The translations under genes and the position numbers were made by a program. The notes beneath the pieces are model-generated. The model ran no database searches and had not been told where the DNA came from. It saw only the letters and a program-made list of their open reading frames with translations. Below are positions 1-64,000 of a DNA stretch of 64,000 bases, piece after piece. The stretch covers positions 8,566,201 through 8,630,200 of the forward strand of contig JAUZTB010000081.1 in assembly GCA_034780895.1 (NCBI GenBank), given 5' to 3'. Source of the stretch: Rhynchobatus australiae (Eukaryota). Every line of letters starts with the position of its first letter. Position 1 is the stretch's first letter.

Positions 1-859
1 TACTTGTGACTAATAAAGATATCTTATCTGATTTTGTTTTCTAAATCTGATGCACCCAAGAGTCTTTGGTGCTCAGCAACTTCTGGTAGTTCTCCTGAGT
101 GTGATAGCTGCTGCCAGAAGTACCTGCGTGTGCAGAGAATTAAAAAGCACCAGTGAGTTCAGTGTTGGCTGATTGCCCCCATCAGCTGGTGCCATTAATG
201 ACCGTCTGGACAAGAAGTCACCATGACAGCATCCGGCAATGTCTACTTACACCGAATTGGTTTGAACCATTTATAATGTGGTTGAGAATATAGATAAAAT
301 AGCTCCTGAGGGGGAGCAGAATTTGGGAGGTCTGGATGACAGCACTCACTGCAATGGAAATGAGAGTTGTTATAAATTTTAGAGTGGGAAAGGTGCACGA
401 ATCAGATAGGAAAGTTGCTCGGGAGAGCTGGTGGTGGATGTGGGGAGGAGGGGGGATTTCTACCCCAGCACCCATCAAAAATACAGCAGACAATTTTAGA
501 TCTGTTTAGTGTGAAGGCTGGAACTGCCAGAGAATACCTTCTGAAGAGATTTGGGAAGCACAAAGTTCTTTCTTGGGAATGATGCTTTAGAGCAATTACC
601 AGACTTTGGTAAGGAGAAGGTGAGAGAGAGTAATAGCACAATATTTTGATTTTTTTTTAACATAGTCAATTGCAGTTAAATTTTTAGACTTCGCTAAAAT
701 CTTTTATCTGCTGAGTGATACAAAGACCCAGTCTCAGAGTGCTGCGTTTTACCCCCAGAATGAATCTGTGTGTAATTACTGTATGAATCAGCTCCCATCA
801 GCTGCAGACTGAACTTCCAAGGTACTTCAGTATGTCTGTCAGTGCAATCGGTAACAATC

Positions 860-1440
860 CTGTTACCTATCACATATCTTGCTGAGTTGTCCATTCAATG
901 CCTGCATTCATTTCAAAAACAACAGCTTGCAATTATGGTCCCTTTAATGCAGGAAGACATCCCAAGATATAATCGGGTGAGAGGCAACACCAAACCAATG
1001 AGATTAGGCTTAAAGACTAATAGTGTAATGAAGGAGATGGTTTCAAGGAGGGTATGAGGGAGAAGAGGTGGAAAGGCAGAGAGATCTACGTCAGGAAATC
1101 CAGAGTTTGGTATTTGAATGGCTGATGGTAAGTTTAGCAAAAGTGGGAGAAAATATCAACCGAGATTNNNNNNNNNNNNNNNNNNNNNNNNNNNNNNNNN
1201 NNNNNNNNNNNNNNNNNNNNNNNNNNNNNNNNNNNNNNNNNNNNNNNNNNNNNNNNNNNNNNNNNNNGATGGTAAGTTTAGCAAAAGTGGGAGAAAATAG
1301 GCCATGTGTAAAAAGCCAGAGTTGGAAGAACAGAGGTCAGATGGCTGCTGGTTGGAAGTGATGACAGAGGTAGAAAGGGGAAAGGCCGTGGAGGAATTTG
1401 AACACAGGGATGAGAGTCTTATTTGATTGCATGAAGATCA
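860..1440 (-). mobile_element. Decayed LINE fragment, probably L2 3' region
   Basis: Purine-rich plus strand (aaggagatggtttcaaggaggg, gaaatccagagtttgg, gtggaggaatttgaacacaggg) resembles the antisense of fish L2 3' ends; interrupted by a gap. Confidence 0.45.
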
Positions 1441-3249
1441 GGATGATTCTAGATGTGATCTCTGGTCTGTGCTGAGGTTGGAATGCTATATTTCACCTCA
1501 GTAAGGCCTAAAGCAAGGACAGGATCAGGCCCAATTGTGTTGTCTCCCAACACCTCTTCCATCCCTCATCCCAGCTTTTGACACCCTTGTCATGATTTTC
1601 AGAGGGTGGGGGGAACGTGCAAGTATGGCAGCCATTAGAGAGAGGGGAGTGCCTTGACACCACACCTCAATATGACAAACCATCAGCAGAATAGGACGGA
1701 AGAAAATTGGAGGAAACACGTGAGACATTTTGTCAGGTACCTGGGCCATTAAAAACCATGACAGGATATCTGCCAAATTCAAGGGAGGGTAAAAGTCTGA
1801 CAGAACCTGAACCTTCTAAAAATATCTCAAACTTGTCACTGATTGCACTTTCTCACCCTCAACCTACGATTCCATCAAACAAATCACTAAATCACTATTT
1901 CAGTTCATGGCCACTTTTGAGTTCACACCCATCTCTTTCTCACTTCCCCACCATCTCAGCTTGTCAACCAACTCACGACTAAAAAGGACTTAGAGGGTTG
2001 AAAGTTTAAACCATTACAAGCACATTAACTACCTTGATCTATTGATAAAGGCCAGTTTTCTTGATATTTAGGTAAGTTTGCCCTTTCTTTGGTTCAAAAT
2101 AACCAATTTTGCATTCTACTAGTATGTAAGTAAGTGGGCAGTGTTGAATCATTTTTACCTCACACAGTCATATAGTTGTTGGTTGCTGTATTTGCTGCTC
2201 TTTGGCGTGCAGGGTTAAAAATGGTGTTTTCATGCAGTGATTTTATAGATAATTGATTGGCTATTGATTTTGTTGGTGTTTAGGTAAGTGCAGGTGTTAA
2301 GAAGGTGCCCAGTCAACACTGCACATTCACACCATGGTTGGTCCAAAATCATTTGCTGGTGTTTAGGTGAGTGTAGATGTTGAGAATGTATCTAGTTCGT
2401 TCAGTGGCTTCGTTCAACATTTAGACTGTAGTTTGCATTGTTTTTGGAGATCTGATCAAACGTTGGACGTTTAAAATTTGTTAATAATGTTGCCAGTAAA
2501 CTCAACACGAAAGTGTGGTTGGAGGAATAATTGCATGCAGATCGGGTCTGATCCCTGGTCTGTGATAAGTTTCATAAATTTAGCTGCAGGCAACATTTGG
2601 AGTGCTATATTTAGCCTCAGCAAGACCTGAGCCAAGACAAGAAAAATAAGTTTTTGTCAGGCTCTTTGTGANNNNNNNNNNNNNNNNNNNNNNNNNNNNN
2701 NNNNNNNNNNNNNNNNNNNNNNNNNNNNNNNNNNNNNNNNNNNNNNNNNNNNNNNNNNNNNNNNNNNNNNNNNNNNNNNNNNNNNNNNNNNNNNNNNNNN
2801 NNNNNNNNNNNNNNNNNNNNNNNNNNNNNNNNNNNNNNNNNNNNNNNNNNNNNNNNNNNNNNNNNNNNNNNNNNNNNNNNNNNNNNNNNNNNNNNNNNNN
2901 NNNNNNNNNNNNNNNNNNNNNNNNNAGGGTAGGCGTGTGCCTTGTTACATTTCTATAATATCCTGCTTTAGAAACAAGGGCGTAGTGAGTTAATATTATC
3001 CCCATATTCCCTAGAAACTTGGTTATGAATCTTGCCCAAGCAAATGTGCTTGGACTGGTCCCACGCCAGCTTCAATTAGGCATCGGTACAAATGGCAAAA
3101 CTCTCCACATCATATCCAATTACCAGTACCTCTGTTGAATCAGAGAACAGGAAATTAAAACAATCACTGGCACAGCAAGGAAGCTTTTCTGAAGGATTTG
3201 CTGGCGACATTGTAGAGGACCATTACTCTGTATCCCACAGCATTACCTA

Positions 3250-3470
3250 CCTACCCTCGACTGTATTGAGGCAGCTCTGTATCTAACTCACTTGGTACAT
3301 GCCGGGGGAATGTTTCCTGGGACAGTATCGAGGGAATTTTACTCTTTGTCTAATCTATGCTATACCTGCCCCAGGTATGTTTGCTGGGACGTGCAGAAGG
3401 AGCTTTACTCTGTACTGAACCTGAGTTGTACCCTGGGAGGGTTTGATGGTTCAGTGTAGATGAAACTTTA
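3250..3470 (+). repeat. About 3 diverged copies of the 67-bp satellite
   Basis: tttactctttgtctaatctatgctatacctgccccaggtatgtttgctgggac matches the unit seen at 50575-50840. Confidence 0.75.
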
Positions 3471-4227
3471 GTTACCCAAGGTTCAGGCTTCTTGTGGCAG
3501 ATTCCATTGGATGTGGAGGGACCCAGTTTGAAGCCTCTGCCTGTGTTATTTGGTTAGCAGGTAATTAATGAATATGATGAGAGATGTGTACAAAAGCAAC
3601 AACCAATACTGCGTGTGGTCTAGTTCATTGGCAGAGATATCCCCTCTGCACAATGCTGCTGACTTGTGCTGTCCAACTTTCCAAATTTTTTAAAGGAGCA
3701 ATGAAGAAAGTCTCAGGAATCCTCTTATTGTGGACATCCTGGGATCTAACTCACCACAGCTCCACCATTCATTTAATGCACGTATGCACAGTCTGATACA
3801 AGAGTGTCAGAAGGACACACTGCACCATCACCTTGGGCTAGCAACAAATATAACACAGTTACATAAGGGCCCAATGCATTCCTGGACAATGACTCAAAGC
3901 CACACTGATCCTGAAGCCAAAGGATTGTCACAGCAGTGATTATATTACACCATTGGCTAGGTCATGAAAGGAACAGTATGAATCTAAACCTTCCCCTGTA
4001 AACATCTTGGTTAATGATTTTGAGANNNNNNNNNNNNNNNNNNNNNNNNNNNNNNNCAATTCTGCAGCAATTTTCTCGACTTCAGACCATACCCCAAAAT
4101 GCTTCTCAGCTGGCATTTTTTTTTAAATGGAAGTATTGTCATGTGGTAATAAACCAATAGTTTCAGCCCCATTGGCAGTTATCCTCCACCAAAATCTCCT
4201 CCCATTGCTTGAGCATGGCACAGCAGG

Positions 4228-4545
4228 GCAGGGCAGCTAGAAGGAGCTACCGCCTCAGAGCTCCAATGACCCATGTTCAATCCTGACCTCTTGCGCTGTT
4301 TTTGTGGAGTTTGCACGTTCTCCCCAAAACCAAATGGGTTTCCTCGCTCATCCCAAAAAGATATGTAGGATGGTGGGTTAACTGGCCATTGTAAATTACC
4401 CCGAGTGTGTAGGTAAGTGGTAAAATCTGAGGGGAAAGTTGATGGAAATATAGGGGGAATAAAAAAGGATTGGTGTAAATGGATGCTTAATAGTCAGTGC
4501 AGATTCAGTGGGTCAAAAGGCCTGTTTCTGTGCTGTATAACTATG
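4228..4545 (+). mobile_element. HE1-like tRNA-derived V-SINE
   Basis: tRNA-like head (gttcaatcc B-box), V-domain tggagtttgcacgttctcccc...catcccaaa, CR1-like tail aaggcctgtttctgtgctgtat; homologous to 30447 and 36010. Confidence 0.85.
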
Positions 4546-6289
4546 TTTCCTTGTCAATGCATCCATGTATTTCTTTTCCCTCATGTATTAAACAAGATTC
4601 CTCCTAAAAACAACTGTATATTTCAATATGGAATAAAAGCAAAACCCTTGCTTCTGAGGGAAATGCAATGCCATGGCACTCCATCCTGACCAGATCACAG
4701 GNNNNNNNNNNNNNNNNNNNNNNNNNNNNNNNNNNNNNNNNNNNNNNNNNNNNNNNNNNNNNNNNNNNNNNNNNNNNNNNNNNNNNNNNNNNNNNNNNNN
4801 NCATGGCACTCCATCCTGACCAGATCACAGGTAAACCTATTCACTGATCTGAAATCTACCATCAACACAGTTGGATTCTGCATCTTCCAGTCCTGGATGC
4901 TCCACTTCAACGTAATTCTAGATTACTGTAACTTAATGGTTTTTCATTGTCTCTCCAAATCATTCCTGACACTTTTTCAATGCAGATTGATCCATCTTAA
5001 TCCCTGGCTGTCATCCCAGGCCACAGGCAAGATCAGATTTAGAATTATTTTCAGAAACAACACAACAATGCCATCGGTTGGTAGATAGGAGTATTACAGG
5101 CACTGGTGGCCCACTAAGGATGAGGCTTATGATAAACCTATTTATGATAAATACTAATCATTTATCTAAGATGTTATCTCAAACTGATATCCAAGTGTAG
5201 ATCGCTCTTTGTGTGAATTGTTTCCCCAAATGTATGTTAACACAAGAATTCTTAATCCTGGATTCTCAGTTTTGTATGTAGATTAAAGCTGTAGAGAAAA
5301 TCAGTAGTGTAAACCAACTAGGAATGAAGACGTACATGACTACTTTCTCTGAGCTTTTGTTAGCACAAGTCCACACACTAGATAAAATCTNNNNNNNNNN
5401 NNNNNNNNNNNNNNNNNNNNNNNNNNNNNNNNNNNNNNNNNNNNNNNNNNGGGACTGTTATACTGTAAATCATCCATAAATATTTCTGTGTGGTCACCTT
5501 CCAGCTAATTTCCCTCACAGCTGAAAAATCTCCAGTATTCTCTCTTAGAAGTCCCAAGACTGATAATGTGCCCAGAACAGCACAGAGTACTGTTTGAGGT
5601 ATCGGAGTTGTTACTCAACCAGCAATCCAGAAATTACAAATTCATATCCCACCAAGGTAGTTCTTAAAAAATAAAAATCTGGTTTCAGTAAAAATGGCAA
5701 TAAGGTTCATTGTAAAAATTCCAAATGGTCCACTTTTGAGGAAAAAACCAACAGTTCTTTCCTGATCTGACCTTAAATATCCAGTTGACTGCCCCATTTG
5801 TATCGGGAACTCCAAGGAATGGGAAATGAATGCAAGGTTGAAATCCGGAAAGTGAATTTTTAAACAGGGCAATCTGACTATACCCTGTACTGCTGAAGCT
5901 TGGCATCCTGAAATCTGTGCTGGAACCTGTTTCTGCTACTTCCCCATTTCCTCAGTCGTTCACTGATCATTTGCATTGATTCACATTAATCATCAAGGCT
6001 GATGTGATGGAGTGGGAGCAGCTCCAAAATAAAAGCCACTACAGAGGTCATATTGTCTTTCATTGCTGAAGGAATTTGCATTTTCTAAGGTCAACTTCAT
6101 GCCCTAAACTGATATTTTGGAGTACGGTTGCTTTGGTAATCTCCAGAGGCTCATCCCAGCAAGATCCCAGAATGACCAGGTGATATTTCAATCTCAGTGA
6201 TGATTGGCATACAAATTTTGTTCCGGGCACTGAGAAGAACCTTCTGGTTACATCACGGGATTTTTTTTATATTTAAAAAAAAGACACCC

Positions 6290-6460
6290 AACTGCAAGAA
6301 TAGATGGAACCTTGTTTCAATGTCAGCAGCACCAACAATGCAACATACCCTCAGAACTGCATTCAAGTGCCTGTCTAACTTCTGTCCTCCAGTCTTTGGA
6401 ATGGGAATTGAATCCATAATCTTCCAGCTCAAGAACTGAAAGGGTAGACATTGGCATGAA
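6290..6460 (-). mobile_element. Deu-domain SINE (SacSINE1/AmnSINE-like) 5' fragment
   Basis: Similar to the right end of the 17990-18330 element (ccctcag...tggaatgggaattgaatcc). Confidence 0.45.
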
Positions 6461-6961
6461 GGGAACAGCCAATTCCTCTACCTTATTTTCTCGTCGGGAC
6501 TGCAATAAATGCTGGTGAGGATTCTCTGCAGTCTACCCAAAGTTACCAAAATGCTGCAGCTTTTCGGAAAACAGAATCACTTTATCTTGGCACCGGAAAG
6601 CACGAAGCCTAACCCCAACTACATGGTCTCTGTGGTCTGCTTCTAACTCTGCTTGTCCGTGGGAAGATCTCTTCTAGTCCAGTTTGCAGCAAAGCATCAA
6701 TGGAGATTGTGGAAGTGTATAACCCATTCAAGAATGAATACACAGGCCCACTGTGTATTGTGATGAGTCTCCTCAAGTGAGAGTTTGATTCCTGGTCATT
6801 TTTTTCCTGCCGTTCATTGCATTTCTGAGACGAAGCCTCCTTCAGAATCTTTCAGTTTGCTTACACTGCCATGATATTTCAGACTGATATTCTAACACAT
6901 TTACTGAACGTGGACTAGGCATGTTTATGTTTTTTTTGAAGGAAACTAGCTGGGTCTTTGT

Positions 6962-8406
6962 GGATTAGGGGAAGGCTAGTTTGTGGGCACACTGGATCCA
7001 ATAACTCCTTTATTGCCTGGAAAGGATATGTGTTAGTCTACAGTACATTTTCCAAGGATACATTTTTGACGTTCAATCTTTGGAGAAGGTGGTGGATGGA
7101 GTGGTCATCACTTTCTCCAGGCACCCAGCTCAATTCCAATGGGTTCCTTCAATATTCTTGACTGAAATTACAGTAATTCCTCAATATATGAAAGGGACAC
7201 TCTGCTAGAAAATGCTCCTTTCAGCAAAACTTTGTAAGTTGATAAGGTTGCATGAAATAGATTGCACATGGAGAGTGATGATCTTTTGTGATGGCAAAAG
7301 ATAGCTTTGTAAATTGAAGCCATATATCCCATGGAGTTTGTGGTGTTTAAACGATCGTTCACAAATTGAGTATTCATAAATCAAGAACTCATTATCTGTA
7401 GAGTGAATTATTTTGAACTTTGTCAGGGTTATCACAGTCAAAATGTATGACCGAGGGTCAAAGCAGTTGTGATGGTGGTTTGCATTCTTCAATCCCAATT
7501 TCTCTTAGAATCATTGTGGGCCGATACCCACAGTCAATTTGCTTGCTGCATTTTCTGTATCCTGATCAGCACACTTGGATTGGCACAACTCAAATGTTCC
7601 ATGGGATTTTAACCAATGCACTATTGATGAAAGCAGAAGTGCAAGACCTCACTCCTAAGATGGAAAAAATCTTTGACCTGCTGCAGAGACTCATACTCTC
7701 ACTCCAGAAGCAGGCTGATCCACAACTTGAGAGGTTGGTCACCATCTGTATGCATTCCTGTGTGTACTTTCACAGTGTAGCAATACAGAATGTGCTGTTC
7801 AGGAGTAGGAATTCATCTTAGATACTGACCCCCAATTGGACACAGTCATCTCTCATTGATTTTCTCCCCATCCTTATCATAAAGCCGAGAACTAAAACAG
7901 ATGGGGCATATACGTAGCTTTTGTTTTACAATATTATCCATTCTGCATTATGCACTACCGATTCACCTGTATCCATGTGCAAACAAAAACTGCCATGTTG
8001 CTGGGAGATTTACTTTTGTTAAAATGAGGTGCTGAAAACTCAAACCACAGGTGTTGGGCAAAGGTGAGGGGGGGGCGACAAGGAATCAGTAACAATTCAA
8101 CTGTTAGTTATGCATTCTGTCCCTTGGAAAATTGTTTGAAATACAACTATATTCCTTGTCCATGTGGGAAAGTGGTGGATGGAGTGGTCATCACTTTCTC
8201 CAGGCACCCAGCAAATGGAGCTCAATTCCAATGGGTTCCTTCAATATTCCTGACTGAAATTACAGTAATTTCTCAATATATGAAAGGGACACTCTGCTAG
8301 AAAATGCTTCTTTCAGCAAAACTTTGTAAATTGATTAGGATTAGGGGAAGGCTAGTTTGTGGGTACACTGGATCCAATAACTCCTTTATTGCGTGGAGAG
8401 GATATG
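6962..8406 (+). repeat. Local duplication in permuted order: B(6962-7030)-A(7081-7243) then A'(8165-8335)-B'(8338-8406)
   Basis: Near-identical blocks read directly, with few substitutions and one short indel. Confidence 0.9.
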
Positions 8407-8534
8407 CACTTAACTTTTACCTTACCCAGCCTCCGACACTGCAAGGAGGAAACAGGTGGTATGATCACCAGTTTTGCACCTCACTCAGCTGGACATAAAA
8501 GTCTCAAGACCCCCACTAATTGTCACCCAAAGAG

Positions 8535-8700
8535 AAAAAAATGCTGGAAACACTCAGCAGATCAGGCAGCATCTGTGGAAAGAGAAACAGAGTTAATGTT
8601 TCAGGTCAAAGGGGGAAACTCAGTAGGTCAGCCAGCATCTGTGAGGGAAGAACGGTTAATGTTTCTTGGTCAGAGGTGAGAAAGAGATAAGAACAAGTTG
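8535..8700. mobile_element. Penelope-type terminal repeat fragments (two partial tandem copies)
   Basis: atgctggaaacactcagcagatcaggcagcatctgtgga...gttaatgtttcaggtc; same family as 26077, 33062, 43225 and 45030. Confidence 0.6.
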
Positions 8701-8789
8701 CAGAGAAGGTTGAGGAGGAATGGATAGGACAAAAGAATATCTTTCACAAGGTGAAGCCAGGGTGGGCAAGCGTATGTGGTTGACAAGCT

Positions 8790-9460
8790 TCCCCCGATTT
8801 GGGAGGACGACAGGGTTCATTTGGCCATGTAGATGGAGTTTGCTTACATGCAGACTCCATAAACGGTGGAGTGGTCGTCGTCTGTTCGTCGCCCAACCCG
8901 TCCAAGAGCATGAGGCGGACTGAGAACTCCCGCCCATTCGAACCGATCAGCGCTGCGCCTGCGGCCGACGCCATCGGTTACCGTGCGGCGGGGGCGATCT
9001 CTGATTGGGTGATTCGGTTATCCCATAGTGCACCTGCGTGAAGGGGGGGTGGTGAGGCGGGGTAAGTGGGTTGGCGGCCGTCGATGGCGGAGAGGTGCGC
9101 CGCTGCAGGTAGGGCAGCACTTCCACCAACACCCTGCGGCCGTGGAGGAGTCCGTAGCGACCGAAAATAATGGTGGGAGAAAGTGGGTGGGGTGTGTTCC
9201 AGAAAGAGGCACTGGAGAGAAGCTTCTGGAAAATGATGCGGTGCGTGGAAGGTGCTGGAAATGCTCGTAGTCGGGCTGGTGACAGCCCGCAGATGCTGCT
9301 CGACTTGCCGGGTATTTCCAGCGCGTTTGGCTTAGGAATTGCTACGAGCTGCAGGGCCTGACCACAGTTTGGAAAAGTTGTGCCATTGCCGTAAATGCAG
9401 CGGGCGGGACGATTTTTAACCTAATCTGCAATCTGGCGGGATCAACGCCCCCCCCCGACC
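8790..9460 (+). promoter_or_regulatory. CpG island with promoter-like motifs and a splice donor
   Basis: CpG-dense in a CpG-depleted background; inverted CCAAT ctgattgg 9001-9008; ZNF143/Staf-like atcccatagtgcacc about 9020-9034; GC boxes; donor GGG|GTAAGT after 9061. Confidence 0.65.
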
Positions 9461-9782
9461 TTTGCTGTACTCTGCAGTAGTAGATTGGGGTGTAAATCCC
9501 ACACCATGGGTTGCCAGCCCTGCCTTTTTTGCTCTGCATTGCAGTAGCAAGTGGGTTGCAAATCCCATAGCGTGGGGTCCCAACCCAGCTGTATAAATTA
9601 AAACCTTCCAGGGAGGGTCAAGCAGCTGGCATTGTGTCTTGTTATAATGACCATGGTTCTGCAATGGTTTCGCAACCTGTACTATAAAGATACTGTTAAA
9701 ACAGTACAAGTACTTTGGTGATTATGGTATCTAATAACTAACATTGGTGCTTTTATTTATTGCTGTAGCTATATATTTACAG

Positions 9783-9790
<8 letters not shown>

Positions 9791-9846
<56 letters not shown>
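9791..9846. repeat. (GT)28 microsatellite followed by gcgcgc
   Basis: Read directly. Confidence 0.98.
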
Positions 9847-9852
<6 letters not shown>

Positions 9853-10084
9853 CTCTTACTCAATATCCCTTCTTGTGGTATGGAAATTGTGCCGATCTGA
9901 ACAGTTGCCGATCTTATTGGAACTACATGTGTAAATTTCTTTTTCTCTTCCTTCTTTCCTGTTTTCTCCTTCTCATTCTTTCACACCCTCCTCCCCTCAC
10001 CCCAACTTTTCTCTAATCTGCCTCCCTCACGCATTTCAAAACTCCCCCCTCTGGAAGTCAATGGAGCATTCCTTCAAAAAAAGC

Positions 10085-10260
10085 CAAAATGGTTTCCCAG
10101 CCCCGTCCGCTGACCAGCCACCTCGCTCTCACCGTGCCAAGTACTTCGCTTCAAACCGCATCGAGGCAAAGCTTCGCGGAGACCCCCGCCACATGCGCCG
10201 CCACGGCCGCCACTTCGAGTTCAGTGTGGAAGGGGGAGGGGGTCAGCAACTGGTCTGACA
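10085..10260. promoter_or_regulatory. Second CpG-rich block, possibly an antisense first exon
   Basis: High CpG; minus-strand donor ACG|GTGAGA with exon end at 10133. Confidence 0.4.
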
Positions 10261-13200
10261 TCACAATGTCCTTGGTTTATGTTGGCACAGGACCTATGAG
10301 GGTGGCACCTAGACTATCATTTCCATTCTGGTAGATGACCTGTGCCGTGAAAAGAACACTCAAATTGGCTTGATGGGTTAGGGAGGGAAGAGGAATGGGT
10401 GGCGGGAATGGGAGGGCAAACAGGGTATTACACTGAACAATTAAATTTTTATAAATATATATATTTATATATAAATTGAATCAGGATCTGTGTTCAAAAT
10501 CCACCCCCACCCCCTCCCCATAGAACCTGGTAAGTGGGGTAATACCGTGGACTGGTATAGTGCATTGCTAGCCGGGTGAGGGAAAGAATGCTCCGTTTAC
10601 ATACAGAAGGGGGCAGGGGAGATGGTCGCACCGTGAGGGCCTTGTTGACCGACTCGGAGGCGACTAGCGAACCTTGGCTGGAACGGTGTCTTACGCCGCC
10701 TTTACCTCCGACAATTAGATNNNNNNNNNNCCGACAATTGAGGGCAGCGAAACATAAGGTACGAGAAAGAGGGAGAAATCCTTTAAGCTGCAGTATCCCT
10801 GGCTTTCAGAAGATCTGAAGGTCGTGGAGATGTGTGAATAGTTCCAATTTCCATTGAGTTGCTGTGTACAGGTTGATGGAGGTACTCTACACACACTCTT
10901 AGTTTTCTTGTTGAAGGTGGAATAACTGGTACTCTATACGAAATGAAACACAGGCCATTATTCACAGTGGTCCAGTCTCAAATTGGCAGTGACCATTTGT
11001 GTGGACTGGGGAATAAAAGGGCAGAAATTGGATCTTGTTGCACATCTCCAGCAGGCCAGCTATTTCAGAGCTGTCAGAAATCAAATCTACACAACATCTT
11101 CATGTGTGAATGTTCTCATGGACCTCTTGCAATTTTGCCTTCTCCCCACCATTAAAACAAGAAATGGAGAAGGTTTACTTATTAATAAACATTGTAGCTT
11201 GAAATGCCCCTTCTTGAAGAAGGGGTAAAAACTTTTTATTTTGCAGAGTCCTATTTGAGGTTGGGGCTCAGTGGGGTGGGTGGGGAGAAAGTTCAGGAAG
11301 TCTTTCCTGAAGAGTTCGTAATACTGAGGTCGCCATCTTACTTGGTGCAGCCACTACACCGAGATCATCTGTGGCCCCTGGACTGATTGTCCATCAGAGA
11401 GTCTTAAGCTAAGACAAGAAAGGTTTGTCTGCACAAAAAAATCTTTTCAAATTCGTCTGAGAAGTCATTGTGAGATTGTGTGGCTTTTTTTGTGTTTGCC
11501 TCTGTGTGTGTGTGTGAGTTTCTGTGCTTGTGTCCATTTGTCTCAACCAGTATTTCCCAGATAACCTGCATCTTGCCATTTTTAAAAATTCATAGACATC
11601 CCATGTTGTGTCGCTAGCTTTCAGTTTAATATGCAGAAGGTTAAATGTCCCTGAAAATTGGTCCTGGTATAAAGCTTTGCCACTGTGTGCCATTCAGAGT
11701 CACAGCTGCACAGACCAACTCCCTTAGTGAGTCCAAACTAATGTGAGTCTCGTGACCTACTTTGGATGGCTGCAATGAAATTTATTACTTCTGGGAATCC
11801 CAGAGGCCCACATCTTTGGGTTATTGTTACCTAACAATGCAACTTCCAAATCAGGCACGTCACTAAGTATTGTTGTATCATCCCAAGTAGCAACAGAGGA
11901 ACAACTTTAATTTAGGAGAGCCAGGGTTAAGCTTATGAATGGATTTCCAGATCCAACTCCCAGATCCAACCAGAAATATTGGATTCAGAAACCTTTCTTT
12001 TAAAAAGAAAACCAGGTTTTACGGCTTTCTTTTCCTCTTTCAGCTGTGAATGATCCTTAAGAAAAGAAATGAAAAACCTTTTCACCTAGGCCAGATGAAT
12101 TCTTGAGTGGTCCCTAATGAAGAACACTTATATTGTCCTCTTGTTTTTTGTACTCACCCTAAAAGAAAATAATATCAGTTTACCACCTGGTCTGACCAAG
12201 TACATGGCGACCCTCAGCAGCAGGTCCCATGGAGTTTTTGGGGGAGGGAAAGCAGATTAAACATTGGAGGAAATGTGAAGTTAATCCATGTCAATTGTAT
12301 AATCAGGCCTCCACTCATCCCCATCAGCTGATGGAGTCACAGACATTCCCATCTTCCTCCCCTTTGTTCCCACCTATAGGAGATTTGGCGAGGCAAGAGG
12401 TCTCATTGAGTTGAGGGTGGGGACTGGGGCTGTGGCTTACCTCTTTAAAAAAAAGCAAACTAATCCAACAAAACATGAACTTCATTATATCCTGTTAGGT
12501 TGAAAGTTTCGGAAAAAGTGTGTCCAAGATGTTGTGTTGAAGCTGGATTTCTGTCTGTATCGCATGTGTGTCAGCTGTCAGTCTGTTGCCCAGTAGTTGT
12601 ACTGCCTGGCTTGAGTTTTCTTTTGCCTTTTTTTTAAAAAAAAGTGTTTTTTACTGTGTTGTGCTATCTATGAAGTCTTACTGTATGACCAATGATAGAT
12701 TTGCAACTTGCTATTCTATCTTGCCAATTTAGCATTTTCTGTTGGATATCATTGGGTATGAGTACATTCAGTTCTTAGCCAGCCAAGTGAGTTAATGTAA
12801 CTCAAAGAAAAAAATAACTCTTACAATTTTTCAGAGTTGAGCTGTCATGCTGTTGGCCTTCCCCAAAATCTCTCTGTACTCCTTTGCAGAACTTCTGGTT
12901 AAATTAATGAGTGGCACGCTGGCAGCAGCTGAAAGAGACAACGTCATGTAACGAACATCAGAGAGGTCATGCAACTTAATTTAAGTCCTTTAAAAAACGA
13001 CTTGCCAGCTGCTGCAGTCTGCGTTGCTGTCCAAGTCAGTACTTCCCTTCTATCACTGAAGGATTGCAAAATACCTGACAGGACTTTGTGACACCAATTC
13101 CTTCAAATTCAGAAGCTGGCAGGAGTGGACAAATAGAACACTAGAGAATTTAAGTGCAACCCAGCACCTGCCTGTTTTGAACTGGCCTACCAGTTTGATG

Positions 13201-16200
13201 GAAGGGTAACTTACAGCTCAATTCTAGACAAATAGGTGACATCAGATGGGTTAAATGGGTTAACATTTGAACCTTCTGATCCCAATCTTGATGTGTCCTT
13301 GATGACAGTCTGGCTGAGAGCTGATGTATTAGCCCCTCAGGTTAAAATGTTGGCCATTGTAAGTGAATATTGGAAAGCTATGCAGTGTCTTGGTTGTGAC
13401 TCCTCTTTCACTTTACGATCATACGTGCATTTTTTTTTATTTTACTTTGCTGCTTCATTGAAGTTTATCATGTCTTTACTGGGTTTGAGTGTTCCACCAT
13501 CAGCTCAGTATCTTTTCGAACACAAGGCATTTTTCAAACTGTGGTGGAACGCAGGTGCTTTCAAGCTAGTTTGAGGATGGCTCCGAAGATCAAAGGCCCA
13601 GATCATTGAGTCTTCTCATATTGGCAGGACAGCAAGTCCAGTCCATCGTTGTTCAATTATGCCTTTAAAAAGTTTCTGTTATTACAGTTTCAGTTAATCA
13701 CCTTGTATTGTCATCCTTTTCCTTTGCATCACATGGCATCCAGTGTCTTTTTTTGGCATCTGAGGATCTCTTTCAAGCAAAGACCATGCTCCGTTGATTT
13801 GACATGTAGAAGAATGTACTATGTATATCATTTTGGGAAGTGTTTTTGAGTAGAGCTAATTGTTNNNNNNNNNNNNNNNNNNNNNNNNNNNNNNNNNNNN
13901 NNNNNNNNNNNNNNNNNNNNNNNNNNNNNNNNNNNNNNNNNNNNNNNNNNNNNNNNNNNNNNNNNNNNNNNNNNNNNNNNNNNNNNNNNNNNNNNNNNNN
14001 NNNNNNNNNNNNNNNNNNNNNNNNNNNNNNNNNNNNNNNNNNNNNNNNNNNNNNNNNNNNNNNNNNNNNNNNNNNNNNNNNNNNNNNNNNNNNNNNNNNN
14101 NNNNNNNNNNNNNNNNNNNNNNNNNNNNNNNNNNNNNNNNNNNNNNNNNNNNNNNNNNNNNNNNNGAGATAAGTGTCTTGCTGCATTGGATTAACCATCA
14201 TATACGTACATACTACAAGCATGCACTTATGAACACACATGTAGATTTACATACATAAATAACACATCCTATGCATAAACAAGTCTTTGCCCATCATGGA
14301 ACATTCCTGTTAATCTCGCTCTCAGTGCATCGATAATGCAATTTCAGGCATAAATCCAACCAACATACAATAATCACCACTATGTGACCAGAGAGGAAAA
14401 TATGAAATTTTGCTATAAACTCATTTTGTTCACCAAATTCTTTCAGATTCACATGGGACTCTCCTTAATTCTATCTGACAACCTATTCTCCACTTAACTG
14501 ATAGTACAATAATGATTGAGTAGCAGTGGGACTAACTTAATTTCGACCTCAAACTTTCATCTATGTGACTTAGACCCATCCAACTTGGACTATGAATCCC
14601 AGTTGTCAAGTGACGGTACTTCACAAAACTGGCTGCGATGTGTACACCTTACGGCTTAACACTGGCTCGGTAAGCAGTTCAATCTTTCAGGATGATCTAC
14701 AGTACACCCCAGTCCCCAGCCAAAAGTACACTCAAAAAAGCCAAACCAGTAAGGAGAGAGAGGAGGGTGTGAGATTTGAGGTGTGAGAGGAATGCAAGGT
14801 AACAAGACACAGAAGGCAAAAGAAAATTGTGCTGTTATCTTGCATTATATTATGCTTTGCTCCAGCTATGTTTGCATGATTTCCATTCTGTCACAAGTTG
14901 AAGCCTTTCATTCTCTGTGCTGTGTCTTCTTGTTTGTTTGTGGTCCAAGCTACGGTACCCCCACCATTACCACCAAGGACACCTAAACTTGGTGTATCCC
15001 ACAAGGAGTTCCAGGTGCTTCAGAGGTCCATTTTAACTCTACTTGCCAGACAGGAAACCCACAGGTTAAGATGAACAGAGCTTTTGCATCCTGCTCAACA
15101 TTACACCTATTTGATTGTGAGTGAAGTTTAAAACCAACCATCATTCACCGTTGACCCCTTCATGTTGTATAGGGAAGCATTAAGCAGCTACCATATCATA
15201 TTGACTTAATCAGTGGCCAAGGCTCTGTGGGATTTCGGCTTGGACAAGGCTTGTGGTGGTTAGAAGTGGGCATCTTCCATTGACAAGTTGAGGAATGGTG
15301 AGGAATGGTTAAAAATGTTGGGTGCTGAGGAATCTGCAGAGACCAAGCACTGAGAAGCAGGGCACAAGGTTGGGTGAGCAGGAAGATATTATTGTCAATG
15401 CTTTTCCTAAGTCTCTATCCCAGAGTGGCATTGCCAGGGCAGGGTAACTAGTTAGTCCTGGTCATCTCTGGTGATCCCCAGTAGCCAAGATGATGGCAGA
15501 CTGAAAAGAAATTTGGTCGGGTGGGGGTGGAGGGCGCATGGATTTGTGGCTTCCAGCTTCCCAGGCAGTCATCAGCAGAAGGAATGAATCCCACCCGACG
15601 ACATTGCTCTCTGCCACTCAGTTACAAGCGAGGTCATCTCCACCTATTGTTTTCCCACGCATAGAGCATGGCAACATCCAAAAAGGCAATAGAAGGGTGA
15701 AGGTAAAGAGAGGACAGGAAACTAACATGGGCATAGTTATAGATCCCAAGTAATTCTGTTTTAATGCAAACTAAGACCTTTGGTTTTAAATATTAGACAA
15801 TAGGGAGATAATGAGTTTGCATTTGATTTTAATCCCTCTGCCACATCAGTTTTTGATTTAATCCAACAAAAGGTCAAAATAGCCTGCAACAGGTAAAGGG
15901 AATTTCACAGCCTGTGTAAAGGGGAGAGTAATAAGGTTTGTTTCATGTGCTTGTTTCAAGTCGATACTCGGATGGAATCAGTCTGCTGGTTTATGATTTG
16001 CATGTTATGGGAGGAGACGGTGATGTGAGATTGACACTAGAACTCTCATTCAACGAACAAGGAGGAAGACCAGACATTTTGTTCAATTAGAATTGATGCT
16101 CAAAGCAAGCCCTGCCCATTGCATAATTATTCAGGACTTTAACACTAATGGTTCCGAAGCTCAGGCCACTGTGAAGGAGCACACTGCACTGGGATGTGAA

Positions 16201-16992
16201 AGCAAAGATGTTGTAGATTGTTGGTAGATTTGATTCTTGATGCTATGAAATGTCCTCGTACCCTAGAATCATCCATCCAAAATCCTGCAGCAAGCACGCC
16301 ACCCATTGTGTTTGGTCTTTAATAAGTCCAGCCCTCCAATCAGGCTAAGTTTTAAAACATGCCCTGTTCTCTTCCCTTTGCTGTTTTATTTATTTTAAAT
16401 TTGTATTCATTTCCTACGGTTAAACTGGCAACAGATGCCTCATGATTCCATCTGCTTCCCCTTGCTGCCCGTTTTCACACAGCAAAGAAGCTATTTCTCT
16501 TCTTTGACTTTGCTTTCTCCCACCACTTGATATTCCATCTGTCCAGCCACTTACCAACCTTAAAGAATTTGTTCCACATCTGTGGGTTCAAAGCTGATTT
16601 GCACAGAGCCCACAGACAAAAGACTGAGCCCTGGTGGTGTCAGCAACAATTCTTTCCACCTGTCATGGAATGGTTTTGAACAGATTGGTAAGAGTGTCCT
16701 TAAATCCTGCTCAAAATGTCACTTGAAGCTATGAATATTCAATTTTCCAGACAAATAATCTGAAGTATTTAAACAATGCAATAAGTTTGTGTGCACAGCT
16801 AAATTGGAATTTATTAGCGAATATATTCTTTAATGCCTGTTGCCCCCGATTATAAATTTACTCCCTCATGTGCTGTTTTGAGGACTTGGCTTGGTTGCTC
16901 CAAGGTACAGAGGGGTTCGCCCTCCTTGGCGATGGATGCTGTGGCTTTAACATGGATTTCTTCCCTTTTTATATTTTATTTGTTTTGTTTAG

Positions 16993-17163
16993 GAGAGGCA
17001 GCTCTCAACGATGGGGGCCACCAACTCCCGGCTGATGAGTACCCTAACTCACATGAAAGACCGGTGCAGCGAGACCCAGCTGAATGGCGTGACGTCATCG
17101 CACCCTCCGCCGCGCCTCCAGATCACTGAAAACGGCGAATTCCGTAATGCCAGCGGCCACTGA
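16993..17163 (+). CDS. SYNGAP1: Terminal coding exon of Ras/Rap GTPase-activating protein SynGAP (alpha2-type C-terminus, 56 aa plus stop; partial gene)
   Basis: Long T-rich tract ending tttgtttag|GAG; phase-0 translation ERQLSTMGATNSRLMSTLTHMKDRCSETQLNGVTSSHPPPRLQITENGEFRNASGH*. ERQL...PPPRLQITENGEFRN...H matches recalled mammalian SynGAP alpha2; NSRLMSTLTHMKDR resembles paralogues DAB2IP/RASAL2. This frame is absent from the ORF track. Confidence 0.88.
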   Translation, partial: ERQLSTMGATNSRLMSTLTHMKDRCSETQLNGVTSSHPPPRLQITENGEFRNASGH

Positions 17164-17600
17164 TGCAAGGGAAAAGGGGGCTGCAGCGGGGGTAGGGGGG
17201 TGGAAGCAAGGTCAGGTGCAAGACATCTCTCCTACCCACTACTTAACTTCGTCTCTCCTCTCCCTTCCCCCCACTTACCCCTGCTCAAGTGTGCCCACAG
17301 TGGGATGGAGCTGGCAAAACAGCAGAAATGAAAACCAATTTTAACTATTAATAATTATTTTATATCCTATCGTCATCCATGCACGAACACTCCTGAGTCC
17401 AAGGGCTGTGGACAATGCCTGGATCTCGATGCACTTAATGAGTGGTATATTTTTCATTGCACTTTTTTACTTGTGCCGTGTTTAAATGGCCTACTGTGTG
17501 AGAAAGAAAAGGAAAACGTTTGAGATATAAATATAAATAATATATATAAATAAATATAACAGAAAATTGTACAGTTCATAAAAATCTCTAGTTATGTGGA
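17164..17600 (+). other. Proximal 3' UTR of SYNGAP1 (end uncertain)
   Basis: Follows the stop codon; AU-rich, free of recognisable repeats; aataaa near 17549; overlapping TTGCACT/GCACTTT seed matches at 17457-17465. Confidence 0.55.
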
Positions 17601-17989
17601 GAGTGGGTTTGACTGAAATCTTCATTTATAAGGCTATTAATTTCATTCCTGGCTAATGCTTGCATTTGGTACAATTTGGATGGCATTTGGTTCTGGTTGC
17701 TCCAATTCACCAGGAAGGAAGTGTGCATTTCTCCATCTACACACACCCCTCCCCCAGGAGAATTTGAGCCAAATTCAACAGTACTAGTGAGATTCTTGAA
17801 GTAATCTGCCTTTTGTAATTCAGCCTCTAATGGAAAGAAACAGACCAGATCTCACTTGGTGGTTTATAAATATTGGAAGTGTCCCTTTACATTTAATATG
17901 ACAACCAGAGATTATACAGTGGTGCTAAAAAATACACTGGCACAAAACATGTTCATTTAAAATTCCTTCTCTCGTTCATTTACTTAAAA

Positions 17990-18330
17990 TAAGAGATTTG
18001 CATTTCATAACCTCAGGCCATCCCCAAGTACCCTGTTGATAAACAGATAGGTGATAATGACTGGATAATCTGTATTTGTGATGTTGGCTAGGGATAAATT
18101 GGCTGAAACATCAGGGGGATATTCCCAGTTCTGCTTTGAAATTCTGTGATCCATTCTTTTACATTTACCAGAGAGGCTGGTTGGTGCCTCAGTTTAACGT
18201 TGTATCTCAAAGAATTACTTGCCACAGTGCAACACTCCCTCAGTACTCCAGCCCAGATTGTGTGTTCCTGGAGTGGGAACTGAACCTACAACCTTATGAC
18301 AGTTTCCACTGGGTCACAATTGATTTGTCT
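17990..18330 (-). mobile_element. Deu-domain SINE (SacSINE1/AmnSINE1-like)
   Basis: gtgatgttggctagggataaattggc...cctcagtttaacgt...acagtgcaacactccctcagtact...ggagtgggaactgaacc; homologous to 54790-55170. Confidence 0.7.
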
Positions 18331-18519
18331 TAGAGGAGAATTTTTCAGGAAAAGAATAGATGAAGATGAGATGTATTGGATGTATACTTTTGTGTTCATA
18401 AATTAATGCCCCTCACAGTAACTGAGGTTGGATCTGTTTGGTTTCAGCCACCTGAATGGCAGGTAATCAGTGTTTCCATTTGAGATATTTTTGAAAATAA
18501 TTCCAAAAACCGATTGAGG

Positions 18520-19410
18520 CTGTGCTCAAACTAGGAGCTCAAGTTTTGCTGTTCCCTTGAACTAGATGTCTTAATTCAGTTCATTGTCTCATTGGGCACT
18601 CGAGTCCTGCTAACCACATAAGTTTAGAATCCCTAACTCCTCATGATCAACTGTGATGGTCTCTCGGACTAGAATTCCAGCAGCTATGGGTTCTTAACAT
18701 ATAAAACAAATCTTGCTGGTCTCAAACTAAAATCCTGGATCACTGTTAAACTGAAAGCCTAATTCCAGATGGTCACTCAAACTAGAATTTAACTGCTCGC
18801 TTCCCCTTATCGCACTTGGCTTCTCCAGCTACGAAACCAATTGGATATTCTAACTGGAAGTCAAGCTCCTGTTGTTCTGTGAAACGTATCTGGACTTCTG
18901 ATTGGCACTCATGCTAGAAATCCAACTCTGCCTGATATTTCAACTAAATTTTTGACTCCTGTCATCGTCTAGAAACCCAACTCTTGATGCCTGCATATAG
19001 AAGCCCATATCCTGTTGTTTTCTCCAACTAGATAATCTGGTTCTGACAACTAGAAGCACATAATTCTGCAAAGACAAGATTGACTTATGATCTTTCAAAA
19101 TGCAATTTTGCACCTTTTTATTTCTTGGGTGGAAAGCCATGTCTCCCAAGCTCTAAAGTCTTCACTCCTGTTGATATTGAGGACCCTTCGCTCTGCAGCT
19201 CAGACAACCATTTGGATTTCTGAGCCCTGACTACTACTGATCTAAACCCAAAGCCTGGACTACTGTTGGATTCCTGGACCCTAAGACTCAACTTCTCTTG
19301 GGACCCGAAGTACGATTTCTGTTGGTGCCCTGGAACTGAAGTCCCCACTCCTGTGGATATGCTGGATGTCAAGCGAGCTATTAGAACTGCTTGGATATTA
19401 AGTTCCCATC
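18520..19410. repeat. Highly degenerate tandem repeat, period roughly 30 bp
   Basis: Recurrent motifs aactagaa, ctagaaatccaactc, ctagaaacccaactc, cactcctgttgatat, cactcctgtggatat. Confidence 0.5.
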
Positions 19411-20794
19411 CGCACTAAAGCACCGGGATGATTTTTCAAAATCTTAAGGAAGGAAATTAGGTGTTGCCTGGACAGTTTTTATTAGTTTATGTAAAATGAA
19501 TCCAAGATGTCTGTTTTCCCAAAACATATGTTTTCCAATGCAGTGGTGCTGAGTATTGGTATCAGGTTGGATGATGCGGATGATCAAGATGAGGTTGGCA
19601 TGATGCATATAACTGGGAAGTAAATAGATGGAATCATGGTAGTTCATTGGGAAGAGTGTGGGCACATCATAGATAACCTAAGGAATGTAGTAGATTATGC
19701 ATGGTGGTGGATTGGAGCTGGTAATAGTTGAGGCTATGGGGATGTGCTGGTGGTTGGTATAGATAATTGTTGGGAGAGAAACGGTTAAGAATACGAGAGC
19801 AGATGATGCTGGTAACTTATTTATGTCTTGTGATGAGGAAAGAATTGATTATTTATATTGCATCCATCTATTCCCTCAGGGCACCCCTAAAGTGATTTTC
19901 AGCCAATGAAATACTTTTTAAAAGGGTAGTCAGTTTTTTGATCTGAGAAATGTGGCAGCCAAATTATACACATTAAACAAAGTGGTTCTGCTTGGTAGAT
20001 ATGTTAATAACAAATGTAAATTCAGAGAATGATCACCATGATATTAGGCATAGGACCTAATAAGATCCCCAAAAGGGAAAGTGACAAGCTTAATTCCTGA
20101 TTGACTCAATTTGCATTTATATATGCCTTAAAAAATAATAAACCGTCCAAAACACTTTACTAAATTAATCCAGCCAAAAATTGGTACCATGCCAATGAAG
20201 GGCAGAGAGATTGGTTAGAAGAAGGAAAGAGAAGCAGAGAGCTTTAAGGAAGCTTATTCCAGACTGAGAGCACATCAGCTAATGATGGGTTGAAGGAAAT
20301 CTGGTATGTACAAGAACCCAGAATTAAAAGCGTGTAAAAAAAACTTAATACTGGAAGGTTGGAGCAGTCAAAGGGCTACAGACATAAGAGTGATGCTATG
20401 GAGTGGAACCAGAAGCCAGTATTGGTCTCATTATCAGCATTAGAAGAGGTGGTGAGAACGGCACTGGCTATTAATCAAGATGCAGATGTCAGTGGAGGCG
20501 TAAGGGACTGCAGATGCTGGAATCAGAACTGATGCAAGGCCCAAAACGTCAGCCATCCCTTTGCCTCCGCAGGTGCTGCTTGACGTTCAGGGTTCCTCCA
20601 GAAACTTGTTTCTTGGCTGCAGGCAACAGTGTTCTTCCGGTTTTGGCTGTTTCATGGAAAGTGAGATTTTATGGAAAGTGAGGTATTGAAAAATGATGTG
20701 TGTATTTATCAAGGATGTACATGGGATTATTGTTCCATTTCCCACCTCATCCGGGGTTGCTGATTGCATTACAAAAGGAAGAAACAATACATAG

Positions 20795-21092
20795 TCTCCT
20801 TCCCAGGGTACAAATGTCAAATACTAGAGGACATTGCTCTAAGGTGAGGAAGGGGAAAAGTTTGGGGCAAGCTTTTACACAGAATGGTAAGTGCCTGGAA
20901 TTCCCTGCCAGAGGTAGTGGTGGAGGCAGATACAACAGTGGCGTTTAAGAGGCATTTAGACAAACACATGAACATGAAGGGAATGAGCTAAATGGATCAT
21001 ATGCAGGCAGATGGGGTTAGTTTCATTTGGCTTCATGGTTAGTACAGACATTGTGGGCCAAAGGGCCTGTTCCTGTGCTATACTGTTCTATA
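20795..21092 (+). mobile_element. CR1/HER1 LINE 3' end
   Basis: actagaggacat...taaggtgag...tggtggaggcagatacaa...tttaagaggcatttagac...gggccaaagggcctgttcctgtgct. Confidence 0.8.
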
Positions 21093-24000
21093 TTTAGTGT
21101 GTTTATAAAGTCCCTTTCACAATATCAAGCGGTCCCACGACACCTTACTGCTGATGGAGTACTTCTGTGCCAGTGTATACAAGGAATTTGGCAGCCAGTT
21201 TATCCATATTCAGAGGTCACTGACCGGAGGTTACAGTTTTGAAGTATTTTGTCAAAAGAACCAGTGGGAAGATGAATAAAAATGCCGTGAATTATTATGA
21301 TTTGTAAAGCACTGCCTGAAAGGATGTCAGAAGTAGATTTAATGTTATTATTTAAAAGGGAATTAGGATGTATTATTTGAAACGTACATTTGCAGGGACT
21401 ACAGGGAAAGGATAAAAGAGAGACAAATTTTTGAGCTCTTTCAGAACATCAGCACAAGCGTGATAAGCTGATGACATCCTTCTTGTGCTACATGATTTCA
21501 CAGTCCAAACTCTTTCGTTCTCTCGGGCAGATTGTTGTGACTAGATTACTCTGGATTTGTCGGGGAAAATAACACAAATAAAACCTAGGACTGGACAGGC
21601 ATTTTAAGTTCTGTTAATAATGACAAGAATTTGTGGTTTTTACAATGCAAAATTGTGCCATATGATTCTTGAAGATGACAGCAGGTATCTAACTAAATGC
21701 CAATTTGAATGCAAATTACTTANNNNNNNNNNNNNNNNNNNAGATAAAACTCATTTAAGAAAAGTGGCAATATTGCTCTTGAAAATAACTTGTTAGAATT
21801 TGGAACGCTTCTAGTACAGCGTGGTTTACTGGTTCTAGAGAGCGAACTTAGAAATAGGAGGGAATTCATTTCTGCTTCGGTTGGATAATGACTGGAGTTC
21901 ATCTTGGTTCTCCTCTATCCATTTGTCTTCATTTCTTTGGCTTAGTAATGGTCTATCAACTTTAAATTTGAAATTCATAGCTTTTTCACTATCTACTCCA
22001 TAAGCTCCTCTAGTATCTTAAATCAATGAAATAACCCTTAATCTNNNNNNNNNNCTGTATTCAAGGAGTACAAACCTAGCCTTGGCAATTTGCTCTCGTG
22101 ATTTAACTGTCTTAGCCCCAGGATAATTCTGATGCATCTGCACTTGCAGCTCTCCAAGACCAATAAATAACCCTGTTGAAGTGTAGTTCCCAGAACTGAA
22201 TGCATTTATTCTAGTGCTTTTCACTTGAGACTTTCTGAAGTGTTTCACAGTTAGTGAAGTATGTTTGAAGTAGCCACTGAGAAATTTATGTGTGCTGATG
22301 GCAATAGCAAGGAGAAGAAGAGCTAAGAGTTCTAAAAGATCTTCCCATCTGCCCTCCTAATGCTGCCTTTTTGAAGGAGACAATAGAATTTGGGATAAAA
22401 TAGTGTTCAGGATTCCCACAATGGGAAGCAGTGCTGTAGCTCCAGTGTAATGTTTTCACAAAGGCACTGTACCATAGTGTGCGTAGTTCATTTGCAAAGC
22501 ATTGCACTTAAACTATGTATATATTGAGTCTTTAAACTGGCAGACTGGATGTTTTTTGATAATTGTTACATTGCTGCAAAACAGTACACCAAACAGGTCT
22601 CATGTCCAATCAGGGTCATACATGGATACAAAGAGAATATGCCCTTGTTTAAATATACTGCTCTCTTTTTATACATGTGACTTAATGTACATATTGAACA
22701 ACAACTATAAATCTGGTTTAGTAATCAATTAACAGAGACTTCTTGATCTTGCATGTTTGGCGTCAAATCAACTTTTGGATTGTTTGGTTCTGGAAGTGAA
22801 CTTGAACAATGTTCTGTTTCTTTGTCAGACTTACTTGGATTTTCTCTCCCAAAGTTTACACTGGATTAATTGATCTATATGCACACTTTGGGTTTTGTCC
22901 CCAATATCAACCAAATACCTGTTCCACAAACATCTGCTGTGGTTCCTATCTTCCACTTGTCCAAACTTTACTTGATACGCGGCCTAAAAGCACACATGTG
23001 CTTTCTTTGCTTGAAGCTGCATTCAGATTGATGTAATGAAATTTGTGACTTGGGTGATTCTTATCAGCTCTAGAAGCCAAATTTGCTTGAGCAAATCTTC
23101 ATTAAGAATTNNNNNNNNNNNNNNNNNNNNNNNNNNNNNNNNNNNNNNNNNNNNNNNNNNNNNNNNNNNNNNNNNNNNNNNNNNNNNNNNNNNNNNNNNN
23201 NNNNNNNNNNNNNNNNNNNNNNNNNNNNNNNNNNNNNNNNNNNNNNNNNNNNNNNNNNNNNNNNNNNNNNNNNNNNNNNNNNNNNNNNNNNNNNNNNNNN
23301 NNNNNNNNNNNNNNNNNNNNNNNNNNNNNNNNNNNNNNNNNNNNNNNNNNNNNNNNNNNNNNNNNNNNNNNNNNNNNNNNNNNNNNNNNNNNNNNNNNNN
23401 NNNNNNNNNNNNNNNNNNNNNNNNNNNNNNNNNNNNNNNNNNNNNNNNNNNNNNNNNNNNNNNNNNNNNNNNNNNNNNNNNNNNNNNNNNNNNNNNNNNN
23501 NNNNNNNNNNNNNNNNNNNNNNNNNNNNNNNNNNNNNNNNNNNNNNNNNNNNNNNNNNNNNNNNNNNNNNNNNNNNNNNNNNNNNNNNNNNNNNNNNNNN
23601 NNNNNNNNNNNNNNNNNNNNNNNNNNNNNNNNNNNNNNNNNNNNNNNNNNNNNNNNNNNNNNNNNNNNNNNNNNNNNNNNNNNNNNNNNNNNNNNNNNNN
23701 NNNNNNNNNNNNNNNNNNNNNNNNNNNNNNNNNNNNNNNNNNNNNNNNNNNNNNNNNNNNNNNNNNNNNNNNNNNNNNNNNNNNNNNNNNNNNNNNNNNN
23801 NNNNNNNNNNNTTCGTAATGTTCTTGTCTGCGATTTGCGATACAGTTGCTAAAAAAGTGCTTATCAATTCAATTTAACATGTAGATCCCATGTTCATGCA
23901 GTATCAGAGATCTCACACAGTAATTGCACCCACAGTGTTGTTTTGCGTGGAACTCCAGTGGTCAGTTGTGTAGTCATATTGCAATGGAATAGTTGCCTGT

Positions 24001-24389
24001 TTTTAATGTCGTCATCATAGGGTTCACTGATTTGGAATCTAAGGCTATGGACCAAGTGCTGGTAAATGGGATTAATGTAGATGGGTACTTGATGGTCAGA
24101 ATAGACAGAGTGACCAAAGATCCTGTTTCTGTGCTTTATGACTCTCTGACCAATGCTGCTGGAACTGACTTTTTAATGTTAGTAAGATAAAGTAGCTGCC
24201 TTTTAAAAACAGCTGTAAAATCAATTTCAAATATTTTTCTGAGTGTTAATTGTACCCTCTCAATGACAGCACAAAAAGCAAAAGTCATGGGTTTCTCTCA
24301 TCACTGTCTATTACATGACTTCTTACTGTACTGACACCATCACGTGCCAACTTGTGCACAGTGTAATGAAGGAGAACTTTACTTGTTAA

Positions 24390-25060
24390 TCTTCGTTAAA
24401 TGCACATTGTTGTTCCTTGCTTCATCTCCATCTCGCATCCTTCAACAAGCGATGCAATGGCTGAGTGTTTTTGCAAGATCTAGAATGAAGCGTCCGTAAT
24501 TCTGCACTATCCTTAGGAATGGCCATGGCTCTGCTATATTTTCAAGTTTTTCCACATTGATAATGGCATCTCATTTTTCCTTCACCTTTGGTATCAGCCT
24601 TCAAATCAAGGTACACTGCTTCCCACTGTAAACGTGTATATTCTCTTCTCTTCAACATCACATTGTTCTCACATAATCTCACTTCCTCCAAAGTCAGGTT
24701 TTCTTCTGTGCTCAAGGTAGTTAACAGATCATCTTGGTTGCACAGGCAATGATCTCGTCACAAATGTTTATCCATTGTGACTCTTGGATGAGGGTTAGAT
24801 TCTAAAGGGTGACTTTGCAGAATCTCACCAGTGTAGACTTGTAGTGCAGGGGTACTCTCCATGGTATCTGGGTAAACAGTCTGTGGCATTATCAATTTGC
24901 ATGTCAATGATCTGGTCCTTAATCAACATCTTTACCCAATATATCTACTTTGTTGCCGCTTGTGACCGAGATGATGTCAACTGAATGAGCTTCCAAACTC
25001 TGAAGTCCTCCTTTCTGTGGTTATTTCCAATTGGCACTGAAATGGCTTTTGTTGCTTGTG
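24390..25060 (-). mobile_element. Decayed Ty3/Gypsy pol (reverse transcriptase) fragment
   Basis: Minus-strand peptide remnants in the expected order: SVPI..RKEDFRV, QDDLL (YxDD-like, about 24725-24737), FLRIVQNYGRFILDL, TQPLHRLLK; many frameshifts. Confidence 0.65.
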
Positions 25061-26076
25061 TTAGTGTTGGATCAGCAGGCTGCTGAAGTGTGATCTTCCG
25101 TTTGGGAATGGAAACATTTGGCTGTTTTAAATTGACAGCACTGCAGCGGAGTGGGTGTTTTGGGGGGGGTGGGGTGGGTAGGCAAAGCGATCCAGCAGCT
25201 AGTGAAGCTATCTTATAGCTCCAGCAATGTAGTCTTGATTCTGATTTCTTGCTGCCTATATGGAGTTTCTGACTATATGGGATCTTCCCCCCCCTCCCAT
25301 CCTCAGGTGCTCCAGTTTCCTCCCTGGCATGGTAGGATGGTAGGTAAATTAGGGACAGAGTGTTAATGGGCACATGTGAGAGAATAGGCTACATGGAAGG
25401 AAGTAGGATATGGTTGCTCTGAGTCAGCATTGACTCAATGGGCTGAATGGTCTCCTTCTCTGTCATAATGAGCCATGAGCAAACTAAAATATCATTTCTT
25501 ACATTATTATGTTTAGTCTCATTCTCTCTGAGACTTGGGCTACTCTCTTTTAATATTTGCAGAAGCTTTTAATTTCTGCTTTTATATTTTTTTGTTACCT
25601 ATTTCTTCCTTTTTTAGTCACCCTTTGCTGGCTTCTATGTTTTCTCTGTTCTTTGGCTACCAGTGATCTTTACACCATGATATGCCTTTTCTTTCAGTTT
25701 GATCCTGTACTTATCTTCCTTATGATGGATCACTTTTCTCTTACTGCCTATATTTCTCCATGGATTATATCTTTGTTAAAAATTACAAATCTTCACCTTA
25801 AATATCTCCCGCCTCTTATTCTAGTTTCTCTTCCCAATCCACATTAGCAACTCTACATTTATACCTTACTTATTAAGACACTAGTTTGAGACCCTTGTCT
25901 CTGACCCCGCTTCCTCAGAGGTTCCTGTTCTGTGAGATCCTGTCAGCCTTACACATGACCATGTCTAAAACAGCCTGCTCAATGCTGGGTTCTATAATGT
26001 TATTTTAAGAAGAGTAGTAGAATTATCTTCAGTGCCCTGACCAACATTTATCTCTCAAACAACATAAATAAACAGA

Positions 26077-26675
26077 TGGAGACACAAGAGACCACAGATT
26101 CTGGAATCTGGGGCAAGAAAATGTTGCTGAAGGACTCGGCCGGTCGAGCAGCGTCTGTGGAAGGGATGGTTGATGTTTTGGGTCGATACCCTGCTTCAGG
26201 TCTGAGAGTGTCGAGGGGAGATAGCCAGTGTCGAGGGGTGAGGGGGAGGGGTGAGGCAGGAGCTTGCATGTGATAGGTGGAACCAGGTGAGGAGGGGGCT
26301 GATGGACAGATGGAGTCAGCTGGAGGAGGAAAGGGTGGAGGTAGAATCAGAGCAACCCACAAAATATGCTGGATCAGTTGGAAATTTGGGCGAAGAAATG
26401 GCAGATGAAGTTTAATCTACTCAGAGGCTGGAAGGTGATTAATTGGAGATAGAAAAGGGCTATGAATGTTGGAATCTGATGAGAGAGGAAGGTGGAACCA
26501 GATAAGGGAGGGATGGTGGGACAGATGGAACAAATTGTGGAGGGGATAGGAGACCCAGTGGGTTAAGGGTGTTGGGTGATGGGCAGATGAAACCAGGTGG
26601 GGGAGGGGTTAATGGTGGGTAGGAGAGTGGTGGGGTGTTGCGAAACTGGGTGGATCAGAAGGGGGTGGGGTTACN
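26077..26675 (-). mobile_element. Penelope-like element terminal region
   Basis: gacacaagagaccacagattctggaatctgg...gtcgagcagcgtctgtgga followed by a G-rich tract; family shared with the 33 kb palindrome. Confidence 0.6.
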
Positions 26676-28799
26676 NNNNNNNNNNNNNNNNNNNNNNNNN
26701 NNNNNNNNNNNNNNNNNNNNNNNNNNNNNNNNNNNNNNNNNNNNNNNNNNNNNNNNNNNNNNNNNNNNNNNNNNAGGCTACAGGGAAGTAGGTGTTGGAG
26801 GGTGGGACTGACTGGATGGGCCGAATCCCCTCTTATGCGAATGATCACTGTAACTATAGCAACATACTTGAGACACAAGTTTAGTAGTCTTGGACCTTGC
26901 TGAAGCTCTGTGACAGAATCCGATGTAGCAAATTTAATTCTGAGGCATTCTTGGGTGCCATTTCTATGAACCCACCATTTTTGCATAAAGTTCAAATGTC
27001 AGGTTTTGCATGCTCAATGGCATTGGCTGAATCTGTTCATCTACCAGTTCATAAACAGATCTATTGTATAAAGCACAATCTAAAAAGCTTCCAAAGATGC
27101 AGTGTTGTGTAATTGTCTCACTCTGCTTCTGGCTGCTTGTCCCAGATTTATAGCCTTCAGTTCTTTTCTAACAGCTTCCAGTTTCTGTACAATATCATTA
27201 AACAGAGCATCTTTTGCCTTGCGTGGAGTGAGAAGATATGTCAGCATGCCATGTGCTTCTGGCATAAAACTCAAGGAATATGTATCGGGCTTGCATCTAA
27301 CATTAGGATTAGGGTTAGAGAGATGGACAGCAGGACTGCAAGGATTCCTTGAGATCTTGCCTCCTCCTCAATACTTTTATAGTACAGTGCTCTGTTAATA
27401 CCATCTCCTTCAGCCTTAACATGCTTTTCATTCAATATGAGCTGCATGATTCTTGAGCTCGGCTCCTAATACAGCCAGTAGGGGCAGCAATAACCTATTC
27501 AACAATGACACAACTAATCCTGATGCATTTACAGGAATATAAATGGGACGTTGGGATAGCTGTAATAGTTGGCACTGACTTGGTGGGCCAACCGGCCTAC
27601 ATTGTAGGGAAACATGAGGAATTATGTGAAACTCCAGTAATAAAACAGTGCTGCTGTCCCTTGTCATTCTGATTCCCTCTACTGCGTACTCTTATACACA
27701 CAGAGGTCTTAGTCAAATGAGATTTCATGTGAGTGCTCAAACGATCAGTTTTGGTACTACAAGCTCAACTAAACCTTGCCAAACAAGTCATAAATGTCTT
27801 TAACAATCCTGAAGAAAGCTACCATATTCATCTCTAATGTGTTCTGCCTTCACAAGTGTATTGCTGCCATATAGAAGTACCAGAGGCTAATCTTGTGTCT
27901 TTAAACTGGCGACCTCAATACAGATGACCCCACATTATGGCCGTTTGCGTAATGGAAATTCGCTCTTACAGAATTCGCATCACTACCCAAAGATTTGAGA
28001 TACTGAATAAAATTTGCTGCCACAAAACTTGTGGGGAAAAAAAAGTTAATAAATACAAAATTTATATTTTTCAACTTGCATCTCTTGACGCATGGCTTGT
28101 CTTCCAGAACATCACTATACTCACTGTTTTCTAGGAATGCAGCACCCCCGCTCTTCCACCTCCCTCCACCCCATAATGAGGTGGGACTTGCCTGTATCTG
28201 TGACAGTGTTGCATTGCTGCAAAGCAAATACACTGCTTGGATCNNNNNNNNNNTGAGGATGGAAATATGAAAAGGCACATGGTTGTAGAGAATAGGATGT
28301 CCATGTTTAACGGTGCGGAACAGCCTATGAAACATATCAGTCCCTTTTGCCACCTCCCTGTTCTTTGGGACAAGGTCCTGTCTTAGTTTCATACAGAATA
28401 TTTTATTACCTATTTTTCCTGTTTGTGAAGCTATTGTGAAATATTGTTTTATACTCCTAATTCCATTTACTTAGAGGTATTAACAAACATCCCCATGTAC
28501 ACCTTTTGTTCAGATGTGGCGATATATGACCTTGTTGCTATGTGGCTGTATTGAAGGAAGTTATAAGATATTCCTTTCTGTTAATATTAGTTTTAGCAGC
28601 TAGAAGCAGTGAAAACATCTGGTTAAACAGTTTTTTTAAATCAATGATGCATGAAAACACTTCTCCCAAGCCCAAGAAATGGATTCAATACTTGCATATT
28701 GAGGATTTTTTTCTCTTTCCCAGAATGTTTACAGTTCATTGAATTTTCATATCAAATTAATTCATGATTTCACTATTTATCCACTATTTTTCTCATCTT

Positions 28800-29690
28800 T
28801 TAAGATGTAGGATATAGAAGCTGATGTAAGCCTACATGCCTTCTTTGCCGTTCAGCAAAGTCTTGAACATTTCTGGCCTAACAAACATATTCCTTGAATG
28901 TTCAAAAATCTATCAATTATCAATATCATTTTTGAATATTCTCAAGGACTAAAGCCCGCTGAAAAAGAGAATTCCCAAGATTTACAAACCTCTGAGGAAA
29001 TTTCTTCTCATTTATCCTGAATTTGACACCCCTCCCCTCATTCTTGACTCTCCAGTGACGTGCAACAGTCTCTTGGCACCTACGCTATCTCTCTCTCAGA
29101 TAGTCTTGTACATTTCTTTTCCAAACCTCATTAGATATGAGCCAGTTTTCCTCGATGTTTCATCACAAGGAAATCCTCTCATCCTGAGAATGAAGTGAAT
29201 CTGTACTGCACCTCCTCTAAGACAAGTATATCTTGGGTGTGGAGCCCAAAACTGTACATCTTGCTCAGCAAGACCTCCTCCCTTTTGTACTCTTATCAGT
29301 GTTACTGATTTGGGGATAACATTAACCTAAGTTGCTGAGCAGAACTCTCACGGGATCAGGTGGTATAACATTTTTATGCCTGTTCTCCAGTGCATATAAT
29401 AGGACGTGAAATAAAAGAAAACACGAGCCGGAGTAGATCATCGGATCCCTCAAGCCGACCCTGTCGCTCAATATGATCATGGCTGATCTATGTTGGCTTC
29501 AACTCCTCTTCTTTACCAGTTCCCTGTAGCCCTCAATTCCTTGATCTTTTGAATATGATCTTGTCTCTGCCACCCTCTGGGCCAGAGAGTCCCTATCCTC
29601 TGAGCGAAGAAATTTCCACGCACCTCAGTTTTAAATGCCCGGCCCCTTATCTGGTAACCGTGTCTCCTTGTTCATCACTCTACCCTGTAA
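28800..29690 (-). mobile_element. Two decayed CR1 LINE 3' fragments
   Basis: agaattcccaagatttacaaacctctgaggaaatttcttctc and ggagtagatcatcggatccctcaagcc...atgatcatggctgatct are antisense CR1 3'-end motifs. Confidence 0.65.
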
Positions 29691-30446
29691 AACCAGCTCA
29701 GGGGGTCTCCCGACAGATGGTTAAGTTAAGATTATCCTCTCCGAATCCTGTACTCAGNNNNNNNNNNNNNNNNNNNNNNNCGAATCCTGTACTCAGACAT
29801 GATCTTGTGTCACCATTGCAGCCACTAAAAAGTTAATGTCAAATATGGATAATCAATATATTAAAAATATTAAAAGCTTATGACTATTTTGCTTTGTTGA
29901 CCTCTGCTTATATATAGAATCAGAAGGGTTTGGCATAAATCTTGTTTGTGCAGAGCTTCATCTCGTGAAAGAAAACATCTCTATTACCTCCTGATCCACA
30001 GTCCTCCCCAGCCCTGTGTCAAATTAACTGCTGGTATTTTTAAAAGCTCTGCAGACCAAGAACTGATCCTTATCTTTACACAGTGTGTGAACTGTCAAAT
30101 ATCTGAAACCACATCTCATTATTTTTTTTCACACAAAAGTCTTTCAAAATGATTTGAGTGATTGCAGGAAGAGGGCAGGGATTAATTGGAAGGGGCTAGA
30201 ACTCCTTTTGTGCTATGTGATACTGATGCATGTTAGATTTGGTTCTTCAATCAGAATTGATGCAGAACAGTGCATTTTGCACAAATTGATGAGTATCCAT
30301 TGAGTGAAGTGCAGAGATAGGATTGTTGCCAAGAATAATACATATACATCTGTGTAAGGCACTCACTTGCCTGCTTTGGTCCAGCATCTGAAGCTGTTCA
30401 CTTAATTAGATGTCAACCATGGGTCATTCATAGATCTTCTGCCTTG

Positions 30447-30780
30447 AGGGCAACGCAGTGGCACAGCTAGTAGAGCCGCTGCCTCACAGTGCCTGAGACC
30501 TGAGCTCAATCCTGAAATTGGGTGCTGTTCTGTGTGGAGTTTGCATGTTCTTCATTTGACTCTGTGTGGGTTTTCTCTGGTTTCCTCGCACATCCCAAAG
30601 GCATGCGGGTTTGTAGGTTAATTGGCCACTGGAATTTGCTCCAAGTGTGAAGGTGAGTGTTAGAATGTAATGAGAATTGATGAGAATGTGGGAAGAATTA
30701 AAGAAAAATGTTTAATGTAGGATTGGTGTAAATGGGAGATTGATGATCAACACCAACTCAGTGGATCTGTCTCTCTGTGA
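30447..30780 (+). mobile_element. HE1-like V-SINE
   Basis: gggcaacgcagtggcacagctagtagagccgctgcctcacag...tggagtttgcatgttct...catcccaaag. Confidence 0.88.
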
Positions 30781-33061
30781 TTCAAGGTGTGAGGTTTGAA
30801 CCCAGCTTGAGACATGAGTACAAATGGAGTTTGACACACCCCATTGTCATTGTGAAGGAGCAAGCCCTCGTGCAGAAACTTTAACTAACAGCTTCTGAAG
30901 ATAAATGTGCATTTCTTCCCTTGTTTCACTATCCATCATTGTTTCAGTATTTTTTTCAAAGTACTCGAGGAGGTTATGCTCTTCCTTTGCTGTGGGGGAT
31001 TGGGTTTGGGGGAGTTGCTTCTCCCTAATGTACTGCTTTGTATTATTTGCAGAATTAAGCTCAAGTGTGTCAATATACAAGATAGTGTGCAAACTGGAGA
31101 TTAAGTGTGTCATACACTCTGGTAATGTGTATGATTATAGTGAGTATTAGATTGTACTTGAGATGGTCGAGTATATTCATGAGTTAAGAGCAAAGTATAA
31201 TGGATAACCATGNNNNNNNNNNNNNNNNNNNNNNNNNNNNNNNNNNNNNNNNNNNNNNNNNNNNNNNNNNNNNNNNNNNNNNNNNNNNNNNNNNNNNNNN
31301 NNNNNNNNNNNNNNNNNNNNNNNNNNNNNNNNNNNNNNNNNNNNNNNNNNNNNNNNNNNNNNNNNNNNNNNNNNNNNNNNNNNNNNNNNNNNNNNNNNNN
31401 NNNNNNNNNNNNNNNNNNNNNNNNNNNNNNNNNNNNNNNNNNNNNNNNNNNNNNNNNNNNNNNNNNNNNNNNNNNNNNNNNNNNNNNNNNNNNNNNNNNN
31501 NNNNNNNNNNNNNNNNNNNNNNNNNNNNNNNNNNNNNNNNNNCCTGGAAATATCAACTTAACACTATTGTGGGAGTGTCTTCACCACACAGATTACAGTT
31601 CAAGGAGGCTGATCACCACATGCTCATGCAGTTAGAAATGGATATTAACCGCTGCCCTTGTTACAAGTGGCCACATTCCAAAAATGAGTAAAAGATTCAG
31701 CTGCCTTACTGGTTTGCATCTAAAGTTAGAGAAGCTGATGTCACATTTCAAATTATGTTCTTGTTCAGTTAATCACTACCAGTATGATTTTCAACATTGC
31801 AGTTCTGTTGAGATCTAGTGGTTGCAGGCTCACCATTATTGACATTGGGGCTCTGAACTTGATTCTCATTATCTCCACTGGTATAATGGGAATTGAACAT
31901 AAGACTCATCTTTATTTCAGGCTTCTGCATGTTGTCCAATAACATAACATATAGGATTACAGTGATTATTATGATATTGGCAAAATATTAGGTAAACACT
32001 TACTATGTTTGATAAATTACCAAAAAATCATCTTTATCATGGCTTTGTTCAAATGCTATCTAATTTTCTTCTGAATCACTTATAAACTATTAAGAATTTG
32101 TCTTTTAATATTTTTTCTGTGATCATGCAAATAATTTTTCTCCTGGAACCTTGTGTACCCTTTCACTGATACATATGCAATCTTGGGTTCACTCATCTTG
32201 GCCTTTAAAAGTCTGTTTCACCACAGTGGTGAAATTTAGTGAATGGAAGTATAAAAATCTTGTAAAGCAAAATTTCTTCACGTCAGGGAGACCAGAACTC
32301 CAAGGTAATCACGAATAGGAAATTCAGGAAAACCTTTACCCAGAGAGTGGTGAGAACGTGAAACTGTCTACCACAAGAAGCAGTCAGAATGAATATATGT
32401 CTTTAAGGAGGAGAAAGGAATGGAAGGTTATATTGAAAAGGTAACTGGCGAAGATTGAAGGAGGCTCAATATGAGCCATAAAGAGCATCAAGCATTTGTA
32501 CAATAATTTCTTTCACAAGTTCAAACATCATCTTCTACCACTTTTTCCTTGGTCCATTTCAGATTATATTCTTTCTTTTACTGTTGTCCAAATTAAACCA
32601 TATATCTCCAAGTTCTCTTCTAAAAGATTATTTTCCTCCTTTTTGCCAGAGATCTTTTGCTCTTAACCCTCTGAATATTTCTTAAGTAGGCATCTCTTGC
32701 ATTCCCAGAGAGAAAAGGAAAGGAAGATACCCAAATGATTATTTTCTCGGTGTGTCTGTTCAAAGTCTACCTAATTTCCTTACAAATCACTTATAAAATA
32801 TTATTAAGCAGTTCATCTTTTAATTGCTTCCTTGATAATGTTCATTGTGTCTTTTAGATGATTTGTGCTGTGGCTATTTTGTGGCTCTTTTGAAAGGGGT
32901 TACAGATAAAAGTAATATTAATTCCAGGGAAGTGGGCACTGATGACAAGGATACTATTCAAAGCTTTATGTCCACTGGCCCAACCAAATACTTCACTGAC
33001 CAAATATTTCTGTGAGCAGTTACGAATGAATCATTTTGAGATGGGAATGCAGTAGTGTTTT

Positions 33062-33300
33062 TAAAAAAAAACGAGCTGCTTGAGGAACACAATGGGTCAG
33101 GCAGCATCTGTGGAGGGAAATGGACAGTTGACATTTCCGGTTGAAACCCTTCATCTGGACCAATAAAAGTTCAGATGAAGGGTCTTGACCCGAAACATTG
33201 ACTGTCCATTTCCCTCCTCAGGTGCTGCCTGACCTGCTGAGTTCCTTCAGCAGTTTGTTTTTTTTTCGCTCTGGATTTCAGCATCTGCAGCCTCTTGCGT
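33062..33300. mobile_element. Palindromic pair of Penelope-type terminal repeats (85-bp arms, 8-bp loop)
   Basis: 33076-33160 is the imperfect reverse complement of 33169-33253. Confidence 0.8.
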
Positions 33301-33919
33301 CTCTTTCCACAATGCTTGACTCGCTAAGTTCTTCCAGAATTTCTCTTTTCATTTTGGAACAAGACTGCAAATTTCTTTCCCATAAGCACATTAATGAACC
33401 AGTTGGATTTCTGTAATCATTTACCAGCTTCTTGCTCACCTTAAATAAAAACTGTGTGTCAGTTAGATTTTCAAAAGCTGAATTCAAAATCTCAAATTCC
33501 CCTGCTGGGAGTTGAGCTCGTGCCCCTAATTTTTTTTATATTTCTGGATAACTAGCCCACTAATTTAACCACCACATTCCCTTACTTCATTTCTGCAAGC
33601 TTCTTTTTTCCTTTTTTTATGTATTGAAAATAACCATCTGGACATATTGAAGCAAAAAGTATATCCTTTGGACATCAAAGCAAGTATACAAATGGTTTGC
33701 AATAACCANNNNNNNNNNNNNNNNAATAACCAGGAGAATAAAATATTCTGTATGCTTTAAGGGATATCAAACACTGGAACCGAGAAATTGGATCCATTAT
33801 CACCTACTTCTCATGCACAAATCGTACATAAAAGCAATTTTACCCGGTTCAAGTCCAGCCCTGGATTACTTCTTTATGAAATTGCTCTCTTCAAGAAATT
33901 CCATGTGCAAATTGCCTTA

Positions 33920-34410
33920 GCACGTCTGATGATTCTCTGATCTGATTAGTTGATTGTCATATCCATCACCATGCCATGAAATTCCTTGTTTGCATGAAGC
34001 TCACTGAGTAAACAGTATAAATGTAATAATAAACACAGCAATAACTACAGTGAGCCTAAAACTGCAGAACGGTGCAAAGATTGAAGAGCAATCTGAAGTA
34101 GTGCAAAAACAAATATTGCAGTGACAATAGTGGAATAACTGAGAGAGGTAGAGCTAAGAGTCTGAGAATGTGGTAGCACCACCCGGAAGGAATTGTGAAA
34201 GGTTGATTCACTCAGGAGTCTGATGACAGTGGGGAAGAAGCTGTTCTTAAGTCTGGATGCCCAGGTTTTCGAGCTCCTGCATCTTCCTGGAGGTAGAAGA
34301 AAGGAAATGGGAACGACCAGGGTGGCAGGCATCCTTGACGCTACTACTCGCCTTCCTGAAGCAACGCACTGTGAAGATGGACTGGGCTGTGTTTACCACT
34401 CTCTGCTGTG
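33920..34410 (-). mobile_element. Rex1/Babar-like LINE 3' end
   Basis: Minus ORF 34045-34332 contains LLPPGRCRSSKTWASRLKNSFFPTVIRLLS, typical of the Rex/Babar ORF C-terminus. Confidence 0.75.
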
Positions 34411-35149
34411 GGGCACCTAACGACATTGAACATTGTGCATCTCACATGTCCTCCTTTACTGACAGTACTTGGAGCTTTGGGTGCAAGCTGCCACCTCCAT
34501 TAAATCTCACAACTTGGACCACATCATACAAAGAGGTCAGTTGATAGGTCTGCATTATGCATCGCACACAGCATCAACCAGACTCAGTTATCAATTCTCT
34601 GGACATTTGACATCCCATCAGTAATCGCAGCCTTTTTATACAAATCACATCAGACCTGTTATCTCCACCCACTGACCATCCCACACTCATAACACTGCAT
34701 GAGACCACTTGCAGCATGGGAGTCAATCAGTGCTGACCATTCTCCAGAAATTGATGCCCACGCATTCAGGAGATTGACAGCTCCCTCTCCCCTGCATTTC
34801 CTTCACCTCCACGGCAGCCTTTTACACAGCTTTTCTGGGACCAGTCTGGGGATAGTTCCTTTAAGTTCTGACACCCATCTGAGCGATCAGTCTGGAATGA
34901 TGTAGGAGCTGCAAGATATACAACCCCCAAACGCTTAGTTCCCCATTTTATGGTTCTCTGCGCAAACTGCAATTAATATTTCCTCTGTATTTTTAGCCAA
35001 TTTCATTTTGCAGGGAGGGAATCCAATTGCATGTTAGTGTTAGATGCAGCACAAGACTAATGCAACAAACATAGGGTAAAATCCAATTTTTAAGTATGAG
35101 TATATTGCAGGAAATTTGACTGAGCCCATTGCTGACAATGTTAGTTCTC

Positions 35150-35391
35150 ATAAATTACTGGGAATATCAGATCAGATAAAATTATGGGGAACAGTGGACC
35201 TGGTATGTATTGCAGTCATTGTCTAACAGATCCTGTATCTTTTAGGGGATATCAGACCCTGTTTATATATTGGGGTACAGTGGATTCATTATAAATTATA
35301 GGAATATCAGACCCTCTATGTTTGCAGTCATTATCAGACTTTGTTTATATTTGGGAATTGTCAGATGTTGTAACATAATAGGGAATATCAG
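35150..35391 (+). repeat. Degenerate minisatellite (gggaatatcagaccctgtttatat-like) running into a gap
   Basis: gggaatatcaga / ggggatatcagaccct / ggaatatcagaccct recur several times. Confidence 0.7.
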
Positions 35392-36009
35392 NNNNNNNNN
35401 NNNNNNNNNNNNNNNNNNNNNNNNNNNNNNNNNNNNNNNNNNNNNNNNNNNNNNNNNNNNNNNNNNNNNNNNNNNNNNNNNNNNNNNNNNNNNNNNNNNN
35501 NNNNNNNNNNNNNNNNNNNNNNNNNNNNNNNNNNNNNNNNNNNNNNNNNNNNNNNNNNNNNNNNNNNNNNNNNNNNNNNNNNNNNNNNNNNNNNNNNNNN
35601 NNNNNNNNNNNNNNNNNNNNNNNNNNNNNNNNNNNNNNNNNNNNNNNNNNNNNNNNNNNNNNNNNNNNNNNNNNNNNNNNNNNNNNNNNNNNNNNNNNNN
35701 NNNNNNNNNNNNNNNNNNNNNNNNNNNNNNNNNNNNNNNNNNNNNNNNNNNNNNNNNNNNNNGCTATCTGTGTGGAGTTTACACATCTTCAGTTCAGGCA
35801 TTTTATAATGCCACTGGTGTCACGCACCAATTCACAATTCCTCTGCTAAGATTAAATGTGTTTGACATTTGGCACACTGTGTATATGTGGATATGTAAAC
35901 TGAGACACCTGGCATCTGGCAAGCACAGCAGGTATGAGATTCTTCCTGGATTTTACCTTGGTGCAAGGAAGTTGGGGTTAAAATTCCATGAACTTTCACC
36001 AAACCACCA

Positions 36010-36330
36010 GATTAAAGTGTTGCTGCCTCACAGCTCCAGTGATCCCGGTTCAGTCCTGACCTTCAGTGCTGTCTGAGTGGAGTCTAGATGTTCTCCCTGT
36101 GACCACGTGGGTTTTACCCACGTGTTCCAGTTTCCTCCCACATCCCAAAGGTCGGTGGGTTAATTTGCCCCCTGTAAATTGTCCCTGGTGTGTAGGTGAG
36201 TGGCAGAATCCGTGGGGAGTTGATGGGAATGTGGGGAGAATAAAATGGATGAGGGTCGATGGGTGGTTGATGGTCAATGCAGACAGTGTTCCAAAAGGCC
36301 TATTTCTGTGCTGTAGCCCTCTATGAGTCT
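36010..36330 (+). mobile_element. HE1-like V-SINE (slightly 5' truncated)
   Basis: gctgcctcacagctccagtgatcccggttcagtcctgacc...tctccctgtgaccacgtggg...ttcctcccacatcccaaag. Confidence 0.88.
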
Positions 36331-38799
36331 AAAGGAACAGTTTGAAGCACTTTCCTGTGCTTTAATATGTATAGGCTTCACATGCCCACTTCCATCGAAA
36401 CAGCAAGTTTCAGATGGACAATAGCCAAGGCAGAGTTTGTGCAGCTGTTGGGTATAGTCCAGAGGTCCTTGCAGAGGAAGAAATCACCTGATCCCTTGCT
36501 GGAGGCTGGAGGATTAGTTTAGAGAAGTCCAACTCATTCTCTTCTGTCTCCTATCCCTGCAGTAGCTTACACTGCTTCGTCTGATTTCCCCTTCCTGTTC
36601 ATACTGTGGACTACAGAGAGATTTATTACCTCTTACACTAAAACATAGAGCAGTGTGTTACGTTCTAGTGAGAGAGAGAGAGAGAGGACTAAAATTTAAC
36701 TATATATGCCAGAATGAATCTCTGAAATTTCACTTGCTATTCGTTTTGCGAGAGTCTTTTGTGTGGTTACACTGTGACATGAGCAGCTTCAGAGAGTGGA
36801 GAGAAGAGGAGGAGGAAGAGAGAGCTCTCCAGTGTGGTAGTTCTGTAGCCTTGCAGGTGTGATGCAGGAACCTACTGCACCCCTCCAAAATTTCTGCCAT
36901 GAGTGTTTATTCCTTTATGTCCTTATTAAATTCACTTGGCACATTGTGTGCACTGTGAAAGGGTAATAGTATTTATTTGTGTCAGCTTTTACAATTCCCA
37001 AAGCCATTTAGTTTGGAAGTTTTACTTGATATGTGTTTCCAATTCAGACACACTCTGTTCACCCATCACACTCCCACCCGCCAATTTGTTTATAAAAAAA
37101 AGATAGCACTTGCCTGCTATTTCAGAAAACAGCTTGGGCTTATTGGAGCCAACATTTAAAAACTCTGTTCACAAACCCTTCCAAGTGTTTCTTCCCATGG
37201 CTCGCTGTGCATACTCAGTGCTGTAACCCACAAGGCTGGAAAGTGGGATAAGGTCCAGTGCTTCTTCAGTCATTGCAAGTGTGATGGGCCATTGGCCTGT
37301 GTAGTAAATGTATCAGTCGGTATAGGAACGAATGTCTTTCTGCCTATTACTTTGTATAGTAGGTCTGATCTCAGGAAAGTAAGATCTTTATTATTGATAT
37401 AGAATCAGCTTTACTGTTTCTTACATATGTTGCACCTTACCTGTGGTTTGTATGGAAGGGCTTTACTCCATATCAAACCCATGCTGACCTGTTTAACTCA
37501 GTACTTAATTCTTGTCAGATTTCATTTAAGTATTTGATGTATAAAATAGTGATTTTCAACCATTTTGCTTCTGAGGCCCCTCTCCTATGGTATAGAAGTT
37601 CAAGTTCCTAGAAATTTGGTCATGTGGTACTGCCTTTTTCAGTGCTGCAGATATAAGTCTCAGTGTGTCCTAGGATACAACACAATTAGATTCTTTGACT
37701 GAATTGAGCCACCCTGGGTTTTGGCCTGCCATTTACCATTGCAAATACTGTTTCCGTGGATGGGGCATTTTCTCTATCAGACACACATGTAATGACATCC
37801 TTCCTGGTTCAAAGCATTGCCAAATCACATTGATTCAAGTCACTCACAAATCAGTCAGCTTTTCTTAGCACTGCTTGCTCCTCAAATGTTCGATTGAAAA
37901 GGAGCTGCCTTGAACTGGCCCCAGAATAGCATTGGGAACCTGATTCAGGCTGGTCGCCCTTCAACAGTTTTGGACCCCGCAGTACCAATCTCAACCTTGT
38001 GACCCCCTTCACATTTCACCCAATTAACTGCCCCCATGATAATCACTCAATGCAACCTCCCCTCTATGGACTCTTGTCTTTACCTCTCGTTATCTTGGTG
38101 TAGCAGCCAGCATAATCAAAGACCCCACCCACCCGGGACACTCTCTCNNNNNNNNNNNNNNNNNNNNNNNNNNNNNNNNNNNNNNNNNNNNNNNNNNNNN
38201 NNNNNNNNNNNNNNNNNNNNNNNNNNNNNNNNNNNNNNNNNNNNNNNTTTGACCTGAAATGTCGAGCGTTCCTCCCGCCTACCACCCCCCCCCACCCACA
38301 CTGCTGAATGCAGCAGCCCAGCATTCTGCTGCCAAACCCCAACTACTCTGACCTGGTCTGACCTCACCTTGCCTTCCTTTCCATGACCCTTCACCCGTGA
38401 CCACCCAGACCTGCACCCAGCCCAGACTTATCTGACAATCTACGTGTACTCTGCACTGACACAGCTGATGAGGGAAGACAGTTTCCTGACCTAAAGCCAA
38501 TTCAGTGCATCCAATGCCTTGGATCTTGAGCACTACTGAAATTCCAGACTGCAGTCCCTTGCCCAAAGCAGTTATAGGCATGTCACACAGCAACAGGTGA
38601 ACATGTCACTGTGAGTGCCAAGGAAATTCCAGTCATATGGTTCTGCTGATGTCCCTAACTCGAATCAAAAGTACATGTTTGTGTCCTTGCTGTCAGTCCA
38701 CACATGTGTGCTCAGAAAACACACCCACAAATGTGAGGTGAACTCGGGTAATTTGGGGAAGAATTTCATTTGTGAATCAGCAGCATAATTGGATTTTTT

Positions 38800-41460
38800 A
38801 AGACTGTAGAAAGAGAAGAACCAGTAAATACAAACCTGGGGAGAGTCTTGCCAGGTTAGAAACAGGGTAACATGGTCCTATTAACTACAGACCATCACTC
38901 CGCAGGTTAGGTATGGAGGTTCGGCCAGTTATTGTTGTCACTGACTTCAAGGAAGAGAGCAAAGTAAGATTAGACATCCAGGCTAATCAGGATAGACCTT
39001 GAGCTGTGTGTACCAGATGGAAAGGAAAGGAAGCTGATGTAAAAGTTGAGTCTCAAGCAACTGGGGATCACAGTTTTTGTTTGTATGACGTGATGAGCCT
39101 TACTGGGCTGTCTTGTCAATGGCCTCTGGAGTTATCAGGTAGAAAAATGAGGTGCCTCTCGTAACAGATCTTACTGGGTCAGTTGATGGGCTGAGTTCCA
39201 TGGTTTGGGATTCATGGCCACAGCTGCACTTTGGTCATCTTACACTGCGGAACAGTCGTCCATGTTGCCCCTGACCTCTGCAGATTCTGAGAGCTGTCCA
39301 CTGTCTTTGTCCAGGGATCTCTCCTGAGGGGTTTGCAATGAGGAATTTGTTCTCTGTGTTCGATTCCTCCCATCGCGCTTTCCTTCCGGATAGTGCCCAC
39401 AGAGTGGATCATGTCCACAGAACAGATGTTACCTGCTGTTTCCCAGAACGGTCTGAGTGATTTTTAAATGCTGTTGTGGTGGTTATGCCAGGTCTTTGTG
39501 TCTGGGGAAGTTGGTGCTGCATTTTCATTTTTGTTCATTTTTTTCATTCAGTAGAGGACATCGGAATCATGGTGAATGGGGTAGTGAGGGTTAGTACCAG
39601 TAATCACTTAGTTGGAGTGGATGTAAGGGTCCCAGTTACCCTCTGCATGGTGGAGACATTTTAGTGGTGGCTCAGAATCACGAGGCAGAGCAGAGTTTAC
39701 CAGGGTCAGTGTTGCAGTCTGGCTGCTCCCAGTACATTATGGAAATCTCCTTGATCACATTCTTATTTTCTGGCTGGTGTTAGTTAGATGAGATTGATTT
39801 ATGGGAGTCCAAGCTTGGCTAACATCCAGGGTCATGGATAAGCAGTTTTCCACAGAAAGAAACCTTCAGTTCCTTTTCAGCATCCTTGTTGTCCAGGTGT
39901 AATGTTGATATGACTGTTTCATCTGGATTGCACACGCATGCCAAGTCCAGAAGTGACAAGTCACTGATGAATGACCTACCTGCTTACTCTTATGTAATGC
40001 TGGTGTCAGCAGTGTCGTGTCAGCACAGGTGTATTTTTGGGATTTAGTGTGAGGTGTGTACATCGTGGAGAAATTGAATAAGGTAGTAGAGTGTTTTTTG
40101 CTTGTTGGTCTTGTTGCCAAGATGGATGTAGAACTTATGGTTTTTTGTCAGTTTTCTGAGAGTTTAGCAGCACTGGATGATCCTTAAAGTTTTAGTGGAA
40201 GGCCTTTGTACCACATCCTAGGTCTTTGTCACTACCAACGGTTGTCTGTCACTGAAACCGGGCTTCAGTGTTGGTAACAAATACAAGAACCTGGTTAGAG
40301 CAACTTCTTCCCTTGCTGTGAGGTCTACCTACTCATCTGGGAAGGCGGCTTGTTTATCTTGTTAAGGATGAGCTGTCAAACACCTTGTAAGTGGTCGACA
40401 GTAGAGCTACTGAAGGAAAGCTATCAGGATCATTGGATGATTTTCCAGGTTTTGGGATAGATTATTTTGGCACCAGACTTCAGGGATCAATCCTTTGCTG
40501 AAGACCTTACAGATAAGCCACATTTTTCCTTGAAGATGGGGACATGAAGCTTTCTGGAGAAGTTCTAGGTAGATACATTGACCCTGGCAGACTTTGGTGC
40601 ACTTGAGCGCTGTGTTGACTTCGGGGGTGGAGGACCCTATTGTGACCGTGGTAAGGGGAGCAGTATTTTGGGGAAAAAGCTTAAACAGCTTTCTCATAAT
40701 GATTTTGGTTGCTGTTGTTGTCTTAGGGTTGGTAACATCATTGGCACCAGTCTTTGGCACCATCCCTTAAGCAGCTTTCCCTCCGTATGTTTTTGGTGGC
40801 AGCTGTCTTTGGATGAGCTTTGGGCTTGATTGCCTTCAAGGGCCATCACTGGCACTAATCTTTGATGCCTCATGTGAGGTCTCTAAGGTCCAGGGTTTCC
40901 ACTGGAGAACCAGAAGTCCAGGTTTCCGTTGGTTTCTTGTCATAGTTCCAATTTCTCTACACCTAGTGAATCCAGGAGTACCAGTGCTGTGTCCAAGACT
41001 CAGACTGATGCTGAACTCTTCCAGGAGTCTTTCACTCTCCTGGGACCAGCATCGGATAATGTCCATCTGAGAGCTGCTCACGATTCTGTTTGTAAATGCC
41101 ACCCTTCCTAAGTTGAGCAAAGTGGTTGCAATTGTTTGTGCACGTTGGTATTTTCTGGATTGTTTCCTTGTGAAGGTGGGGACATGAAGCTTTCCAGAAG
41201 TTCCATCTTGTTTTCAGGCCAGACTTAACAACTGAGACCTTGATTCTCAGATGTATGAAACTGGCTAGTGTTGCGAGGAAAGTTCTGGAATAGGTGAGCG
41301 GCATTCTTTTCCTGTCATTGGACAAGAAATAGAGGTAATACTTCTGACAGTTCCCAGAGACGAAGGCAAGGTGGACATCAGAGGCAGTGTCCCATCCACT
41401 AGTTATTTATCCACTTTTTCTACGTTTTGGTGTAAATGGCCAGGTAGTTAGCAGTTGGCT
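38800..41460 (-). mobile_element. Very decayed LTR-retroelement/ERV-like pol relic
   Basis: Minus-strand remnants in pol order: LLDS-like (about 40970), GQ..ESFMSP (LPQGF.NSP-like, about 40545), ILIA (DDILIA-like, about 40425), HPVLL..DKKP (about 40150), KAH (about 39097); no LTRs identified. Confidence 0.4.
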
Positions 41461-42049
41461 GGTCGTTTCTTCAGCTGTAGTTTATAAATGTTCACTGTGG
41501 TCAAAAAAAACTGAGAGCCATCTACTTGCATAATTTCTTTAGCCTCATACTTAGATTGGCACTGGCATGTATGACTATACTATTTTAGGCGTGGTGTTGG
41601 TGGGCTACAAATAGAAACCCATGGATCTTCATCTTATGTGGTTTGGGTTCAGGGATGTGAGTTTCTTGAAGGGCANNNNNNNNNNNNTTAACAAGATATA
41701 CTTTAATCTGGACCGACCCACATCATTAAATCAAAAGAGGTAAAGTAGTTACCCAACCCAAGCCTGACGGCACCTGACCAAAAATACCAGGTTTAAATAT
41801 AATTGGGCATCAGAATAGTTTAGATCAGGATTGGCTTGGCTGTGGTCAGGTCAGATTCAGGTTGGTTTAGTCGGTTGTTCATGGAAAAGACCTTCAGTTG
41901 ACATTTTGGGGCTGCTTTGATCTTCAGATGAGGGGGCCTTTTATGGGCATTCAGTTCATCTTTTTGATGATGTTAGCAAGCAGATTAGCAGTGAGTTAAT
42001 GCACAGAGAGAGATCATGATTGTCATCATCTCAAGGCCGCAGTCATTTG

Positions 42050-42620
42050 CTAGAATCTCAGCCCATGCCGCTCACCTATTCCAGAACTTTCCTCGCAACA
42101 CTTTTTTAAACTCCTTGAAACGTTCTCGTGGATCCCTCATGACAGTGAACTCGAGTTGAGAACTGCTGGTGTAAATTGAACACTACTCTACCTAATCTGT
42201 GCTTTTCTACCCCTGAGGAAATCTTCAAAAGCCCCACCCTGGATTCCTTAATCCACGTAAACCACTACCCAATTTCCATTATCCATTGTCTCTCCAAAGT
42301 CCTTCAGCATCTTGTCCCTTTCCAAACCCATGCCCTTTTTTCCTGCCATGTTGTTGAACACTTTCAATCTGGTTTCAGTGTATGCCGCAGAACTGAAACA
42401 CCTCTTATCAAAATCACAAATGTGTGACTGACCAGGTTAAGCTCTCCCTTCTCAGCCTACTTGATGTCTGCTGTCCTTGACAAGTTTGGCAGTTACATTC
42501 TCCTCCAACATTTCTCCTCCATCGTCCAGCAGGATGGGAGAAGCCATATCTAGTCCCATTCTTCAAGTCACACCGAAAATGCCTGCAACAATTTCTCTTC
42601 TCACAACCACACAGTTATCT
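42050..42620 (+). mobile_element. L2 LINE ORF2 (RT) fragment
   Basis: ORF 42176-42427 has HYPISIIHCLSKVLQHLV...FQSGFSVCRRTETPLIKITN, compared with the L2 motif QSGFRxxHSTETALxKVxND. Confidence 0.8.
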
Positions 42621-43499
42621 CTAGAGACCCCATTGACCCATTACTATTCCTCATCTCTTGGCTCCCTTCAATAATGACCAAAGAGTAGACTGGACATGAT
42701 CTTACTGAACAGCTGAGAAGCCAATTATTGTCTCTGATTTGTTGTGCTCATCCGAAGTCCCATAGCAGCAGAAATTAATTATTACAATCTAATGTAGGGA
42801 ATACTCAAGTTATTCCAAGATTTTGTCTTTTAATGCACCTGTGAAGCACCAAGGCANNNNNNNNNNNNNNNNNNNNNNNNNNNNNNNNNNNNNNNNNNNN
42901 NNNNNNNNNNNNNNNNNNNNNNNNNNNNNNNNNNNNNNNNNNNNNNNNNNNNNNNNTGAAGAATATTTGCCACTGGAAGTAATGACTATTCCAATTCCTG
43001 TCAAATAATTTTCTTCAATTCAAAGAAGCAATCTATTCTTATGGACTTACCTTGGTAGTAGTATCAAAGTTAGGTATCTCTTGGTTTTAGAAAGCAAGGC
43101 AGAGATGGAATGGGCATCAGCTCAGTGATTCAATGTACACAAGGGGGCAGCAGAGAATGACTAGAGAGGGTGAAACATGAACTCAGCCGGCCACCTTCCC
43201 TCCACACTCTCAGCAGTCCTTATGCAGGGTTGCATCCTGAAACATCGACCATCCCTCTGCCTCTACAGATGCTGCTTGACCCACTGAGTTCTTACAGCAG
43301 TTTTTTTTTTTGCCACAGGAAATCAGCCACATCCACCTAGCTCATTTTAAACCATCGTCTACTCTCCATTACATTCTCTTCACAGGAATGTTTAAATCTT
43401 CAATGTTTTATTTACATATTGGAGCAAAAAAAAACATAGATGCTGGAAATCAAAACAAAAATAATAAATGTTAGAAGCATTCTGCAAGTGTCACTTGCA

Positions 43500-44600
43500 G
43501 ATGTTTCTAATGAGACAGTGAAAGGTATTTTATTCTGTATTCGGCCCATACTGTACCTTACCTGAGAGTGTATGATGGTACGGTGTGGATTGATCTTTAT
43601 GTCAGTTCCATGCTGTATCCACCCCTAACTGGGAGTTTAAATAAATCTTTATTCTGTGACCAACCCCTGCTCTATTTTCCCTTGGAATGCTTAATGGGAC
43701 AGTTTTCCACATCTGACCTTACCTTGGGATGTCTGATGGGACATTATGGATTGGACTGTACTCTCTGTCTACATGTTATTCTTAACCTGGGAATATTTCA
43801 TGGGATGAAGTGGAAGTAACTTCATTCTCCATCTGACCCATGCTGTACCTGATCTGGAAGTGCAACTTAAATCATTATTCTATACAGGCAGTTCTGCAGT
43901 AATGTGTGTTTCCATAACGCAAATTTGATATAACTGGGTTGATGAATTAGAGAACATTATTTGTATTATGCTGGACGAATTGGTTATAATGTGATTTCAG
44001 TCGGAAGCTAGCCCCACAGTAATCAGAGACCATGACCTCTTAACACAGGTTGCCAGTTTCNNNNNNNNNNNNNNNNNNNNNNNNNNNNNNNNNNNNNNNN
44101 NNNNNNNNNNNNNNNNNNNNNNNNNNNNNNNNNNNNNNNNNNNNNNNNNNNNNNNNNNNNAGTTTCACAGTGGGAGGCCACTTTGGAGAGTTACTTTGGA
44201 AATTGACAAGCAATCGCTTCTATTGATAGTCTATCAAATGTAACATGCAGCCTTTGGTATTTTTAGTTATAACATAACTATTAAAAGCATCATTATTGCA
44301 GGAAAAATAGCTTTGTTATTAAGAGTCTGAAACTCTTTAGCCCCAACCCCCTTTCTCCCATTGCACAGTCATTTTTATAATGTGATTTTCGATAATGCGA
44401 GGTTTCTTAGGAATGCAGCTATCACATTAAAGCAAAACTACCTGTACCTAACCAGTGCAGTGCTGACCTGTGAGTGTTTAACAGGGTAGTATTACTCTGT
44501 GTTCAACTTGCGCTGCCTGAGCCCTACAAGACGCAGAAGTGTAGAGGGTCTTTTACTCTCCATCCAAACTGTGCTAACCCTGAACCGAGAATTTTTGACG
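43500..44600 (+). repeat. Diverged 67-bp satellite array, split by a MITE
   Basis: Repeated ctgtacct..cctgggagtgt.tgatggg.ca motifs on both sides of 43885-44444. Confidence 0.7.
43885..44444. mobile_element. Non-autonomous Tc1/mariner-pogo (Tigger-like) MITE
   Basis: TIRs caggcagttctgcagtaatgtg / cacattaaagcaaaactacctg, flanked by TA at 43883-43884 and 44445-44446. Confidence 0.8.
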
Positions 44601-47600
44601 TAAGAGTAAACATTGGACCCTAAGAAGCTGAGAGAAGGGAGTCGATAATAGGAAATGAAATGCCAGAGACATTAAACAAATATTTTACATCTGCCTTCAG
44701 AGCAGAGGGTACTGAAAGCAAGCCAAAAAGAGTTGTTAATCAAGAGGTAAAAGAGGTGAAGAACTTAAAGCAATTAATATCACTGGAAAAAACATACTTG
44801 GCAAACCAATTGGAAAAAGTGATGAAAAATTGATGACCTGAAGGAAATCCTGCTGAAATGACAGATATGTTGGTTGTGATCCTTCAAAACTTCCGAGGTC
44901 CTGGAAAAGTCCCAGCAGATTAAAAAGCAGCAAATACAAGACCACTATTCAAGGAAGGAGAGAGCATGAGAACAGAGAACTACAAGTCAGTTAGCATAGG
45001 AATCCTTTATTAAGCAGATCATTAATAACAGCAAATGCTAGAAACACTCAGCAGGTCAGGCAGTATCTAGGGAAAGGGAAATGTTTCAGGTCAAAGAACA
45101 GCAAAAACAAGGTAGTCTGGTTCCTCTAGTCTAGTACCAGTCTTTTTCTCTTTCTCATTCTGACAAAAGGTCTTCTACCTCAAATATTAACTGTTTCTTA
45201 TTCTATTGATACTGATTTTTTCCCAGTATTTTCTATTCTTATTTCAGATTTCCAGCATCTTTTTTTTTACATTAAGGAAGTAATAAGATGCATAGCATGG
45301 TTTTTTAAGTTAAAAAAAAGTTAAAGATGCTATCAAACTTAAAGAAAAAACATAATTGCTCAAAGCTGAGTAGCAGGTCAGAAGATCAGACAAAATGAGT
45401 TTGACAAGACACCCAAGTCCTAATGGTCTTCTTCCCAGAGTCTTAAAAGAAGCACTTGCTGAGATGCGTGGTTTTAATTTTCCAAAGTTCCCAGATTCAA
45501 GGAAGGTTCCATTAGGCTGGAAAATAGCAAATGTAACTCCTTTGACCTATCTATCCGAGTTCCTTGAGAAGTAACATGTGCTATGGATAAAAGGGAATAT
45601 AGTGGATATACCTCACATAGATTTCCAGAAGGCATTTGATAAGGTGCTACATAAGATATTTTTGGAGAAATTGAAAACTTATGGTGTTAGGGATAACATT
45701 TTGGCATGAATAGAAGATTGGCTGGCTAGCAGAAGTAGCTGTAATTTTTTTTCTGGTTGGCAAGATGTTTGCCACAGGCACCAGTGCAGGAGCCTCAACT
45801 TTGTACAACTTGGACGAAGAGACTGAGGTATGGTTTCGAAGTATGCTGATGACGCAAAGGTAGTTAGAAAAGTAAGTCGTGAAAAGGACAGAAGGAGGTG
45901 ACAGAGTGATGTAAGTAAGTGAAGTGAGTGGACAAAGATCTAGTAAAGGGAGTACAATGTGGGAAAATGTGAAATTGTCCATTTTGGCAGTAAATATTGA
46001 CATATTGCAGGACTCTGACATGCAGAGGGACCTAGGTATCCTAGTGCATGATTTGCAAAAGGTGAATATGCCAGTACAGCAAGCAATCAGGAAAACAAAC
46101 AGCATGTTATTGTTTATTGCTGGAGGAATTGAATGTAAAGATAGGGAAGTCATTCTTCAGTTATATAGAATGGTGCCGAGATCATAGAGTCGTGGAGTTA
46201 TACAACACAAACACAAGCCTTTTGGCCCAAGTCGTCCGTGCTGACCACAGTGCCGACTTCAGCGAGTCCCATTTGCCTGCATCTGGTGTATTGTGCACAG
46301 TATTGGTCTCCCTATTCAAGGAAGATGTAAATGCACTGGAAACAGTTCAGGGAAGGTTTATTGGACTGATGCCTGAAGTGGGTAGAAAAGGTTGGACAAG
46401 CTGCACTTGTATCATGTCTAGAAGCATGAAAGGTGACTTAATTGAAATATATAAAATGCTGAGGGATCCTGACAGGTCGGTTGTGGAGAGAATGTTTCCC
46501 ATTGTGAAAGAACGTAGAACTAGGAAACACTTTGTAAAAATACGGGGTTACCCATTTAAGACATAGATGAAACAATATTTTTTTTCTCTCAGAGAGTCTT
46601 TGGAATTCTCCGATTCAAAAGGCAGTGAGAGAAAAGTCTTTGAGTATTTTTAAGACAGGTGTAGATAGTTTACCAGGGTGGAAGGTTACCAGGATAAACG
46701 GGAAAGTGGAGTTCAGTTCAGAAGCAGATCAGCCATATCCTCAATGAACGGCGAAGCAGGCTCAAAGAGCTGAGTGGACCTACTCCTGCTCCTGACTTGT
46801 AAGTCTGCATGCAATATACAAAGCAGCAAAGAATGACTAATAGGAAAAATTAGAAATGAGATAAAGCTGGCTAAAAATGTGGAAACAGATTGTAAGAGTT
46901 CCTATAGAGTTTCAAATAAGTGTTAACAAAGTAAGTACTGGTCCTTCAGAAAGCAAGTCTGGGGAATCAGTAATGGAAAATAAGGAAATGGCAAATGAAT
47001 TAAACAGGTATTTTTCATCAGTCATGACAGAGGACAGAAGTAACATCCCTGAAATAGCTGTAAGTCAGGAATTAGAAGGGAGGGGGGGAACTGAGGAAAA
47101 TTTCAATCACCAAGAAATTGGTACTGAGCAAATTGTTGGAGCTGAAGGCTGACAATTCTTGGGTCCTGAAGGATTTCATCTGCAGGTCTTAGAGGATCTG
47201 TTAGACAGGTCAGAAAGCAGAAGACTCCAGGTCAGTTAGCTTAACATCTGTCATAGGGAAAAGGTTAGAAGCTCTTATCAAAGATTTTACAGCAGGCCAC
47301 TTAAAAAAATTCAAGATAATAATGCAAAAGCATTTATGTTCTTATGAAAGCATATCAAGTTTTACCAACTTATTAGAATCTTTTGGGATTTAACAAGCAG
47401 AAAAGNNNNNNNNNNNNNNNNNNNNNNNNNNNNNNNNNNNNNNNNNNNNNNNNNNNNNNNNNNNNNNNNNNNNNNNNNNNNNNNNNNNNNNNNNNNNNNN
47501 NNNNNATGTTCTTATGAAAGCATATCAAGTTTTACCAACTTATTAGATTCTTTTGGGATTTAACAAGCAGAAAAGATATTTCGAAGGAAATATATTTGAA

Positions 47601-47780
47601 TTCCAAAAGACATATGATAAAAATGTTGCATGAGGAGTTACTGCGCAAAATTAAGACTCTTGGTGTTGAGGGTAATAGTGTGGATAGAGCAATGGTTATA
47701 CAGAAAATAGAGAAAGGATAATGTTTATTTTCAGGTTGATAAACTGTAACTTTTGAGACACCTCAGGGATCAATGTAGGA
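44600..47780 (+). mobile_element. Cluster of nested, decayed CR1 LINE ORF2 fragments
   Basis: IDFQKAFDKV (about 45617), KYADDAK (about 45839), DLGILVHDLQK, ALETVQGRF, KGDLIEIYKML, CR1 3' tail to about 46800, MENKEMANELNRYFSSV. Confidence 0.9.
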
Positions 47781-47829
47781 GTGTCAGCTAGTCAGAATTT
47801 AATGTGTTTCATCTACAATATTCACTGCA

Positions 47830-48130
47830 GTTATTCACCTAGACTACATCAATGTCACCTCCAAACCCGTAAACCCTACCAGCAAGAAGGACAAAGGCAG
47901 TTGGCACAAGTGAACACCACTGTGTACAGGATCTCCTGCAAGTCACACACCATCAAGACTTTGAAATACAGTACAGATCCTTCATGAATGCTGGCTCTAA
48001 ATTCTGGAATTCCCTACCAACACCACAGTGGGAGCATTTTCACCACAAGGGAGTGCAGAAGCCTCACCACCAATTCTCTCAGGGGCAATTAGGGTTAGGA
48101 AATAAATGCTGTTCTTGCCAGCTTTAACCA
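47830..48130 (+). mobile_element. LINE 3' end (CR1-group, chondrichthyan family)
   Basis: ctggaattccctacc..cac...gtgggag...ctcaccacca...ggggcaattaggg...aataaatgctg; related fragment at about 31545-31690. Confidence 0.6.
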
Positions 48131-51100
48131 CATCTGTAGGGGGAGCATCCCTTATATCCTGTCCATGTGGTGTGTATCCTGCAAGTGATTAAGGGCACGA
48201 TATAGTGGAAGCTGCGCTCTGCCTCTAACACATGCTATGCTTGATTGGAATGTTTGATAGGCCAGTGGAGGGTAACCTTAATTTTGAATCTAACACATTT
48301 AGTATCTCTGCTAGAAACATTTAGTAGATCTCTAGTGAGGGAACTTTATTCCCATCCGTGCTATACATCACACAAAATGTTTCATGGGAACCTGCAGATT
48401 AATCTTCTCTCTTCATTTAATTCATGATATGCTGGACTTTGATGGGACAAGGTAAAGGATGCTGTACTTAATATCCAGCTGTGCCATACCTAAACGGAAC
48501 ATTTTGATTTGAACATGTGGAAAGACAATTTAAAGGTACAACAGGGATTAGGAACAATTCCTACGCTGTCCCATCAGATCTTCCCAGTTCAGGCATATGT
48601 TGATCCTCTTTCTGGCCTTAAGGAATTTGAAGAACTTTACTCTGTATTCATCCTATGTCATAACTGATCTGGGAGATATTTGTNNNNNNNNNNNNNNNNN
48701 NNNNNNNNNNNNNNNNNNNNNNNNNNNNNNNNNNNNNNNNNNNNNNNNNNNNNNNNNNNNNNNNNNNNNNNNNNNNNNNNNNNNNNNNNNNNNNNNNNNN
48801 NNNNNNNNNNNNNNNNNNNNNNNNNNNNNNNNNNNNNNNNNNNNNNNNNNNNNNNNNNNNNNNNNNNNNNNNNNNNNNNNNNNNNNNNNNNNNNNNNNNN
48901 NNNNNNNNNNNNNNNNNNNNNNNNNNNNNNNNNNNNNNNNNNNNNNNNNNNNNNNNNNNNNNNNNNNNNNNNNNNNNNNNNNNNNNNNNNNNNNNNNNNN
49001 NNNNNNNNNNNNNNNNNNNNNNNNNNNNNNNNNNNNNNNNNNNNNNGAGAAGGTTTGATAAGATAGAGTAAACAATGATCCATAGATACATAGTTAGCCT
49101 TTACAGAACAAACCAGTGAGTCCACGTCGGTGTTAATACACCATCATGAGCCTGCTCCCATTCTTCATCAACATAAGCTTTTATCCCTTTATGTCTTTTT
49201 ACGTTAATCTAGCTTCCTTTTAATTGTATCTATGCTATTTACTCTGTGTTAAATGTGTGCTCTGTCTGATCTGGGAATGTTAAGTGGACAATGTAGAGGA
49301 AGCTTCACTCAGTATTCAACTCATGTTGTACCGACCTGCAATACTTTGTTGGAACATGACCACTGGAGCTTAGCTGTGAATCCAAGTCTTTCAGTACATG
49401 AACTGGCAGTTTTTAGCCTGTAAGTGAAGAGGGAACTTTACTCTAAGCCACATTCTTTCTGTCCAGTGAGTGTGTGATAGAACATTATGGAGAGAGCATT
49501 TCACTGTGCATCTAACCCATGTCATAAGTGACCGTGAATGTCTGATGGGACGGCATAGAGGGAACTGTGCTCTTGCATCTTTCTGTTTTTGTACTTGACC
49601 CAGAAACATTTGTCTGGAAGGCATGGATCCAACCTCACTCTTTATTTTACTCTTTTATTTTACTTTGTAACTAATATGTACTGCACGCACCCTGGGAATG
49701 TTTGATGGGACAGAGTAGAAAAAGCTTTATTCTCTATCTAACATATACCCTACATGTCTGGGACTATTGGATAGAACAGTGTAGAGTACTTATCCTGGTT
49801 TTCTTTTTGAGATTACATAAAAAAGCTGATTCTGAATCTAACCCATTCTCTTCCTAACCTTGAAATGGTCAATCTTCACTCTTTATTCTGCTCCATGTTG
49901 TGCATGTACTGGGAATGTTCATGGGTCAGGCAGAGGGAAATTTATTCTGTGTCTAACATACGTTGTATCTGTTCTGAAAGCATTTGATGGAACATTTTAG
50001 AGTATCTATCCCTTTGTTTGCTGTTTCTTTTCCTGTTGCTGTCACTCTCTTTATCTTGTATTCAGTCTTCTGCATTTCTTCATGTTATTTCCTTTCAAAC
50101 CCTTTACGGTGGAGGTCATTAATGGGAGTATTTGATGGGACAGTGCAGAGAAAGCTTTACTCTGTATCTATAAAAATAACTTTACTTCCATGCTTGCATT
50201 ATTCACAATTAAAATGTGATCATCATTGTCCAGCTTCCAATAAGCCAGCAGGCACCATGTGCTCCCTCTCTAGGGATACCGGGCCACATATGTATCCTCA
50301 CAAGGGCAGGCAGTCAGGTCAGTGCTGTCCCTGCTTTAAGAATGTTTCGTGGGGCAGAGCAGAGAGAACTTCACTCTGTATCTGACCTGTGGTATACCTT
50401 CTCTGATGGGACAATGTGGAGAGAACTTTTCTCTGTGTCTAACCTGTACTGTTCCTTGCCTGGGAGTGTGTGATGGGACAGTGTGGNNNNNNNNNNNNNN
50501 NNNNNNNNNNNNNNNNNNNNNNNNNNNNNNNNNNNNNNNNNNNNNNNNNNNNNNNNNNNNNNNNNNNNNNNNNNAACCTGTACTGTTCCTTGCCTGGGAG
50601 TGTGTGATGGGACAGTGTGGAGGGAACTTTACTCTGTGTCTAACCTGTACTGTTCCTTGCCTGGGAGTGTGTGATGGGACAGTGTGGAGGGAACTTTACT
50701 CTGTGTCTAACCTGTACTGTTCCTTGCCTGGGAGTGTGTGATGGGACAGTGTGGAGGGAACTTTACTCTGTGTCTAACCTGTACTATTCCTGCCCTGGGA
50801 GTGTGTGATGGGACAATGTGGAGAGAACTTTACTCTGTGGCTGTCCCATACTGTTCCTTCCCTGGGAGTGTGTGATGAGACATTGTGGAGGATGTTTTAT
50901 TCAGTGTTTTGCATGTGCTGGGTAGTGCAGACTGTCTATCCATGCAATGTCTGACCTTGATACATTTCACACAGCAGTGTAGTAGGAGCATTCCCTTTAT
51001 CTAACCTACTATATGTGCTCTTGAATTGTTTCATGGGATAATGTAGAGAAAGTTGTCCACTGCGTCTGTCCCATTCTCTGCTTGACTGGATTTATTTGAT

Positions 51101-54100
51101 GGGCCAATTGGAGAGGTACTTTTACATAACTGTATTTCAACTGTGGATGTTCAGTGGACAATGAAAGGGAAAGATATTCAGTGTCTAATCCATTCTGAAC
51201 CAGATCTGTACGTGTTCAATAGGACCCTGCAGAGGAAGCTATACTAAAGCTAGCTTGCATGTGTTTGATGAAAGAGTAGAGAGCAGGCTTTACTCTGTGT
51301 TAATTCCATGTTGTGTCAGGTCTGGCAGTGACAGTGTAGAGGGAACTTTACTCTGTATAAGTAGGATGGCAAAATGGAATGTGTACTCTGCATTCGGTCA
51401 ATGCTGAACCTGGGAGAAAAAGTTCTTTAATCAATAACCATTACATGAGATCATGGAATGCTTGATTGACATGATTAGAATATACATTTGTCTGTATCTA
51501 TTGTTTTTCCTGATCTGGAAACAGTTTGTTGGCCAATGCAAAGATAGATTTACACTGTACCTGACCCATGTTGTTCCAGATCTTGGGGTTTTGCTGGCAT
51601 TGCATATCCAACCCTAACTGTTTCTCAGGAAGTTGTGACACAAAATTTACTCTGTATTTAGCCTGTACCTAATCTGGAATAGTTTAAAAAAACAGTATAG
51701 AGGAAACTTTACTCAGTATGTGGCCCGTGTTGTTCTCGTGCTGGGAATTTTCAATGGAACAATGTAGAGGGAGCTTTACCTTGAGATACTCTGTCTGGCC
51801 AATAGAATGAGAATCTGATTTGCGCAGTATAGCAGGAGCTCTGCTCAGTACTTGTTTCATTCCGTGTTTGACATGAGAGTGCTGATGTGACACAGGAGAA
51901 GAAGCTTTTTAAATTATNNNNNNNNNNNNNNNNNNNNNNCAGAGCACTGTATCTAACCTTGCTGTACCTGACCTGGGTGCAGTTGAAGGGATAATGTAGG
52001 GATGATTTGCTCTGTATTTAACCCTTCTATCTAGCCTGGGAGAGTTTAAAGAGATATGTAGCTGTGGCTTATTGAGAGTGTTTGATGGTAAAATGTAATG
52101 GAAACTTTATGCTCAATGTTGTGCCTGCCCTAGGAAATACAGAGTACAAACATAATTATATTGGTTTTTGCAACACAAAAACATGCAATTCTGCCAAACA
52201 CAGTCATTCTGGCTCCTATCTTCTTTGCTTAACCCTACTTTCTCCCTCATGTGTTTAGCTAGATTTACCTTAAATGCACCCATGCTATAATTCATAAGAG
52301 AATGTAAGCAACTTTTTCTTTGTATCTAATTTGTGATATGCTTGACCTATTAGTTTTGAAAAGATCATAGAGATGGGTGACCTGCCTATATGTGTGTTTG
52401 ATGATACAGTGTAGAGGGATCTTTATTCAGCACTAAACTGATATATACCTAACCTGGGAGACACTTTGTTGAGATGGTGTAGAAGCTATATTCACCCATT
52501 CTATGCCTAGCCTGGGAGCCATTGATGTGCAGTGTAGAAAAAACTGTTTGTTGCCAACAATTGCAGTGAATGACTTGGGGGTGTCTGATGGGGCAGTGTG
52601 GAAGGAGCTTTTGCTGTATATTTACCTGATCTATGAATGTTTCATGGAACAGCATAGAGGAAGCGTTATCCTGTATACTCCATTGATCCATGTTGTATTG
52701 ACCTCTGAAACACAGAAGGAGCCGAACCCTGAACTTGACATGCTGTATCTGATGTGGATGCTTGATGTACTGTGCAGAGGAGGTCTAACAGTGGTCAAAT
52801 TGTGTGGAGTCTGATCTGATACTGTTTGAGGGGCAGTGTGCTGCATCTAACCTGTGACATTCCTGACTGGGAAGGGTCTGGTAACACAGCGTCCACTCTC
52901 TGTACAGCTCCAGCTATACCTGACATGTGTGTTGTCATAGGATACGTAAAGGGAGATTGACTTCCTATCAACATCTTGCTCTTCTGACCTTGATGTTTAG
53001 TGGGACTGTATTGAATGAACTTTGTAGATAATCCACTCTTTTAACTTCAAGACATAGTTTATTCATTAAAAAATCTAAAATATATAAATAGAGAACATTA
53101 AAGTCAACATTTTCATCACAAGTAATGTTTTTTCATTACTCAAGTTCAACGTATCAGCAGTTATATAGAACCACTTCTTGGGGTCTTCCTAACACAAATT
53201 TTAACTAATTTTAAGCATGCCAGGAGTTGCCCTTCCCCACTGAGGTCCAACAGTTCTTTAAAAACAATAACTTTATTTACGTATTTACAATGTTTACAAC
53301 AATTTCAGATTAAAATGCAATCAATACTATCCAGGATGCACTGCTGCCCCTGGAGTCCCATGGTCCTAGAAGGCCTCCAGCCAGCCAGCGGACACGTATG
53401 CCCCCTCTCTATAGACTCCCGGGCATGTAGCTGATGGAACAATGTAAAGGAGAGCTTTACTGACTTGCACTGAATCTGTACAGGGAGTACTTCAAGGTGC
53501 AGTTAAAAGTTTTTTTGAAGTACCTTGCCTGATACGAGAGACCTTAGCTATGTATCGAACCTGTTCTTGTACCTGACCTGGAAGAATTGATTGAACGGTG
53601 TGGAGGGAACTCCCTGTTTCTTTCTCAGGAATGTTGTGGGGCAATGTAAAAGAAGCATGTTTCTTTCTGGTAACAATGCTGCACTTTTTTCTGTCAGTTT
53701 TTGACTGTAGGGGAATCTTTTGAGTCAGATACAGCCTGAATCTTTGGGTTACTTAGTTATATCCCAGATATGACCTGTGATTATTGGGATATTCATAGCT
53801 GTATCCAAATGGGAGAGTGTAGAGGGAGCTTTACTCTGTATCTAATCTATGCTGTATTTGGGCTGGGACTATTTGATGGGACTATCTTGAGAGACCTTGA
53901 AGTTTTATCTGGGAGTGGTTAATGGGTTAATGTAGAACAACCTTGACTCAATGTCTAACCTAAATTGGGTCTTTGCATAAGGTTATGTTGGGTTGGTTTT
54001 CTTCGTTTATAACGTCTAGGATCTGACCTCATAGTCTTTAATCTGGCATGCCAGATAGATCTTTACTGTAAATTTTGCTCCATTTGATCTTGGAGAATTT

Positions 54101-54300
54101 AATCTTCAGCCTTATTCTGTAGCTGTTCAATACTGGCCTATGAGTGTTGATGTGACAGTGTAGAGGTAACCTTGCTGAACGTTCAAACCTTTTTGAATCA
54201 TTCCTAGTATTGTTAATGAGGAGCATGAAGCAGAAGCTGTAGTCTGTAACTAAGTACTGCTGTGCCTTGCTTGGGGTGTGTTTGACGTTGACATTGAGGG
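48130..54300 (+). repeat. 67-bp satellite field: homogeneous core at 50440-50880, degenerate flanks
   Basis: Unit aacctgtactgttccttgcctgggagtgtgtgatgggacagtgtggagggaactttactctgtgtct starts at 50575, 50642, 50709 and 50776 (exact 67-bp period). Confidence 0.93.
53030..53420 (-). mobile_element. L1/Tx1-like LINE 3' end inserted in the satellite
   Basis: T-rich tail and tttattc signal at left; GC-rich ORF-end remnant (gcccctggagtcccatggtcctagaaggcctccag) at right. Confidence 0.5.
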
Positions 54301-54789
54301 CACAATGATTGTAATTATTTTAGCACTTTGCACTGACATCCGTCAGCATTTAGTAGCACAGAGATCACCCGTACTCAGTGATATTGGCAGGATCCACTAG
54401 GGACATACTGCATTCAAAGTCTGTTTTTAATATTATGGGATGGAGTAGGATTTAGATGAAAGGATTCATTTTGCATAACTAAATATAAATTATTCATTAC
54501 CTTTTTTTAAATCGGTTTATGTCCACATGTTAAGGTGCACTGAATCTAGCCACACGCAGTCAGTAAGATCTGATTTGTTATATACCTTTTCAAGTTTCTC
54601 CAGATGGCTCAGTGAGCTTCTTATTAAGTCAAAAGTGAGCAATGGCTTGGGTTTGACTCCTCGTCTGCCAAGCAAGGGTAAGCTGTGGAAGATTTTGAGT
54701 TGGGCATTACTGCCAGAGAGGAAGTGTGGATAGGACAATATTCACAGTTCCTGATCTTGACAGATGATGACACTTGAAGAAATAAAATC

Positions 54790-55170
54790 CTGGATTTATA
54801 TAGCACTTTTCATTACCTCAGGACTTCCCAAAGCACTTTACAGTCAATGAAGTACTTTAGAAGTGTAGTCAATCTTGTTAAGAGAAAATGACAGCTAATT
54901 TGCACACAGCACCCTCCCGCGTGTGATCATGTTGAGATCATCCATTTTTGTGACGCTGTTTGAGGGATGAATATTGGCCAGGATATCAGGAAGGATGTCC
55001 CTCTTCAGAAATGGGATCTCTTATTTCCACCCAAGGGAGCAGGCAGAGCCTGGGCTGAAGGTCTTATTTGAAAGATGTCACCAATAAAAGTATACGACCG
55101 CTCAGCTTGGAGTACATTCGAGTATTTGGAGCTAGGCTTGGACTCGTCATGTTTGGAGGTGAAGTTATTC
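54790..55170 (-). mobile_element. Deu-domain SINE (SacSINE1/AmnSINE1-like)
   Basis: atttatatagcac...cccaaagcactttacagtcaatgaagtactt...ttgcacacagca...gagggatgaatattggccagga. Confidence 0.8.
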
Positions 55171-55579
55171 GAGAGCATGGGGAAAATATACCCAGCTATG
55201 CTTGCCTCTGTTGTGCATTATATTTGAGTGGCTTGCACTGGCTGCAGTTGAAAGAGGGATTGGAATGTCCCCAACAGCCCATGGTAGTTAGTGCCTTCAA
55301 GAGAGGTGGTAGGACAGAGAGAGGAGAAAAGGGAAGCCAGGAGGAGTGTGAGGTAGGGACATTTCCTCCAGGAATGAGACACTATTCTGCATTGTTTAGC
55401 CATGAATTAGTGGCCCAATCTTATGGTAGCATTCACTCAATTTTGACTGTAAATCAGCAGGTGATAGGAGCGGTGGGTGTTGGGGAGTGATGTTGAGAGC
55501 AGCCAGTTTGCTGCATTCTCCAAACCAATTGGAGCAACGTTCTTGAGGATCCCAACGCTGGGAATTTCTTGCCTGTTTC

Positions 55580-55850
55580 CCTGTCTCTTTTAACGTGACA
55601 CTTAGTTCGCGTAAAGGTTACCATTGGCTGCTGGTCGCTGAAAATGTATTTAACCCACTTACTATTATTTTATTTTTTTCTCAATCTTAAGCCATTTAGC
55701 CCTAGAGGTGGTTAAGTGTAGGATATCACAGCAACTTAAGCGTGCACAATCCTGTCATGGGGGATGTGGGGCGGGAGGGCGGGGGGGGGAATGGGGTGGG
55801 AAGCACCGTAAATTCGCGAGTTTCACCATAGCGACAGAGTTCACCGGTAA
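55580..55850 (+). promoter_or_regulatory. Small CpG-rich promoter-like element with splice donor
   Basis: ATTGG 55623-55627; GC boxes ggggcggg/gggcgg about 55768-55785; TCGCGA 55814-55819; X-box-like TTCACCATAGCGAC 55822-55835; CCG|GTAAGG after 55846. Confidence 0.5.
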
Positions 55851-57069
55851 GGTAGGGTCATTCAGTCGCAATGTTTGATTTGTTCTGTGAGCATTGTTGT
55901 TTGGTGTTTTGTTCTTTTATAATTTAAGAAAAAAAAATCAAATGAAGGAAAAATCTGGAAAAAAAATCTTAAACAGCATTAAAGTTTTTATAAAGGAATG
56001 CATTCACTAGCTGGCTGGGTGGGGAGGGGTTGGTGGGGACGGGGAGGGGTTGGGGCGGTGCGGGAAGTGGCTGGCTTGTTGGATTGGACCACTTGATCAA
56101 ACAAATATAACCCTTGCACTGCGTGGTAAAGTTGCCAGGAAATCAGCTGAAAAATATTTTTATCTCTCTCCCACCAACCACGCTCTTCCTATAAATAAAT
56201 CTTCAAAGAACAGATTTAAAGGGCCATCATCATCCCTGGGATATCTTTGCTTGCAAATCAGCTGTAACTGGGATGTGAAAGGTCCCCACTTTCTTCAAGG
56301 ACTGGGCAGTTCCCAGTGCTAGAAAGTTTCAGGATAGGAGTGGGCCATTCAGCCCTCAAACCTATCACACATTCAGTTAGCTGACAGTTGATTCATATCT
56401 CAACCCAGTTTACATTGCTTTGAAATTTAGTTGCAAAGCTTATGCCATTGAAAATCATTCCCTCCCAGATCAAAATACGATAATGACCACCTTAGAGTCA
56501 TTTATCGCATTTTTCCAGGAACTTGACCAAACATTTTTCTGGGGATGAGTTTCCCTTGCTCTCCTGACATGATCTCAACATCTGGGATGCAACAGATGGC
56601 TCCATTCGCCCATGCAACACTCCAGTTGGAGCATTGCCAGGGAACCTGGGCCATCAGGTCACAGGAGGGGTTCTAGCTTTTACCACCACAGTGCCGGACT
56701 GAGACACCTACCAGGTAAGTTAACTGCTTCTCTCCATCATTCTGGAGCCCCACATTCACACTGCACTGACCAACACTTCTCGTCATACAAACCTGCAATT
56801 GCCCCAGTCCCAGGTCCTAATCTTGTCACCTGCATTAATCCAGCCAGTTTGCATTCCAATTCTCATCCCCATTCCCCTTCACAGCAACATCTATTCTGCC
56901 AGTCTCAAACCCAAACCCTCCCAACAATATCCTCCTGTCATCCCCTTCCAAAATGTAAAGTGCCTCCGTCCCCAGCAAGTACTGTAGGGATTCAAGTGAC
57001 CTGGTAGCTCCCAAATAGCAGGGGCATATTGTAAGTGCTAAAACTGTCAATGACATCATGCTGCGGTGC

Positions 57070-57310
57070 TCATCCCGTGCTCCCCTTAAAATCTTCATCT
57101 AATGAAAATTTATTGATCTTAGTTTTGAAATTTGCTGTTCCATCTTCTGGCCATGAATCTATTGAATTGGGAGACTTCCAGATTTCCAAACACTGTGTGA
57201 GGAAGTGCTTTCCGACATCACCGATGGTCTGCCTGGCTCTGATTTTAGGGTTGAGCCCAGTCATTCCGGACTGCCCCCCTCGCCCCCCAGTGAGAGGAAA
57301 TCATTTCTTC
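57070..57310 (-). mobile_element. Old CR1 LINE ORF2 C-terminal fragment
   Basis: Minus ORF: IGDVGKHFLTQCLEIWKSP...FKTKINKFSLDEDFKG, similar to the CR1 FFTQRVVxxWNxLP...FKxxLDxF ending. Confidence 0.65.
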
Positions 57311-58014
57311 TCACAGCCTGTTGACTGCTCCAATCACCCTAAACTCCCCAATTCAAAACCTGCCTGCAAAATTTTAGCTCCTTTTGCCTGTGATATCATT
57401 TGGCAAAGTCAGAAAACCCCAAACACCAGCGGCTGCCACTTGGGATAGCATTTTTGTGGTGTTGAAATAAATACTAAAAGGGAGTGGGGGATTTTTGTCA
57501 GCCCATGTTATGGATAGAACATGCCAGGGAGCCATCTCCCCACTTGAGCTCCATTCTCTTGGTCACACTGTTCTAACCTTCCACCCATACATGTATTGTT
57601 GCCCTAGATGCTATACCTCTGGATATTTATTTAAGAGTTTACCACCGTGTGATTGAAATAGGTTCTCCTGATCTCTGTACTATCCCTGCCCTGTTTTTGA
57701 AGAGTTTAAAAATCATCTGGTACCTCTAACATGGCCATATGCCACATCTCACAAAGCATACTTGCATTACCAATGCAAAACCATCTCAAAATGCTCCAGA
57801 GTTGTTGCTTGAAACTCCTGGACACATTCTAACCTGCAGTACCACCCGTAATTAACCTAAACATCTGCAGCTTGTCACAAATTTAAAGGGACAAAGCTCT
57901 GTTTATGAGGAAAAAAACTGTTTAGGCGACAATACCTGCAAATTTGTGTGCTATTGGTTTTGTTTTATAAAAAGTAAACCTTTCCCATCTCTAATTGGTC
58001 AAAGATCACTTGAG

Positions 58015-58370
58015 GGCAATTAACCCCTAACTGATGCAAAGATCTGATCAGAACAATTACCCTCTGATTGACCTGAGGATCTGATAGCAAATCTGCTCTA
58101 ATTCACCTGAAGAAATGGTAAGAGCAATTAGCTTCTTGGTGACCCAAAGATCTGGTGAGAACAATTAACTTCTAATTAACCTGAGAGTTCCTTTCTGACT
58201 GACCCAAGATTCTGGAAAGAGCAGTTAGCGTATAAATCACCAAAGAATTTGGTAAGAAATTAGCATCCACTTGACACAGGGATCCATGAGAATAGTTAAC
58301 CTCCAGTTGATCCAAGGACCTGGTAAAAGCAGTAGTCTCTACTGTAGATTTAGCCTCCAGTTGATCAGGG
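58015..58370 (+). repeat. Degenerate tandem repeat, period about 37 bp
   Basis: caattaacc.ct.attgacc.aaagatctggt.agag-like unit recurs about 9 times. Confidence 0.75.
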
Positions 58371-59729
58371 GAAGTGTATAAATTGCATCTTTACTTAACT
58401 TGGTGACAGAGCTGCACAATTGTGCTGAACACAATATAACATGTTTGCACCTGTTAGGAGCAGTGCCACATGAGACTCATTAGCTTTAAGTCAGATCTCC
58501 GTTAGCCATATTTCCTTCGGACTGGACAGGTTCATAACATTCTCTTATTCCTAGAGGCTTTATCACACAGCCTTGAATCTCATCTTGCCAGGTCAGTCTT
58601 TTTGTTTCCACTCTCTACAACTTTTAAAATAAATCGTGTTCAATGAAGTTAAATTAACTACAGATTTCTCATAATCAACCTTTAACCCCTGGAGTCTCCA
58701 GGACCATCCCGGGAATTAGCTCTTCCCATGGTACCCATTCCCATCCGGCATGTACACAGTCCTCCCCATCTCCACCCTCCCAACACCTACTGCTCCATCA
58801 GTCCTCACAGCAACAAACTGATGATGTCCATAACCCATGCCCAAAGTTTATATATGTAACAGTTCTGGTTTGCAAGCTGGGAAGCTCACTGTGATGGTGT
58901 TGTACCAACTCAAATTGTCGAAACACCATGGTCTTGATCTCAGGGTGAGGGTGGGAGTGCTCATCATATTCTGTGAAACAAAGTCCCGACTCGCTTTGCA
59001 TCTTCAGTTCTTCCTGATGTGCTGCGATGGGGACTGGCAGTTTCCTCCATTTCACTCATTTGTCAGAAGGGGAGATCTGATGGGTTTCTGGCCATTTTTC
59101 TAAGGCAGGTGGTTGGGGGGGGTTGGTTGCAGAGGGAGCAATAAATCTGTCTCAACAAGCTAAAAAGCAAACAAAAAATTGAGAAGGGGTTTGGGGTGAG
59201 AACACGAAGCCTTTTACTTTAAAGGATCCTCAGCTGATAATTCCTCTCCCAGTCCCCATCCGCCTGTTAGCATTCTGAGACCAACAGTATCCATCCCACC
59301 CTCCCCACCACTGCTGCTATATTCAACAGGAAGATCCCGGGTTTGATTTCTGCTCCGTGTTGTTAGCTGATATGGGAGGGGTGGAAAATCAGGAGATACT
59401 TTGGATTTGATTGCTCACGTTGGCAATTCCAAAGCGACACAACCACCCCCCCCCCTCCGCCACCACCAACCCAAATGGCCCAAAAATATCCCCAATCCCC
59501 ACAAATATATTATGAAATATTTCACTTTGGAATATAGCATGAAGTTGCCTTGACAAAGAGTAACTAACTGCGAGTGACAATCAATGATCACCAAGTTGCT
59601 CGGCAAAGTGCAGAATGTAGTGTTAAGGTTGAGGGGTCATTTCTTAACTTAGCTGCTGGCAGAGCCCACCCTCTCCTTTCTCTTAGCACTGATTTTGTTT
59701 TTCCTTATTCCTCTGGTGAAAGTATTGTG

Positions 59730-59771
59730 TGCTGACTCACATCAGTCGAGCTGAAGGGAATGCTGAGTCAC
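59730..59771. promoter_or_regulatory. Pair of ARE/AP-1 (CNC-sMaf) elements
   Basis: TGCTGACTCAC 59730-59740 and TGCTGAGTCAC 59761-59771. Confidence 0.5.
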
Positions 59772-61039
59772 ACCAGACCTGGGGGGGGGGCATTTCCCTT
59801 GAGGTGAATCACCCGGGTTCCTTTATGCCATTTGGCGTAAAGGATTTTCTGCAGGTTCAGGAGCCTGGGCCCAGACCAAGGGAACCCTCCTCTTTTACCT
59901 TTAAGTCTAGGTGCCTTTTTGCTGTAATAAGAAAGCGCAGTGTGTTTGAACCAGAGGAAGCGGTTTGGCTGAAATTCAATAATAATTGAATGTGTATGAA
60001 TAATAATAAACTCCCCATTATGATTCTTGACTCCCTCTGGTTTTGACGTTTACTGGGCACAAAGTGATGGTGGATAAGGGAACATCTGGGATTGACAATT
60101 CCCCAGGCTTTTCCTGAAATCTCCTGGAATCGACTCAGCTTAGTTTAGATTTACACCCAAGGGAAAAATCACATGGGTACTAATCATTGATCCCGAGCCC
60201 TGAAGAATAGGGTGCAGAGGTAGATGGACAGCCATCTTCTCCCGTCGTTCCATGGGCATTCACGGGTAGGGTAAAATCATTTAGCCGGGACATTTTACCC
60301 TAAACCACTCAGTAGGGAAATGATGGGGTTTGCTGGAGTTGCATTGGGCAGGTTGTTGAATTAGCATTCTGTCCAATCGCACTGGGATTTCAGACCAGAG
60401 AGAGTAAAATTACGTTTTAAAAGTGGGAAATGCACTACGAGCTGGGGTTAGATCAGACCACATCACAGAAGGGGTAGGATACCCGGTTCTAGGGAGTCGA
60501 GAACTGCTGGAAGCTGGTTGGAGGTCAGTGGCGGTTATCCTTGGGTGTTGATGCAGGGAGCGAATTAGACTGAACTTGGGAGGGGATGTAAAACAGGTAG
60601 AATTGCTTTTACCAGCAGTTACATACCACCTGTTGGATAGTTAGTGCTGGTAAAATAAGCAGAACAGGAAGTAAAACTTGTGTCCAATCTCATCCCCCAG
60701 TTTTCTCCCCTTAATGATAAAAATTAAATGTTGTGAAATATTCCGGCATTCATGGCACCTTTGTATGGTGCCCCTCAGGGTGTTGAGGCACTTTAGGGAG
60801 AGAGGGAAGGTAGGACTGGGACTCTACATGATATAGTCAGTTTACCTTCTGTATTTCCCCCATCTCCCCTGCACCCCCTGCCAGCCCCAACCCAACCCTA
60901 GAACACACGATAGGACCTGTCTATTTATAATCTGTTTGGCACTAAAGTGAGGAGAGGGGTTATATTTTCTGAATGCGACCGATTCACACTCGCCCATCTT
61001 TCGATCCATAGCTTTCAGAAATGGGGCGCAGAGGTGGAA

Positions 61040-61700
61040 GGACAGCACGGAATCCTAGCCGCTTTCTCCCGTTGACATATGGGGCATTTCGATAGCCATA
61101 GACACAAAAAAAAATTCAAAACGAAAAGAAAATAACTTCAAAATCGACGCAGTTCTGAGTCGACAATCGATAGCCATACATATATAAATAACGTTTTAAA
61201 ATTTAAAACAAAAAAAACACAGGCATGGCTAAACATGATTTGACGTTTGTATCATGTGACTATAATCTCTGTTGCTATAGTAACCACTGCCAGAATAATG
61301 TTGGAGGAAGTGATTGTACCGGTTTATGTTGTTCTGTGTATATATTTAACAAGGAGAAAACAAAAGCGTTAATTTTTCAGGTCTTTGATTTATCCATTTT
61401 AAATGCCGACTTTGTAATTAATCCCCCTCCTAACCCCATAAAATCAAAATATTTATACGTATATAAATGTGTATATATGTTGAATTTTTTCTCCCCACAC
61501 GTGTAATTAAGAGAATGTTGTTTGTATTGTAAATAACAACGATATGTACTGTACATAGTTTAACATATATTCCTGGTTGCCGTGACACCAGGGATGCTAT
61601 CTGATGCTTCTATTGTTGTGTTGTATGGGGGTGTGGTGACAGAATGACCTTTAATAAAGCAAAAACTTAACCTTTTACTCTCTCTGTCTTGCAGTCGTGG
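61040..61700 (+). terminator. mRNA-like 3' terminus with poly(A) signal
   Basis: AU-rich block free of recognisable repeats; four TGTAHATA motifs; AATAAA 61653-61658 followed by a U/GU-rich downstream element. Confidence 0.65.
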
Positions 61701-61704
61701 TCTT

Positions 61705-62150
61705 TCTAGCTGTAATTCACTCCCAGGTATCCATTTTACTATATTTAAACAATCTGAACCCCTTGATTAGATTTTGGTCTGTAATTCACGTCCATTATTC
61801 CATATACAAGTCATCTGAACCCCTTGATTAGATGTTGGTCTGCTATTCACTCCCTTGATTAGATTCCAACCTAATTTACTCCTGGGTTTCCATTATTCTA
61901 TATATAAACCACCCCAAACCACCCACCCCAATTAGATTCATGCCTATAACTCATTCCTGAGTCTCCTTATTTTCTATATAAGCATTGAACTCTTCAATGC
62001 GATTCCAGCCTGAAAACTCTCTCCCATAAAAGCCATCTGAATCCCAAGATTAGATTGTAGCTTGTAATTTGCTCCGTTTCCATTATTTTAATCATAAGCT
62101 CTCCAAGCCATTGATTGGATTCCAGCCTGTAACAGACTTCCAAGGATCTG
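61705..62150 (+). repeat. Degenerate tandem repeat (about 60-75 bp unit)
   Basis: ctgtaattcac...tccattatt..atata...tctgaaccccttgattagatt..ggt recurs about 6 times. Confidence 0.8.
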
Positions 62151-62219
62151 ATATTTGATGAATAAACCAAGTGAACATCACAATTAAACTTGTAACTTAC
62201 TTCCACTAATCAATTATTC

Positions 62220-62930
62220 TTTATAGGGACAAGAGGATGCCATTCAGAAGCCTATACTGCCATTCAACAAGGTCATGACTCATCTGTAACTCCTTGGTTC
62301 CATATTCATTAATCTCCTTGGTTAGGAAAACAATTGATCTTATGTTTAAATTATTAATTGACCTGGCATCTTCAGTTTTTTGTGTGAGAAGTGCTTCTTT
62401 CCTAAATGCCCTGGCTCTGATTTTAAGATTTAGTCACCTTGCCCTCATTCCCAGTGACAGAACTAGTTTCTCCTGACCTAACAAAATCATAAAATCTTAA
62501 CCCTTGGAACGTTGATAACATCCTGCATTCCTTTAGTGCAGAAGTGTACACAGTACCCCAGGCATGGTCCAGACTTTAGCAAAATTTCCTCCCCTTCGTA
62601 TTAGATCTGCCTAATTATAAAGTCCAATGCACCGTTGTATCTGAGTGGTACATTACAAAGAGAACACCAAGATCTCTTTGGTCCTCCACTGTGCCAAGTT
62701 TTTCACTACGGTTGTGCAAAATGGTTGATCCCATCCTTACCTTTCTTGAAGTTCATCTCCCACTGCTTTGCGCACTCGTATCAATGTCTCTGTGACTTTT
62801 TTTCTTCCAACTACACCACTTGCTGTACCTCCAATCTTTGTGTCACTGGCAAACATGGATATATGGCTCTTTATTGTCTTATCTAAGTCATTAATATAAA
62901 TGATAGTTCAGGCCCTAGCCTGGTGAGGCA
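62220..62930 (-). mobile_element. Decayed CR1 LINE fragment
   Basis: gccattcaacaaggtcatgactcatct, cctaaatgccctggctctgatttt, and tttgtgtcactggcaaac (antisense FADDTK-like motif). Confidence 0.65.
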
Positions 62931-63904
62931 AAACCAGTCCCTTCTGTGCAATTCTAGCACATCCCTCTTCTACAACCTAGCCATTGCCAACCTAAACGTT
63001 CATATTGCACGTGCTTTATTTAAGCTTACAACTTCTAAAGCGGAGCTTTAGTGAATGCCACCTTCTTTGCATCACTAAAGAATGGATTTCTTGTGCGTTC
63101 AGACAGAGGAACAGCAGATAAAATTTAACACCGCTAAATGTGAAGCAGTCGGTGGAGAAAGGATGCGTCATTATCTGGAGTGAACAGAACTGCATTAGCG
63201 TAGCAAGACTTAGAACAGGATCTGACACTAATGGTTGACTCATCACTGTCAATGGCTTAAACAATGCAGCAAGGTGCTCTCATAAAACAACAAAAATAAA
63301 CCCTTCTGATCTATATCAGAAAATAGAAGCACTAATGAAGGTGCAAATGAGTTTACAATGGTGATACCGGAAATGAGACTCATAGCTGTCAGGAAAGCCA
63401 ATACAAGCTGAGGCTTCTTATTCTAAATGGGAGTAAGCTGAGGAGTGATCTGATCATGATTTTTATAATATTGATGTTTGTCGGGGCGGATGAAGGAAGA
63501 TATTTTGTTGTGAGGAAGGTGGGACTTGCTGGATGGGGCAGGCGGGGAAGAAAGGGTACAGGAGTTGTGGAATGCAATAACAGGGACCATGAATATGAAT
63601 ATGGCCATTGGTAAGTCCTGTAAGGAAATGACTACCTCATTGAGGCAAGTAACATGGACGCCTTTAAAGGAACCCACTTGAGGGCTGATTAAAAGGTTGT
63701 GCTGATAGTTTGGATGAAATGAAATGGGAAGCAAGAATANNNNNNNNNNAATATTCAAGGAGAGGTCATCAAAAGAACAAAGCTATCTAAGTGGTAAGAA
63801 AGATAGATACCAGTCATTAGATATCTAGATTTTAGAGTCATTGTGATTCATTTGGGCCATAGTGTCAGCGATGACAAAGTACAAGTACTTTTCTGAAGTT
63901 CTAC

Positions 63905-64000
63905 TCCAGGATACGATTCCTACTCCCCAGACCTGAGGTACAAGATTCAGGCTGTTACTCCAGTGCCGTGCTGAAGAAGTTCTGTGCTGTCAGAGGTGCT
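63905..64000 (+). mobile_element. Deu-domain SINE 5' part, truncated by the window end
   Basis: actccagtgccgtgctgaag..gttctgtgctgtcagaggtgc resembles the reverse complement of the 18220-18290 segment. Confidence 0.5.

Follow-up and report, generated by a model that had tools for sequence, protein, structure and literature searches.

The alpha1 and alpha2 tails of mammalian SynGAP are encoded in two frames of one exon, which are opened by acceptors one base apart (PMC9064290, PMC3621422), and the exon concerned is exon 21 in mammals (PMC9064290). According to the accessible text of PMC3621422, a single base causes the frame shift, and work cited there found that a mutant of the last residue of the QTRV tail loses the synaptic effect. 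QTRV is a class I ligand, and alpha1 makes up about 35% of the relevant junction reads in the accessible part of PMC7314543. The binding of SynGAP-alpha1 to PSD-95 has been described to drive postsynaptic condensation and plasticity, and ligand-mutant mice have been made (PMC7314543, PMC9064290, available sections). In zebrafish, syngap1b (X5) has an alpha1-like tail and syngap1a has none, as far as the available text goes (PMC11266194). GG acceptors have been described in a paper that mentions SYNGAP1 in its accessible part (PMC13149111). The available part of a preprint (10.64898/2026.05.28.727796) states that the dual coding of SYNGAP1, RASAL2 and DAB2IP is older than their duplication and that it is preserved in SYNGAP1 across jawed vertebrates; the exon is not named there. 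A literature search that covered few subscription papers yielded nothing on how SynGAP ends in cartilaginous fishes.

We analyzed a window of 64,000 nucleotides, i.e., the whole stretch of DNA under study, from the ray Rhynchobatus australiae, which contains the orthologous exon. As in mammalian SynGAP-alpha1, a second frame of 13 codons runs at the same offset (+1), and 5/13 of its residues are identical to the mammalian model P0050. In contrast, it ends in T-P-G instead of T-R-V, it lacks the SFPPW core, and no junction shifted by 1 nt was seen in the ray. Mammalian models enter the +1 frame either by the 1-nt shift (P0050) or after VEITM (P0025, P0206); unlike for the latter two, no second donor exists in the ray, the first 60 intron bases containing only the main GT. 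The ray-finned tails (zebrafish syngap1b X5, Polyodon P0077, Hemibagrus P0095, Carassius P0143) share with the ray the exon, the +1 frame and the T-P at positions -2/-1, but they end in V and have kept SFPPW. The models P0077, P0095 and P0143 enter the frame via an upstream cassette exon, which the ray lacks. The identity of the ray +1 frame to any alpha1 is only 4-5/13, and its T-P-G end does not have the S/T-x-V/L/I form of a class I PDZ ligand.

Identity of the gene and of its last coding exon

In two trees of the PH-C2-GAP-coiled-coil regions (252 and 575 columns, with an incomplete DAB2IP row) the window gene groups with SYNGAP1 with a support of 100, while the genes on contigs C69 and C76, the two paralogues, join named DAB2IP (97) and nGAP/RASAL2 (100), respectively. 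The trees thus rule out that the gene is DAB2IP or RASAL2 and bear out the SYNGAP1 orthology presupposed by the original prediction for this DNA. A PDB search with the gene returned GAP and coiled-coil entries only. On contig C81, the stretch from 10 to 163 kb ahead of the window holds the earlier exons, which encode the PH to the coiled-coil region. Another contig carries the penultimate exon of 88 nt (C2:95528159-95528275), probably as a result of an assembly misplacement. About 270 kb upstream, and on the strand opposite to the gene, a CutA1 match (C81:8135643-8135732, minus) mirrors CUTA, which we take to be the upstream neighbor of SYNGAP1 in mammals. This neighbor alone cannot separate the paralogues, because C69 has a second CutA1 match at a distance of about 0.5 Mb from its DAB2IP gene. 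The parts of the last exon are as follows:

16955..16992, + strand: polypyrimidine tract plus the canonical AG (16991-16992) that serves the alpha2-type last exon as acceptor, from the sequence and from reads and contigs
16993..17163, + strand: last coding exon of SYNGAP1, alpha2 type, with a main frame of 56 aa that ends NASGH-stop; assigned by its first 15 residues and by the trees
16994..17035, + strand: +1 frame RGSSQRWGPPTPG-stop, the positional counterpart of alpha1 without a class I PDZ ligand; from translation, null model and cross-species comparison
17029..17031, + strand: main-frame CGG codon (Arg), the silent third base of which sets Gly versus Val at the +1 end

Translated from 16993, the main frame reads ERQLSTMGATNSRLMSTLTHMKDR...ITENGEFRNASGH with a stop at 17161-17163, and its first 15 residues are identical in several sharks. 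The acceptor context is tttAG/GAGAGG. The exon has what characterizes SynGAP-alpha2: a canonical AG acceptor, a main frame that runs to the ITENGEF end, and spliced transcripts. It shares the ITENGEF end and the N-x-R-L-M helix motif with SynGAP-alpha2 and with the last exon of DAB2IP/RASAL2. From the latter it differs by a SYNGAP1-type ERQL start, by PPPRL, and by an ASGH end in place of SSC/SNC. Compared to the ray's own DAB2IP exon it is 51% identical overall and 9/14 identical in the stretch NSRLMSTLTHMKDR (counted by hand). The original prediction had stated that the main frame keeps a DAB2IP/RASAL2-like helix, and for the sequence motif this is correct; the motif is old and metazoan-wide, is present in numerous members of the family, amphioxus and lamprey among them, and has been eroded in bony vertebrates. 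In an extended coiled coil of the DAB2IP/RASAL2 type the helix would run through N-x-R-L-M-x-x-L. An AlphaFold2 model of a fragment of the skate protein P0003 is helical up to residue 145 (RLM), with a pLDDT under 50 for residues 141-164, and is unreliable beyond the motif.

The +1 frame was predicted to span 16994..17035 and to end in Gly, which is exact. Its stop is at 17033-17035, and a second TGA follows directly. The length of 13 codons and the position of the stop agree with alpha1, as had also been claimed, yet DAB2IP has the same, so that neither is diagnostic. One silent base separates the TPG-stop of the ray from the TPV-stop of paddlefish and carp. A sequencing error at the Gly codon is ruled out: record 3 of the contigs of run X1, another run, spans 16991-17143 without a single deviating letter and has the identical CGG, the Gly thus being common to the ray and the organism of that run. 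No difference is listed for the region of this codon in the raw reads of X21-X23, three RNA runs included by their species label (depth about 4-7 at the exon). The ray sequence itself is ordinary, an alpha2 exon plus a likely idle second frame.

Splicing of the exon and alternative tails

All identified junctions are at 16993 (5/5 listed X21 reads, plus contigs of X1 and X6). None at 16994 is listed in the 8 runs, in which junction reads are few and contigs drop 1-nt variants; the junction data are shallow, with 27 raw reads in total from tissue that is not recorded. The comparison of the two acceptors suggested in the original prediction thus shows use of 16993, and none of 16994 at this low depth. 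In run X1 the contigs that enter the exon have depths of 34.4 (direct junction), 18.6 (piece ending at 10758) and 4.3 (retained intron), compared to an exon depth of 58.4, a hint that little space is left for a +1 junction. Four AGs are present from 16941 to 17030, and the +1 frame is opened by none of them, those other than the acceptor giving shifts of 0, +2 and 0; a +1 start at 16994 therefore needs a GG acceptor. The letters of the agG context noted in the original prediction are thus present, but the canonical AG opens the main frame. Skipping of the 88-nt penultimate exon would also shift to the +1 frame, and would do so through canonical sites. Four further features, all on the + strand, concern alternative ends of the gene:

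10058..10258, + strand: shark/ray alternative terminal exon of 66 aa, SMEHSF...EGGGGQQLV-stop, from similarity and column conservation
10759..10764, + strand: donor GTACGA, which one X1 contig (depth 18.6) links to 16993
17144..17149, + strand: internal donor GTAATG, from one X1 contig (depth 58) in one run, which exits after 17143 into the distal exon
61012..61095, + strand: distal exon that serves as an alternative end 44 kb farther downstream, from similarity to Mobula and Stegostoma models

The exon at 10058 is 95% identical to the Hypanus model and 73% identical to the Heterodontus model. In five elasmobranchs 43/66 columns are invariant without any indel, the last nine residues are invariant throughout, and the tail is found in 6/40 chondrichthyan entries. 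Its first half is weakly similar to the cassette that feeds alpha1 in ray-finned fishes (shuffle p 0.003-0.18 in 10 comparisons). The piece ending at the 10759 donor may be the end of a 3' UTR part of this exon, and a loose end in X1 matches 10701-10756 once the duplicated edge of a gap is discounted. This gap of 10 N with its duplicated edge is at 10708-10740 of the window; contigs of three runs cross it without the duplication, two of them 11 nt shorter. Close by, six bases at 10524-10529 (+), preceded by a pyrimidine tract with an AG and followed by GTAAGT, could be a micro-exon.

The distal exon at 61012 reads LSEMG...YGAFR-stop when joined to the penultimate exon, and in another frame KDSTES-stop when joined from 17143. 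It is identical in 27/27 residues to the Mobula model P0180 and in 20/26 to the Stegostoma model P0182, and in the annotation of both species its counterpart directly forms the last exon, in a frame that differs from that of the 17143 join. With 95-100% identity to models from stingray and devil ray, the alternative exons mark the organism as a batoid. Two further candidates were rejected. A frame-shifting cassette suggested by a loose end in run X13 is a repeat with 413 matches in the assembly, and a Hypanus/Hemitrygon tail ending in PDYL matched many repeat copies and no conserved exon. The repeat with at least 413 copies (L069-L073), which presumably represents the end of a DNA transposon, supplied a piece that is spliced to the last exon in the organism of another run (organism E). 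A small exon about 42 kb past the window (L043:2394-2435, on C81) is part of shark/ray models in which SynGAP is fused to a downstream PRY/SPRY (A33-like TRIM) gene. These fusions comprise 17 entries from three species and are either read-through products or annotation artefacts.

The other tails of the ray gene end in QQLV (10058-10258), GAFR and STES (both from the 61012 exon) and ASGH, and none of them is class I. The pattern PPW[VI][QL]QTxV-stop had no match in the incomplete assembly G000, and therefore the TRV-type tail elsewhere in the genome, which would have contradicted the original prediction, was not encountered by pattern in this assembly. Among the retrieved entries an alpha1-type tail is present in 7/36 from mammals and 9/57 from ray-finned fishes, and in 0/40 from chondrichthyans, which represent 12 named species and include 17 read-through fusions with the neighboring gene and one truncated entry. 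Absence from annotation is weak proof, because 0/101 entries from non-mammalian lobe-finned fishes or tetrapods have alpha1 either; the weight of its absence therefore rests on the three chondrichthyan +1 frames that can be read. The syngap1b models P0094 and P0122 of a catfish and a characin have a further class I-like tail, TSAV or TTAV.

Chance resemblance and constraint on the two frames

The resemblances between the ray +1 frame and alpha1 were compared with a null model in which the main-frame protein was fixed and synonymous codons were redrawn 200,000 times, with codon usage either uniform or taken from 738 codons of the ray gene. The W at codon 7 is forced (P = 1.0), and the Thr at -2 (P 0.50-0.70) and the identical stop (P 0.45-0.52) are frequent. 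Only R-G-S is uncommon (P 0.04-0.16), and its bases adjoin the acceptor, so that shared descent explains them. All four features together have a P of 0.01-0.05, and a full T-x-V-stop would arise with a P of about 0.03-0.04. The resemblances are weak evidence and mostly do not exceed chance. The +1 frame of DAB2IP in the same genome, RNELSPWMLLMPV-stop, also has 13 codons and the W, and it lacks the Thr at -2. Length, stop and W are therefore by-products found throughout the family, because they are forced or likely from the main frame and are present in DAB2IP.

Conservation between species gives a similar picture. Ray and bamboo shark are identical in 14/14 residues of the main frame and in 9/13 of the +1 frame, the latter being taken from the NCBI model P0179 of Chiloscyllium plagiosum and the main frame from its congener. 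P0179 reads the +1 frame after a skip of the penultimate exon and ends with KGSSRRWGPPIPD-stop (PIPD-stop). In the chimaera (three entries, one species) Met-Asn in the main frame forces a TGA at +1 codon 7. For the ray +1 frame, these three chondrichthyan lineages thus show no sign of selection. The relation is reversed in the pairwise comparisons of mammal, paddlefish and cyprinid, with 7/14, 7/14 and 6/14 identities in the main frame versus 9/13, 9/13 and 10/13 in the +1 frame; for the paddlefish the two frames are from two gene copies, and for the cyprinid they are from different species. Judged by these comparisons, it is the main frame that is constrained in cartilaginous fishes, and the +1 frame in the mammals and ray-finned fishes compared. 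Proline is absent from the 30 residues before N-x-R in 5/5 chondrichthyan proteins, while 9/11 bony vertebrates have 1-7; alligator and gecko also lack it.

The original prediction had taken RGS, W, Thr and the stop as preserved ancestral alpha1 features. These are largely dictated by the main frame and present in the DAB2IP paralogue, they have not been kept in bamboo shark or chimaera, and no use of the 16994 acceptor was seen. It is therefore improbable that the ray +1 frame preserves an ancestral isoform.

Gain or loss of the PSD-95 ligand

We think it probable, though by a long way not certain, that the exon is spliced at the AG into alpha2, that the +1 frame is an unselected by-product, that cartilaginous fishes have no alpha1, and that T-x-V was gained on the stem of bony vertebrates. 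The proposed mechanism starts from the arrangement of the frames: every +1 codon is composed of the last two bases of one main-frame codon and the first base of its successor. Through this arrangement the N-x-R-L-M motif, which is old in the family, holds the +1 frame one or two silent changes away from T-x-V-stop, the distance that is observed. As long as the main frame is held, the +1 frame would be free to drift, as seen in the three lineages of cartilaginous fishes; once the +1 frame is held, the main frame would change and acquire prolines, as seen in mammals and ray-finned fishes. A relaxation at the end of the coiled coil would have accompanied the gain, and both this and the direction of the change as a gain are what we infer. 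The statement in the original prediction that the motif "had not yet been overprinted (or was lost)" holds true insofar as a class I ligand is lacking in this frame; the different synaptic anchoring of SynGAP that it deduces would be a putative consequence.

The opposite course, an alpha1 ligand in the ancestor of jawed vertebrates (or of SYNGAP1, DAB2IP and RASAL2) that was lost in cartilaginous fishes, the TPG-stop being a decayed T-P-V-stop, seems rather unlikely to us. It would fit with the single silent base between the two ends, with the RGS common to ray and mammals, with the MPV-stop of the DAB2IP +1 frame, and with the ancient dual coding in the family that the available part of the preprint proposes (10.64898/2026.05.28.727796). 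However, it requires two events, one gain and one loss, ahead of the split of chimaera and sharks, and it has to account for the low identity of the ray frame to any alpha1, the missing SFPPW core, and the DAB2IP frame without Thr at -2. The latter frame has kept PW and the terminal V and is 5/13 identical to paddlefish alpha1, so PW and V may have come down from an earlier ligand. A single gain on the stem of bony vertebrates makes for the shorter history, because the ligand is missing from ray, bamboo shark and chimaera, and Thr-2 is missing from DAB2IP. Gain is the more parsimonious course, though unproven: its direction depends on a parsimony argument for which the outgroup is poor, because the lamprey protein P0257 was placed with a support of only 43 and was dropped as SYNGAP1 outgroup, and the last exon of RASAL2 was found neither in the 100 kb that follow its penultimate exon nor by a genome search.

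A real and selected non-PDZ isoform of elasmobranchs, made via the GG acceptor or the skip of the 88-nt exon, is very unlikely in our judgment. The skip needs only canonical sites and has been annotated in the bamboo shark, the stop of which is at the same position as in the ray; but this is 1/40 chondrichthyan entries, 4/13 residues differ between the two species under an unchanged main frame, the early stop in chimaera is forced, and no such junction is listed in the 8 runs. A stop well upstream of a junction generally leads to nonsense-mediated decay. If the 17143 donor were used, the +1 stop would be 108 nt before the junction, which predicts this fate. An idea that is compatible with the gain on the bony-vertebrate stem is that shark and ray SynGAP is anchored by the GGGGQQLV-stop exon as a putative non-class-I PDZ ligand. 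The invariant end, the Val after a glycine linker and the occurrence in several chondrichthyan entries speak for such an anchor, whereas the definitions of class I and class II PDZ ligands exclude Gln at -2, and none of five chimaera entries has this tail; we regard it as unlikely. The wider combination, in which the PSD-95 ligand would have been overprinted in bony vertebrates, with different splice routes in mammals and ray-finned fishes, and alpha1-free sharks and rays would use QQLV as a non-canonical scaffold ligand, is likewise doubtful.

If cartilaginous fishes indeed lack alpha1, the SynGAP-PSD-95 interaction can be dated to the stem of bony vertebrates, and sharks and rays would offer a natural comparison for alpha1-free synapses. 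The exon would also be a compact vertebrate case of overprinting, in which the switch of the conserved frame is visible within 14 codons.

The family has another common end. About 25 of 45 members with the helix motif (P0245-P0392) terminate in S/T-x-C (15 SSC, 7 SNC). They range from proteins of invertebrate type through to DAB2IP and RASAL2; SYNGAP1 has lost this end. A wider definition of class I PDZ ligands would admit S/T-x-C, and it might be a candidate for an older PDZ-type ligand.
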